NCBI GenBank assembly: GCA_963796055.1
Contig: CAWCKH010000004.1
Coordinates: 960,001-1,024,000, forward strand
Direction of reading: 5' to 3'
Origin: an uncultured delta proteobacterium
Lineage (GTDB): Bacteria; Myxococcota; Myxococcia; Myxococcales; Myxococcaceae
Length of the DNA: 64,000 nt
Below the pieces are notes generated by a model. It did no database searches and was not told the origin of the DNA. It saw nothing but the letters and a program-made list of their open reading frames with translations. Both the position numbers and the translations under genes were made by a program. This document shows positions 1-64,000 of the stretch, in pieces (the stretch's first letter is position 1; every line of letters starts with the position of its first letter).

Positions 1-475
1 CCGGGACGCCGGGGAACAAGGCACCTGCCGACTCGGCGACAAAGGTGCTCGTACAGAAGACCGCGGTGACCAGTCGACGAGGTAGCAACCGCTCGAGCAA
101 CGACCCGCTGGCTCTCATGTGCTGATAGAAGACGAGCGGGCGGCCCTTGGCGGCGGGACCCATGACGACGAGTGGCCAGGTGTCGTGCGCGATCACGACG
201 TCCGGAGTGAACTGGCGAATGAAATCGCGCACGCGCCGCCGGGTCCGAACGACGGCAAGGGGATTTCTGAGGCGTACTTCGCCAACGTACTCCACCGACG
301 CGCCCCGGTCACTAAGCTCCGACTCGAGGCGGCCATGGCTGGTGATGAGAAAGCCCTGACGCGTTCGCCGGTTCATCGCCTCGCTCTCCGCCAAGGCGAC
401 CAGGAAGCGCTCGATCCCTCCGAAGAGGTTTCCGCTGCAGAGATGCAGGACCGTTGGCTTCCGATCAGGAGGCAC
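1..475 (-). CDS. Glycosyltransferase family 4, N-terminal part (runs off window)
   Basis: Manual translation from GTG at 475: PDRKPTVLHLCSGNLFGGIERFLVALAE...PDVVIAHD, a GT-B N-terminal pattern; overlaps stop of the upstream GT. Confidence 0.75.
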   Translation of the reverse strand, partial: MPPDRKPTVLHLCSGNLFGGIERFLVALAESEAMNRRTRQGFLITSHGRLESELSDRGASVEYVGEVRLRNPLAVVRTRRRVRDFIRQFTPDVVIAHDTWPLVVMGPAAKGRPLVFYQHMRASGSLLERLLPRRLVTAVFCTSTFVAESAGALFPGVP

Positions 476-1610
476 GTCGCGTTCGATCCTTTCCTTGCGC
501 AACTGATCGGTAGAGGGACTGGATGCCGTTGACCATCGGTTCCACCGCGAACTGAGTTCGCGCGCGGCTCTGCCCGGCTGCGCCGAGCCGAGCGCGGAGC
601 GGAGCATCCTCGAGGAGAGCGTTCAAGGCGCTGGCAAGCGCGACGGGATCGCCAGGCGGCACCGTCAATCCGGTCACGCCGTGGAGACTAACCTCGGGAA
701 CACCGGAGTCGAGATGAGTATTGACCACCGGCAGGCCGGCCGCCATCGCCTCGAGCTGGACGATTCCGAACGCCTCGCTTCGAGCGATGGACGGCAAGGC
801 GAATACCTGGGCGGCCGGAAGAATCCGCGTGATCTGATCATTGCTGACGTCCCCAAGAAGCAGGACCCGTTCGCCGAGAGCGAGATTCTGGATTCGTTCC
901 CGGAGGCTTCGCTCAAGAGGTCCACTCCCGACGATGAGCAAGCCGGCGTCGACGCGAGCCATGGCTGCCAGGATGACCTCGAACCCCTTGTAGTAGACGA
1001 GTCGCCCGATGCAGAGAATGACCCGGCCCCCGTGCCGTGACGAGAACTCGTCCACAACCGACGGGACTGGACCCCCGGGCTCTGTGAGCGGGATCCCGTA
1101 CGGAATCACGACGCACTTTTCACGGTAGGGCTTCAGCTCGAGTGACGTATCCAGATAGCGCTTGGAGGTCACAACGATGGCATCAGCTCGCCTCATGACC
1201 CCTGCGAAGACAGGCTGGAATGCGCGACGCAACCAGATCTGCCGAACCACGTCACTGTGGTGCGTGACGATGAGTCGATGCTCGACTGGCTTCTTCGCCA
1301 AGTAATACGCCAGCATCCCCATCGGATTGGGCGTGTGAAGATGGAGCACGTCATAACTGCGACCCGAGAGCTCGCGGACGAGAGCGGGGCTGAGCTCGGT
1401 CGACGCTAGGCGGCCCAAAGTTGCAACTCGGGTGACGTCCACGCTGCCAACGCGCTCGCGGACAGTCGATCGGGCAGCGTTGTGGACGAGCACCTCGACT
1501 TCGCTCGTGGCCGACAAGGCATCCGTGAGCAGACGGAGGTGCGTCTCAATGCCCCCGGAGTGCGGGTAATAATACTTGCCCAGCTGCAGAACGCGCAGTT
1601 TCGAGGTCAC
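465..1610 (-). CDS. Glycosyltransferase family 4
   Basis: LGKYYYPHSGGIE start, GRLVYYKG, EAFGIVQLEAMAAG (EX7E motif). Confidence 0.92.
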   Translation of the reverse strand: MTSKLRVLQLGKYYYPHSGGIETHLRLLTDALSATSEVEVLVHNAARSTVRERVGSVDVTRVATLGRLASTELSPALVRELSGRSYDVLHLHTPNPMGMLAYYLAKKPVEHRLIVTHHSDVVRQIWLRRAFQPVFAGVMRRADAIVVTSKRYLDTSLELKPYREKCVVIPYGIPLTEPGGPVPSVVDEFSSRHGGRVILCIGRLVYYKGFEVILAAMARVDAGLLIVGSGPLERSLRERIQNLALGERVLLLGDVSNDQITRILPAAQVFALPSIARSEAFGIVQLEAMAAGLPVVNTHLDSGVPEVSLHGVTGLTVPPGDPVALASALNALLEDAPLRARLGAAGQSRARTQFAVEPMVNGIQSLYRSVAQGKDRTRRAS

Positions 1611-3794
1611 GCCCCCTCGCGCGACTCGTGGTACTCCGAGGCGTAGGCAGCATAGAGACTCGCGTACTTGGGGTCCCGGAGCTCGACGTCGTTCAGGACC
1701 GCTCCGAACACACGCGCCTTCACGTCGGAGAGGACCCGCAGCGCCCGCCTGACGAGCGCCTTGTGCGTCGCGGACGCCCTGATGACCACCACGGTTCCAT
1801 CGACCTGCGTCGCCAGCACCGCCGAATCGGCGACGGCGTTGACCGGCGGGCTGTCGAAGATGGTCAGGTCATAGCGACCGGACACCGTAGCGACGAAGTC
1901 GCGAAAGGCCTTGGTGTGGAACAACTCAGCTGGATTGGGCGGAATGGGGCCACTGGGAATGAGGAACATTCCGGGGACTTCGGTGCTGCGCACCACATCG
2001 CCGATCTCGGCGTCGCCGACCAGCACCGAGCTGACACCCTTCTCGTTGGCGATCCCCAACGCCCGGTGCAGCCGTGGACGCCGTAGGTCGGCGTCGACCA
2101 GAAGTACCCGGCTCCCGCTCTGAGCCATCGCGATTCCAGTGGCCATCACCGTCGCGCTCTTGCCCTCGCGGGGTCCACTGGAGGTCACAAGCATCGTCTT
2201 GAGCGGACGGTCAGGAGACATGAAGAGCAGGTTCGTCCGGAGCGCGCGGCAGGCTTCGGCAGCCGTGGACTTGGGATGTCGAAAGACGAAGAGATCCAGC
2301 TCGGCCGGAGGGGAATCGCGCTCCACCGTCACCCGTGGAAGGATGCCCAGGAATGGTAATCCAATCTTGTCCTCGACATCCGCGTGGGACTTGACCGTTG
2401 TATCCAGCTGCTCGAGCGCGAAGGCGAGCGCCACGCCTCCCAGCAGGCCGAGCATGAGCCCGAGGAGCAAGTTGTTCCTCACGTTCGGCCGGATCGGGCC
2501 GAAGCTTGGGCGGGCAGCGTCGAGCACGCGAGCATTGCTGGTCCTGAGCATCCCCGAAAGCTCGGTGTCCTTCAGTCGCTTCAGGACCATGTCGTACAGC
2601 CGCTGGTTGTTGTCGGACTCTCGCTTGATCCGGTCGAACTCGATCTGTCGCTTGTTGACCTCGAAAGCCTCTGCCTTGGCGTTGTCGAGCAGCGCCTGGA
2701 GGTTTCGCTCCTTGGCCAGTGCTTCAGTCAGGTCGAGCTGGGCGCCCTTCACCAGATTCCCGAGCTCGTTGTTCAGGTCGGCGCGCGCTTCCGAAACCCG
2801 CTGGAGGCAGGTCGCGAGCTTGGGGTGTCCCGGGAGATACCGCTCGGTTAGGGCGGCGCAGTCGGCCTTTTCCTGGAGATAGCGAGCCTTCAGAGACTGC
2901 AGGGGTCCCTGCCCCGTGGTCCCCGTCAGGACGTCGGCCCACATCAAGTCTCTCCGAGGCCGGCTCACCCCGTCGCAAGCTGTTGATCGCTTCGACGCGG
3001 GCCTTGAGCCCGGCGACGCGGGTCCGAACGTCGGTTAGCGCACCGTTGAAGGTGTTGAGCCGTTGCGAAACGATGCTCGCTCGATCCTCCAGCGAGGTCG
3101 TCAGCATGTCGGCGTCCTTCTTGAAGTCGTAGACCGCGATGTCGCTCTGCTTGGTGCTCTGCTCAAGCTCGGCCAGGCGATCTTCGAGCCAACGGTTTGC
3201 GCTCTCGGAGATTCGAAGACGCAGCGCGAGCGTTTCGGCGATGTAGGAGTCGGCGATCTCGTTGGAAAGCAGCGCCGCTCGCTTTGGATCGACGTCCTCA
3301 ACCTTGACGTTGACGATCCGGGTGTCCTTCAACGGTACTGCCGACACCTTCCCCTGGAGGATGGCGACGGCGTCCGCCCCCTTCATCGCCGCTTCCCGCG
3401 CTTTCGGATCGTGAATCTGCGCCACGCCCAGGAAGTCCGGGTCGTGCTGAAGTCCAAGCTTCTCAACTGCCCGCTGTGAAACAGCGCGACTCGTGATGAT
3501 CCGGGTCTGCGTCTCCGTGTACTCGCGGGTGAACCAGTAACCACCCGCTCCGGATTCGGCGACGTCCTGGACCTGGTTGTCGAGAACCCGCGGAGGAGTC
3601 GCGTCGATCACGATCGAGGTCGTGGCACCGTAGATCTTGGGCTGCCGGAGAGTCTGCAGCGCAGTCGCGGCGAAGATGAGAGCGGCCGCCACCAAGATGA
3701 CCCACAGACGTCTCCGAAAAAGGTGCAACAGCGCCCGGAGGTCGAATCCCGGACCGCCCGGAGAAGTGTTCACCGCGGAAGCTCCTTCCGACAC
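1607..3794 (-). CDS. wzc: Polysaccharide co-polymerase / BY-kinase (Wzc-like), frameshift near 2960
   Basis: N-terminal TM and coiled coil (ORF 2724-3794) continue in ORF 1607-2968 with second TM, Walker A GPREGKS, LLVDADLRRP, IFDSPP and Tyr-rich tail. Confidence 0.88.
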
Positions 3795-3896
3795 GCGGCT
3801 CCAGAGTGCCCGGCCCGCGCCAGAGGGTCAATTTCAGCCGAGCCGGCACCAACGCGCCAGCCGCGCAAGGCCAATCCTTATGCTACAGGGCGGTCG

Positions 3897-7140
<3,244 letters not shown>

Positions 7141-7165
7141 CCCGTCCTCTAGGGCGGCTGGCGCG

Positions 7166-8419
7166 CTAGGGGTCTGGCGCCGCGCCCCGAGCGCTCGTGC
7201 CCTCGATCACCCTGCGAATCACCCCCATGAATCGATCAAACACCATGAAGCGTTCGAATCTCTGACGAACGAGCTCTCGTCCGAGCTCCGTCCGTCTCCG
7301 CGCCTCGGCCGGGTTCGCCAGCGCCTCCCGGAGCACCTCGGCCAGGCACCGCGCGTCTCCGCGCGGATACGTCCAGCCGGTCTGCCCATCAATGATGGTC
7401 TCAAGCAGCCCACCCACCGCCGTTGCGACTACCGGGGTTCCGCAGGCAAGCGCCTCGAGCGGCGAGAAACCGAGCCCTTCCTCACGGCTGGCCTGAACGC
7501 AGAGGCTGGCCGCCTGGTACAGGGCGCTCAGCTCGGACTGTGGATCCACCGCGTCTCCCACCAGCACGTAGTCACCGACGCCGAGTTGCGCGGCTCGCTC
7601 CGCGAACTCGCGGTGGCCTCCGCTTCGGTTGACGATCCAGAGCTCCGTTCCGGACTCTCTGAGAGCCTTCAACGCGAGAAGCAGGGTGTTGGCGTCCTTC
7701 TCCGGAGCCACGCGGCTGCTGTAGAGCACGACCGCGCCAGTGCTCGGTAAACCGAGCGCCACCCTCAGCGAGGAGGGTGGGCGATCGCTCGGCGAGAAGA
7801 CCTCCAAGTCAACGCCGTAGACCGGCACCACATCGATTACGCCTCGGGCACCGTGCGCGCGCACGACGTCACCGAGATAGCGGCTCAGGACAACGTAGTG
7901 GCGTCCGACGCGGGCGTTGAGCCACGCCAGTAGCTGGAGGCCGCGATACTCCAGGTTCCTGAATGGCTTCTTGGGGTCCCTCGTCGCTTCCCTGCAGCGG
8001 TAGTAGACCTCAAGTGGGCTACAGACGAGCATCGTCACAGGTCGTCCCAGCAGCCTACCTATGAGGTTCGCCACGAGCGCCGCCAGCGCGTACCCCTGCA
8101 CGATGACGAACTGGTAGTTCCGCCTCAGGACAACGAGTCTGAGCGCCGCCCACGCCGCGAAAGCCAAGCGCGAGCTGGGTCCAATCTCAATCAGCGTTTC
8201 GCGTCGAGGCGGTCGGGTGACTTCAACGCCACCGCGAATCCGACGGCAGAGCAGGCGAAGCCTCAAGCCTTCGTTCAGGCCGTCAACCAGGCGAACGTCG
8301 GTTCCACTTTCGACAACAAAGACGCAGGTCGCGCGCTCAACGCCAACCCCTTCGCCCAACCCTTGCCAACCAAGGTCGAATAGGCTCATCTGCTTGTCAC
8401 TAGGGGCTGGAGCATTCAT
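7166..8419 (-). CDS. Glycosyltransferase family 4
   Basis: SRVAPEK, EGLGFSPLEALACGTPVVATAVGG. Confidence 0.88.
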   Translation of the reverse strand: MNAPAPSDKQMSLFDLGWQGLGEGVGVERATCVFVVESGTDVRLVDGLNEGLRLRLLCRRIRGGVEVTRPPRRETLIEIGPSSRLAFAAWAALRLVVLRRNYQFVIVQGYALAALVANLIGRLLGRPVTMLVCSPLEVYYRCREATRDPKKPFRNLEYRGLQLLAWLNARVGRHYVVLSRYLGDVVRAHGARGVIDVVPVYGVDLEVFSPSDRPPSSLRVALGLPSTGAVVLYSSRVAPEKDANTLLLALKALRESGTELWIVNRSGGHREFAERAAQLGVGDYVLVGDAVDPQSELSALYQAASLCVQASREEGLGFSPLEALACGTPVVATAVGGLLETIIDGQTGWTYPRGDARCLAEVLREALANPAEARRRTELGRELVRQRFERFMVFDRFMGVIRRVIEGTSARGAAPDP

Positions 8420-8762
8420 TTCGGGCTACCATCCTCCCTCCCGCGGCCCAGAGCTCCGCAACTGTTCTTCCTCGAACGGCGTATGGCAGGGAACGATGTT
8501 CCGAACACCTTCGAAGGCATCATCTCCTACCCCGATGGAATGTCTGTGGCTTCCAGCGGATGGCTTCTCCTCTTTGTGCACTGTCACGAGCGCCCGAGAC
8601 GAGTGGCCATAACTGGTGGCGCGGTTGGTGCAGGAATCCCAATCGGCTACGGAAGCAGGGTGACGCCGGAGGCTGCTCGCCCCCTGTCGTTACGTCTACC
8701 GACGCGAAGTCCAAGGGACGAATGTCGCTTCGGTCGCGAGCACTCGGCCCGTGCCACCCATA

Positions 8763-10299
8763 TCAGCCTGAGAATGCATCCGCTTCTCCCTGCCGACGGC
8801 CTTCGCGGTCTCCGCGTATCACCCCGAGCAGGACGACGGTCGCAACACCGAGGAGGAGAAGGGACGATAGAAGGCCGAATCGGGGAGACCACCGGTGGAG
8901 GCGATACGCGATCCGAACAGGCCACCACGACGGCGCCAGGTAGTCGGAACTGCTCAGCGCCACCGCCGAAGAAGCAGCGGCTCCTTCCTCGAGCGTTGGA
9001 AGCCCCCTATTGCTGAACGCGTTCTCCAGCGCGGTTGTGGCGACGGTGGGGCGAAGCCAAAGACCGCTGCAGCGCCAGGTCCAGACCGAGCAGACGTCCC
9101 CCCGTGCACGCATCATCGCGGCCACGTGGTCCTCGGTGCTCGTCGGGAGAATCACAGAGCCAATTTGGAACAGCAACGAGACGACCACCAGGCTTCTCAC
9201 CGTCCAGCTCTTCCATGGCAGGGCGAGGAAGAGCGGAGTCAGGAAGACGAGGGGCGCCACGAGATATCGTGGGCCCCATCCGAAACCCCCATCCCACGTC
9301 CCCGATAACGAAAAGAACAAGAGATTCAGGAGTGACAGAAGAGCTCCGAGGAGCGCCGCGCGCCGGAACCCAAGGGACCGCCGACGCAACTCACCAGTTG
9401 CAAGGGGGAGCGCTCCAAGAATCGGCGCGTAGAGAAGAATCCCCGGCATCGGACTGATAGTAAGCGCCAGCAGGTGTTCCGGCCAACGGACGAAGTCGAA
9501 CATCGGCACGCCCAAGCGAACGAAGCCCCAGCGATACCCGGTCTCAAGTACCGAACCAAAGCGGACCCAATTCCACGCTGCAGTGGCGATGAGAGCCAGC
9601 GCCACCGGGCACGTTCCGGCGATTGCGAGAGTGCAATCGGCAGGAGAGCGTATCGCCCTCAGCCACGAACTCAGCACGACGCACCAAACGAACCCGACCG
9701 TGATCAAGCTCGCGATCCGCGTTGCGATTGCGAGGCCCGAGGCGAAACCGAGGATGAGCCATCCATCTCCGGGCCTCCCCAAGACCCGAAGCATCCCGAG
9801 TAGGAGGCCGGCGTAGGCGAGGGCGAGGATGTTCTCCTCTTGCCCGAATCCGTGAGTAGTGAAATAGCGGAGTCGCGAGGACGAGCGCAGCGATTCCCGC
9901 CGACGAATCGTCGCGCAGCAGGCGCCCGACGAGCCGCAAGACGACTCCTAAGGCTGCAAAGACCAAACCCAGGAGCAAGACACTGTAGAGGAACTTGGTG
10001 ACCGTCTCCGCTCTCGGTACATGCACGAGCCGAAGGGCGAACAGCAGAGCTGCCAGAACTGTCGACTGCGTTAGGTTGTAGTAGGCGTAGAGACGTCCGT
10101 CTTTGCCTCGGACTCCTGCTGCTGAATCGGCGGGCAGCGCTCCCCCGTTTCCATCGAGCCAGGAGCGAGCGGTCTCGAATCGAACGCCTGCATCTCCGCT
10201 TTCGAGACCCCCTGGACTCGTCGCAACGACAATCAGAAACAGGGCCACGAAAAGTAGCGTTAGGGGGCGAGACTCCAAGGCGCGGAGCCTAAGATACAC
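8763..10299 (-). CDS. Polytopic membrane protein, GT-C-like, frameshift near 9840
   Basis: Two hydrophobic ORFs joined; RFGSVLETGY and WDGGFGWGPRYLV motifs similar to 5557-7140. Confidence 0.6.
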
Positions 10300-10564
10300 G
10301 ACCCGCTCTTCCGGATCGCGTTCAAAATCCGGACGTGAGAAGGCTTAGCTTGCACTCGAAGAACAGAGGGCTGACGGGGCTCCTCTTGCAAGGATGCGCC
10401 GTGCGTGGCCTCGTCGACTGTGCCTCGACCGCCGTGCGTCCAACCCGAAAGGCAATTCTTCAATCGGGCTGGCCAGGAACGGAACCAATGTGGGTGGCCT
10501 CGAATCTCCACAGCGAGCAAGGAAGGCGCGGCCGTTCCAAGCGCCTTGGGTGGGCCAACCGGAT

Positions 10565-11015
10565 ACACGGTTCCTCCGCTCAGCGATGCGCACCGCCACT
10601 TGGTGGTCTGGGGCTCTCGCTGGTGGTCCGAGTCGACCTCCGCGCAGGTGAATCTCCGACCCGATGTGGCGTCGGCGTCGAACGCGCTGTGCGGCCCGCT
10701 ACGGCGCGAAGCTGGATCCGGGTGGGGACGGCGATCGAGTCGAAAGGCCGCTCTGGGTGGGAAACTGCTCCTTGGGGAAGGTTTCTGGTTCCACCCGCAA
10801 CCCACGTCAGCGCTGCCTTCCGGAGCAACGGAGCACGGCCGCAGAGACGCTCCGTGAGTTCACCACTCTCGGGTCGTACGCTGCGCTTGAAGAGAGTGAA
10901 CTCCGCCGCCGGCCTAGCTGGGCTCACCGTTTTCGACCGGGCTCTTGAGACCCCTGATCATATCCTTCGGCGAGAGGTGCTGACGACCGTTGTCAGCGGG
11001 CGCGTCGTGTACGAA
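10565..11015 (+). pseudogene. Decayed, internally deleted paralog of the amidohydrolase at 18379-19996
   Basis: VPPLSDAHRHL / GLGLSLVVRVDLRAGESP and LTVFDRALETPDHILRREVLTTVVSGRVVYE match the N- and C-termini of the downstream gene. Confidence 0.7.
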
Positions 11016-11084
11016 AGCAACCATAGACTTCGGGATGACGCTCGGCTCCGAGCGCTTGCGATCTAGTTTCCGCTAGGAGGCCCC

Positions 11085-12133
11085 GTGAAATATTCAGCTG
11101 CACTCGACGGCCTTCGGGCGCTGAGCGCGCTCGCAGTCCTGACGCTCCATTCCTCGTACGGCCAGTTCCAAGGCGGTGTCTTTGGAGTGGATGTCTTCTT
11201 TGCCATATCAGGGTTCCTGATCACGACGAACCTCGTCGCGGATGTTGACAGGTACGATCGGATCAAGTTCCGGGAGTTCTACCTCCGGCGCGCGCGGCGA
11301 CTCCTTCCGCACTTGCGGCGACACTACTTCTCGCCTGGTGGCTATGGCCAAAGGCTGCGGTCCCGTACGCGCAGGCTGCGCTTCCCACGCTTCTCTACTT
11401 TGCGAACTGGAGATTCGTCTTCGATGGTTCGGCGTCCCTCGGTCCTTTGGCTCACGCCTGGTCCCTATCGATCGAGGAGCAGTTCTACGCGGTGTGGCCG
11501 ATCACCCTGATGGTCGTCGTGCTCATCGCTCGAAGACACAAGGGGCGCGCGGCGACACTGACGGCTCTAATGGTCGTCGCCCTTGCCTCCTTTCGTGCGT
11601 TCCTCTCTCTGAGTGGCTCACCCTTCGGAACCAAGCCGTCGACGTTCGCGAGACTCGATGAACTCCTCGTCGGAGGGGCCTTCGCGCTGGGAGCCGGAAC
11701 GCTCCGACCACCGAGGTGGCTTGCCTACGCGAGCGCCGCCGGTCTGTTGGGGGTGGTGTTCTCGTCGACAGACGACGCGCGGTGGCTCTATCTCGGTGGC
11801 TTCACTTTGGTTGCCGTCATGGCCGCGGCGGTCGTCACCTTCGTCATCAAGAATCCCGCCGATCCGATGTCCAGGGCCCTAAGTTGGAAACCGCTTCGAG
11901 AGGTGGGTAGGCGCTCCTATGGGATTTACCTCTTCCACCTGCCAATCGTCGTGGCCCTGGAATCCCTACGCACGCCGCACAGCATCGGGAACGCGGTTGT
12001 CGTTTCGACGCTCAGGGTCTTTCTGACGCTCGCCGCCGCCTGGCTCTCGTTTCGATTCATCGAGACCCCGTTCTTGAAGACGAGTCCAGCGGTGCATCGA
12101 CATCCCGAGGCGGGTTCTGAAATCCTGAGCTGA
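11085..12133 (+). CDS. Acyltransferase family 3 (OafA-like), frameshifted
   Basis: LDGLRAL, GVDVFFAISGFLIT, FYLRRARRLLP, HAWSLSIEEQFY, SYGIYLFH. Confidence 0.9.
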
Positions 12134-12242
12134 GCAACGTCGCCCGACCGTTCGTTGCCGTCGTTCGACGGAGCGAACCGCCAGCTCGACCTCGCCCAGG
12201 TACTTGGGCGCAACGCCTGCCTCGTCCATCACGAGCAGATGC

Positions 12243-12940
12243 TCAGCGTATCAATCGGGGCCGCCCAACGAAGAGGAGTTTTCCCCAGCGCTCGCGGAAA
12301 AGCTCCGGGACGAATCTCTGCTCGAGAACACGGAGGATCGCGCGGGGTTGCGACAACCACTGCTGATAGGTGTCGCGCTCTAGCTCGTTCATTGTCGCCA
12401 GTGCATCGAGCCTCGGCCACGCGCGTCGGAGCGATCGGAGGCCGCAGGCCACGTGAACAAGCCTCAAGAAGACCGTCAGCCAGGGTTCAACGGCCACGAA
12501 ACGCCCGCCGGGCCGAAGGACGCGCTGCGCCTCGCTGAGCGTCGTTTCCAGGTCATCTACCATCACCGGCAAGTGGTGAAGCCCCCCCTGAACGATGACC
12601 ACGTCCCGCGACTGGTCCGGGAAGGGCAGCTGCGCGGCAGTCGGCCACGTAACACGTTGCCGAGCCGGAGTACTGGGCGAGCAGCGTCGCCGAGAAATCG
12701 ACTCCCTCGAGGTTCCGAAAGCCGAGGGCCTCTAGTGCCCGAAGCCCGTTCCCTCTGCCGCAGAAAAGCTCGACCACCGTGGAGCTGCGACTCCAGGAGG
12801 ACGCTCCGAGTACCCCAGGCGACGGAGAAACTTTTGGCGCTCCTCCTCTGGAGTCTCGAAGCGCCGATAGGCGTCCTCCCAGGTCTCGCTGCAGCAGACA
12901 TTCCCCTCGACGACACGCACCAGCGTCTGGGCTTTGACAT
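12243..12940 (-). CDS. Class I SAM methyltransferase, frameshifted
   Basis: VVELFCGRGNG, GVDFS, GGLHHLP, RVLRPGG across three frames. Confidence 0.75.
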
Positions 12941-13010
12941 CGCTCACGGACAGGAGGAAGCCTAGCAGCAACACGAGCCCTTCGCAGCACTCTCCCCACG
13001 GCTCTCGACC

Positions 13011-14244
13011 TTGGAACGACTCAGGCTTCTCATCGCAATTCCCGCGTACAACGAGGAAGAGAGCATCGCCTCGATCGTCGAACGCACGCTGACTTCGCGA
13101 GCCCGAATCCTCGCCGAATCGCCGGTCACCGACGTCGAGATCACCGTTGTGAGTGACGGGTCGACCGACAAAACGGTCTCGATCGCCCAGCAGTACCGGC
13201 CGCAGATCAGGCTGATCGCGTTCGAAAAAAACCGAGGCTACGGCGCCGCGATCAAGGAAGCGTGGCGCCAATCGGATGCGGAGCTGCTGAGCTTTCTCGA
13301 CGCCGACGGCACCTGCGATCCGACTTTCTTTGTGAACCTATGCCGGCTCATCGAGCGCGAGCGAGCCGACGTCGTCCTCGGATGCCGCATCACAAAGACA
13401 AGCAAGATGCCGTTGCTCCGGCGGGTCGGAAACGTCGTCTTCGCTCTCCTCTTAAGCTTCTTCTCATCGAAGCGCGTCAGAGATACCGCGAGCGGGATGA
13501 GAGTGGTCCGCCGGGCGAGTCTCAACAAGCTGCTGCCGCTCCCGAACGGAATGCACTTCACCCCGGCGATGAGCGCCCGGGCAATCCTCTCACCTGACCT
13601 CCGCATCTTCGAGGAGGATATGCCGTACCACGAACGCGCTGGGGAATCGAAGCTGCATGTCCTCCGTGACGGGCTCCGGTTTCTTCGCGTGATCGTCGAA
13701 GCAGCCTTCCTCTACCGGCCCTCGCGTCCCCTCGGTTTCGTCGGCGCATTGTCATTGCTCACCGCGGGGTTCCTGATTCTCCCTCCGACGCGTCTACTAC
13801 CTTCGGAACCGACACATCCTCGAATGGATGATCTATCGCTTCGTGGTGGCAGACCTCGCCATCACGTCCGGGACGCTCCTGTTGTGCACAAGTTTTCTTG
13901 CGAGAAGAATTGTGCAGATCGTTCTCAACCTTCCGAAGCAGGACTTCGTCTTTCACCGGGTCCTCGGCGCACTCCTCCGAAACGGGTGGCTCTGGGTGCT
14001 CGTCGTCGCCTTTCTCGCGACGGCGGCAGCGCTGGTCGCTCCGAGCTTCGTCGAGCTCGTGCGAACCGGCGCGACCTACGAGCACTGGTCCCGCTTCATC
14101 GCCGCGTCGGTTCTGGTCTCGGTCTCCATCATCCTCATCGTTACGCGAGTCCTGGACTACACGATCGACCTCCTGGAAGCTCGAATGGCCTTCGTCCGCG
14201 AACACGAGGGCGACCTGTCGCTCCGAGCCGTGGACGTCGCCTAA
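13011..14244 (+). CDS. GT2 glycosyltransferase (DPM-synthase-like) with C-terminal TM region, frameshift near 13790
   Basis: IPAYNEE, VSDGSTD, NRGYGAA, FLDADG, RAGESKL; TM tail in ORF 13828-14244. Confidence 0.88.
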
Positions 14245-14370
14245 CAGGTTGAAGAGCTGGCCGGCTCGTACGGTATCGACATCTTGTCTTGGGTGGTTCA
14301 TCGCGGAGGGCAATCAGGGAATCCCGACGGTTCTTCATTGCACCCGTCGCGAGCGTCGGCATGATTCGCA

Positions 14371-15011
14371 GTGGTGACGGCCCCGCTCCTCGCGGTCCTA
14401 CTCGGATCTGCCTCGTTCGCCATGTCCCAGATTCCGGCTGACAATGTTCCACGCTCCGCGGTGGGGGGCGAGCGCGGGCGGATCGTTCGCGTTGGCGAGA
14501 CAGGCGGCGACAGAATTTCCGGCCGCGTCATCGACATCCGGGCGAGCGACGAGACCGAAGGCGGCTATACCGTGCGCGACCTCGCGATTCTCGCGGGACT
14601 GCAGACGGCGTTGCTGCTGGGCCTGACAACCGCGATCGCCTGGTGGGCCTACCCTGTCCTCTGGCTGCTGCCCGTGTATCTGTTCATGTACCTGGGCGAC
14701 AACTTCCCTTCCTTCGCCGAGCACCCACATCCAAAGAACGACGCCGCGAGCGACGAGCACCGGCTCATCACCTACCTCAGCAATCCCCTGGAGCGATGGT
14801 TCCTGGCGCCGATGAACATGAACTACCACGCCGCGCATCACCTCTGGCCGTCGATCCCCTACTACAACCTCCCCATCGCCGATCGGGAGATCCGAGGGCT
14901 GCCCGACGCCGCGGGGCTCGAGTGCGCAGGTCGTACTTCGTGTACCTCGCTCGCTTCTGGCTGGCACTCCCGCTTGAGGAGTGTCGCTCCGGAAAGACGC
15001 CCGAGGGGTGA
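14371..15011 (+). pseudogene. Fatty-acid desaturase C-terminal fragment joined to an unrelated N-terminus
   Basis: SFAEH and NYHAAHHLWPSIPYYNLP (last His box); earlier His boxes absent. Confidence 0.6.
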
Positions 15012-15139
15012 GCGCCGTCGGGCGAGCCGGAGCCTTGGCCGATGCCTAGCCAAGACCCAAGGGCTCATCCCCGGCGTCCTCCTCGGCCCGCGGCTCGCCC
15101 TCCCTCAACACGCCACGCTGACCCTCGGCGCCGAGCTGC

Positions 15140-15266
15140 CCTCGGATACCTCGGCAATCAACTTGCCGGTCTCGGCCTCGAACTCCGTGCCGAACTCCCG
15201 CCTGGTCGCCTCGCCATCGTGGATATACACGTGTCGTCACGTGTCAACGAAACGACGGGAGGCTCA
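15140..15266 (-). mobile_element. Probable IS3-family left-end remnant
   Basis: Minus strand TGAGCCTCCCGTCGTTTCGTTGACAC resembles IS3-type ends, followed by frameshifted MARRP/RREFGTEFEAETGKLIAE resembling OrfA start. Confidence 0.4.
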
Positions 15267-15579
15267 GCCCTGCGTCCGCGCCGCCTGTGCTTGAACTTCG
15301 CTCGCTTCGTACCGATACCAGTCTGGCATGGCGGCGCCGTGATAGTCTCCGCGCTCCACGTCTCATTCTCAGGTCTCGAATCATGAGGCTGGTCTCAAAG
15401 CGGATGGATGTACTTTTTCGTCGCACGCTCGACGGGCTCCACGCGGCTGGTCAGGCACGTGCTGCCCCGGGAGGGCTTGGCCTTCGGGCAAAGGTGAGCT
15501 TTGCGGCCTGGATGATCCTCGGACGGCAACGCACTCCCAGGCCGACGGGCATCGGCTATCGGCAGTCGCCCGTCTCTGC

Positions 15580-16386
15580 ATGTGGCAGCTCTGGCGGAAG
15601 CTTCCGAAGGCCGGTGCGATCGCCCAGCTATCCGACGGAGTACGCCTCTGGTGTCCACCCTGGAGTCACCTCGCCGCCGCGTGGCTCTCCATCGGCGACC
15701 ACGAAGCAGAGCTTCCATTTGTCCGCGCTCTCCTGCGGTCTGAAGACACATTCGTCGACGTGGGAGCCAATATTGGAGTGTACAGCATCATCGCCGCCGT
15801 TCGGGGCGCTCGCGTACTGGCCTTCGAGCCCAATGGCAGCGCGCGCGCGACGCTCACCGCCAACCTGGCTCTGAATCACATCGAGGATCGTGTCCAAGTC
15901 CTGTCCTGCGCGCTCGCCGATTTCAGCGGTCGAGCTCGGTTCACCACGGATCTCGAGGCGGCCAACCACCTGGACATCGAGCCGGAAGCGAAAGGAGAGG
16001 TGGTCGATGTTTGTGAACTCGACACGTTGATCGAACCAGGGGCTCGAGTCACTCTGATAAAAATCGACGTTGAGGGCTTCGACGAAGCCGTTCTTCGCGG
16101 AGCGCGTGGAACGCTTGAGCGCGAACGGCCCGTCCTCATCGTCGAGACGTGGGCCGGCGCACAGTCCATCCGGCGCTTTCTGGGCATGCTTCAGTACGAA
16201 TTCTTCCTGTACGAGCACGGGTTGCGTGCCCTCCCGCCCGACTTTGGGCAAGACGCGAACCTCATTGCCATCCACAACAGCCGCGTAGACTGGGTTCGGG
16301 AGCGTCTCCGAACTGCCAGCTCGGAACAACGTCGCGGCCCCCGTGCACGCTGGGTCTTCCGCGAGGACTGGCCTGGGGCCGCCTGA
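15580..16386 (+). CDS. FkbM-family methyltransferase
   Basis: FVDVGANIG, AFEP, LIKIDVEG; true start may lie near 15383 via a frameshift. Confidence 0.9.
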   Translation: MWQLWRKLPKAGAIAQLSDGVRLWCPPWSHLAAAWLSIGDHEAELPFVRALLRSEDTFVDVGANIGVYSIIAAVRGARVLAFEPNGSARATLTANLALNHIEDRVQVLSCALADFSGRARFTTDLEAANHLDIEPEAKGEVVDVCELDTLIEPGARVTLIKIDVEGFDEAVLRGARGTLERERPVLIVETWAGAQSIRRFLGMLQYEFFLYEHGLRALPPDFGQDANLIAIHNSRVDWVRERLRTASSEQRRGPRARWVFREDWPGAA

Positions 16387-16639
16387 CGACCCGGCAGACA
16401 CGTCGAGGATCCAGCGGTCCAAAGCTCGTGCGAGCAGTCGGAATGGTCTGCGCGAGGTGCTCATGAGTGACTACTCGTGGCGGATGCTCGCGCAATACAA
16501 ACCCAACCGAATCGATATGTGAACCGGAGCGATGCGGAGAATGCGCCGAAGTCCGGAGCGTCCGTCACTCCGAATTTGCCGCTTGCTTGGCGTGCCGCCT
16601 ACGAACGACGAGTAGACCGTCGCTGCTCCGGCGAACGCT

Positions 16640-16775
16640 TGCGTTCGATGTTGGTGTGATGGGCGAAGTCATCGAGCACATCCCAAACCACCCACTCGGT
16701 CTCATGAGGGAGGTCGCACACGTTCTCCGCCCTCACGGATTGCTCGCGCTCACGACGCCCAACCCGCTCGAGTAA
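16640..16775 (+). pseudogene. SAM methyltransferase relic
   Basis: FDVGVMGEVIEHIP..LRPHGLLALTTPN then stop; no motif I upstream. Confidence 0.5.
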
Positions 16776-16848
16776 ATACTTGCTGGCGTGTCGTTGCGGC
16801 TAGGTAAACTCTTGGCTCCTGCACGTCCGCCCGCGAGGTCAAGCGCCA

Positions 16849-18256
16849 TCATGCTGAACCGCCCGGGCGATGGAGGCCAAGTTTCGCCATGCGGTACACG
16901 AGCGTCCTGCGTGGGAGTTCCATTCTTCGTGCGGCCTCCGTCACGTTCCAGCCACTCCGGTGAAGCGCCGCCTCAATCTCTCGACGCTCCGTCTCGCGGA
17001 CCTTCGCCCGTACTCCCGAGAACGCCGGCGCGGCCCAGGGGAGTTCGAGATGCTCGGGCCGAAGCTCTGCGCCGGTCGCATTCAGTGCCCCACGGATCAC
17101 CACGTTTCGCAGAGTCCGAACGTTCTCCCGCAGGGAAGCCTTTGAAGCAGCGCGCGCGTCTCGGCCCGGAGACTCGAACGCCGACGGCCGAGTTGCGCGT
17201 CGACAGAGTGGACCACCAGCTCCGAGGATCGGCGCCACGTCGGCCGGCCGGCTTTCCAGTTCCGGGATGCAGCATCGCGGTTCTCCGGAAGGAGCGAGTT
17301 CCCGTCTGCAGGCACCACCGACGCGGATGGGCGGAAGCTCCGCGCCGACCAGAACGCGCGGCGCTCTTCCTCGGGCAGAATCCCTGGTCGACGCAGGTGC
17401 AGCGAACCTCCCGCGGCCCGAGCGACGTCTTCGTCCCAGCGCGCCTTGTCGAAGCGAACCGCGCGGTGGACAACGAACGGGGCTGCTCGCGCTCCGGAGA
17501 GGCGAATCAAGCGAGCAAAGCTCTCGCGTCCGACACCCTCCCCGCCGATGAGTCCGAGCGCCGGGCCGGGTCCAGTGCTCGGAAAACGCCCGGAGCCGCG
17601 TCATGCAGGGGTCGCTCCAGACAAGCTCGGCGGATCGAGGGTCTCCATGCCGAGGAGGCGCTCCACGGCGATGGACCACAGCTCCTCCCCCGTTGCCCCA
17701 TGCCTCGGAAACGAGGAGGTCCCCCAGCGGACCGTTTCTTCCTGTCTGGCGGCTCGGTCCGAAACGAACTGGCGCAAACGCTCGACGCTCGCTGTGTCGC
17801 CGAGAACCAGGACCTCCAGGACCGTTCCGACCGAAGGAGCCGGCGATGTGACGACCGCCAGGGACGGGCGAGAACTCCGTGAGCACCGAGGCAAGAAACT
17901 CGGTCCAAATGCGCCCGAACGTCCGAGGAGAATGGAGAACGGGCTCCCCCCTGCCGCCACCTCCTCCTCCAGGCGTCTCTGCCACACCCAGTGGTCGAGG
18001 AGCGGCGCCTGCCTTCCGATCGATGCGGGACCGGGGAGTACGAGGTAATTCAGCTCGGCATCCCCGAAGACATCTCCTGGATGGAGCGCCGTCGAACCGT
18101 GGACCTCGACGTCGTTGACCGTGACGCCTGCTCGGCCCGCCCGGAGCTGCAAACGGTCCCCCTCGACCAGCACCTCGGCGCCGGAGGGAAGGCGCGTCGT
18201 TCCCGGACCCGAGCTGTAGCGGGTACGAGCTCTCTGGAGAAACCACGAGCAGCACC
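16849..18256 (-). CDS. Degenerate sigma54-activator-like regulator (FHA-like + atypical AAA + Fis HTH), several frameshifts
   Basis: GVTVNDVEV..LHPGD; GGEGVGRE; ENVRTLRNV; ALHRSGWNVTEAARRMELPRRTLVYRM. Confidence 0.65.
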
Positions 18257-18378
18257 CAGCTCCTGCCGGGTGCGGGTGCAGGTCGGATGCGCGGGGGTCG
18301 ACGGCTGGCCACGACAGTCGATCGTACCGGAAGGAATCGATTGAGAGACAGTCGTCGTTCCGTACAAGCTGCTGCTCC

Positions 18379-19996
18379 GTGCGGCCCGCCCTCGTCGTGC
18401 TTCTCCTCGGAGGCTGTGCCTCGATGCCCACCGCTCCCTCCGACTCGTCTCGGCCACCTCCGTGTTGTCGCCCGGACTTCCCAAGGCGATGCGGTGGCGA
18501 TCTCCATCAAGGGCTCCCGGATCGAGCGGAGTCGAGCACTCTCAGAGCACCACGAACTCCGTCGTCGTCCCCGCGCTCACCGACGCGCACGGGCACGTGG
18601 TCGGGCTCGGGCTCTCCCTGGTCAGGGTCGACCTCCGCAGCTGCCGCTCTCCCGAGGACTGCGCCGCGCGCGTCCAGGCCATCGCTTCCGCAGGTTCCAC
18701 CGGGCGCCTGGGTCCAGGGCCGCGGCTGGGACCAGAACCTCTACCCGGACCAGCAGTTCCCCACCCGCGCGGCACTCGACGCCGTCGCTCCCGAGCACGC
18801 CCGTGTACGTGCGCCGCGTCGACGGACACGCTGCCTGGGCGAACTCCGAGGCGCTGCGGCGGGCCAACATCACCCGCGACACACCGGACCCTCCGGGCGG
18901 GAAGATCCTCCGCGACGCGAAGGGTGAACCCACGGGCGTCCTCGTGGACCGCGCCGAGGAACTCGTCGAGAAGGCCATCCCGCCTCCGTCGGAGCTGGAG
19001 ATCGAGCAGGCGATCCTCCGGGCTCAGGACCTCCTCGTCTCCCAGGGGCTCACGTCGGTCCACGAGATGGGGATCTCGCCGCTGCGTCGCGGACGTCTAC
19101 CTGCGGCTCGCCCGGTCCGGCCGGCTGAAGATCCGCATCTACGCGCACTGGACGGCGGACCCGGAGACCCTCGAGGAGGCGTTCCGGCGAGGTCCGCTTC
19201 GCGCCGGCCCCGACGACCTCTTCAGCCTTCGGTCCATCAAGCTCTACGCGGATGGAGCGCTGGGCTCGCGGGGAGCTCACCTCAAGGCGCCCTACTCCGA
19301 CGACCCGCACAACACCGGGCTCGTCCTGACCTCTGCGAAGGACATCGAGGCAATCTCCCGGCGCGCGCTCGCGGCGGGCTTCCAGGTGTCGACCCACGCC
19401 ATCGGCGACGCCGCGAACCACGACGTACTCGAGGCCTACGCACGGGCCGGCGTCACGCCCGCGGCCCGGTTCCGGATCGAGCACGCGCAGATCGTCGACC
19501 TCGCGGACATCCCGCGATTCGCGCAGCTCGGCGTCATCGCCTCGATGCAGCCCACCCACGCCACCAGTGACATGCCCTGGGCCGAGAAGAGGCTCGGCCG
19601 TTCCCGGCTCGCGGGCGCGTACGCCTGGCGCCGCTTCCTCGACGCCGGCGTCCACCTTGCCTTCGGCAGCGACTTCCCGGTCGAGCTCAGCGATCCCCGG
19701 CTCGGGCTCTTCGCCGCGGTGACCCGGACGGATCTCCACGGTCAGCCGCCCGGCGGCTGGCTCCCCGACCAGAGGCTCACGGTCGCCGAGGCCCTGCGCG
19801 CCTTCACGCTGGAGGCGGCGTACGCTGCCTTCGAGGAGGGCTGGCGTGGCGAGCTTCGGCCGGACAGGCCGCAGATCTCACCGTCTTCGACGGACCGCTC
19901 GACACTCCCGAGCACATCGTGCAGCGGAAGGTCCTCATGACCATCGTCGCCGGTCGCGTGGTCTATGACGCGCGAACGGCCGAGCGCGCACAGTGA
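18379..19996 (+). CDS. Amidohydrolase family 3 (YtcJ-like), probable lipoprotein, frameshifted
   Basis: LLGGC lipobox, DAHGH, DGHAAWANS, KLYADGALGSRGA, HAIGD, RIEHAQ, SMQPTH, GSDFP. Confidence 0.88.
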
Positions 19997-20208
19997 GCCG
20001 GTCTCTCTGGCTGCTGGCACTGCTCGGCTTCGCGATCCTCGCGATCGTGGGCGTGGTCGCGGTGACTCAACCCGTTCGCGTGGAGGCCCCGACGGGTGGC
20101 TCGAGCACCGAGCCAACCGCCGTCGCTCCGGTCAACGCGGACGCAGGGTCCCTCGACTCACTGCTCGATGCGATCCAGGTCGAGCACGCGATGCAGCGCG
20201 GACGTTGA
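19993..20208 (+). CDS. Small membrane-anchored hypothetical protein
   Basis: N-terminal hydrophobic helix; GTGA overlap with upstream stop. Confidence 0.55.
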   Translation: MSRSLWLLALLGFAILAIVGVVAVTQPVRVEAPTGGSSTEPTAVAPVNADAGSLDSLLDAIQVEHAMQRGR

Positions 20209-20229
20209 GCGGGTGATTCCGGGCCGGAC

Positions 20230-20910
20230 TCACGACGGCTTCCTGGCCACGTACGCCAGGTTGTCGCTGAACCCGCGTCCCTTGAAGCCAGCGGGCCAGT
20301 GTCGCGCCGTCCCGGGAATGCGCCCGTCGTCGGAGTAGACGATCCGAGCGTCCTGGAGGCCCAGCTCCGCACCGATGTTCACCAGGTCGGATGGGAGCAG
20401 CGCCGTGATGTGCGCGGGGTAATGGACGCTCTGGAACGCCCCGTGGTGGTCCTTCAGGACGAAGCTGAGCTTGCTCAAGAGGCTCAGCTGGTTCGGCGTC
20501 GTCACCAGCAGCAGCCCGCCGGGCCGGAGCGCCCGAACCAGCTCGCGGAACAGGGCGCGTGGATTCTCGAGGTGCTCGATCGTCTCGATCGACACCACCA
20601 CGTCGGCAACTCCGTCCCCCACCGGGAGATCCTGGTTCAGATCGCTGATCCGCAGCGTCGCCCGGGGTGACTCGGGGAACCCCTCGTACCGGACCAGGTC
20701 GACGCCGGTGTACGACCCGATGCTCGACGGGAGGCGACCGAACAGGTCTCCCCGTCCGCAGCCGACGTCCAGCAGGTCCCCCTTCGCGCCCTCGCCCTCG
20801 AGAATCCGGAGCACCATCGCGAGGATCGGGTCCGCGCTGTGCCCTTCCGAGCACCGCGCCGCCTCTTCTCGCCTCCGGAGCTCCTCTTCGTGAATCGACG
20901 GATTCAGCAC
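20230..20910 (-). CDS. Class I SAM methyltransferase
   Basis: [31 protein letters not shown]. Confidence 0.88.
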
Positions 20911-20923
20911 GCGGCGGCGAGCT

Positions 20924-22346
20924 CTACTGCGGCCCGCTCTTCGCCGCCGCCGGCTTCACGTCCCCCAGCCGCAGCTTCTCCACCGAGATCTGCGCCTGCC
21001 GGCCGTAGTCCACCGCCTCGCCCAGGAGCCGCGCGGACTCCTGCGGGGCGTGGAACCCCATGCTGTTCTCCGCCGCGACGAAGTCGAGACGCCACTGGGC
21101 CTTCCGCTGCAGCGCCCGCGCGGGCGCCAGCTGCGCATCCGTCGCCCCCGCCGCCTTCGCCGCCTTCAACGCATCCAGCATCTCCGAGATCGCCCCACCC
21201 GCCCGCTGGAGCAGGTCGTAGTTCCGCCCCTGGATCTGCGCGACCCGCGCCCTGAATCTCCCCCTCCGCGTACGGATGGCACGGCTGGCACGCCCGGCTC
21301 ACGTTCAACAGCGGGCTCCGCACCCAGTGGTCACTGACCTTCAGCGCCCCCTCGCGCACGTAGGGCATGTGGCAGTCCGCGCACGCCACCCCGCTCCGCG
21401 AATGAACCCCCTGGCTCCACAGCTCGAACTCCGGATGCTGCGCCTTCAGCACCGGCGCGCCCGACTCGGCGTGCACCCAGTCCTTGAACGGCTTCCCGTC
21501 CGCGAAGTTCGCCCCGTCGTCGTAGTACGCCTCGATCTCGTCCGCCTTCGTCCCGTTCTTCCACGGGTAGGTCACCGTCTTCCGGTCCCCACGGAAGTAG
21601 TACTCGACGTGGCACTGGCCACAGACGTAGCTCCGCATCTCCTGCCGGCTCGCATCCCGGTTCACGTCGTAGTCCTTCACCCCCTGGTGCTCCTTCAAGG
21701 CCTTGATCCCCACCAGGAACCCCGGCCGCGTCACCCGGAGCCCCATCGTCTTCGGGTCGTGGCAGTCCACGCAGCTCACCGGGTGGTCCACCAGCGGCTT
21801 CCCGCTCGCGTCCTTGAGCGCGCGCGCCTCCTGGTACTTCATGGCGCACACCTCCTCGAAGCCCTTCATCACGTCGCCCTTCCCCACGTAGCGGTACGCC
21901 GGGATGATGCTCGCGTGGCAGTGGAGGCACGCCCCGGGCTGCGGCTTCTCCGTCACCCGCCGCGTCTTCTCCTGGTCCAGGAGCATGTACCCGTGCCCAC
22001 GCCGGTCCCGGTAGTCCAGGCTGAACGCGTACCCGGCGAAGATCCGCGTCAGCCACGGGAACTGGTCCGCCTTCTCCGCCGGGCTCGCGTCCCCGCCGCC
22101 GAAGTTGGTCCGGCTCGGCTCCACCGTCTTCAAGTAGCTGTCGTACTCCCGCGGCCAGTTCGTCCCCCAGACCTTCGGGTCGACCGTGTCCTCGGTCACC
22201 TCGACGAACTTGAGGTACTGCTGCTTCGCCTCGGTCTTCCGCTGGATGATGCTCACCAGCAGCGCGGCGATGGCCGCAGTCAGCACCGCGGTCACCAGCG
22301 CCACCGCCATCAGCTTCGGCCAGCTCTTCCGGTCGGACGGTCCCAT
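20924..22346 (-). CDS. nrfA: Pentaheme cytochrome c nitrite reductase, CXXCH variant, frameshift near 21255
   Basis: [58 protein letters not shown]. Confidence 0.93.
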
Positions 22347-22356
22347 CGCGAGCCCC

Positions 22357-22830
22357 TCAGTTCCGCGCGCCGTGTCCGACGCCGCGGTGGCAATGGACGC
22401 AGGTCACCGCGTCCTGGTCCGTCGTGCTGCCGTGCACCAGCTCCGAGACCATGTCCGCGTGGCAGGCGACACAGTTCTCCTGGAGGAGCTCCGCGTTCCG
22501 GGGCCCGATGCGGATGGGCTCCGGGAAGTCCTGCAGGGTGAAGGCCTTGCTGTGGTTCCAGCCGTTTATCGCCTTGGCCCACATCTTGGGCACGAAGGCG
22601 TGCGGCAGGTGGCACTGCACGCAGGTGGCGACCGCGTGGTGCGGGCTGTGCTGCCAGGACGCGTACTCGTCCCGCATGATGTGGCAGTTGGTGCAGGCCC
22701 GCGGGTCGGTCGAGAAGTACGAGAGCCCCTCGGCGTAGCGGAAGGTGAACGCCCCCAGCCCCGCGACGAGTCCCGCCGCGAGGGCAGCGACCACCGCCAG
22801 CGGAATGGTGCCGCGTCGAGTGGAGCTCAT
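22357..22830 (-). CDS. nrfH: Tetraheme NapC/NirT quinol dehydrogenase subunit
   Basis: N-terminal TM; CTNCHIM, CVQCH, CVACH, CVHCH..VGH; directly upstream of nrfA. Confidence 0.93.
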
Positions 22831-22939
22831 GCGCAACCGGATGCATCGTCGGCTCCTCGACGGACCGCTCGCCATAGGACTTCCGGTCCATGCCCCCACG
22901 CCTTTCCTTCCCGGGGCCACTGGAGGGGTCCCGTACTCG

Positions 22940-25612
22940 ATGGTTCGAATCGGCTGGGCGGTGTGTCTGGGGGTTCTGTGCGCGTGTGGATCCGCGGCCC
23001 CGGGCGGCTCGACGGCCGTGCCCTCGAGCAGGCGCGGACCGGGCTGCGCTCGGCGTCGGCTCCAGCGGGGATGACCTCCGCACCGGCTGGTACCCCAGCC
23101 AGCCCGCCCTCGCCCCGGCCAGCGTCTCCGCTCCGGACTTCGGGCAGCTCTTCACCCCGGCCAGCCTCGACGGGCAGATCTACGCCCAGCCGCTGGTGGC
23201 CAACGGGGTGGTCCTGGTGGTCACCGAGACCAACCACGTCTACACGCTCGACCCGGTCACCGGCGCCATCCTCCACCAGCGCGCGCTCGAGGCACCCTGG
23301 AACCCCGCCGACCTCGGCTGCGGGGACCTGGCGCCCTGGGTGGGAACCACCGGCACCCCGGTCATCGACACCCGCGACCCGGGCAACGTCACCGCCTACT
23401 TCGTGACCAAGAGCTACGCCTCGGGGACCTCCGGGCCGGGCGCCGCCTGGATGCACGCGGTGGACGTGCCGACGCTCGCCGAGCGGCCCAACTTCCCCGT
23501 CCGGATCCAGGGCTCGGCCGACAACCAGACGGGCGTCTCGTTCGACGCCACGGTGGAGCTGCAGCGCCCCGGGCTCCTGATGCTCGGGGACACGGTGTAC
23601 GCCACGTTCGCCGGCCACTGCGACATCGGCACCTACCAGGGCTGGGTGGTGGGCGTGTCCAGCGGAGGCGCCATCCGGGCCATGTGGTCGGACGCGGCGC
23701 AGTTCCCCGGCGGGGGCATCTGGCAGAGCGGCGGCGCCCCCATGTCCGACGGGCCCAGCACCTTCATCGTCGCCACGGGAAACGGCGACCTCGTCCAGCA
23801 GCCCACCCCGGGGAAGACTCCGTACGACGTCCTCGCCCAGGCCTGGGTGCGGCTGGTGGTGCAGGGCAACGGGAAGCTGAAGGCCACCGACTTCTTCAGC
23901 CCCTACGACGCCGACGCCCTGAACGTCTGGGACGCCGACTTCGGCTCCGGGGGGCCCATGGGGCTGCCGGATTCGTTCGGCACGCCGAGCATTCCGCACC
24001 TCGGCGTGGCCGCGGGGAAGCAGGGCTACGTCTACCTCCTGAACCGCGACGACCTCGGCGGCATCGGCCAGGGGCCCTCGGGCGGAGACAAGGTGGTCCA
24101 GCGCATCGGTCCGTACGGGGGCGTCTGGTCCCGGCCGGCGGCGTGGCCCGGCAGCGGCGGCTGGGTCTACTACCCGACCGCCTCGGGGGGAACACGCCGG
24201 GCGGCTCCAGCGGCAAGTTCAACGTCTTCTCCGCAGGCGTCGACGGCCAGGGCAATCCGACGCTCTCGCTCGTGGCGAGCCCGACGGACAGCTTCGGCTT
24301 CGGGTCGAGCGCGCCCATCGTGACCTCGAACGGCACGACGGACGGCTCGGCACTGGTCTGGGTGGTGTGGATGGCCGACGGGACCGGGGCGGGGGCGCAG
24401 CTGCGGGCCTACGATGCCGTGCCCGAGGACGGCGTCCTGCAGCTCCGGTTCAGCGCGCCCATCGGGACCGCGAGCAAGTTCAACCCGCCGGGCATCGGCG
24501 ATGGCCGGGTGTACGTGGGCACGCGTGAGGGGAAGCTCTTTGGGTTCGGCGCGCCCTCGAACCAGCCGCTCACCAGCACCCCGCTGGACCTGGGCACGGT
24601 GGACCTCGGCGACAGCGCGAGCGGACAGGTGGTCTTCACCGCCCGCCGTGGAGTGACGGTGACCGGCGTCAGCTCGACCGGCGCCGACTTCGTTCCCGGA
24701 GCTCCCACGCCCGGACTCCCCGTCACCCTCGCCGCCGGCAACACGCTCACCATCCCGGTGACCTTCACCCCGAGCCGGGTGGGCATCCGCTCGGCAGCGA
24801 TCGTGGCCCAGGCGGACGGGGCGCCCGTGTCGACGCCGGTGACCGGCATCGGACGTACGCCCACGCCGGTGCTCTCCGTCACGCCGGAAGTCGTGAGCTT
24901 CGGCGGCACCGCGGTGAACACCACCGTGAGCGGCACGGTGACCCTCTCCAACGTCGGCGGCGCGGACCTGGTGCTCCAGGGAGTGACTGCCCCCGGCGCG
25001 CCCTTCTCGGCGAGCGGCGTCCCGGCCAGCGGGACCACGGTCGGGCCGGGGAAGTCGGTCACGGTGACGCTCACGTTTGCCCCGACGCAGGTGGGCACGT
25101 TCATCGACCAGCTGGTGGTGGACAGCTCGGCGGGACAGGAGACCGTGAATCTCTCCGGCTCGGCGGCGCAGCCGGGGAATCTCACGTTGAGCCCGGCGTC
25201 GCTGGATTTCGGAGCGGTCTCGGTGGGGCAGGCCAAGGTGCTGGAGTTCCAGGTCACGAACACCGGTGGATCCCGGGTCACGGTGACCAAGTCCAAGCCG
25301 CCGGCGTCCGGCGTGGGGTTCACGGCCACCGACAGCCTGCAGGAAGGGGCGGCGATCGAGCCCGGACAGACCCAGACCCTCCACGTGCAGTTCCAGCCCG
25401 CGGCGGCGGGGCAGGTCACCGACCACTGGACCATCAACGCCGACGGGATGCAGGGGCTGCTCACGCTCGAGCTGAAGGGACAGGGGCAGGGAGGGTCGGA
25501 CCCGGGGGGTCTGGTGACCAGTGGCTGCAGCAGCACGGGGGACGGGGCACCGTGGGCGCTCCTTGCGGCGCTCCTGCCCTGGGCGAGGCGCCGGAGGCCG
25601 CGGGCGGGTTGA
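22940..25612 (+). CDS. Surface protein: beta-propeller-like domain + three Ig-like (choice-of-anchor D-like) repeats + MYXO-CTERM; frameshifts near 23030 and 24190
   Basis: LCAC lipobox; LDGQIYAQPL, DADFGSGG; LDFG.V / NTGG repeats; C-terminal GCSSTGDGAPWALLAALLPWARRRR. Confidence 0.75.
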
Positions 25613-25616
25613 CGCG

Positions 25617-28048
25617 TCAGCTGGCCCGGAGCGCCGTGGCCGGGTCCACGCGTGAGGCGCGCATCGCGGGGAGCAGCGCGCTTCCCATGGCCACCAGCGC
25701 CAGCACCGCCACCACCGCGGCGAGGATTGCCGGGTCGGTCGCTCTGACTCCGAAGAGGAGCCCGCGGAAGAGCACCGCGAGCACCACTGCCCCGAGCACT
25801 CCGGCCATGGCTCCGGTCAGTACGGGTGTCAGGCTCTGGCGGAGGACCAGGCGCACGATGTCCCGCCGCTCGGCGCCCACAGCCATCCGGATGCCGAACT
25901 CGCGCGTGCGCTGCACCACCCCGTACGAGACCACCCCGAAGATGCCGACGCCTGCCAGCAGCAGGGCGAACCCGGCGAACACCGAGAGCAGGAACACCGG
26001 GTAACGGCGGAGGAACATCGACGGAGCGTCCGCCAGCACCTGGGTGAGCGGGCGGATGGGAAGCAACGTCGCGTCCGGCGCAGCGGCCAGGATGGCGCGG
26101 CGGACCTCGGCCTCCACTCCTGGGCGCGGGACACGGATCACGAGGGCGAACGGGTTGGAGGGCGACTGGACGTCGGAGATGTACATCAGGGCCGGCGGCG
26201 CCTCGTCGAGCGCCCCGAACGTCTGGTCTCCCACCACGCCGACGATGGTCAGGACCGGCGCATCCGGCGCGTAGGTGGGGCGGATGCGCTTGCCGACCGC
26301 GTCCTCGCCGGGGAAGTACCGCCGCTGGAGCGTGCGGTTCACGATCGCCACCGGGAGCGAGCCGTGGGTGTCCTCGGGGCCGAAGGTCCGTCCGCCGAGC
26401 AGCGGAACGCCGAGCACCCGGAAGTAGTCGGGACCCACCTCGCGGAAGGCGACCTCGGGCGGGGCGCCGGTCGGTGGCGGACGGTCCTCGCGGACGAAGC
26501 GCAGGGTGTTTCCGTTGCCGGTGCCGGGGAGGAGGCTCACCCGGGTGACGCTGCTGACGCCGGGGACGGCGGCCACCGCGGTGCGGATCTGTTCCTGGAG
26601 GGCGACCGCCGCCTCCTCGTGCTCGACCCGCGCGTCCGGAAGGAACACGGTGGTTCCCAGCGCCCCCTCGGGACGGTAGCCGGGGTCGGCGGAGAGGACG
26701 CGGAGCAGGCTCTTGCCCATGAGCCCGGCCGAGCCGAGCAGCATCACCGCGAGCGCCACCTCCACCGCGACCAGCGCCCCCTGCAGCCCGTGACGGACGG
26801 TGCCGGGCTGCGCGGGTGAGCCTGTGCCGTCCTTGAGCGCGTCGTGGAGGTTGGGACGGGAGGCGCGCAGGGCCGGGAGGAGGCCGAAGAGCAAGGTGGT
26901 GAGGAGGATGAGCCCGCCGCCGTAGAGCAGGACCCGGACGTCGACGCCGAGGTTCTCGAGGAAGGGCATCGTCGCGCGCTCGCGGGCGGGGATGCCGGCC
27001 AGCAGCAGCGGGAGGCTGAGACGGGCGGCGAGCAGGCCGAAGAGGCCGCCGAGGGTCGCCAGCACCAGGCTCTCGGTGAGCAGCTGCCGTGCCAGCCGGC
27101 GCCGGCCCGCGCCCAGGGCCGCCCGGACGGCCAGCTCCTGCTCGCGGGCTGCGCGCCCGGGCGAGGAGCAAGTTGGCCACGTTGGCGCAGGCCACCAGGA
27201 GCGACCAGGCTGACGCAGGCGAAGAGGAGCACCAGGACGGGCTCGACCTTCCCCACCAGCACGTCGCGCAGGGGGACGACCTCCATGCTCACGCCGGGGA
27301 ACGCCGCGGGGAAGCGCTCGCGCAGCGATGCCGAGTAGGCAAGTGCGCCGTGCCGGGCCTGCTCGAGCGTGACGCCGTCGCGGAGGCGGGCGAGGGTGTT
27401 CACCCAGTTGAGGTTGCGGCGGAGGAGGTCGCCCCGCGCCTGGACGGCGAGGTAGACGCGCGCCTCCCCGCCGGGGGCGAAGGGGAAGCTCGGCGGGAGC
27501 ACGCCGACGATGGTGTACGGGTTGTCGTCGAGCAGGAGCGTGCGGCCGAGCACTCCGGGGTCGCCGCCCATCTGCGTCCGCCAGAAGGCGTCGCCGAGCA
27601 CGACCGCGCGGGGGCCGCCGTCCTCGTCCTCGCCGGGGCGGAGGGTGCGGCCGAGCTGCGGACGGACGCCGAGGACGTCGAAGAAGTTGGCGGTGACCCG
27701 GAGGGCCTTGAGCTGGGAGCGCTCGGAGCCGTTCTGCCAGGTGGCGGGGCTGCGGTTGTAGCCGGCGACGGAGGCGAACAGGGAGTGGTCCGACTGGAGC
27801 TCGCGGACGGTGGGCCAGGCGAGCTCGAAGCGGGCCATGTCCGCGTTGCCGTTGTTCTGGAACAGGTGCACCAGGCGCTCGGGCTCGGCGTAGGGGAGGC
27901 TGCGGAGGAGCGCGGCGTCGACGGCGGTGAAGACGGCGGCGTTCAGGCCGATGCCCATGGAGAGGGTGAGGACGACCACGGCGGCGAACCCCGGCCGGGT
28001 CCGGAGGTGGCGGAAGGCGTCCCGGAGGTCCTGGAGCAGGGCGGTCAT
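25617..28048 (-). CDS. Duplicated MacB/FtsX-type ABC permease (ADOP-like), frameshift near 27150-27200
   Basis: QDLRDAFR..PGF, ACANVANLLLARA, QRTREFGIRMAVGA, RASRVDPATALR. Confidence 0.9.
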
Positions 28049-28106
28049 GGGGCGGGGAGGCGGTTCAATGGGCGTGCCAGGAGTGGGCGGGTGGTCGAGC
28101 GGAGGG

Positions 28107-28461
28107 GTAACGAGGTGTCTGGCACCTCGATGGGCGCCCCCCGGGCGTCACCAGGCGTCCGGTCACGAGGTGTCTGGGGCCGGCCGGGCCCAGGGCCGGG
28201 GCCCGTAACGAGGTGTCCGTAACGAGGTGTCTGGCACCTCGATCCGGCACCTCGATCCGCGCCTCGATCCAGAGGCAACGAGGTATCCGGCATCGCGGTC
28301 CCGCTGCGCGATGCCGGCCGGTCCCGGGATGCCACGTCCCGGGAGCGGGACAGCCGGAACGGAAGGGAGCGCGCTCCCGACTGGAGGGCCGGTTGCCCAG
28401 AGCGCTCGTGGGCGCCAGTGGATGGAGCCGTAACGAGGTGTCCGTAACGAGGTGTCTGGCA
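28107..28461 (+). repeat. Cluster of GTAAC-hairpin (REP-like) repeats
   Basis: GTAACGAGGTGT cores at 28107, 28205, 28219, 28430, 28444; variants at 28162, 28275; last copy split by IS. Confidence 0.92.
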
Positions 28462-29756
28462 CTGACGAATCCCCACTTCTCGTGAGGCAGAGCGCGAGGA
28501 AAGTCGGGAGCTTGAACGGCGCGTGGCCGCGACACGTCACGCTTGTTCTTGTGAGAAAACCAGGATCAGTAGACGCGGCCCGCGCCGCGCTTCTTGTCGC
28601 GCGTTTCACCAGCCCTCTGCAAGCAGTCCTCGACACCCGGCTCGTCAGCGCGCTGACGGTCGCAGTGACGGCGGCCTGCATGGGCGCCCAGCTGACGCTG
28701 ACGTCCCTGGGGCGATGGCTTCCCGGACCAGCGCTTCGCAAGCACTCAGTGAAGCGCATCGACCGGCTCCTCGGGAACAACAGGTTGCACCTGAAGCTGG
28801 CGGCGTGTTGGGCAGCGCTGGCCGCCCTTCCCGCGAAGGGCCGCATCGTCCTCCTCATCGACTGGACGGGCGCCAACGACGGCAAGCAGTGGTGGGTGCT
28901 CAGTGCGTCCCTCGCCGCCGCTGGCAGAGCCATCCCGCTCTACGACGCCGTCTTCGGCAAGGGAGAGTACGACTCGGTCCGAGCACGGGAGACCTTCCTG
29001 CGAGAGCTCGAGCGGATTCTGCCTCCGTGCAGGCGAGTCATCTTCGTGGCCGATGCTGGCTTTCGGGTGCCCTTTCTCAAGCAGCTGGCTTCCCGCGGCT
29101 GGGACTTCGTCGTCCGTCTACGTGGCCGCCCCTACGTCCTGCTCAAGCGCACCGGTGAGAGCTTCCGGCTGAAGGAACTCCGCCGTCGCGCAAGGCCAAC
29201 GGCAGCGTCGCTCGGCCCGGCACAGGTTTGTCGAGGTAGCAAAGCCTTCGTGTGCCGCCAACTCGTGCTCTTCCGGACGCGGCGGAAGCGACGCAAAGCG
29301 AAGGACCGACTGGGCCGTGTCCGGAAGTGGCGACGGAGCCGTCACTACGCCTCCTCGTGGCGGGAACCGTGGGTGCTGCTCACGTCCCTGCCGGACGGCG
29401 CCGAGAGGATTCGGCAGCTCTACTCGATGCGCATGGCCATCGAGGAGACCTTCCGAGACATCAAGAACCCACGCCTCGGCATGGGTTTCGCCGGCTCCGC
29501 CTCACGCTCGCTCCCTCGGGTACGCGTCCTGTGGCTCATCGGCGCCATCGCCGCGAAGGTCTGCAGGGCGATGGGCGAGCACGCCGAGAAGATAGGCCTC
29601 GTCCGCGGGCTTCAGGCCAACACCATCAAAGACCGACGGGTGCTCTCCGTCTTCCGTGCCGGGATGCTCGTCCTCAACATACTCCTCGCCCCCCTCCGGG
29701 ACGCTCTTGGCAGTCCACCACCCCTACTGCTCGCATGAGAAGTGGGGATCCGTCAG
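28462..29756 (+). mobile_element. IS4-family (IS10 group) insertion sequence, copy 1, 1295 bp
   Basis: TIRs CTGACG(A/G)ATCCCCACTTCTC; 9-bp TSD TGTCTGGCA at 28453-28461 and 29757-29765. Confidence 0.95.
28551..29738 (+). CDS. IS4-family DDE transposase
   Basis: LLIDWT, VADAGF, YSMRMAIEETFRDIK (Y-R-E-K signature); start uncertain. Confidence 0.93.
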   Translation: MRKPGSVDAARAALLVARFTSPLQAVLDTRLVSALTVAVTAACMGAQLTLTSLGRWLPGPALRKHSVKRIDRLLGNNRLHLKLAACWAALAALPAKGRIVLLIDWTGANDGKQWWVLSASLAAAGRAIPLYDAVFGKGEYDSVRARETFLRELERILPPCRRVIFVADAGFRVPFLKQLASRGWDFVVRLRGRPYVLLKRTGESFRLKELRRRARPTAASLGPAQVCRGSKAFVCRQLVLFRTRRKRRKAKDRLGRVRKWRRSRHYASSWREPWVLLTSLPDGAERIRQLYSMRMAIEETFRDIKNPRLGMGFAGSASRSLPRVRVLWLIGAIAAKVCRAMGEHAEKIGLVRGLQANTIKDRRVLSVFRAGMLVLNILLAPLRDALGSPPPLLLA

Positions 29757-29842
29757 TGTCTGGCACCTCGGGCGGCGGGTCGAGAGGCCGCTCGCGCTTC
29801 CGCCTCCGGCCACCTCACCTCGGCCCGGAACTCGGCCGTGTC

Positions 29843-29866
29843 CGTACAAGAATGCTATCCTGTACG
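29843..29866. promoter_or_regulatory. Inverted repeat, probable TA operator over an extended -10
   Basis: CGTACA-agaatgctatcc-TGTACG containing TGcTATCCT, 4 bp before the antitoxin ATG. Confidence 0.55.
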
Positions 29867-29870
29867 AACC

Positions 29871-30098
29871 ATGAGGAAGAAGCTCACGCGCACCGGGAAC
29901 AGCCTCGCCCTGATCCTCGACCGGGGCCTGCTCGAGGCCACCGGCATCCGCGCCACCACGCCGTTGGAGGTCTCGACCGACGGCGAGGTCATCGTCATCT
30001 CACCCGTCCGCTCGGCCAGGCGGAGCGAGACGTTGCGCAAGGTGGTGGAACGCGCCCATGCCAGGTACGGGGGAACCTTCCGCCGCCTCGCCGAGTGA
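29871..30098 (+). CDS. AbrB/MazE-type antitoxin
   Basis: KLTRTGNSLALIL..LEVSTDGEVIVISP; GTGA overlap with toxin. Confidence 0.88.
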   Translation: MRKKLTRTGNSLALILDRGLLEATGIRATTPLEVSTDGEVIVISPVRSARRSETLRKVVERAHARYGGTFRRLAE

Positions 30099-30493
30099 AG
30101 CGACTCAAGCCCGTCTTCCTCACTCTGGACGAGGTACTGGCGATCCACGCCGATCAGATTGCGCACTATGGCGGCCGGCCAGGCCTCCGTGACTCCGGGT
30201 TGCTCCAGTCGGCGCTCGCCATGCCGCGCACCACGTTCGGCCGCGTGTACCTCCACCCGAGCCTTCCCGAGATGGCGGCTGCCTACCTGTTCCACCTCGC
30301 CGGGAATCACCCGTTCGTCGACGGCAACAAGCGGGTCGGCCTCGCGGCGGCACTCGCCTTTCTCGGTCTCAACGGGCTGTGGCTGGAGGCGGACCCCGAC
30401 GAGCTCGCGGAGCTGGTGCTGCGCACCGCCCGAGGCGAGGCAAGCAAAGCGGAGGTGGGGGAGTTCATCCGGAAGCGGGTGGTCGCGGCGTGA
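30095..30493 (+). CDS. doc: Doc/Fic-family toxin
   Basis: GLRDSGLLQSA, NHPFVDGNKR. Confidence 0.9.
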   Translation: MKRLKPVFLTLDEVLAIHADQIAHYGGRPGLRDSGLLQSALAMPRTTFGRVYLHPSLPEMAAAYLFHLAGNHPFVDGNKRVGLAAALAFLGLNGLWLEADPDELAELVLRTARGEASKAEVGEFIRKRVVAA

Positions 30494-30571
30494 CGCCTGC
30501 CTGGACGGCGGCTGCCGCGGACATTCCCCGGATCGCGTCGCCCAGGCTTCCCGGCACGGGGTAAGGAGGGG

Positions 30572-30614
30572 GTAACGAGGTGTCTGGCACCGCTTCGAGC
30601 AGATCAGGCACCTC
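30572..30614 (+). repeat. GTAAC-hairpin repeat plus extra right half
   Basis: GTAACGAGGTGTCTGGCACC then GGCACCTCG. Confidence 0.88.
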
Positions 30615-30705
30615 GTCCGCCGACTCCCGACCGGGTGCGTCGAGGAGCGGTGTCGAGGAGCGGTTGACCGAGGAAGCTCAGGGTCTTAAAGGCTCCCGTC
30701 CCTCG

Positions 30706-34274
<3,569 letters not shown>

Positions 34275-34435
34275 CACGGACGCAGCCGGTGTGAAGGGTC
34301 GCATGCTGTCGCACCGATGCGCTCCTCCACGCGGGGGTCGAGGTCCACTCGGCTGTCCGCAGATGAATCGGCGCTTCTAGACTGTCGTCCTCAACTCGTC
34401 CCGATGAGCCGTCGGGCGACAAGGGGATTCCAACG

Positions 34436-35257
34436 ATGAAGCGTGTCCTTCTTCTTGCCGGCATCGCCGGCGCACTCGTCGGCTGCGGCAGCGGGTTGCC
34501 CACGCCCCCGGAGCTCAAGAGCTTCAACTACGGCGCGCCGACCGCCCCCACCCCCGAGCAGAGCAGCGCGGCCAGCATCGGCGAGAGCGGCGTGAGGAGC
34601 GCCGCGGGCGTCAATCAGACCTCGAACCCCCAGGCGGCCCCGGGACTGCCCGATCAGATGGCGGCGAACTTCCCGAGCCTTGGAAGCGCGCTTGCTCCGC
34701 CCTCGCTGGAGGCAGCGCTGTCCCGTCTCCCGGTGCCGACGGCGGCGAGCGCGGCGCAGGCCGTGCGGAGCGCGGGCCTGAGCGTGGGCAGCAACTGCAC
34801 CACCGTGACCGACACCAGCGTGACCTACAAGGACTGCTCGACCAGCTCCGAAGGATTCGCCCTGACGCTGAACGGGACCATCTCCGTCTCGCCAGGGTCG
34901 ATTCACTGGGACATCAGCGCCACCGCCTCCGGAAATACCCAGGGCATCTCGGTGGACGGCAAGTTCATCTGGACCGGGCAGCTGACCTGGACCAGCGCGA
35001 CCGTGCAGGGCCAGGGCCGAAGCGCGTACGGGGTGAGGGCCGACGCCAACGGCCAGCACGTCGAGCTCGCGGCGACTGCCGGGGTCGACGTGAACCTCCA
35101 GGTAGATGCGACCAACCACTGCATCAGCGGCGGAACGCTCGAGCTCCGCCGAGTGGCCGAGGGCCATGCGAGCAATGGACAGTCGATCTCGCAGGCGGTC
35201 GGCTGGAAGTTCACCTGGAACGGCTGCGGCAACGTGACCGTGGCCAACGGGACCTAG
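34436..35257 (+). CDS. Hypothetical lipoprotein
   Basis: LVGC lipobox, beta-rich body with paired Cys. Confidence 0.75.
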   Translation: MKRVLLLAGIAGALVGCGSGLPTPPELKSFNYGAPTAPTPEQSSAASIGESGVRSAAGVNQTSNPQAAPGLPDQMAANFPSLGSALAPPSLEAALSRLPVPTAASAAQAVRSAGLSVGSNCTTVTDTSVTYKDCSTSSEGFALTLNGTISVSPGSIHWDISATASGNTQGISVDGKFIWTGQLTWTSATVQGQGRSAYGVRADANGQHVELAATAGVDVNLQVDATNHCISGGTLELRRVAEGHASNGQSISQAVGWKFTWNGCGNVTVANGT

Positions 35258-35330
35258 AGTCACACCTCCGGTTCGTTTTTTCCGGCCCGCGGCCCCGACG
35301 AGAGGTGCCGCGGGTCGTTTCGTCTTCGCG

Positions 35331-35527
35331 GTCACGAGGCGTCCGGTACCGCGGTCGCGCCTGTAACGAGGTGCCGAGGTAACGAGGTGTCAGGTAACGA
35401 GGTGTCGGTAACGAGGTGTCTGGCACCGCCCCTCGGCACCGCGGCCCGGAGACGGAATCCTCAAGCACCGTCTCAGTTGACATGGACTGGTGTCCGGCCC
35501 GACGGACGTAACGAGGTGTCTGGCACC
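35331..35527 (+). repeat. Cluster of GTAAC-hairpin repeats with four tandem left halves
   Basis: Copies at 35331 (variant), 35363, 35379, 35394, 35408, 35508. Confidence 0.92.
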
Positions 35528-35747
35528 GCCTAGGAGCAGCGCCTGGGAGCAGCTCGCCTCGGCGCCGCGGGGTTCAGGGCGCGCGTGCGGCCCGCCCGGC
35601 TTCACGCCTGTCCTCTCGCCTGCCCGGAGCACGAACAACCGCCCACGAACTCCTAGCGCGGGCCCGGACCGGGCGTGCGCCTCGGCGGTCCCGCACCCAA
35701 GTTGTGGGACGTCAATCAATGTTTCCCATGAAAGCGGAGTAGCGAAC

Positions 35748-36596
35748 GTGAGGACTCGTGTCTTGGTAGTGACCGCGGCACTCGCCTTTGCCGGCGCGTG
35801 CGCGCACGGAAGCATGAAGAGCGACACGGTGAGCGACGAGGTGCTCGCCCGCGTGCCGCCTGACCAGATGGGCGGGGTCAACCAGGCGCGCCTGGACCAC
35901 TCCAAGGCCCAGGACACCCTGGCCCGGGAGAAGCTGGGTCAGGAGAAGGCCAAACGGTACATCGACGTCGCGAACAACGAGGTCTCGATCGCCAAGGCGC
36001 AGATCGAGCGCGACCACTCAGCGCAGCAGGCCGCGGATTACGCCCGGAACAATCAGGCCGCCACCCAGTCGCAGAGCGCGTCGGGCCTCGCGCGGCAGCG
36101 GGAACAGGTCGCGAACGCGCATTTGAACGCGGCGCAGGAGCTCTCCAAGTACAGCGACTCGCGGGTGAGCGCGGCGCAGAAGGCAGTGGACCTGGCCAAC
36201 GCGCGGCTGGAACTGGCGAAGTACAAGGCCGTCCAGGCATCGGGCGACAAGAGCGCGGCCAACATCGATGGCCCCGCGATCCAGAAGACGGTGGAGGACG
36301 CCCGCGTGGCCTTGGAGCAAGAGCGGGCCAAGGTCACTCAGACCAAGGCGAGCGCATCGGCCGCGCACAACAGCTGGGTGGCGCTCCGCGATCAGCTCCC
36401 GGCTGATCAGCGCTTCGGCGTCGGTGGCTCGGGCTCGGGCACCGCGGCGAACCTGAGCGGCCAGAGCGGAACCAACCAGACCGGCTCGGGTCGAGAGAAC
36501 TACAACATCGACACCAAGAACACCGATCCCCACAAGGGCCCGATGAGCAACAACCCGGCGGTCTACGACGACAAGGATCTCTTCAACCTGCTGTAG
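35748..36596 (+). CDS. Coiled-coil lipoprotein
   Basis: GTG start after GGAG; FAGAC lipobox; Ala/Gln/Lys-rich helical body. Confidence 0.72.
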   Translation: MRTRVLVVTAALAFAGACAHGSMKSDTVSDEVLARVPPDQMGGVNQARLDHSKAQDTLAREKLGQEKAKRYIDVANNEVSIAKAQIERDHSAQQAADYARNNQAATQSQSASGLARQREQVANAHLNAAQELSKYSDSRVSAAQKAVDLANARLELAKYKAVQASGDKSAANIDGPAIQKTVEDARVALEQERAKVTQTKASASAAHNSWVALRDQLPADQRFGVGGSGSGTAANLSGQSGTNQTGSGRENYNIDTKNTDPHKGPMSNNPAVYDDKDLFNLL

Positions 36597-37278
36597 CCGC
36601 CTTCAGCCAGCCGAACGCGTCGCGCACCGCAGCGGGTCCGCCATGCTCGAGGACCCGCCCGTGCGCGACGACGATTCGGTCGAAGTCGAGCGCCAGCAGC
36701 CGATCGAGGCTCCTCCGGGCCGCCGGGCGATCGCGATACGCCAGCCGCAGGAACCGGCTCCAGCCGACCCGGCCCTCGAGTCCCGCCACCTTGAGGTACA
36801 GGCGCGTGGGGAGGTGCGGACTCCCGTCGAAGTTCTCCACCAGGTCCGCGGTGATCAGCGTCCGGGTCGGACGATGGACGAACACCGTCTCGTCGAGCAT
36901 CGAGCCGTCGACGTGCAGGGGAACGAGTGCGCCACCCCAGTCCGGGTCGGGGGTTTCGGTGAGGTCGGCGTCGATTCGCACCTCGGGGCGCTTCCGCCGC
37001 ATCGCCGCGGGCGCGTGCACCCGGGCGTTCGGCCAGCGCTGGATGGCTTCGGTGACGTACACGTGGTGGTAGAGATTGGGCATCACGATGTGGGCCACCG
37101 GGCCGACCGCGTCGAGCTCGTCCTCCAGCAGATCGTCGACCGCCACCACCGAGTGGAGCCAGAGCGCACCGCTCGGTAGGCGAACCACCGTCATCCGCGT
37201 CCCGAGGTGAAGACCGAGGTAGCGGTGCGGAACGGGCGCGCTCCACAGCCCCTCGGCATGCTGGACGAGCTCGCTCAT
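36583..37278 (-). CDS. DUF4336-like metallo-beta-lactamase-fold protein
   Basis: TRMTVVRL..LWLHS, PNLYHH, ETVFVHRPTRTLITADL, FDRIVVAHG. Confidence 0.8.
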   Translation of the reverse strand: MSELVQHAEGLWSAPVPHRYLGLHLGTRMTVVRLPSGALWLHSVVAVDDLLEDELDAVGPVAHIVMPNLYHHVYVTEAIQRWPNARVHAPAAMRRKRPEVRIDADLTETPDPDWGGALVPLHVDGSMLDETVFVHRPTRTLITADLVENFDGSPHLPTRLYLKVAGLEGRVGWSRFLRLAYRDRPAARRSLDRLLALDFDRIVVAHGRVLEHGGPAAVRDAFGWLKAATAG

Positions 37279-38411
37279 CCGCAGAAGTGGCGGATCGCCG
37301 CCTCGAGGATCTCCTCGCAGCGGAGGAGCTCGGGGACGGGGACGAACTCTCCCGTCTGGTGCGCGACCTGGATGTTCCCCGGCCCGAAGACCACCGAGCG
37401 TGCCCCCAGGGCCGTCATCTGCGGCGCCTCGGTGCCGAAGCTGACGGTGGCCGAGGACTGACCGGTCTGGCGTTCGAGGAACGTCACCACCTCGGCGGAG
37501 GCGGGCGTCTCCACGCCGCGGTCGGTGCGGAGGATGCGCATCCGGACCTCGCATCCGGGCTCCTCGCGGCGGAGCTGGAACATGAGCTGCTCGATGGCGT
37601 AGGGCACCGCCTCCACCGGCTGGGCCGGGATCGGCCGCCACTCGAGGGTGAAGGTGCAGCTTCCGGGGATGACGTTCTTCGCCCGCCCGCCCTGGATGAG
37701 GCCCACGTTCAGGGTGGTGTAGGGCGGCTCGAAGGACGGGTCGGTCTCGCCGCGCAACGGGCCCTTCGCGTAGGACTCGATCCGGCTCAGCAGACGCGCG
37801 GCGCGGAAGATGGCCGAGGCCCCGGTGTCCGGGTAGGCGCTGTGGCCCTCCTTTCCCGAGACCTCGATCTCCGCCAGGCAGTAGCCCTTGTTGGCGCGGA
37901 TCGGACGGAGCGAGGTCGGCTCGCCCACGATGGCGTTGCGGGCCGCGCCGCGACGGGCCTCGAGCAGCATCTTGGCCCCCAGGCAGCCCACCTCCTCGTC
38001 GGCAGTGAAGACGAGGCCCAGCGGCTTCTTCAGCGCGCTGCGGGTTCGCTCGGCGGCGAGGAGGGCGCAGGCGATGAAGGCCTTGGTGTCACAGGCGCCG
38101 CGGCCGTAGAGGCGCTCACCGTCGCGGGTGAGCGTCAGCGCCTCGGCCCAGCCGGTGTCGTAGGGCACGCAGTCGGTGTGGCCCACCAGCGCGAGCTCGG
38201 GGACCTCCCCGGCGCCGTGGCTGAAGGCCAGGAGGTTCACCTTCTCCACGCCGGCATCGTCCGGGTAGTGCTGCCGCTCGCAGCGAAACCCCAGCGCGGT
38301 CAGGCGCGGCTCGAGCCAGTCGACGAGGGGCTGGTTCGGGAGGCGGCTCGTCGTGTCGAACCCCACCAGCGCCCGCAGTGTCTCCTCGAGCCGTTCCTCC
38401 ACCTCGCTCAC
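37275..38411 (-). CDS. argE: Acetylornithine deacetylase-like M20 peptidase
   Basis: GHTDCVP, GRGACDTK, DEEVGC, VGEPT, GHS, AHQTGE. Confidence 0.85.
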   Translation of the reverse strand: MSEVEERLEETLRALVGFDTTSRLPNQPLVDWLEPRLTALGFRCERQHYPDDAGVEKVNLLAFSHGAGEVPELALVGHTDCVPYDTGWAEALTLTRDGERLYGRGACDTKAFIACALLAAERTRSALKKPLGLVFTADEEVGCLGAKMLLEARRGAARNAIVGEPTSLRPIRANKGYCLAEIEVSGKEGHSAYPDTGASAIFRAARLLSRIESYAKGPLRGETDPSFEPPYTTLNVGLIQGGRAKNVIPGSCTFTLEWRPIPAQPVEAVPYAIEQLMFQLRREEPGCEVRMRILRTDRGVETPASAEVVTFLERQTGQSSATVSFGTEAPQMTALGARSVVFGPGNIQVAHQTGEFVPVPELLRCEEILEAAIRHFCG

Positions 38412-39781
38412 GCGAACGTCCTCCGGCACAGCGCTGTGAAGTCACGGGCCGTGGCCTCCTCCAGCGGGTGGCGGCGGTCCTGTACCACCCGCCGGCCCTG
38501 AACCCAGGTGTCGGTCACCGCCGCGGCCGGAGCCGAGAACACCACCGCGGCGAGCAGACCGTCCTCGGGCGCGCCCAGCAGGGCCGGATCCTCGAGGTCC
38601 ACCGCGCACAGGTCGGCCGGACGGCCTGGTGCGAGACGGCCCACGTCGAGGCCGAGGCTCCTCGCTCCACCGTGCGTGGCGACCTCGAGCAGCGTGCGGG
38701 CGAGCGCGTCCGGACCCTCGCCAGTCGGCGGAAGGACGAGGCGGCGGCGGCCCTGCAGGCGGAGGTGGCCCTCGAGCGCGCGGAGCTCGCCGAAGGGGTC
38801 GATCTCGCTCTGTCCGTCGGTCCCGATGCAGAGCGTGGCTCCGGCGGCGGCGAGCCCGTCGGCGGGGAGGATGCCGTCTCCGAGGTCGCGCTCGGTGAGG
38901 GGGCAGGCGCAGACGCTCGTCGGTGCGAGGAGCGGGATCTCGTGTGGAGCGAGGTGCACCGCGTGCACGGCGGTGAAGCGGGCGTCGAGGAGGCCGAGCT
39001 CGGAGAGGAGCTCGACGGGCCGGCGCCCGTGCTCGGCGAGGCACGACTCGACCTCCCGTTGCTGCTCGGCGACGTGCATGTGCACCGTCGTCGGGCGAGC
39101 GCGGGCGACGGCCTCGAGCCAGGAACGGGGGACCGCGCGCACGCTGTGGGGCGCGGCCCCGACGGTGACCAGGGGGTCGGGGCGCGTCCGTCGCTCGAGG
39201 GCGGCCACGGCCGAGAGGAAGCTGTCCGGGTCGGGGTCGTAGCAGCGGCGCTGCCGTGGCTCGGGCGGAGCGTTGAAGCCGGGCCGGGCGTAGCCCACGC
39301 GGAGGAGGTGGATGCGGAGGCCCGCATCCCGCGCGGCGGCGATGACCCGGAGCGAGAGCTCGAGCGGGTCCGCGTAGGGGCGGCCGTCGGGCGCGCGGTG
39401 GAGGTAGTGGAACTCGCCGACGGTGGTGATGCCGGCGCGCGCCATCTCCAGGAAGCACTGGCGGGATGCGATGGCCAGGCCGTCCGGGTCGAGCACGGCG
39501 GCGGCGCGGTACATCGTCTCCCGCCAGGTCCAGAAGTCGTCCTGGGCGTGGCCGGCGGACGGGGCCTGGGTGCGGCCGCGGAGGAGCCGCTGGAAGGCGT
39601 GGCTGTGGGCGTTCACCAGCCCGGGGAGCAGCAGCTTGCCGGGGAGGCGCTCGACCGTGGCCCCCGCGGGTGGCGTGCCGGCGGTCTCACAGGTGCCGTC
39701 GGCAGCGACGGCGAGCGCCGCGCCGTGCAGGAGGCGGCCCCCCCAGACGAGGGCCTCGGGCTGGAGCCAGCGGGAAACCAT
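38408..39781 (-). CDS. hutF: Formimidoylglutamate deiminase
   Basis: NAHSHAFQR, FWTWRETMY, VGEFHYLH, APHSVRA, HVAEQ..EV. Confidence 0.9.
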   Translation of the reverse strand: MVSRWLQPEALVWGGRLLHGAALAVAADGTCETAGTPPAGATVERLPGKLLLPGLVNAHSHAFQRLLRGRTQAPSAGHAQDDFWTWRETMYRAAAVLDPDGLAIASRQCFLEMARAGITTVGEFHYLHRAPDGRPYADPLELSLRVIAAARDAGLRIHLLRVGYARPGFNAPPEPRQRRCYDPDPDSFLSAVAALERRTRPDPLVTVGAAPHSVRAVPRSWLEAVARARPTTVHMHVAEQQREVESCLAEHGRRPVELLSELGLLDARFTAVHAVHLAPHEIPLLAPTSVCACPLTERDLGDGILPADGLAAAGATLCIGTDGQSEIDPFGELRALEGHLRLQGRRRLVLPPTGEGPDALARTLLEVATHGGARSLGLDVGRLAPGRPADLCAVDLEDPALLGAPEDGLLAAVVFSAPAAAVTDTWVQGRRVVQDRRHPLEEATARDFTALCRRTFA

Positions 39782-39918
39782 GGGCCGCGGGGCACCCTAG
39801 CAACGCGCTCGTGGCCGGAGCGAGGGGGCGGACGGGACGGGTCAACGCAGATGCGACGCGTGGACCGCGTGCACACCCTGGGATGCCCAACGACGAGGAA
39901 CTTCCTCGGGAGGTGTGC

Positions 39919-40245
39919 ATGGAAGCAGATCGCGTGGTCGAGGCGCAGGTCCGGCGGGTTCCCCCGTCGGTGCTGGTCGGACTGGCCCTGGGATCGATGG
40001 CGGTGTCGGCGGCATTCGCGCTGGCCGGCAAGCTGAAGGTCGCGAACTTCATCGGGCAGTGGGTGCCCTCCCTCCTGATCCTGGCGACGTTCGACCGGCT
40101 GGTGCAGAGCGGGGGAGGGTCCGGGGCGGAGGAGTCGGCGAGAGCGGCGCTGCCGAACGGCGTCGTCGGGTCGTCGGCCAGCGCGGGCGCCGGCTCGAGC
40201 GTGGGCGGCACGGCGGCGGGCTCGACGCGGACGCCGGGGCTGTAG
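39919..40245 (+). CDS. Small membrane protein
   Basis: GGAGG RBS; two hydrophobic helices, ANFIGQWVPSLLI. Confidence 0.7.
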   Translation: MEADRVVEAQVRRVPPSVLVGLALGSMAVSAAFALAGKLKVANFIGQWVPSLLILATFDRLVQSGGGSGAEESARAALPNGVVGSSASAGAGSSVGGTAAGSTRTPGL

Positions 40246-40267
40246 CGGAGTCGTTCGCGGGAGGCCC

Positions 40268-40299
40268 GTAACGAGGTGTCCGTAACGAGGTGTCTGGCA
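40268..40299 (+). repeat. GTAAC-hairpin repeat doublet interrupted by IS
   Basis: GTAACGAGGTGTCCGTAACGAGGTGTCTGGCA. Confidence 0.92.
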
Positions 40300-41594
40300 C
40301 TGACGGATCCCCACTTCTCATGCGAGCAGTAGGGGTGGTGGACCGCCAAGAGCGTCCCGGAGGGGGGCGAGGAGTATGTTGAGGACGAGCATCCCGGCAC
40401 GGAAGACGGAGAGCACCCGTCGGTCTTTGATGGTGTTGGCCTGAAGCCCGCGGACGAGGCCTATCTTCTCGGCGTGCTCGCCCATCGCCCTGCAGACCTT
40501 CGCGGCGATGGCGCCGATGAGCCACAGGACGCGTACCCGAGGGAGCGAGCGTGAGGCGGAGCCGGCGAAACCCATGCCGAGGCGTGGGTTCTTGATGTCT
40601 CGGAAGGTCTCCTCGATGGCCATGCGCATCGAGTAGAGCTGCCGAATCCTCTCGGCGCCGTCCGGCAGGGACGTGAGCAGCACCCACGGTTCCCGCCACG
40701 AGGAGGCGTAGTGACGGCTCCGTCGCCACTTCCGGACACGGCCCAGTCGGTCCTTCGCTTTGCGTCCCTTCCGCCGCGTCCGGAAGAGCACGAGTTGGCG
40801 GCACACGAAGGCTTTGCTACCTCGACAAACCTGTGCCGGGCCGAGCGACGCTGCCGTTGGCCTTGCGCGACGGCGGAGTTCCTTCAGCCGGAAGCTCTCA
40901 CCGGTGCGCTTGAGCAGGACGTAGGGGCGGCCACGTAGACGGACGACGAAGTCCCAGCCGCGGGAAGCCAGCTGCTTGAGAAAGGGCACCCGAAAGCCAG
41001 CATCGGCCACGAAGATGACTCGCCTGCACGGAGGCAGAATCCGCTCGAGCTCTCGCAGGAAGGTCTCCCGTGCTCGGACCGAGTCGTACTCTCCCTTGCC
41101 GAAGACGGCGTCGTAGAGCGGGATGGCTCTGCCAGCGGCGGCGAGGGACGCACTGAGCACCCACCACTGCTTGCCGTCGTTGGCGCCCGTCCAGTCGATG
41201 AGGAGGACGATGCGGCCCTTCGCGGGAAGGGCGGCCAGCGCTGCCCAACACGCCGCCAGCTTCAGGTGCAACCTGTTGTTCCCGAGGAGCCGGTCGATGC
41301 GCTTCACTGAGTGCTTGCGAAGCGCTGGTCCGGGAAGCCATCGCCCCAGGGACGTCAGCGTCAGCTGGGCGCCCATGCAGGCCGCCGTCACTGCGACCGT
41401 CAGCGCGCTGACGAGCCGGGTGTCGAGGACTGCTTGCAGAGGGCTGGTGAAACGCGCGACAAGAAGCGCGGCGCGGGCCGCGTCTACTGATCCTGGTTTT
41501 CTCACAAGAACAAGCGTGACGTGTCGCGGCCACGCGCCGTTCAAGCTCCCGACTTTCCTCGCGCTCTGCCTCACGAGAAGTGGGGATTCGTCAG
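40300..41594 (-). mobile_element. IS4-family (IS10 group) insertion sequence, copy 2, 1295 bp
   Basis: Same TIRs; TSD TGTCTGGCA at 40291-40299 and 41595-41603; inverted relative to copy 1. Confidence 0.95.
40318..41505 (-). CDS. IS4-family DDE transposase
   Basis: Same as copy 1 except RRKR/RRKG and GSPPP/GGPPP; start uncertain. Confidence 0.93.
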   Translation of the reverse strand: MRKPGSVDAARAALLVARFTSPLQAVLDTRLVSALTVAVTAACMGAQLTLTSLGRWLPGPALRKHSVKRIDRLLGNNRLHLKLAACWAALAALPAKGRIVLLIDWTGANDGKQWWVLSASLAAAGRAIPLYDAVFGKGEYDSVRARETFLRELERILPPCRRVIFVADAGFRVPFLKQLASRGWDFVVRLRGRPYVLLKRTGESFRLKELRRRARPTAASLGPAQVCRGSKAFVCRQLVLFRTRRKGRKAKDRLGRVRKWRRSRHYASSWREPWVLLTSLPDGAERIRQLYSMRMAIEETFRDIKNPRLGMGFAGSASRSLPRVRVLWLIGAIAAKVCRAMGEHAEKIGLVRGLQANTIKDRRVLSVFRAGMLVLNILLAPLRDALGGPPPLLLA

Positions 41595-41964
41595 TGTCTG
41601 GCACCTCTCGGAGGCGGGCCCCCTGGCCTTTGCGCGACCCGGCGGGGCGTGCTGACCTTGGCGGCAGGCAGGAGACCCCATGGCCCGCCGGTAACGAGGT
41701 GTCCGGTAACGAGGTGTCTGGCACCGCCCCCCGGCACCGCCCCCCCGGGGGGCACCCGGGGCCCCGGTAACGAGGCGTCCGGTAACGAGGTGTCTGGCAC
41801 GCCTCCGGGCACCGCCTGCGGGCACGTTCCCGTCACGCATCCTGAACCACGGATGGTGCGTCCGCCGCGGCGCACTCCACCCGCAACGCGCCTGAGACCA
41901 GGAGCCAGAATCCTCTCGAACTCAACGGGCCACAGGGTGTCCGTAACGAGGTGTTTGGCACCTC
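41595..41964 (+). repeat. Cluster of GTAAC-hairpin repeats with a duplicated ligD 5' segment
   Basis: Copies at 41691, 41706, 41767 (variant), 41782, 41943; 41595-41690 nearly identical to 41952-42047. Confidence 0.9.
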
Positions 41965-42036
41965 TCGGAGGCGGGCCTCCGGGCCTTTGCGCGACCCGGG
42001 GGGGCGTGCTGACCTTGGCGGCAGGCAGGAGACCCC

Positions 42037-44773
42037 ATGGCCCGCCGCAACGACCCGCTCGAGACGTACCGGCAAAAACGCGACTTTGCCATCACCCCCG
42101 AGCCTGCCCCGGAGCGCCCCGCGCCCGCTCCCACCGGGGCGCCACGGTTCATGGTGCACAAGCATGATGCGACGCGGCTCCACTACGACCTCCGGCTCGA
42201 GACGAACGGGGTGCTCGCCAGCTGGGCCTGTCCCAAGGGGCCGAGCTACGACCCCGCCCAGAAGCGCCTCGCCGTCGAGACCGAGGACCACCCGCTCGCC
42301 TACGGCGATTTCGAGGGCCGCATCCCCGACGGCGAGTACGGCGCAGGCGACAGCATCATCTGGGACCGCGGCACCTACGACACCGTGCCCCCCGGCCAGT
42401 TCGAGGCGCAGCGCCGCAAGGGACACCTGCACCTCGTCTTCAACGGGCAGAAGCTCAAGGGGGGCTGGCACCTGGTGCGGACGCGCCCCCAGGGCGGCAA
42501 GGCCCAGTGGCTCCTCTTCAAGGCGAAGGACGGCACCGAGCGGCCGGACTACGACGTGGTGGCCGAGCGTCCCGAGTCGGTGGTCAGCGGCCGCCGTCTG
42601 ACCCGTGGGCCCGAGCGGCAGAGCCAGCTCCGCGGCGTCCATCCCGACCCGGAAACGCTGCTCGCGCGGGTCTGGCCGCCGATGCTGGCCGTGCTCGCCA
42701 AGGGTACGCCGGCGCCGGCGAGCCACTACCTGTACGAGGTGAAGTACGACGGGTACCGCGCGCTCGCCGCCATCTCGGGCGGAAAGGTGTCGGTCCGCTC
42801 GCGGAACGACCTCGACTTCGGCACGCGGTTCCCCTGGGTCTTGCCCGCGCTCTCGCAGGTCGTGGTGGGCGAGGCGGTGCTCGACGGCGAGCTGGTGGCG
42901 CTCGACGCGGCGGGGGTCTCCCGCTTCCAGAAGCTCGGCGATCCCACGGCCGAGCACCGGTACATCGTGTTCGACCTCCTCTGGCTGGACGGCGAGGACC
43001 TCCGGTCACGACCGCTCGAGGAGCGACGCGAGCTGCTCGAGTCGGTGATGGCCAACACCCGTCCGCCGCTCGAGCTGGCGCAGCGGGTCCGCGGCGACGA
43101 GGAGACCGCGCTGGCCGAGGCGAAGCGCCGCGGCTGGGAAGGCCTCCTGGCGAAGCGGCGTGGCTCGCCGTACGTCGGGACCCGCAGCGCGTACTGGCTG
43201 AAGCTGAAGGTGCTCGGAACGGACGAGCTGGTCATCGCGGGCTGGACGCCGATCTCCAACGGGGCGGCGGAGATCGGTGCGCTGCTGGTGGCGGCCCGAC
43301 GGGGATCGCGGTTCGTGTACGCCGGGAAGGTCGGGACGGGGTTCGACCGGAAAATGCGACGGCGGCTCCTCACCCTGCTGAAGAAGGACGAGGTCCCGAG
43401 CCCGGCCATCGAGGGCGCTCCGCGGATGCGCGACGCCCACTGGGTGACGCCGCGGCACGTGGCCGAGCTGCAGTTCACCGAGTGGACCCGTGATGGAAAG
43501 CTCCGGCATCCGTCGTTCCAAGGACTCCGGGAGGACAAGGGTCCGCTGGAGATCGGCCAGGACGAGGCGGCCGCGCCGCGTCCTCGGAAGACGCCGCGGA
43601 AATCCGCAGAGACGGGAACGCGGCGGACGGCCGGGCGCACGGTCTCGGCGGCGCGCGCGCGGACGACGTCGGGACGCGGGGGGTCCACGTCAGGAAAGGC
43701 CGCGGGCGCCACCAAGCGCGGGACCAGGACACGCTCCTCGAAGCGCGGCAGCAGCGACGGCGCCGATCCGGACGGTGCGCCGGTCACAGGATTCTTCGGA
43801 AGCGCTCCGGCCGAGGGTTTCGGGACCTGGCACTCGAACCGGGGGGAAGCAGAGGCGGCTCCGGCGAGCGCGGCGCGCCCGGCCGCCGCCGAGTTCACCG
43901 CCCGGGAGCCTCCGCCCGCCGAGGTACCCATCACCCACCCGGAGAAGGTCCTTTTCCCGGCCTCGAAGATCACTAAGGCCGACGTCCGGGCCTATGACGA
44001 TGCGGTGGCTCCGGCGCTCATCGCCGCGCTCCGAGGACGGCCGCTCTCCTTTCAGCAATGGCCTCAGGGGATCGGCAAGCCGGGCATCTTCCGGCAAGGC
44101 GCGACCACCGCGCCGCCCTGGATTCCCCGGGTGACGGTGCAGCACGTCGACCACCCGCTCGAGCACATCGTCGTCGACCGGCCGGAGACGGTCTCGTGGC
44201 TCGCCAACCAGTCGGCACTCACGCTGCACATGACCTCGAGCCGCGCCGCCACCGTGGACGAGCCCGACTGGGTGGCGTTCGACTTCGATCCCGCCGAGGC
44301 CGGGTGGACGCAGAATCCCCCCGCTGGCGAAGGCGCTGAAGGGGCTGCTCGACGAGCTGAAGCTGATCTCGGTGCCGAAGACCTCCGGGAAGCGGGGGCT
44401 CCACGTCTTCGTCCCGCTCGGGCCGGGACACACCCATGCGCAAGCGCTCGGGTTCGCCGAGGCAGTGACCGGAGCGCTCGCCGCGCGCTTCCCGGACCTG
44501 GCGACCACCGAGCGCGCTCTGAATCGCCGGCGCGGGCGGCTGTATCTCGACGCGTTCCAGAATGGACGGCTGAAGACGATGGTCGCCCCGTACTCGATCC
44601 GCGCGGTCGAGGGTGCGCCGGTCTCGACCCCGCTGGAGTGGGACGAGGTGGACGCGCGGCTCGATCCGGGGAAGTTCAACATCCACACCGTGCCCCGGCG
44701 GCTCCAGGAGCGGGGGGACCTGTTCGCGCCGGCGCTCGCCGGGAAGCAGCGGCTCCCCGAGTTTCGCGCCTGA
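42037..44773 (+). CDS. ligD: NHEJ DNA ligase D (phosphoesterase-ligase-polymerase), frameshift near 44315
   Basis: HDATRLHYDLRLE, YEVKYDGYR, LRHPSFQGLREDK, THPEKVLFP, FDFDP, KTSGKRGLH. Confidence 0.93.
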
Positions 44774-44846
44774 ACGGAGCCATTGGGCTGGTTTGCCGTG
44801 CCGCCTCCACCGTGGTCCCGGCTTGTGGTAGTCGGCCGACTCCGGG

Positions 44847-45416
<570 letters not shown>

Positions 45417-45515
45417 GCGGCAGTCCGGGCTGCCGGTCCCGGCAGGCACATCTTCCGGGTGGCCGTGTGCATGCGTGCCCGGGTGCGTGCTCGGGGAGCG
45501 TGCTAGCCAGGACGA

Positions 45516-45875
45516 ATGGTGGCCGTGCTCCCGGTCGAGGATGACAGGGATGTCCGCGAGTCGATCGTCGAGATCCTCGAGGCGGAGGGGCACGCCGTCA
45601 TCCCGGTGTCGACGGCTCGGTCGGCCCTCGAAGTCCTGGAGCAGCCGGACGCCCCGGCCCTGGTCCTGCTGGACCTGCGGATGCCGGGAGTGGATGGGCG
45701 CTCGTTCCTGGACTCTCTGCGCGACTGGCCGGACCGTGACCGCTTCCGCGTCATCCTGATGTCGGCGGACCGCGCCGTGGCAACCCTGAAAGAGGCTCCC
45801 GGCGTGGTTGCAGTGCTCAAGAAGCCCTTCGAGAGCTCGGAGCTGCTGGAGTTGCTTCAACGGCATGCCACGTGA
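45516..45875 (+). CDS. Single-domain response regulator
   Basis: VEDD, LLDLRMPGVDG, MSA, KPF. Confidence 0.9.
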   Translation: MVAVLPVEDDRDVRESIVEILEAEGHAVIPVSTARSALEVLEQPDAPALVLLDLRMPGVDGRSFLDSLRDWPDRDRFRVILMSADRAVATLKEAPGVVAVLKKPFESSELLELLQRHAT

Positions 45876-45892
45876 TGGGCGGGAATTAGGCC

Positions 45893-45940
45893 GGTACCGA
45901 GGTCCGGTAACGAGGTGTCGGTAACGAGGTGTCTGGCACC
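45893..45940 (+). repeat. GTAAC-hairpin repeats downstream of the RAYT-like gene
   Basis: Cores at 45907 and 45921, degenerate copy just before. Confidence 0.92.
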
Positions 45941-46009
45941 TTGGCGGGCACCTTAAGCGGGCTCGTGAGTTCGGCAACCCGGCGCGGCCCGTCGCGCTCG
46001 GTCTTCGCG

Positions 46010-46936
46010 TCATGCGGCCAGAGGGATCGGCGTGGACCTTGGCCACAGGAAGGGTTTGATCGCGGATTCCGGGAAACAGGCGGTGAGGTCTCCGGTCCTC
46101 CAGCGAATCGAGGCCCGACGAAAAGCCGCGGCGAAGCTCCGGTACCGTTCGAGAAATGCGTCGCGCATCCCCGGGATTGTCGTGTGGCACGGCGGCCGTC
46201 GCCTGCGCTCGGATGGAGGCGGCGGCTGCGAGTGCGGTTGTTGCTTCAGGACCCCGGCAGGCCCAAGGACCTTCCGGGACTGGCGCGCTGCTTGTTTCTC
46301 GATGGCGTCGACGGCTCTCCGCAGGAAGCGCCGGAGCGCGCCGGGCTTCTGTAGAGACGGACTCGGTAGAGGGGTGAGCCGGAGCTCCTCCGGCTCCGCC
46401 CAGCGGCTGTCGAGCAGTGCGCGGGCCGCGGGGCGTGCGTTGCCACTGGCACGACGCGTCCAGTTGAACCATCGAAAGGCCCTGGGCTGACCGTCGAGCA
46501 TGAGCGGCAAGCAGCTCAGTCCCGGCCATTCACGACAATGTCGAACCAGGCCCTCCTTGACCCCGTGGGAGAAGACGTAGGCCACCTTCTCCAGGAGAGC
46601 GGCGTCATCGAGGATCGGCTCCGCTGAGTACCGCCGCTCCCAGAAGCTGCCGCGCCATCCGACGAGCCTCCCGACCTTCTTGGAGATGTTCGTCATCAGG
46701 TACTGCATGAAGGCTGGCAGGTTTCCGCGTGGAGCCCGGACGACCAGGTGCATGTGATTCGACAGGAAGCTGAAGGCGAGTAACTCCACGCCGTACAGCC
46801 GCACTGCCCGAGCCAGTACGCCGCCGAGGACTTCGTTCGTCTCCGGAGACGGACGGAGGAGAAGCCGGCGCTGAAAGCACCGCGCGGTCACCAAGAACCT
46901 CTCTACTGCATTCAGCATTCGGATTGGCCTCGCCAT
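46010..46936 (-). CDS. RAYT-like HUH/Y1 tyrosine transposase with C-terminal extension
   Basis: VTARC, SNHMHLVV (HUH), FWERRYSAEP, single Tyr in VAYVFSHGVKEGLV..EWP. Confidence 0.88.
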   Translation of the reverse strand: MARPIRMLNAVERFLVTARCFQRRLLLRPSPETNEVLGGVLARAVRLYGVELLAFSFLSNHMHLVVRAPRGNLPAFMQYLMTNISKKVGRLVGWRGSFWERRYSAEPILDDAALLEKVAYVFSHGVKEGLVRHCREWPGLSCLPLMLDGQPRAFRWFNWTRRASGNARPAARALLDSRWAEPEELRLTPLPSPSLQKPGALRRFLRRAVDAIEKQAARQSRKVLGPAGVLKQQPHSQPPPPSERRRRPPCHTTIPGMRDAFLERYRSFAAAFRRASIRWRTGDLTACFPESAIKPFLWPRSTPIPLAA

Positions 46937-46966
46937 CGTGACACCCCCCTGTTTCGAACGATGCCA

Positions 46967-46983
46967 AGCAGGAGTTGGGCCAA
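46967..46983 (-). promoter_or_regulatory. Possible sigma54 -24/-12 promoter for the RAYT-like gene
   Basis: TTGGCCCAACTCCTGCT (GG-N10-GC) about 30 bp upstream of ATG. Confidence 0.3.
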
Positions 46984-46999
46984 CAGCGACGCACGGGAG

Positions 47000-47079
47000 G
47001 TAACGAGGTGTTTGGCACCTCGTCGAGTGGCACCTCGTCGAGTCGAAGCAGGCACCTCGTCGACCGCGGAGGCACCTCG
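47000..47079 (+). repeat. GTAAC-hairpin repeat with tandem right halves upstream of the RAYT-like gene
   Basis: GTAACGAGGTGTTTGGCACCTCG then three more GGCACCTCG. Confidence 0.92.
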
Positions 47080-47089
47080 CCCGCAGAGG

Positions 47090-50000
47090 TCAGGATGCGA
47101 GGGCCGCTTCGGGGCCAGCGGACACGGGCTCGGCAGTCTGGGGTACGCCGTCGAGATACACGACCTTCTGCCCGAGCACTGACGGAACGCGGGGACCTGG
47201 CGTGACGACGCCGGTGAGATTGAGCGGGTCAACCGCCGCTACCTCGATGCGCTGCCCCGAGGGGCGAGACCTCCGGATTGTCCGCGCGACGTCGACGGCG
47301 TCCGGAGCTGCGAATTGCTCCCCACCCACCCCGGCCAGGAAACGCCCGCCGCGGATTTCCCCACGGGCCTCTAGCCGCCGGTAGTATCGGACCAGCTCCC
47401 GCCAGGGCGGCGCCAGCGGCTCCCGGACCACGAGGTCACGGAAGACGATTCCCCAGCGCGCCAGCAGCAGTCGGGCCACACAGCCGAGCCGTTCTTCCTC
47501 GCTCACGCCCCCCTCGGGACGGAGCAGCGACCAGCGCCCGGGCCCGCCGCGCTTCAACGCCCGCTGCTGTCGGCGTCGCTTCGGGCTGAGCAGCACCCGC
47601 AGGTTGTCCACCGCGTCGGCGGTCACGAGACCGCGGCCGAGCAGGTCCCATAGCGCGTCCTCCACAGCCTCGATGGGCTGGCCAGAGGAGGAGACCAGCT
47701 CGGGAAAGAAGCATGCCCCGCGCCGCGCGAGGACTTCGGCCACGGTACGGCTCCCTTCCACGAGGTCCTCGGGCCATCCGTCCCCGGCTTCCGAGCGTGC
47801 CACGGCGAGAAGCGCCGGCAGCTCGGAGCGTCGAACGAACGTCAGCGTCGCCGTCCGACCTGGCTTGAGCGCGCGCGCAGTCACCGCCTCCACCTCGGCA
47901 CCCCGGCGCGGCCCGACGATCCTGGGCTCGCGGAGGCTCAGGCGACCCCAGGCGACTTCTCCGGTCCAGCACGCCCGCTCGAGCAGCTCGGCGACGTTGC
48001 CCCGGACACGGGCGGGCAGGAGTACTTGCTCCCAGGCGGCGGCCGGGGCCTCCCAGCCCTCGAGCAGCGAGATTGCCCTGAGCAGGCCTCCCTGACCTCC
48101 GAGCGCATCGCTCGCCTCGAGGTGGTGCCATCGGAACAGGAAGCGCATGAAGTCCTGTGCCGAGAGTGGTTCGATCTCGCGCCGGAGCCGGCCCACGGTC
48201 AGCCGGTGGATCCGCTGCAAGAGCCGCCGGTCACACCATTCGAGCTCCTCGGCGCCAGGCCGGAACGTGCCCCGCAGGACCTGACCGTCGGACTCCAGCC
48301 GATGCAAGGCCAACGTCACCTCGTCCCTGGACAAGGCAAGCGCAACGCTCAGGCCGGAGGCCGTGACCGGCCCCGCGACCTCCATCCGTCCTCGCACCAC
48401 CGCCAGTGCCGCCACCTCCCGTTCCATCGGATTGTCACCGGGCAACGCCGAGAGCTCCGGGGCGATCGCGGCGTCCGGAAACAACGCACGGCCATGCAGG
48501 AGGCGTTCCGCGCAGATGACGAACGAGCGGGTGGCCACTCCCTTCCCTTGCTCCGCGGTGCCAAACACCTCGTTACCCGCCTCGTTAGCCGTGGCGGGTC
48601 TCTCGTGGCCGTCCATCCGTGAGACGGTCAGTCTCGCTGCGCGGCCGGTCGCGACCAGCTCGCCCAGCAAGTGGGGGGGAACCCCTTCTGCCGGCACCAG
48701 CACCGCGGCGAGCAGCCAGTCATGCAGCTCTTCCGCGTCGCGAACCAACGGGCGCGCGTCGGCGATGACCTGCTCGATGGCCGAGGCGTCCAGCGCCCCG
48801 AGCCCCGCCGCGTCCTCCGCGGGCAACGCCCGGCGGACCTGGACCGCCCGGGCCCTCCGCTCCTCCAGCGGGGCGTCGTCGAGGAAGGTGTAGGGCTGCG
48901 AGTTGAGCAGCGCGTGCGCGAGCGGGGACGGCTCGGGCAGGTCGCGCGCCAGGGTACGGATCTCTCCGGCCCGGAGCCCCCGGAGCACCCGCTTCAGCCC
49001 ATCGATGTCGAGCGCCTCGGTGAGGCAGTCCCGGAGCGCCTCGTGGACCAGCGGATGGTCAGGCGGCTCCACCTCGGCCGCGCCGTGGTTGTCCTGACAG
49101 CCGACCTGCGCGGGGAACACCGCCGCCAAGAGATCTTCCGCCCGGGCGCGCTGGATGTGCGGCGGAACGCGGCCGCCACTCTGGTAGCGCGACAGCGCCA
49201 GCGCCCGCGTCGCGCTCCAGCGGAAGCGTGTCCCGAACAGCGGCGCCTGCAGGACGGCCTGGACCAGCACTGACTCGACGGTGTCCGGGTGCAGGAACTC
49301 GAAGATGTCCTCCAGCGCGAAGCTGTGCTGCTCCCCGAGCGACAGCAGGATGCCATCGTCCGTCGCCGCCGCCTGCAGCTCGAAGTCGAAGGTGCGGCAG
49401 AAACGCTTCCGCAGCGCGAGTCCCCAGGCCCGGTTGATCCGGCCGCCGAACGGTGCATGGAGGATGAGCTGCATCCCACCGGCTTCGTCGAAGAAGCGCT
49501 CGGCGATGACGGTGCGCGCGCTCGGCAAGGCTCCGAGCACCTGCCTGCTCGCGCGAGAGGTACTCGGACAGTGACTCGGCGTCCCGCGCTCCGAGTCCAA
49601 GCCGATGCGAGCCAGGCTCCAGCCTCGGGATGGTCGAGCACCTCGTCACGCAGACGTCCCACCTCACGCGACAGCTCGTCGGTCCGGGACGGCGCCTCGC
49701 CCCGCCAGAACGGGATGCTTGGCGGCGCTCCGCGGGCGTCCTCGACTCGCACCACGCCCGCGCGAAGCCCCTGCACGCGCCAGCTGGTGCTCCCCAGCAG
49801 GAAGACGTCCCCACCGTTCATCTCCACCGCGAAGTCCTCGTCGAGCGTGCCGACCTGGCGGCCGTCGGGCTCGGCCACCACCGGGTAGGTGAAGGTGTCG
49901 GGGATCGCGCCGCCGTTCATCAGCGCAGTGAGCCGCGCCCCCTTCCGCGCCCGGAGCAGGTGGTTCACCCGATCGCGGTGCAGATGGACGCGCATCCGCC

Positions 50001-51433
50001 CGCGCCGCTCGCTCACGCCCTCGGAGAGCATCTGGAGGACCTGCGCGTACCGCTCCCAGGACAGGTCACGGTAGGGCCAGGCCCGCCTCAGCAGCGCGTA
50101 CAGCGCCCGCTCGTCCCAGGCGTCCACCGCGCAGGCAGCGACGATCTGCTGGGCGAGCACGTCCAGCGGCGCCTCGGGCATCCGCACCGCGTCGAGCTCG
50201 CCATCGTGAACCGCACGGAGGAGCGCGGTGCACTCCACCAGCTCGTCCCGGGTCAGTGCGAAGAGGATGCCTTTGCTCACCCCGTGCAGCGAGTGCCCCG
50301 CGCGCCCCACCCGTTGCAGGAAGAGCGTGATGCCCCGCGGGCTCCCAAGCTGCACCACCAGGTCCACGGCGCCGATGTCGATTCCCAGTTCGAGCGAGGC
50401 GGTGGCCACCATCGCCCGCAGCTCGCCCCGCTTGAGCTTCTCCTCGGCCGCGAGTCGCAGCTCCCGTGCCATGCTCCCGTGGTGTGCCGAGACTGTACCC
50501 GGGCCGAGTCGCGTCCCGAGGTCATGGGCCACGCGCTCGGCCAGCTTCCGGGTGTTGGTGAAGATGAGCGTCGTCCGGTGCTCGGAGGTGAGCTGCACCA
50601 GCCGGTCGTAGACCTGTCCCCACATCTCGTGGGTCGCGACCGCGCTCAGCGCGTCCTCGGGCGTCTCGAGCGACAGCTGCCACTTGCGAAGGTGTCCCAC
50701 CTGGACCACTGCGCATCCCTCAGGTCGTCCGGTGAGGAAGGAGGCGAAGGTCTCCACCGGCTTCTGCGTGGCCGACAGCCCGATCAGCTGGGGACGGCGC
50801 CGCACCTGCGCCTTCAGCCGCTCGAGCGAGAGCGCGAGATGACTGCCCCGCTTGTCCCGCGCCAGGGCGTGGATCTCGTCGACGATGACCGTGTCCACGT
50901 CACGGAGCGTCTCGCGTCCACGCGCGGCGGTGAGCACCAGGTACAGCGACTCCGGCGTGGTGATGAGGACGTGCGGGGGCCGGCGGAGCATCTGGGCCCG
51001 CTCGCTCGCGGGCGTGTCCCCGGTCCGGACCTGGACCCGGACCGGCTCGGGGAAGAGGCCTTCCCTCGCGGCGAGGTCGTAGATGGCCTCGAGCGGAGCG
51101 AGCGAGGTTCTTCTGGACGTCGTTCCCCAGCGCCTTCAGCGGCGAGACGTAGACCACCGACGTCCGGTCCTCGAGCCGGTTCTCGAGCGCGCGTCGGAGA
51201 AGCCGATCCAGCGCCGCCAGGAACGCCGAGAGCGTCTTTCCCGAGCCGGTGGGCGCAGCGATGAGGACGTCCTCTCCGGCGAGGATCCGCGGCCAGCCCC
51301 GACTCTGCGGCTCGGAAGGCTGGCCGAGCGTCGACTGGAACCACCGCTGGACGAGCGGGTGGAAGGCGGCCAGGCCGGGGTGGACCGCCTCGGCAGCCGA
51401 GGCGAACTGGAGCGGAAGCTGCGGTGCGGCCAT
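47090..51433 (-). CDS. lhr: Long Lhr-family SF2 helicase, frameshifts near 51100 and 49600
   Basis: [48 protein letters not shown]-terminal LARWGIVFR / [13 protein letters not shown]. Confidence 0.9.
48557..48590 (-). repeat. GTAAC-hairpin repeat inside lhr coding sequence
   Basis: Minus strand GCTAACGAGGCGG-GTAACGAGGTGTTTGGCACC, read as [11 protein letters not shown]. Confidence 0.85.
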
Positions 51434-51443
51434 GGCCCGCATT

Positions 51444-51460
51444 CCTGAACGCCGGTGCAG
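51444..51460 (-). promoter_or_regulatory. Myxococcus-type LexA box in lhr promoter
   Basis: CTGCACCGGCGTTCAGG matches 15/17 of recalled consensus CTRHAMRYBYGTTCAGS, just downstream of TTGACG (-35-like). Confidence 0.6.
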
Positions 51461-51571
51461 GCCGCGTCAAGAGCGCGGGAGGTTCGACGGAGTCACCGGC
51501 ATCGCAGACCTCGCTTGGATTCGTCGCCCCAAAAGCGGCCTGGAACACACCGTAATCACGAGACTTTTTAC

Positions 51572-51614
51572 GGTGCCAGACACCTCGTTACCACGGTGCC
51601 AGACACCTCGTTAC
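51572..51614 (-). repeat. Two tandem GTAAC-hairpin repeats, minus orientation
   Basis: GGTGCCAGACACCTCGTTAC at 51572 and 51595. Confidence 0.92.
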
Positions 51615-51630
51615 CGGACCGGGCAGCTCG

Positions 51631-51921
51631 TCACGAGAGCTGCACCCTCCGGAAGGGGTGCACCGCGACGTGCTCCCAGACCTGGCCGGTGACGTACGGG
51701 TCGGCGGCAAGCCAGGCGTCGACCTCGGCCCGGGAGGGGAACTCCACCAGGAGCATCGAGCCCACCATCCGGCCCTCGTCGTTCAGCATGGCCCCACCTT
51801 CCAGGAACGTTCCCTCGGCCTTCATCCGCTTCACGCCCTCGAGGTGCGCCGGCCGCTGCTGCATCCGCCGCGACAGGGCGTCGGGATCACGGAAGTCGCG
51901 GGCGATGATCAGGAACTGCAC
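51631..51921 (-). CDS. YciI-family protein
   Basis: RPAHLE, GGAML, GSMLLVEF, ADPYV; GGAGG before GTG 51921. Confidence 0.85.
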   Translation of the reverse strand: MQFLIIARDFRDPDALSRRMQQRPAHLEGVKRMKAEGTFLEGGAMLNDEGRMVGSMLLVEFPSRAEVDAWLAADPYVTGQVWEHVAVHPFRRVQLS

Positions 51922-52122
51922 GTGGACCTCCCCATGGGCACGGGCCTCATCCTGCCGGCCGATCCCCGGCCTCGTCGAGCGCGCGCAGCACCGACTCTGG
52001 GGCAACGTCCTGCTTCAGCTCGTCGACATCCGCCGCACGCCCGCCCTCCACTCCCAGGTGCTCGGCCACTGCCTCGAGGCGCTTGACCAGCCGGGTGACC
52101 TCGTGTTCGGACCGCCGCTCCG

Positions 52123-52877
52123 ATGCGCGCCGTCTTCTCCGCGCTGTTCTGGGCCTACCTCGCCGCTGGGGTGCATCCCGCTCTTCCTGGGGGCGGTGCT
52201 CATCTGGGCTGGTGACGCTGCCGTTCGACCGGAACGGCCGGATCCTCCACCTCTACTCCTGCTTCTGGGGCCAGCTCTTCTTCTGGAGCAACCCCTTCTG
52301 GCGGCTCCGGGTCGAGGGGCGCCAGCACCTGCCATGGCGCGGCGGCGCAGTGCTCGTCTCCAACCACGCGTCGCTTGCCGACATCCTGGTGCTGTTCGGC
52401 CTCTGGCGGCCGTTCAAGTGGGTCTCCAAGGCGAGCAACTTCCGCATCCCGTTCATCGGCTGGAACATGCGGCTCAACCGGTACGTGTCCCTGGTACGGG
52501 GGGACAGGGACAGCATCGCGGCCATGGTGCACGCCTGCGAGGCCTGGCTCGCGCGCGGTGTCCCAGTTCTCCTCTTCCCGGAGGGGACCCGCTCCCCGGA
52601 CGGCGGGGTGAAGGCCTTCAAGGACGGGGCCTTCCGGATGGCCATCGAGCAGCAGGTGCCACTCATCCCCATCGCTCTGAGCGGCACCGGAGACGTGCTC
52701 CCCAAGCACGGCTGGGTGATGCGCGGGACGGCCCGCTGCCGGGTGCGGGTCCTGCCCCCCATCGACCCGGGACCGTTCCACGGCGATGTCCCGGCCTTCC
52801 GCGAGCACGTCCGGGCGCTGATCGTGGCCGAAAAGTCCCGTCTGGACGCCGAGGCACCGCCCGCGCCCCCGGACTGA
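52123..52877 (+). CDS. Lysophospholipid acyltransferase (PlsC-like), 5' frameshifts
   Basis: NHASLAD, FPEGTRS, FKDGAF, LIPIAL. Confidence 0.88.
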
Positions 52878-53103
52878 CGCTACAAACCGCCGACACCGGT
52901 TCGTCACCGCCGGACCGGAATCGACCGAAACTGGCCGTTCTCGCTGCAACGAATCCTCGGTGGGAGTGTCGGATCTCATGCCGGGCTGGCGGCCAGGCAC
53001 CTTTGGCGGGCTGGTAGAGAGCGGCCCGCCCGGGGATCATGCGGAAACCTTTTCGAGGGTTCCCGGGCGGCACGAGGGGAGCGCTGCTCGCGTGGAGGCG
53101 ACG

Positions 53104-54537
53104 ATGCAGGGTCGGCTCGTTTGTGTCTTCGGTCTGGTGGTTTCTTCTCTCGCGCTGGCCCGGCAGCAAGCCCCGCAGCCGTGGGTGCCGCAGGCTGCAC
53201 CGGCGCCCGCGCCGCAGGTCGCACCGGTGCAGTACGCCCCGGCACCGCAACAGCAGTACGTGGCACCTGCCCCACAGGCGGCGCCACCGCAGCAGTACTC
53301 GGCGCCAGCACCGCAGGTTGCGCCGGCTCAGTACGCCCCACCGCCGCAGCAACCGGTCGCGGCGCCAGCGCAGCAGGCCGCCCCGCCGCAGCAGTACGCC
53401 CCGCCACAGCAGTATGCGCCACCCCAGGCCGCGCCTCCCCAGCAGTACGCCCCGCAGCAGGCCGCCCCGCCACAGCAGTATGCACCGCCGCCAGGCCGCG
53501 CCTCCCCAGCAGTACGCCGCGCCGCCCCGCAGCAGTACGCGCCGCCCCAGGCCGCGCCTCCCCAGCAGTACGCCGCGCCTCCCCAGCAGTACGCGCCGCC
53601 TCAGGCCGCCCCGCCACAGCAGTACGCGCCGCCCCAGGCCGCGCCTCCGCAGCAGTACGCCCCGCCAGCAGGCCGCACCTCCCCAGCAGTACGCGCCGCC
53701 AGCTGCCGCCGGGGCCGCGGCCGGAGCCGCCGTCGCTGCTCCTGCTGCTGCTCCCGCGCCGGCTCCGCAGTACTCGGCACCAGCTCCCCAGGCCGCGCCG
53801 CCCGCCGCTCCGGCCCCGTCCGTCGCTCCCGCTCCCGCCACGCAACCTCCGGCGAAGCCGCTGCTGCCGCCCGGAGCCGTCCCGATCCAGCAGGCTCCAT
53901 CCGCCGGTCCGGCAGCCAGCCCGGGGACGCAGTCGGTGGATTCCCAGCCGGGCAGGGCGGTGCAGGAGGACCTGCCGGCAGCCGGCCTGGCGCGCGAGGT
54001 CTACTACCGGGACATGCTGCGGGTCCGCCCGCACCAGACGGACGTCTTCACCCAGCACGGCGCGCGCAAGCTCGCCGCCACCGAGTTCTACCGGCTGGTG
54101 GGCCGCGGTGACCTGGCGTCGGCGTCGGAGGTCGCGCAAGAGCGAGCGCGCCATCCTCTACACCTTCTCGTTCCTCACCTTCGCCGCCGGCGTCGGCTCC
54201 GGCATCTGGGTGAGCAGCAACGCCCAGAACCTCAACGACCCCGCCTGCTTCGCGCAGGGCGACCAAGAGCTACAACCAGTGCGTGGACAAGGCGCAGAAG
54301 ACGAGCCTCTACGGCGCGCTCCTCATCGGCGGCGGCGTCGTGGTGGGCGGTCTGCTCATGACCATCGCCGCGCTCACCCCGGACATGGTGACGACTCCCG
54401 AGGAGACCGCCCGGCTCGCCGACCAGTACAACCGGAACCTCTCCAAACGGCTGAGCTCCATGTCCGAACCACGGGTCCAGGTGGCACCGGTGTTCGGCAA
54501 GGACGGCGGCGGGATCGCCGCGCGCTTCACGTTCTAG
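53104..54537 (+). CDS. Secreted/membrane protein with Pro-Gln-Ala-Tyr repeats, frameshifted
   Basis: Signal peptide, QQYAPP/QAAPP repeats, two TM-like segments, ends GGIAARFTF. Confidence 0.65.
53200..53800 (+). repeat. Coding tandem repeat, unit about 33 bp (QQYAPPQAAPP)
   Basis: More than ten CAGCAGTA(C/T)GC units. Confidence 0.85.
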
Positions 54538-56556
54538 GAGCTGCCAGCGACACCGGGGCCGCCTCGTGCAGCTCCGGTGCGTGCCGCCTGCTTCCACGGA
54601 CCAGCCACGCCCCGAGGGCGGTACTGCCGAGGGCGAGCGCCATCACCACCGGGGAGCGAAGCCGATCGGCCAGTCCCGGCACGCGGTCGAGCAGCACCTG
54701 CGCCCCGTTGTTCACCAGATGGATGAGCACGCCGGGGACGATGCTTCCGCTCTCCAGCGCCACCCAGCCGAGGAGCAGGCCGATCACCGATGGCCGCGAC
54801 CACGTGGTAGGGGTTGATGTGAAACAGCCCGAACACCAGCGCGCTCCCCACCGATGGCGATCCACCGTGAGCCACTGCGGCGGAGCCCGGCCAGCACCAC
54901 GCCCCGGAAGGTGACCTCCTCGGCGACGGCCGGCAACAGCGCGACCAGCAGCAGCGCCGAGCCGAGCCCGAGCTGGCCCTGCTTCCCGAGCAGCTCGCCC
55001 AGCCAGTCGGAATAGGCCCGCGCCCCGGGAAAGCGGAGGAGCTGTTCCCAGACCACCGCACCCACGCTCCACCCCCCGGCCGCGAGCAGCGCCGTCGCCG
55101 CCCAGCCCCGGGACGTCGGCCACCGGAGCTGGAGCGTCTCGGAAACCGGGGCACGGAACAGACGGCACCAGATCAGCGAGGGCAAGAGAAAGAACCCGAG
55201 CTGCGAGCCGAGGATGAGCGCCGCGACCGACGTGCGCCGCTCGAAGAGCGCCGAGCCGTAGAACGTCAGGACCAGCAGCACCGCGGCGAATCCCAGCGCG
55301 TTTCCGGGGGTCAGCCCGCGACCGGCGCGCCGGCCCGGGGAGAACACGTCCCGCCACGGCTTCTCGCCCGACAGGAGCACCTGCTCGGTCTGGAACACCC
55401 GCGCCGCGAGCAGGATGCCCAGCACCGCCCAGGCGAGGCTCACCGCCCAGACCACGAGAATCTGCTGTCCGCCCGCCTTGCCCACCAGGAGGTCGTGCAC
55501 CAGCAAGGTCACGTTCAGGAGCGGCACCAGCGCGGTGCCGGCAGTGAGCTCGGCACCGGGCAGAAAGCTGGCGAACCCCGCCAGCATCACCACCAGGAGT
55601 AAGGGCATCAGGTAGCTCTGCCCCTCGCGGTAGCTCCGGGCGAGGACGCCGATCGCCATCAGCAGCGCGACGATCAGCAGCGCCGCCGGGAGCACGGTGA
55701 GGAAGATGGCCCCGGCGCTCGACAGCCCGAGCGAGAAGCGGGCCGCCCCTTCCATCGCTGCCGTCCCGCGCGCCAGGGCCAGGGCGATCGACCCGAGGTT
55801 GCACACCGTCGCCGCGAGGGTGAGGGCCAGGACGGCCAGGTACTTGCCGGCGACGATCTCCACCGAGCGCACCGGAGCGGTCAGCAAGGTCTGCAGCGTC
55901 CCCCGCTCCTTCTCCCCGGCGGTCAGATCCAGCGCCGCGTAGAACCCCGAGGTCGCCACCAGTACCAGGAGCAAGTACGGAAGCAGCGCAGCGGCGAAGC
56001 TGGCACCGCGGCGGGCGGCGTCGGCCAGGTCCTCTTCGCGCACGTCGAGCGGCCTGGCCGCGGCGGCGTCCTGCCCGAGCGCGGTCATTCGCTGGCGGAG
56101 CAGCTCCGCGCCGTGGTCGGTCAGGGCGCGCGAGACCCGCCGCTCCATGGCGTCCGAATCCACGTCGGTCGAGTCGGCCAGCACCCGGAGGGGGATGCTC
56201 GGGCCCGAGGCACCCGCCGGCGTGAGGAGGACCAGATGCACCTTCTTGGCGGTGACCAGCCGACGGGCCTCCGCCTCGGGCTCGGCCGGGGGCTGCTCGC
56301 GCCGGTCGACGACGTCCGCCCGGGCCTGCTGCTCGACCGCCCGCAGGGTGGCCTCCGGCACCGGGCCCCAGGCGGCGATCCGGGCCCGGGTCCGCTCGAG
56401 CTCCCCTCGCTTGTCGGTGGCCACCGAGCCGAGCAGGGTGAACAGCAGCGGGTAGACCAGCGCCGGGACGACGAACGCCATCACCACCGTGCGGCGGTCC
56501 CGCAGCGTCTCGATCAGGTCCTTGCGAAAGATGTGGAAGACGATGCGCAGCCTCAT
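54534..56556 (-). CDS. NatB-like ABC permease fused to CPBP/Abi intramembrane protease, frameshifts near 54790-54850
   Basis: KDLIETLRDRR, AGEKERGTLQTLL, AEEVTFRG, FGLFH, HLVNN. Confidence 0.85.
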
Positions 56557-57281
56557 GCGGCCACCTCGTCGCCCACCCGGGCAAGGAAGGCGTCGGTGAG
56601 CGTCCGCGCCCCGGCCCGCGCGCAGACCTCGTCGACCGTGCCCTGGTCGAGCACCTGTCCCCGGTGCAGCAGGACCACCCGGTCGCAGAGTGCCTCGGCG
56701 TCGCCCAGCACGTGGGTGCTGAAGAGGATGGCCTTCCCGGCCGCGCGCGCCTCGCGGAAGGCCTCGAGAAGGAAGCGTCCGGTCACCACGTCCAGCGCAG
56801 TGGTGGGCTCGTCGAGGATCAGCGCCGGCGGGTCGTGGACGAAGGCGCGCGCGATGTTCGCCCGCTGCTTCTGCCCGGCGGAGAGCTTGCCGCAGGGCCG
56901 GTCGGCAAACTCGGTGAGCCGGAAGCGGGCCACGAGCGCCTCGATCCGCGCGGGGAGCGCTGCCTCGGGAATCTCGTGCAGCCGCCCGAAGTACCGGAGC
57001 ACCTCGCGGGGCGTGAGCCGCTGGTACAGCGCGGTGTCGCCGGTGAGGAACCCCAGCGCGCGCTTGAGCTCGAACGCCTCGCCCTCGGTCCCGTGGCCGG
57101 CGATGCGCACCTCGCCGGCGGTGGGGGTGAGCACCCCGGCGAGCATCCGCAGGACGGTCGTCTTGCCCGCGCCGTTCGGACCGAGCAGGCCCACGACCTC
57201 GCCGCGACCGACGGTGAAGCTCACCTCGGAGGCCGCCACCACCTCGCCGTAGCGCTTCGAAAGTCCGCGGGCCTCGATCAT
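56553..57281 (-). CDS. NatA-like ABC ATP-binding protein
   Basis: GPNGAGKT, LSAGQ, ILDEPT, STH. Confidence 0.92.
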   Translation of the reverse strand: MIEARGLSKRYGEVVAASEVSFTVGRGEVVGLLGPNGAGKTTVLRMLAGVLTPTAGEVRIAGHGTEGEAFELKRALGFLTGDTALYQRLTPREVLRYFGRLHEIPEAALPARIEALVARFRLTEFADRPCGKLSAGQKQRANIARAFVHDPPALILDEPTTALDVVTGRFLLEAFREARAAGKAILFSTHVLGDAEALCDRVVLLHRGQVLDQGTVDEVCARAGARTLTDAFLARVGDEVAA

Positions 57282-57347
57282 CCTGGACGAGGCGCTCGTA
57301 CCACAGAGTGCCGTCTGGCCGCGCACCCCGGGTGAATCGGAGCCCCT

Positions 57348-57503
57348 GAACGAGGTGTCTGGCACCTCATCAAGCACCTCATCAAGGAACCTCCACCCCG
57401 GGGCCCGACAGCCCCGGCGTGGAGGTGAGGCGCAGAGTCGCACCTACATGAAGCCGCCCCCGTAACGAGGTGTCTGGCACCTCCCCCGAGGCACCTCCCC
57501 CGG
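57348..57503 (+). repeat. Two GTAAC-hairpin repeats each with duplicated right half
   Basis: 57348 variant + GCACCTCATCAA twice; 57462 + GGCACCTCCCCCG twice. Confidence 0.9.
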
Positions 57504-57559
57504 GAGGGCGGCGCGGGTCCGTGGGGCCTCGGACCACGCCGCGACGGCGCCCGTGCCCG

Positions 57560-58300
57560 CTAGGGATGGACCTGCGGGAACGTGTTTCCGGTGAACCAGC
57601 AGATGCCCGTCCCGGGATCCTCGCCGAACAGCGCGCCCACCTCCATGTTGCAGCTCACCGGGTAGAACGGGTTCACGCCCGAACCTGCGGCCCGTCCGTT
57701 CGCCGGATCGGCGAAGGGATTGCAGTCGGCATCCGTGCCGCACGCCGCGATCGGCGTGAGCATCAGCCCGTGGTAGCTCGCGCTGCAGGAACCGATGGTG
57801 TAGGTCGCGTCGCTCTCGGCCTGCGAGCCCTGGTACGCCGGGGCGCTCAGGAACCGGGTGTTCGACAGGGTGATCGAGCGGGGCGGGTCGGGAGGAGTCC
57901 CGTCGCTCTGCGCAGGAACCGCGTTGGCAGTGGTGAAGCTCGGCACCGTGCAGATGCCCTGAGCGTCGGGAGACGCGCCGATCTGTCCCCGGCCCACGTC
58001 ACCGGTCGACGCCGGGAAGTCCGGGTTCCCGTCGGCGTCGAGAGGCAGCATCGACTCCGCCCGGAACACCACCTCGAGCTGTTCCGCTCCGAGCTTGTCG
58101 AAGCGGATGTTGTCCGCCATCCGCGGTGGCAGCACCGTGTCGTCACAACCCGCCCCGCCGCTGACCGCGCCGGTGCGATCCATCACGAACAGGTACCCGC
58201 CGAGCCCGGGGCGCTGCACGATGCACGTCTGGTTGACCTCTCCCCCGCACGCTGCGAGCAGCACCAGGAGAGGCACCACAAGGAACGAAGGCTTGCACAT
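57560..58300 (-). CDS. mlpA: Cys-rich lipoprotein, MlpA-like
   Basis: LAAC lipobox; CIVQ, GSGVNP and Cys spacing recall M. xanthus MlpA; directly downstream of oar-like gene. Confidence 0.6.
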   Translation of the reverse strand: MCKPSFLVVPLLVLLAACGGEVNQTCIVQRPGLGGYLFVMDRTGAVSGGAGCDDTVLPPRMADNIRFDKLGAEQLEVVFRAESMLPLDADGNPDFPASTGDVGRGQIGASPDAQGICTVPSFTTANAVPAQSDGTPPDPPRSITLSNTRFLSAPAYQGSQAESDATYTIGSCSASYHGLMLTPIAACGTDADCNPFADPANGRAAGSGVNPFYPVSCNMEVGALFGEDPGTGICWFTGNTFPQVHP

Positions 58301-58314
58301 GGTGTCGTCGGTCC

Positions 58315-61300
58315 TCAGAAGCTGAAGCGGGCAGTGAACCGGAAGCTGCGCACGGCCTGGTACTGCGTGGGCCGGCCCCAGTTCGGGTTGATGGCGTAGG
58401 TCTGCGGCTGCTGGTCGGGATCCGGAAGGACCACGGTCTTGAGCGTCACGCCGTTCGGTCCGGCCACGACGCCGCCTCGCGGCAGGTACCCGTTCACGCC
58501 GTACGGAGCGGGAATCGTCCCTTGCGTGCCGTTGACGATCGGCCCGGGATCACGCCCGTTGCCGGTCAGCGAAGGCAAGGTCACGTACTCCTCGTCGACC
58601 CGGATCGGGTTCTGGAAGTTGAAGAGGTTGAACCCATCGACTCCGACGGTGATCGTGCTGTCCTTGCTCAGTCGGTAGTTCAGCGCCAGCCGGGCATCGA
58701 TGCTGTGCACCCAGGGGAGCCGCCCACCCTGCCCGCGCTGGAGGATGTACACCTGACCCGGCCCGTAACCGGTCTCGTTGGACGGGCCGGTGTAGCTGAT
58801 GGGTGGTCCCGACGCGCCGGTGTAGGTGACGCCGAGCGACAGGCTCAGCACCGGAGTGATGATGAACTCCTTGGCTGCGAACACCTTGATGGTGTGGGTG
58901 ATGTCGCCGGACAGCGGCCCGTCCTGATTCACCAGGAGCTGGGCCAGGTCGAAGGTCGCGTTGATGTTGGGATCGAGCTGCCCGGTTCCGTTGACGAACA
59001 GGCCCTCGTAGTTCCCGCGCAGCTGCGACCAGGTGTAGCTGACCTGCGCCTGCCACAGGTCGCTGAAGTTCTTCGTGAACTGGAAGGTGACCGCGTGGTA
59101 CGTCCGCGTCGCCTTCGGGAACGAGGTGGCGATCCCCTCGCCCGGGTTGCCGACGAAGTAGGTGTTCCCGTTGTCCGCCGACATGTCCTCGATGGTGCGG
59201 ACCAGGTTCCGGTAGGTGTAGGAGACCCCGGCGCGCGCGTTGGGGAAGATCTCGTACTCGCCGCCGGCCACGATCTCGTCGTTGGAAGTCGGCTGGAGGT
59301 TGGGATCCACGGCGGTCTTGTCCACCGCGACGTTCCGCCACTTCACGTTGGGGCTGGCGATGCTCCTGCCGCGATTGGCGGTGGTCAGGTCGCAGCCTGC
59401 CACTCCCACGACCCGCGGGTCGCAGTCGTGGCCGGCGATGACCAGGCTCTCACCGGAGAGCGCCCGGTCGGCGATGTCGAGCGGTACTGCCTCGTAGTAC
59501 CGCCCATAGTTGGCGAAGATCTTCGAGCGGCCCTGCTGCGTCGGATCCCACACGAAGCCGATGCGGGGCGACCACTCGTTGCCGAGCTTGATCCCCAGCA
59601 ACCCGTCCTTGTCGTAGATGTACTGGCCGTCCCAGCGCAGACCGACGTTCAAGGTGACCTTGTCCAGGATGCTCCAGCTGTCCTGGACGAAGCCGCCGAT
59701 GATCACCGACTTGCTCTTCACGGTGAGGATGCCGTTCCCCGCCGTCGTGTCGATGTCCGAGAGGTACCCGAACCGGCGTGCCTCCTGGACGCCGAGCGAG
59801 TTGCCCGGCGCGACCCCGCCGGGGCCGAAGTCGAAGTACCAGGCCCCACCGCCGTAGGTCTTCAGATGCTCGTAGTAGGAGAGGCTCCCGTCGACGCCGG
59901 CCTTGATCACGTGGTGGCCCAGCGCGTTCAAGAGATAGGTGATGGTTGCCTTGCCCTGGAAGGAATCGAGTACCTGTCGCTCCAGGAAGTTGTTTCCCCC
60001 GTACAGGAGCCAGCTGGTCTGACACTTGGTGGTGCGGTCTCCCGTGCCGCACGCCTCGCGAACGCTCGCCGGGACCTGGTCCTCGAAGTCGAGCACGTTG
60101 CTGTTGTACAGCGGCGCCAGTGAGGGGATGCCAGCCAGGGTGTTGAGGTTGTGGATGTTGTCGAACCCGGCCCCATCTCCCGGCGCGCCCTCGTCGAGCT
60201 GATGATGCCAGCCGAGCCGCACGTCGAGGAGCAGCCTCTTGTCCAGGAAGCTGCTGTTCAGCTCGCCGTTCACGTCGTACGTCGTGTCGTTGGTCAGGAA
60301 GTGGTTGGAGTTGAAGGTCTGCAGGGTATAGGCGCCGAGCGGGAAGGGAGCCCGGCCGGCGAGCACGCCGGGCACCCGGACCGAGAAGGCCGAGTCGCTG
60401 CCGCCCGTGGTCGGCGTGCCGGTCACCGTGAGGCTCAGCCGGTGATCGGAGCTGATGAGGTAGGTCAGCTTCCCGATGAACTGGATCGACTTCTCGTCCG
60501 CGAACCGGCGCTGGTTGCTGTCGGGGATCGGCGAGTACGCCTGGTTCCCATCGGCATCCAGCTGACCCGGGTTCTCGATGGAGAACTGCCGGGTGTACGA
60601 ATACCGGGTGAAGCTCGGCTGGATGCCGGCGAAGAACCAGAGCTTGTCCTTGATGATGTAGCCGCCGAGCGTCGCCCCGAAGTCGCCGATGTTGTAGAGG
60701 TCGCGCGTGCCGGAGACGACCGCACCGGCGGTGGTCACCGTCTTGGCCCGGCCCTGGAGCGCCCCCGGAGTGAAGGTGCCCCACACGCTTCCGTGGAACT
60801 CGTTGCCGCCGGACTTGGTGATTCCGCTCACCGCGCCGCCGGTGGTGCGACCGTACTCCGGCATGTACCCGCCGGTGATGACGTTGACCTCGTCGAGGAA
60901 CTCCACCGTGAGCGGGGTGCCGAGGACGCCATAGGCCGGGTTGTTCACCGCCAGCCCATCGATGAGATACGAGTTCTCCGGCGAGGTCGAACCGCTGATC
61001 GAGATGCCGTACAGGTCCACCGCGGCCTGGGGAGCGGCGGTGGCGATCGAATCGAACGAGCGAACTGCGCCGCCGACGCCGCCCGCCCGGCTCAGGGCGA
61101 AGTTGCGGATGAAGTCCTGGTTGATGGTGGTGCCGACCGCGCTCGAGCCCACGTCCACCACCGGGGCCGCGCCGGTGACGGTGATGGTCTCGCCCTGGAT
61201 CGCCTCGGGGAGGATCTCCACGTTGAGCCGGAGAGTCCGGTCCGCCGCCATCTCGATCCCGGTTCGGCTGTAGGGCCGGTAGGTCTCCTTCTCGAACCGG

Positions 61301-61548
61301 AGCGTGTACGAGCCCGGCGGCAGCTGCGGGATGCGGTAGAGACCGCTGGAGTCGGTGACCACCACCTGCTCACCCTGCAGGTTGGGCGAGGTGGCGGTGA
61401 CCACCACGTCCGGAACCGGAGCCTTGCTGGACGCGTCCACCACGTTCCCGGTCAGCACCGAGGTCGCCGCCTGGGCCAGCGCCAGCGAGGGGAGCAGCAG
61501 CGCCGCGATCAGCGGCGTGCCGAGCCTTCCCACACGAATCAGTCGCAC
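58315..61548 (-). CDS. oar: Oar-like TonB-dependent outer-membrane transporter
   Basis: Carboxypeptidase-regulatory-like N-domain, ENSYLIDG, TGGYMPEYGR, TKSGGNEFHG, SPRIG, terminal Phe; GGAGGAGG before GTG 61548. Confidence 0.85.
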   Translation of the reverse strand: MRLIRVGRLGTPLIAALLLPSLALAQAATSVLTGNVVDASSKAPVPDVVVTATSPNLQGEQVVVTDSSGLYRIPQLPPGSYTLRFEKETYRPYSRTGIEMAADRTLRLNVEILPEAIQGETITVTGAAPVVDVGSSAVGTTINQDFIRNFALSRAGGVGGAVRSFDSIATAAPQAAVDLYGISISGSTSPENSYLIDGLAVNNPAYGVLGTPLTVEFLDEVNVITGGYMPEYGRTTGGAVSGITKSGGNEFHGSVWGTFTPGALQGRAKTVTTAGAVVSGTRDLYNIGDFGATLGGYIIKDKLWFFAGIQPSFTRYSYTRQFSIENPGQLDADGNQAYSPIPDSNQRRFADEKSIQFIGKLTYLISSDHRLSLTVTGTPTTGGSDSAFSVRVPGVLAGRAPFPLGAYTLQTFNSNHFLTNDTTYDVNGELNSSFLDKRLLLDVRLGWHHQLDEGAPGDGAGFDNIHNLNTLAGIPSLAPLYNSNVLDFEDQVPASVREACGTGDRTTKCQTSWLLYGGNNFLERQVLDSFQGKATITYLLNALGHHVIKAGVDGSLSYYEHLKTYGGGAWYFDFGPGGVAPGNSLGVQEARRFGYLSDIDTTAGNGILTVKSKSVIIGGFVQDSWSILDKVTLNVGLRWDGQYIYDKDGLLGIKLGNEWSPRIGFVWDPTQQGRSKIFANYGRYYEAVPLDIADRALSGESLVIAGHDCDPRVVGVAGCDLTTANRGRSIASPNVKWRNVAVDKTAVDPNLQPTSNDEIVAGGEYEIFPNARAGVSYTYRNLVRTIEDMSADNGNTYFVGNPGEGIATSFPKATRTYHAVTFQFTKNFSDLWQAQVSYTWSQLRGNYEGLFVNGTGQLDPNINATFDLAQLLVNQDGPLSGDITHTIKVFAAKEFIITPVLSLSLGVTYTGASGPPISYTGPSNETGYGPGQVYILQRGQGGRLPWVHSIDARLALNYRLSKDSTITVGVDGFNLFNFQNPIRVDEEYVTLPSLTGNGRDPGPIVNGTQGTIPAPYGVNGYLPRGGVVAGPNGVTLKTVVLPDPDQQPQTYAINPNWGRPTQYQAVRSFRFTARFSF

Positions 61549-61628
61549 GAACGTCCTCCTCCGTTTGAGCCGAAGGAGATACCGGGCCGTCACCCGCGCT
61601 TCCTTGGTGCGACCGACCGGTACGCACG

Positions 61629-61642
61629 CTGGTACGTACCAG
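61629..61642. promoter_or_regulatory. Perfect 14-bp palindrome upstream of oar
   Basis: CTGGTACGTACCAG about 80 bp before start codon. Confidence 0.4.
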
Positions 61643-61696
61643 TCGATGGATGGGAAGAGGCGCTCGCCTTCCGCCGCTTCGGAGCGCCGGCGGCGC

Positions 61697-62491
61697 TCAG
61701 ATCGAGGAGCGATCCTCGCCGGCGAGCACGCCCATCAGCTCCGACCGCGTGCAGACGCTCATCTTGGCGAACAGCCGGGCCAGGGTGTTCCGCACCGTGT
61801 TGGTGGAGATCCCCAGCGCCTGGCCGATCTGCTGGTTGGTCAGCCCGGAGCGAAGGTGCTGGACCACCTCGCGCTCGCGGCGGGTGAGGCGTTGCGTCGC
61901 CAGCGGCCCGTCCACCAGCTGCGCGCGCGTCCGGACACCGGTCTTGTCGAAGATGCGCACCAGCAGATTGCGCACCGCGGCCACCGACCGTCCGGTGGCC
62001 AGGGCGATCTGCGCGTTGGTGTACCCGAGCCGCACGTAGTCGATGACCTCCGACTCGCGTGCACTCAGCGCCCGCGCGGGCCCCAGGCCGGTGGGCGACG
62101 TTCCCTCGTCCGCCAGGATCAGCGTGGGGAGGAGGGACTCGAGCAGCTCCACCTCCTCGGAGGAGAACAGGCCATCGTCGCGCTCCAGGACCAGCGCCGC
62201 AGTCGGCCTTCCGGAACGCTCCAGCGCCAGTCGCAGCACACCAGGCGCACCGACCGCGTGCGGCCCCATCGACGGATCCGCGGGCCCGGGCACCTCGGTC
62301 GGCGCCTCCCCCGAGGACGGCGCGTCGTGCCAGCCTCCCCGGCTGAAGGGGACGAGGCCGCCGATCGCCTGGAGCGCGCCGCGCCGGAACGCCGCTCGGG
62401 AATCACAGCCCAGCGCCAGCAGGGTGAGCTCGTTCAGCAGCTCCAGCACGCCGACCGGGCGGCGCGGCTCGAGCAGAGCCACACCCGTCAT
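61697..62491 (-). CDS. LuxR-family regulator with two tandem HTH domains
   Basis: LSARESEV..GYTNAQIA and LTRREREV..GLTNQQIG..ISTNTVRN. Confidence 0.88.
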   Translation of the reverse strand: MTGVALLEPRRPVGVLELLNELTLLALGCDSRAAFRRGALQAIGGLVPFSRGGWHDAPSSGEAPTEVPGPADPSMGPHAVGAPGVLRLALERSGRPTAALVLERDDGLFSSEEVELLESLLPTLILADEGTSPTGLGPARALSARESEVIDYVRLGYTNAQIALATGRSVAAVRNLLVRIFDKTGVRTRAQLVDGPLATQRLTRREREVVQHLRSGLTNQQIGQALGISTNTVRNTLARLFAKMSVCTRSELMGVLAGEDRSSI

Positions 62492-62733
62492 CCGGCACTC
62501 CCTCGGCTCCCGTGTGCCGCCGGAGAGCCAGGACCCGGCGGCTTCCCACCCGTGGGAAGGTGTCCTTCACCGTGTCTGGGCAGCGGCATGGCGGACGCTC
62601 GAGGTTCGGGCGAACTGGTGCAGCGACACCTCGGGGGAACCCCGCCGCTCCCGGCGTTGCGTCTGCCGTTGGCTGTTCTGCCCGCGCGCGCGGAGGAACT
62701 GTCCCCTCCCACCCCGCCGCGGGCCCGGAGCCG

Positions 62734-63573
62734 CTACCCGGTTGCGCGCGAGGGCCCCGCGCCTTCCGTCAGCGCGCCGATCAGCTCCGAGCGGGTGGAC
62801 ACGCCCACCTTCTCGAACAGCCGGGCCAGCGTGTTCCGCACCGTGTTGGTGGAGATGCCGAGCGTCCGGCCAATCTCGCGGTTGGTGAGCCCGGCCCGCA
62901 GGCCCTGGACGATCTGGGATTCGCGAGGGGTGAGCCCCCGGGTCACCACCGGGCCGTCCACCAGCTGGGCCCGCGTTCGGACGCCGGTCTTGTCGAAGAC
63001 CCGCACCAGGAGGTTGCGCACCGCTGCCACCGACCGGCCGGTGGCCAGGGCGATCTGCGCGTTGGTGTACCCCAGACGCAGGTACTGAACGACGTCCGCC
63101 TCCCGTGGGGACAGCGCCCGCGCAGCCTGCGCGCCCGTGCCCCGGGCGGCGCCCTCGTCGGCGAGGATCAGCGTCGGAAGCAGCGTCCGGAGCCGGCTCA
63201 CCTCGTCGGCTCCGAACGCCCCCTCGTCCCTCTCGACGATCAGGGCGGCCCGCGTCCGCCCGTACCGTTCGAGATCCAGCCGCAGCTCCACGCCCCTGCC
63301 CCTCTGCTCCGGATGGCTCGCCAGCCCCGCCACGGGCGCACCGAGGCTCACCGGGCGGCGGACCGGGAACTCCACCCGGAGCTCGCCGAAGGGAGGCACC
63401 TCCTCCCAGGCGCCCCGATCGAACGGGAGCGCCCGGGCCAGCAGCCCGAGCGCGCGCGCGCGGAACTCGGCCTTCGAGGAGGCGGAGAGCGCCAGCCGGG
63501 TGAGCTGGGAGATGAGCTCGGCGGCGTCCGACGCCGTCGATGGAGCGACCACCGTGGCGTTCAGGGCGGTCAT
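62734..63573 (-). CDS. LuxR-family regulator with two tandem HTH domains
   Basis: LSPREADV..GYTNAQIA and LTPRESQI..GLTNREIG; GGAGG before ATG 63573. Confidence 0.88.
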   Translation of the reverse strand: MTALNATVVAPSTASDAAELISQLTRLALSASSKAEFRARALGLLARALPFDRGAWEEVPPFGELRVEFPVRRPVSLGAPVAGLASHPEQRGRGVELRLDLERYGRTRAALIVERDEGAFGADEVSRLRTLLPTLILADEGAARGTGAQAARALSPREADVVQYLRLGYTNAQIALATGRSVAAVRNLLVRVFDKTGVRTRAQLVDGPVVTRGLTPRESQIVQGLRAGLTNREIGRTLGISTNTVRNTLARLFEKVGVSTRSELIGALTEGAGPSRATG

Positions 63574-64000
63574 CGCGCACCTCCGGCCGCCGCCTGGACC
63601 AGCAGCCGCGAGGTCGCCAGGCCCACCAGCTCGGAGCGCGTGCCCACTCCCGTCTTCCGGTAGAGGCGCACCAGCTGGTTGCGCACCGTGGCCGGGGAGG
63701 TCCCGAGCGCCCGGGCGATGTCGTCGTTCCGGAATCCCCGGACCAGGTACGCGAAGATCTGCCGCTCGCGCGGCGACAGGGACACCCCCACCGTCTCGCC
63801 GACCTCGACCTGTCGCTCGTCGCCGAGCTGGAGCACCGGCCGGAGCTGGCCGAGGACGGACAGCTCGTCGGTGGTGAATGGACGGACCCTGGAAACCGAC
63901 AGCGCGGAGGTCGAACGCTCCCCCACCCGAAGCACACAGCACATGAGCTCACGTCCCGTCGCGGACCAGTCCCGCTCACCCGGCCCACACAGCACCCATC
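63570..64000 (-). CDS. LuxR-family regulator, C-terminal part (runs off window)
   Basis: LSPRERQIFAYLVRGFRNDDIARALGTSPATVRNQL. Confidence 0.85.
   Translation of the reverse strand, partial: WVLCGPGERDWSATGRELMCCVLRVGERSTSALSVSRVRPFTTDELSVLGQLRPVLQLGDERQVEVGETVGVSLSPRERQIFAYLVRGFRNDDIARALGTSPATVRNQLVRLYRKTGVGTRSELVGLATSRLLVQAAAGGAR

Follow-up and report, generated by a model that had tools for sequence, protein, structure and literature searches.

The presence of a gene for a HUH nuclease between two copies of the same short repeat raises the question of what kind of system the enzyme and the repeat form together, and of how such a repeat has come to be propagated. A sequence-only reading of this locus had suggested a REP/RAYT system of a new class. 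The window, that is, the whole stretch of 64,000 nucleotides analysed, belongs to the 5.53-Mb source genome (G000; the other G numbers designate comparison genomes), and the ORF under study, here called gene A, was found on its minus strand at 46010-46936, with the 308 amino acids, the HUH motif (NHMH) and the single tyrosine that had been reported. The product is a class-2-like TnpA-Y1 HUH nuclease, in which H61 and H63 belong to the sequence SNHMH (residues 59-63) and the candidate catalytic tyrosine, Y120, follows H63 by 57 residues, the HUH motif and the tyrosine standing at the usual class-2 spacing. These residues are conserved in the 124 full-length rows of the family (H61 in 123, H63 in 118 and Y120 in 120), while the Y-x3-NP signature that the accessible text of PMC6006769 gives for class 2 is replaced by Y-x3-HG (YVFSHG). 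In 124 rows of the wider family this position reads HG in 58, QG in 25, NP in 15 and NG in 10, the NP form being present in the clade designated f7.

The assignment to known protein families is limited to the nuclease domain. The Pfam family Y1_Tnp was matched with 27 bits (cut-off 23), and the product scored below the cut-offs of both the NCBIfam RAYT family NF047646 (54.4 versus 80 bits) and the IS200 family NF033573 (15.2 versus 55 bits). In the predicted structure (pLDDT 83), the nearest fold appears to be that of E. coli TnpA-REP (PDB 4er8), the top match in Foldseek (E 8e-7) and also in VIA (Z 14.4, rmsd 2.7 over 153 residues), where IS608 reached Z 8.6; Y120 aligns with the tyrosine of 4er8. 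The C-terminal part, of about 160 residues, corresponds to no known family: Y1_Tnp was the sole match of a Pfam-type search in this product and in seven of seven further family members, the Atlas returned no family for residues 140-300, and structure searches with the full-length model gave no fold match over this part.

A profile search collected 730 clusters (50% identity) at E below 1e-30, the best 150 of which are mostly of about 300 amino acids, and those relatives with names on record are Myxococcaceae, in line with the myxobacterial family previously proposed. Of 61 genomes, 23 contain homologs, among them the 13 of the genus. Gene A lies directly after lhr in 11 of 11 full-length orthologs, which form one clade; it is a single-copy gene at a fixed locus, inherited vertically within the genus. 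Its relatives are not single-copy: G021 has seven copies, two of them nearly identical (L049 and L051), and Cystobacter fuscus has 13 loci, many of them broken. The only other Y1 copy in G000, paralog B, is 61% identical to gene A and carries its own variant of the repeat. A third, paralog D, has its own repeat variant and cloud of dispersed copies in G007 and G004; in the latter (C21:633038-633950) the gene is frameshifted and the cloud intact, which may reflect an assembly error or a recent loss.

The repeat itself, the 20-mer GTAACGAGGTGTYTGGCACC, stands on the plus strand on both sides of gene A. The upstream (left) copy, at 47000-47019, is separated from the start codon by 63 bp, and the downstream one, at 45921-45940, from the stop codon by 69 bp, as expected from the earlier description of a same-strand repeat within about 70 bp of each side. 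The starts of the duplications discussed below place a putative nick between 47013 and 47014 in the former and between 45934 and 45935 in the latter. Of the GTAAC-headed imperfect palindrome with an optional TC tail described at first, the motif was recovered on both sides, but the TC tail is present only upstream and the hairpin has little stability (-4 to -9.4 kcal/mol over the four strands of the two flanks, z -0.7 to -2.3). The window contains 20 matches with up to three mismatches, with none expected from 100 shuffles, and the whole genome 39, so half of all copies lie within about 1% of the genome. The type A 20-mer is confined to the genus, occurring in 13 of 13 of its genomes and in none of 48 others; this distribution, together with a separate variant for each paralog, argues for the pairing of protein and repeat that had been postulated.

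The 20-mer consists of a 14-nt inner arm, GTAACGAGGTGTYT, followed by an outer GRCACC. At 44 of 52 homolog loci, the left end reads, from inside to outside, a clade-specific arm, a T and then GRCACC ([GC]GGTC in family f7); the other eight are without this pattern, and in two of them the motif is reversed. The GTAAC sequence, which is 90-99% conserved in the type A copies of the genus, makes up the distal portion of the clade-specific inner arm; paralogs B and D and the other genera keep GRCACC and the preceding T, but not GTAAC. It is part of a terminal-repeat-like end, and its reading as a REP-like head is not supported. Nor is the direct orientation supported as the mark of a class. The upstream motif has the same orientation at the gene A orthologs, and the ends are direct for gene A, but in G021, Cystobacter and the f7 loci the homologous ends form inverted pairs, and paralog B has no clear right end. 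A motif is found in the flanks of homologs, and the hairpin is absent in this form from the Cystobacter ends. As judged from sequence, the repeat unit is the end of an element, comparable with the TIRYT ends of PMC3733652 (accessible text), and is no REP with an altered head, because of the left-end pattern shared across clades, the weakness of the hairpin and the absence of this form in Cystobacter. The idea that the dispersed copies were empty donor joints, made of two outer halves, was dropped, the type A and G021 copies being solo ends (inner arm plus outer half).

The copies do not show a genome-wide, REP-like spread and form instead a local cloud. Of the 20 non-flank type A loci in G000, 11 are found within 100 kb of gene A, where 0.72 would be expected, and gene B has none of 22 in its vicinity; of the non-flank type B loci, six of 11 lie near gene B (0.40 expected) and 0 of 13 near gene A (Fisher P 8e-5). 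An unrelated repeat, taken as a control, had one and four of its 34 loci near A and B, with no such pattern near A. Moreover, seven of 10 non-flank type D loci in G007 and five of nine in G004 fall within 25 kb of paralog D, and in G053, from another family, seven of nine matches belong to gene ends, and two lie elsewhere, at 14 and 21 kb from a gene. Clustering is weak in G021 (6/18 within 100 kb, P 0.04), and among the Cystobacter matches listed (100 of 124, grouped by hand) 11 of 54 non-flank loci lie within 50 kb, versus 7% expected. The G004 and G007 genomes were discarded as independent replicates of the A cloud because its sites are orthologous across the genus. A replication-strand bias was not apparent either, the orientations of the A and B sites showing no clear switch across dnaA (C4:1,355 kb).

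In the window, the plus-strand sites of the cloud include a direct pair with duplications (28107-28238), a single copy (30572-30591), a direct pair with stacked partial duplications (35363-35527), several copies upstream of ligD (41691-41962) and a direct pair 115 bp apart with duplications (57347-57481). On the minus strand, one copy forms an in-frame insertion within a loop of Lhr, the helicase, where it encodes NEVFGT (48557-48576), and two tandem copies, orthologous across the genus, occupy 51572-51614. Beside the ligD copies, a 97-nt duplication (41594-41690 and 41951-42047) extends from the repeat through the leader and the first ligD codons, creating a false ligD start 357 bp upstream. 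Both ligD (42037-44859) and lhr (47090-51442) are frameshifted in the assembly; these are likely assembly errors, since contigs of the sequencing runs are without the extra bases (one at 44314 in X1 and X3, and one at 49607 in X1).

Most of the mechanistic information is held by the duplications at the flanks of the gene, a feature absent from the sequence-only reading. Partial tandem duplications adjoin both flank copies: at 47014-47080, on the plus strand, they lie at or beside the putative nick of the upstream copy, and at 45893-45953 they border the downstream copy on either side, each strand having its own set. Over 366 strand-sites (G000 and 27 loci, counting both strands of each core and including chance cores), an adjacent tandem duplication of 10-20 nt was found at 89, the background at random positions being 0.1%. 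In 43 of these 89 the duplication starts exactly at W^GRCACC, with none at -12 to -4; 57 of 96 units measure 13-15 nt, and the duplications occur on either strand. Cystobacter has duplications at 34 of 67 sites, 17 of the 34 starting at the same base, with units of 12-15 nt. The start falls at the G in three of eight duplicated sites of other genera and in one of two of f7, and G021 has duplications at two of 26 sites, neither starting at the G. Remote copies in G000 also carry duplications, so the action is not exerted only in cis. Duplication polymorphisms were not seen in the contigs of four runs, which are short and of low depth. The W^G start would fit a sequence of nicking, primed synthesis and rejoining. 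At two further loci, L069 (Cystobacter, G061 C2:10288 kb) and L055 (G053 C1:4620 kb), part of the Y1 gene itself, from its 3' or 5' side, is duplicated beside an extra end motif, and longer tracts may be copied there by the same process.

We consider it probable that gene A descends by vertical inheritance from an IS-like element and has become settled, that the 20-mer is an end of this element, and that the enzyme works by nicking, extension and rejoining, mostly near its own gene. The enzymatic steps, which we infer from the scars left in the DNA, would link the pairing of each paralog with its ends, the local clouds, the fixed start of the duplications and the rewriting of sites that are observed. 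The ancestor would have been an IS-like element that encoded a Y1 HUH nuclease and ended in short terminal repeats. The enzyme would bind the inner arm, nick at T^G and hold the G side as a 5'-phosphotyrosine, as suggested by the chemistry of HUH enzymes, which leave a 3'-OH and a 5'-phosphotyrosine (PMC8266576, accessible text). A host polymerase would then extend the free 3'-OH, mostly by 12-15 nt, and the enzyme would rejoin the extended strand to the held end, which would give a tandem duplication beginning at the G; to nick, extend and rejoin is the amplification model of Fig. 7B in the accessible part of PMC3333891. Since the end is nearly self-complementary in the genus, a second site (A^G) would arise on the other strand. 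By a rarer route, the 3'-OH end could be joined to a nearby look-alike target, and short-patch repair would then insert the inner arm or overwrite the target, this writing of arms seeding new sites and homogenising old ones. The activity would peak within tens of kb of the gene and reach sites hundreds of kb away.

Comparison among genomes shows that the sites are old, yet still being rewritten. The Lhr copy at 48557 is present in nine of nine parsed rows of the same genus and in none of nine outgroup rows (nine of the 27 loci fell outside the parsing pattern), with variable flanks. Over six orthologous sites, the loop variant groups by genome (P 0.005, 60 cells), and by site too (P 0.012). 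A variant private to G007 is carried by five of the 12 near loci, none of these five more than 11 kb from gene A, and by 0 of the 19 remote loci, which include clustered ones; a G010 variant is found at one remote locus and, within 5.4 kb, at three loci that are not flanks. Furthermore, in an XdhC-like gene beside gene B, the B motif fills four codons with no change of length relative to G011, a genome that lacks both gene B and the motif at that gene, and whose residues at the motif site resemble an outgroup row. Across 11 genomes, invariant four-fold codons of this gene number three of three inside the motif versus one of 37 outside it, and one of those in the motif is TCA, which accounts for 3% of the TCN codons of G000. 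The motif has probably overwritten four codons of the XdhC-like gene, the alternative being that G011 lost it.

The fate of paralog D bears on the dependence of the repeat on its gene. A D ortholog is present in seven genomes, all of which have D-type repeats (two to 17 matches), and no such repeats occur in four genomes at least 95% complete without gene D. D-type matches are also found in G012 (75% complete; seven matches), which has no D gene in its assembly, and in G011 (68% complete), without a D ortholog. Two old D sites were compared in G000; one is gone and the other, decayed, has a B-like inner arm at about 170 kb from gene B, so action in trans is possible. The former site of paralog D, at G000 C4:1863448-1866618, now holds two unrelated genes and an IS4 copy in the remnant end.

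A more far-reaching version of the proposal, which we regard as possible though rather doubtful, is a gene-centred writing of sequence, in which the 14-nt arm would be copied into look-alikes within tens of kb of the gene, by insertion or overwriting and even inside other genes, with ongoing rewriting and with duplications of 12-15 nt from one base. Several observations count against the explanation that we favour: the orthology of the A cloud, the grouping of the loop variant by site as well, the scarcity of duplications and the weak clustering in G021, Cystobacter clouds without a gene copy nearby, the duplications at remote copies, the D-type matches of G012 and the replacement of NP by HG. 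In a first alternative, the same enzyme, with the same nick, would act freely in trans, the clouds arising only from short-range transfer out of existing ends, with the ends of the gene as first source. Of the 54 non-flank loci among the Cystobacter matches listed, 36 lie less than 25 kb from another one (24% expected), and no gene copy is found close to the clouds at 37-83 kb and 8.51-8.54 Mb; the B-like arm of the old D site, far from gene B, and the absence of the G007-private variant from the flanks of gene A point the same way. Against this, the private variant is not seen beyond 11 kb from gene A, being missing from the remote loci, and the geneless Cystobacter clouds may mark lost copies in a species whose 13 loci include many fragments. 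We hold free action in trans to be unlikely.

It is still less probable that the sites have been selected as binding sites of a tamed protein, as operators or in chromosome structure, with the duplications due to slippage induced by the hairpin or to end joining by LigD. The cores are invariant over long times, silent positions included, they are near-palindromes, and ligD lies 1.2 kb from gene A, all of which would suit such a role. Slippage, however, would not favour one base as is observed (43 starts at 0 and none at -12 to -4), and the start base is the same in Cystobacter, whose end is without this hairpin; selection alone would not carry a private variant to five distinct loci, and copies stand within the coding sequences of Lhr and XdhC.

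The proposed system, a settled element end acted on by nicking and rejoining, can be set beside the systems already described. TIRYT or TIRtron (PMC3733652), subclass 2.1 of TnpA-Y1 (PMC6006769) and Group 1 of the RAYT proteins (10.1101/119735) correspond to one another in the accessible parts of these sources. As described there, this group resembles the present system in its long Y1 protein with a C-terminal extension, in having terminal-repeat-like ends and not GTAG REPs, in its modest repeat families and in its mixture of single-copy and duplicated genes. The ends studied here, which read GGTGYCAR from outside to inside (GACCSAG/GACCCAG in f7), are similar to the TIRYT consensus GGGGWSAS given in the accessible text, but do not match it. 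Unlike the members portrayed in those texts, the gene A product has no match to a C-terminal HTH family (Bac_DnaA_C, HTH_23, HTH_28), shows Y-x3-HG in place of Y-x3-NP and has about 308 amino acids against a median of 238. Subclass 2.1 genes are, in the accessible text of PMC6006769, without REP-like sequences nearby.

The TnpA-REP/RAYT enzymes associated with REP-BIME/REPIN sequences (E. coli 4er8; groups 2 and 3) are alike in predicted fold, in their single copy at a fixed locus, in having one repeat variant per paralog and in the decay of repeats after gene loss, as modelled in the accessible part of PMC3686654. They differ in that their repeats number hundreds genome-wide, in contrast to tens near the gene here, in that cleavage occurs, in the accessible descriptions, at CT sites around the hairpin and not, as the putative cut here, at one base inside the motif, and in the score for NF047646, below the cut-off here. 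In comparison with the canonical REPtrons (2.2, 2.4, 2.5, 2.7 and 2.8) as presented in the accessible text, the repeat has no GT[AG]G foot, a weak hairpin and same-strand pairs; the 55-aa insertion between HUH and tyrosine and the YVDLNP sequence given there for subclass 2.3 are both absent from gene A. The IS200/IS605 TnpA proteins share the Y1 HUH core, ends on both sides of the gene and, with G021 (L049, L051) and Cystobacter, near-identical gene copies, but the gene A product is twice as long, with no Y-x3-Q and no adjoining tnpB, the gene is a fixed single copy in the genus, and the mobile-looking relatives have inverted ends. By analogy, the system would work like a TnpA-REP or a TIRYT system, and, against the accessible definitions, it departs from canonical REPtrons, from subclass 2.3 and from IS200, as well as from subclass 2.1 in its HTH and NP features.

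An ordinary REP-RAYT system, in which a GTAAC guide at the foot of the hairpin directs cleavage at short sites outside it, is very improbable. The fold predicted is indeed nearest to TnpA-REP, and GTAAC is strongly conserved in type A and lies near the foot of the stem. Nevertheless, what B, D and the other genera retain is GRCACC with its T and not GTAAC, the duplications begin in the loop whereas the CT sites of PMC8266576 (accessible text) lie outside it, and the copies amount to 39 matches in all, with direct pairs.

The repeat is also a landing place for an IS4-family element of 1.3 kb, whose five near-identical copies in G000 all interrupt the middle of an A-, B- or mixed-type motif and are bordered by 9-bp target duplications, two of the copies being in the window (28462-29756 and 40300-41594) and three outside it (G000 C4:1865312, 2011200 and 3070210). 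A further IS4 junction was found in the downstream flank 20-mer of gene A in contigs of runs X2 and X3, from one study, and G010 has an IS4 end stub at the same flank site. As 39-63% of the matching 9-mers of G000 fall in the repeat (chance of the insertions 0.01-0.1), these insertions point weakly to a preference for the repeat itself. The accessible text of PMC1525189 describes a similar behaviour for ISRm22, also of the IS4 family, every copy of which lies at the symmetry axis of a palindromic repeat, but with a 6-bp target duplication as opposed to 9 bp here. That repeats and duplications are footprints of the inserting IS4 element is hardly credible: in spite of the five copies in motifs and of seven duplicated arrays starting at offset 4, the edge of the IS4 target duplication, a 9-bp duplication centred on the loop does not agree with the common one of 12-15 nt from the G, the IS4 protein occurs in none of the 12 other genomes of the genus while the repeat occurs in all, and the motif tracks the Y1 gene in every clade examined.

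Other repeats of this genome were also recorded. The most abundant of them in G000, AGGTCAGGGCGGCCGCAGTC, has 160 matches genome-wide (up to two mismatches) and none in the window, and forms tandem arrays of about 85 bp, often from a stop codon (for example, C4:1117471-1117986). It flanks neither Y1 gene of G000, and paralog B was rejected as its driver, the B flanks carrying a different motif. In the window, 52960-54111 is a low-complexity ORF of Pro/Gln/Ala/Tyr repeats (AAPPQQY units), and 61725-63728 contains internal direct repeats of 111-300 nt spaced by about 1046 bp, probably from a repeated-domain protein.

A description of this family was not found in the literature searched, and its myxobacterial members may be included under Group 1 or subclass 2.1 in sources of which part was accessible; clouds of tens of kb, a duplication start at a single base and the overwriting of codons were not found either, in a search thin on subscription papers. 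A cis preference for flanking REPs has already been proposed, in the accessible part of PMC3686654. According to the accessible text of PMC8266576, it is still to be settled how tamed Y1 transposases propagate their repeats, and the present genomes give indications of the base that is cut, of the length of the tract and of the range over which the enzyme acts, a paralog serving as the control for each. Because the genomes give these indications, the nick-extend-rejoin model (PMC3333891) and the cis preference (PMC3686654), as set out in the accessible texts, become directly testable. Moreover, the family is large and spans mobile-looking and settled states, and a HUH enzyme with a short recognition arm and, apparently, one fixed nick could serve as a DNA-joining tool. 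If the gene-centred writing is true, the surroundings of the gene would be a heritable zone of local hypervariability, and the system would be a living intermediate between terminal-repeat IS elements and REP systems.
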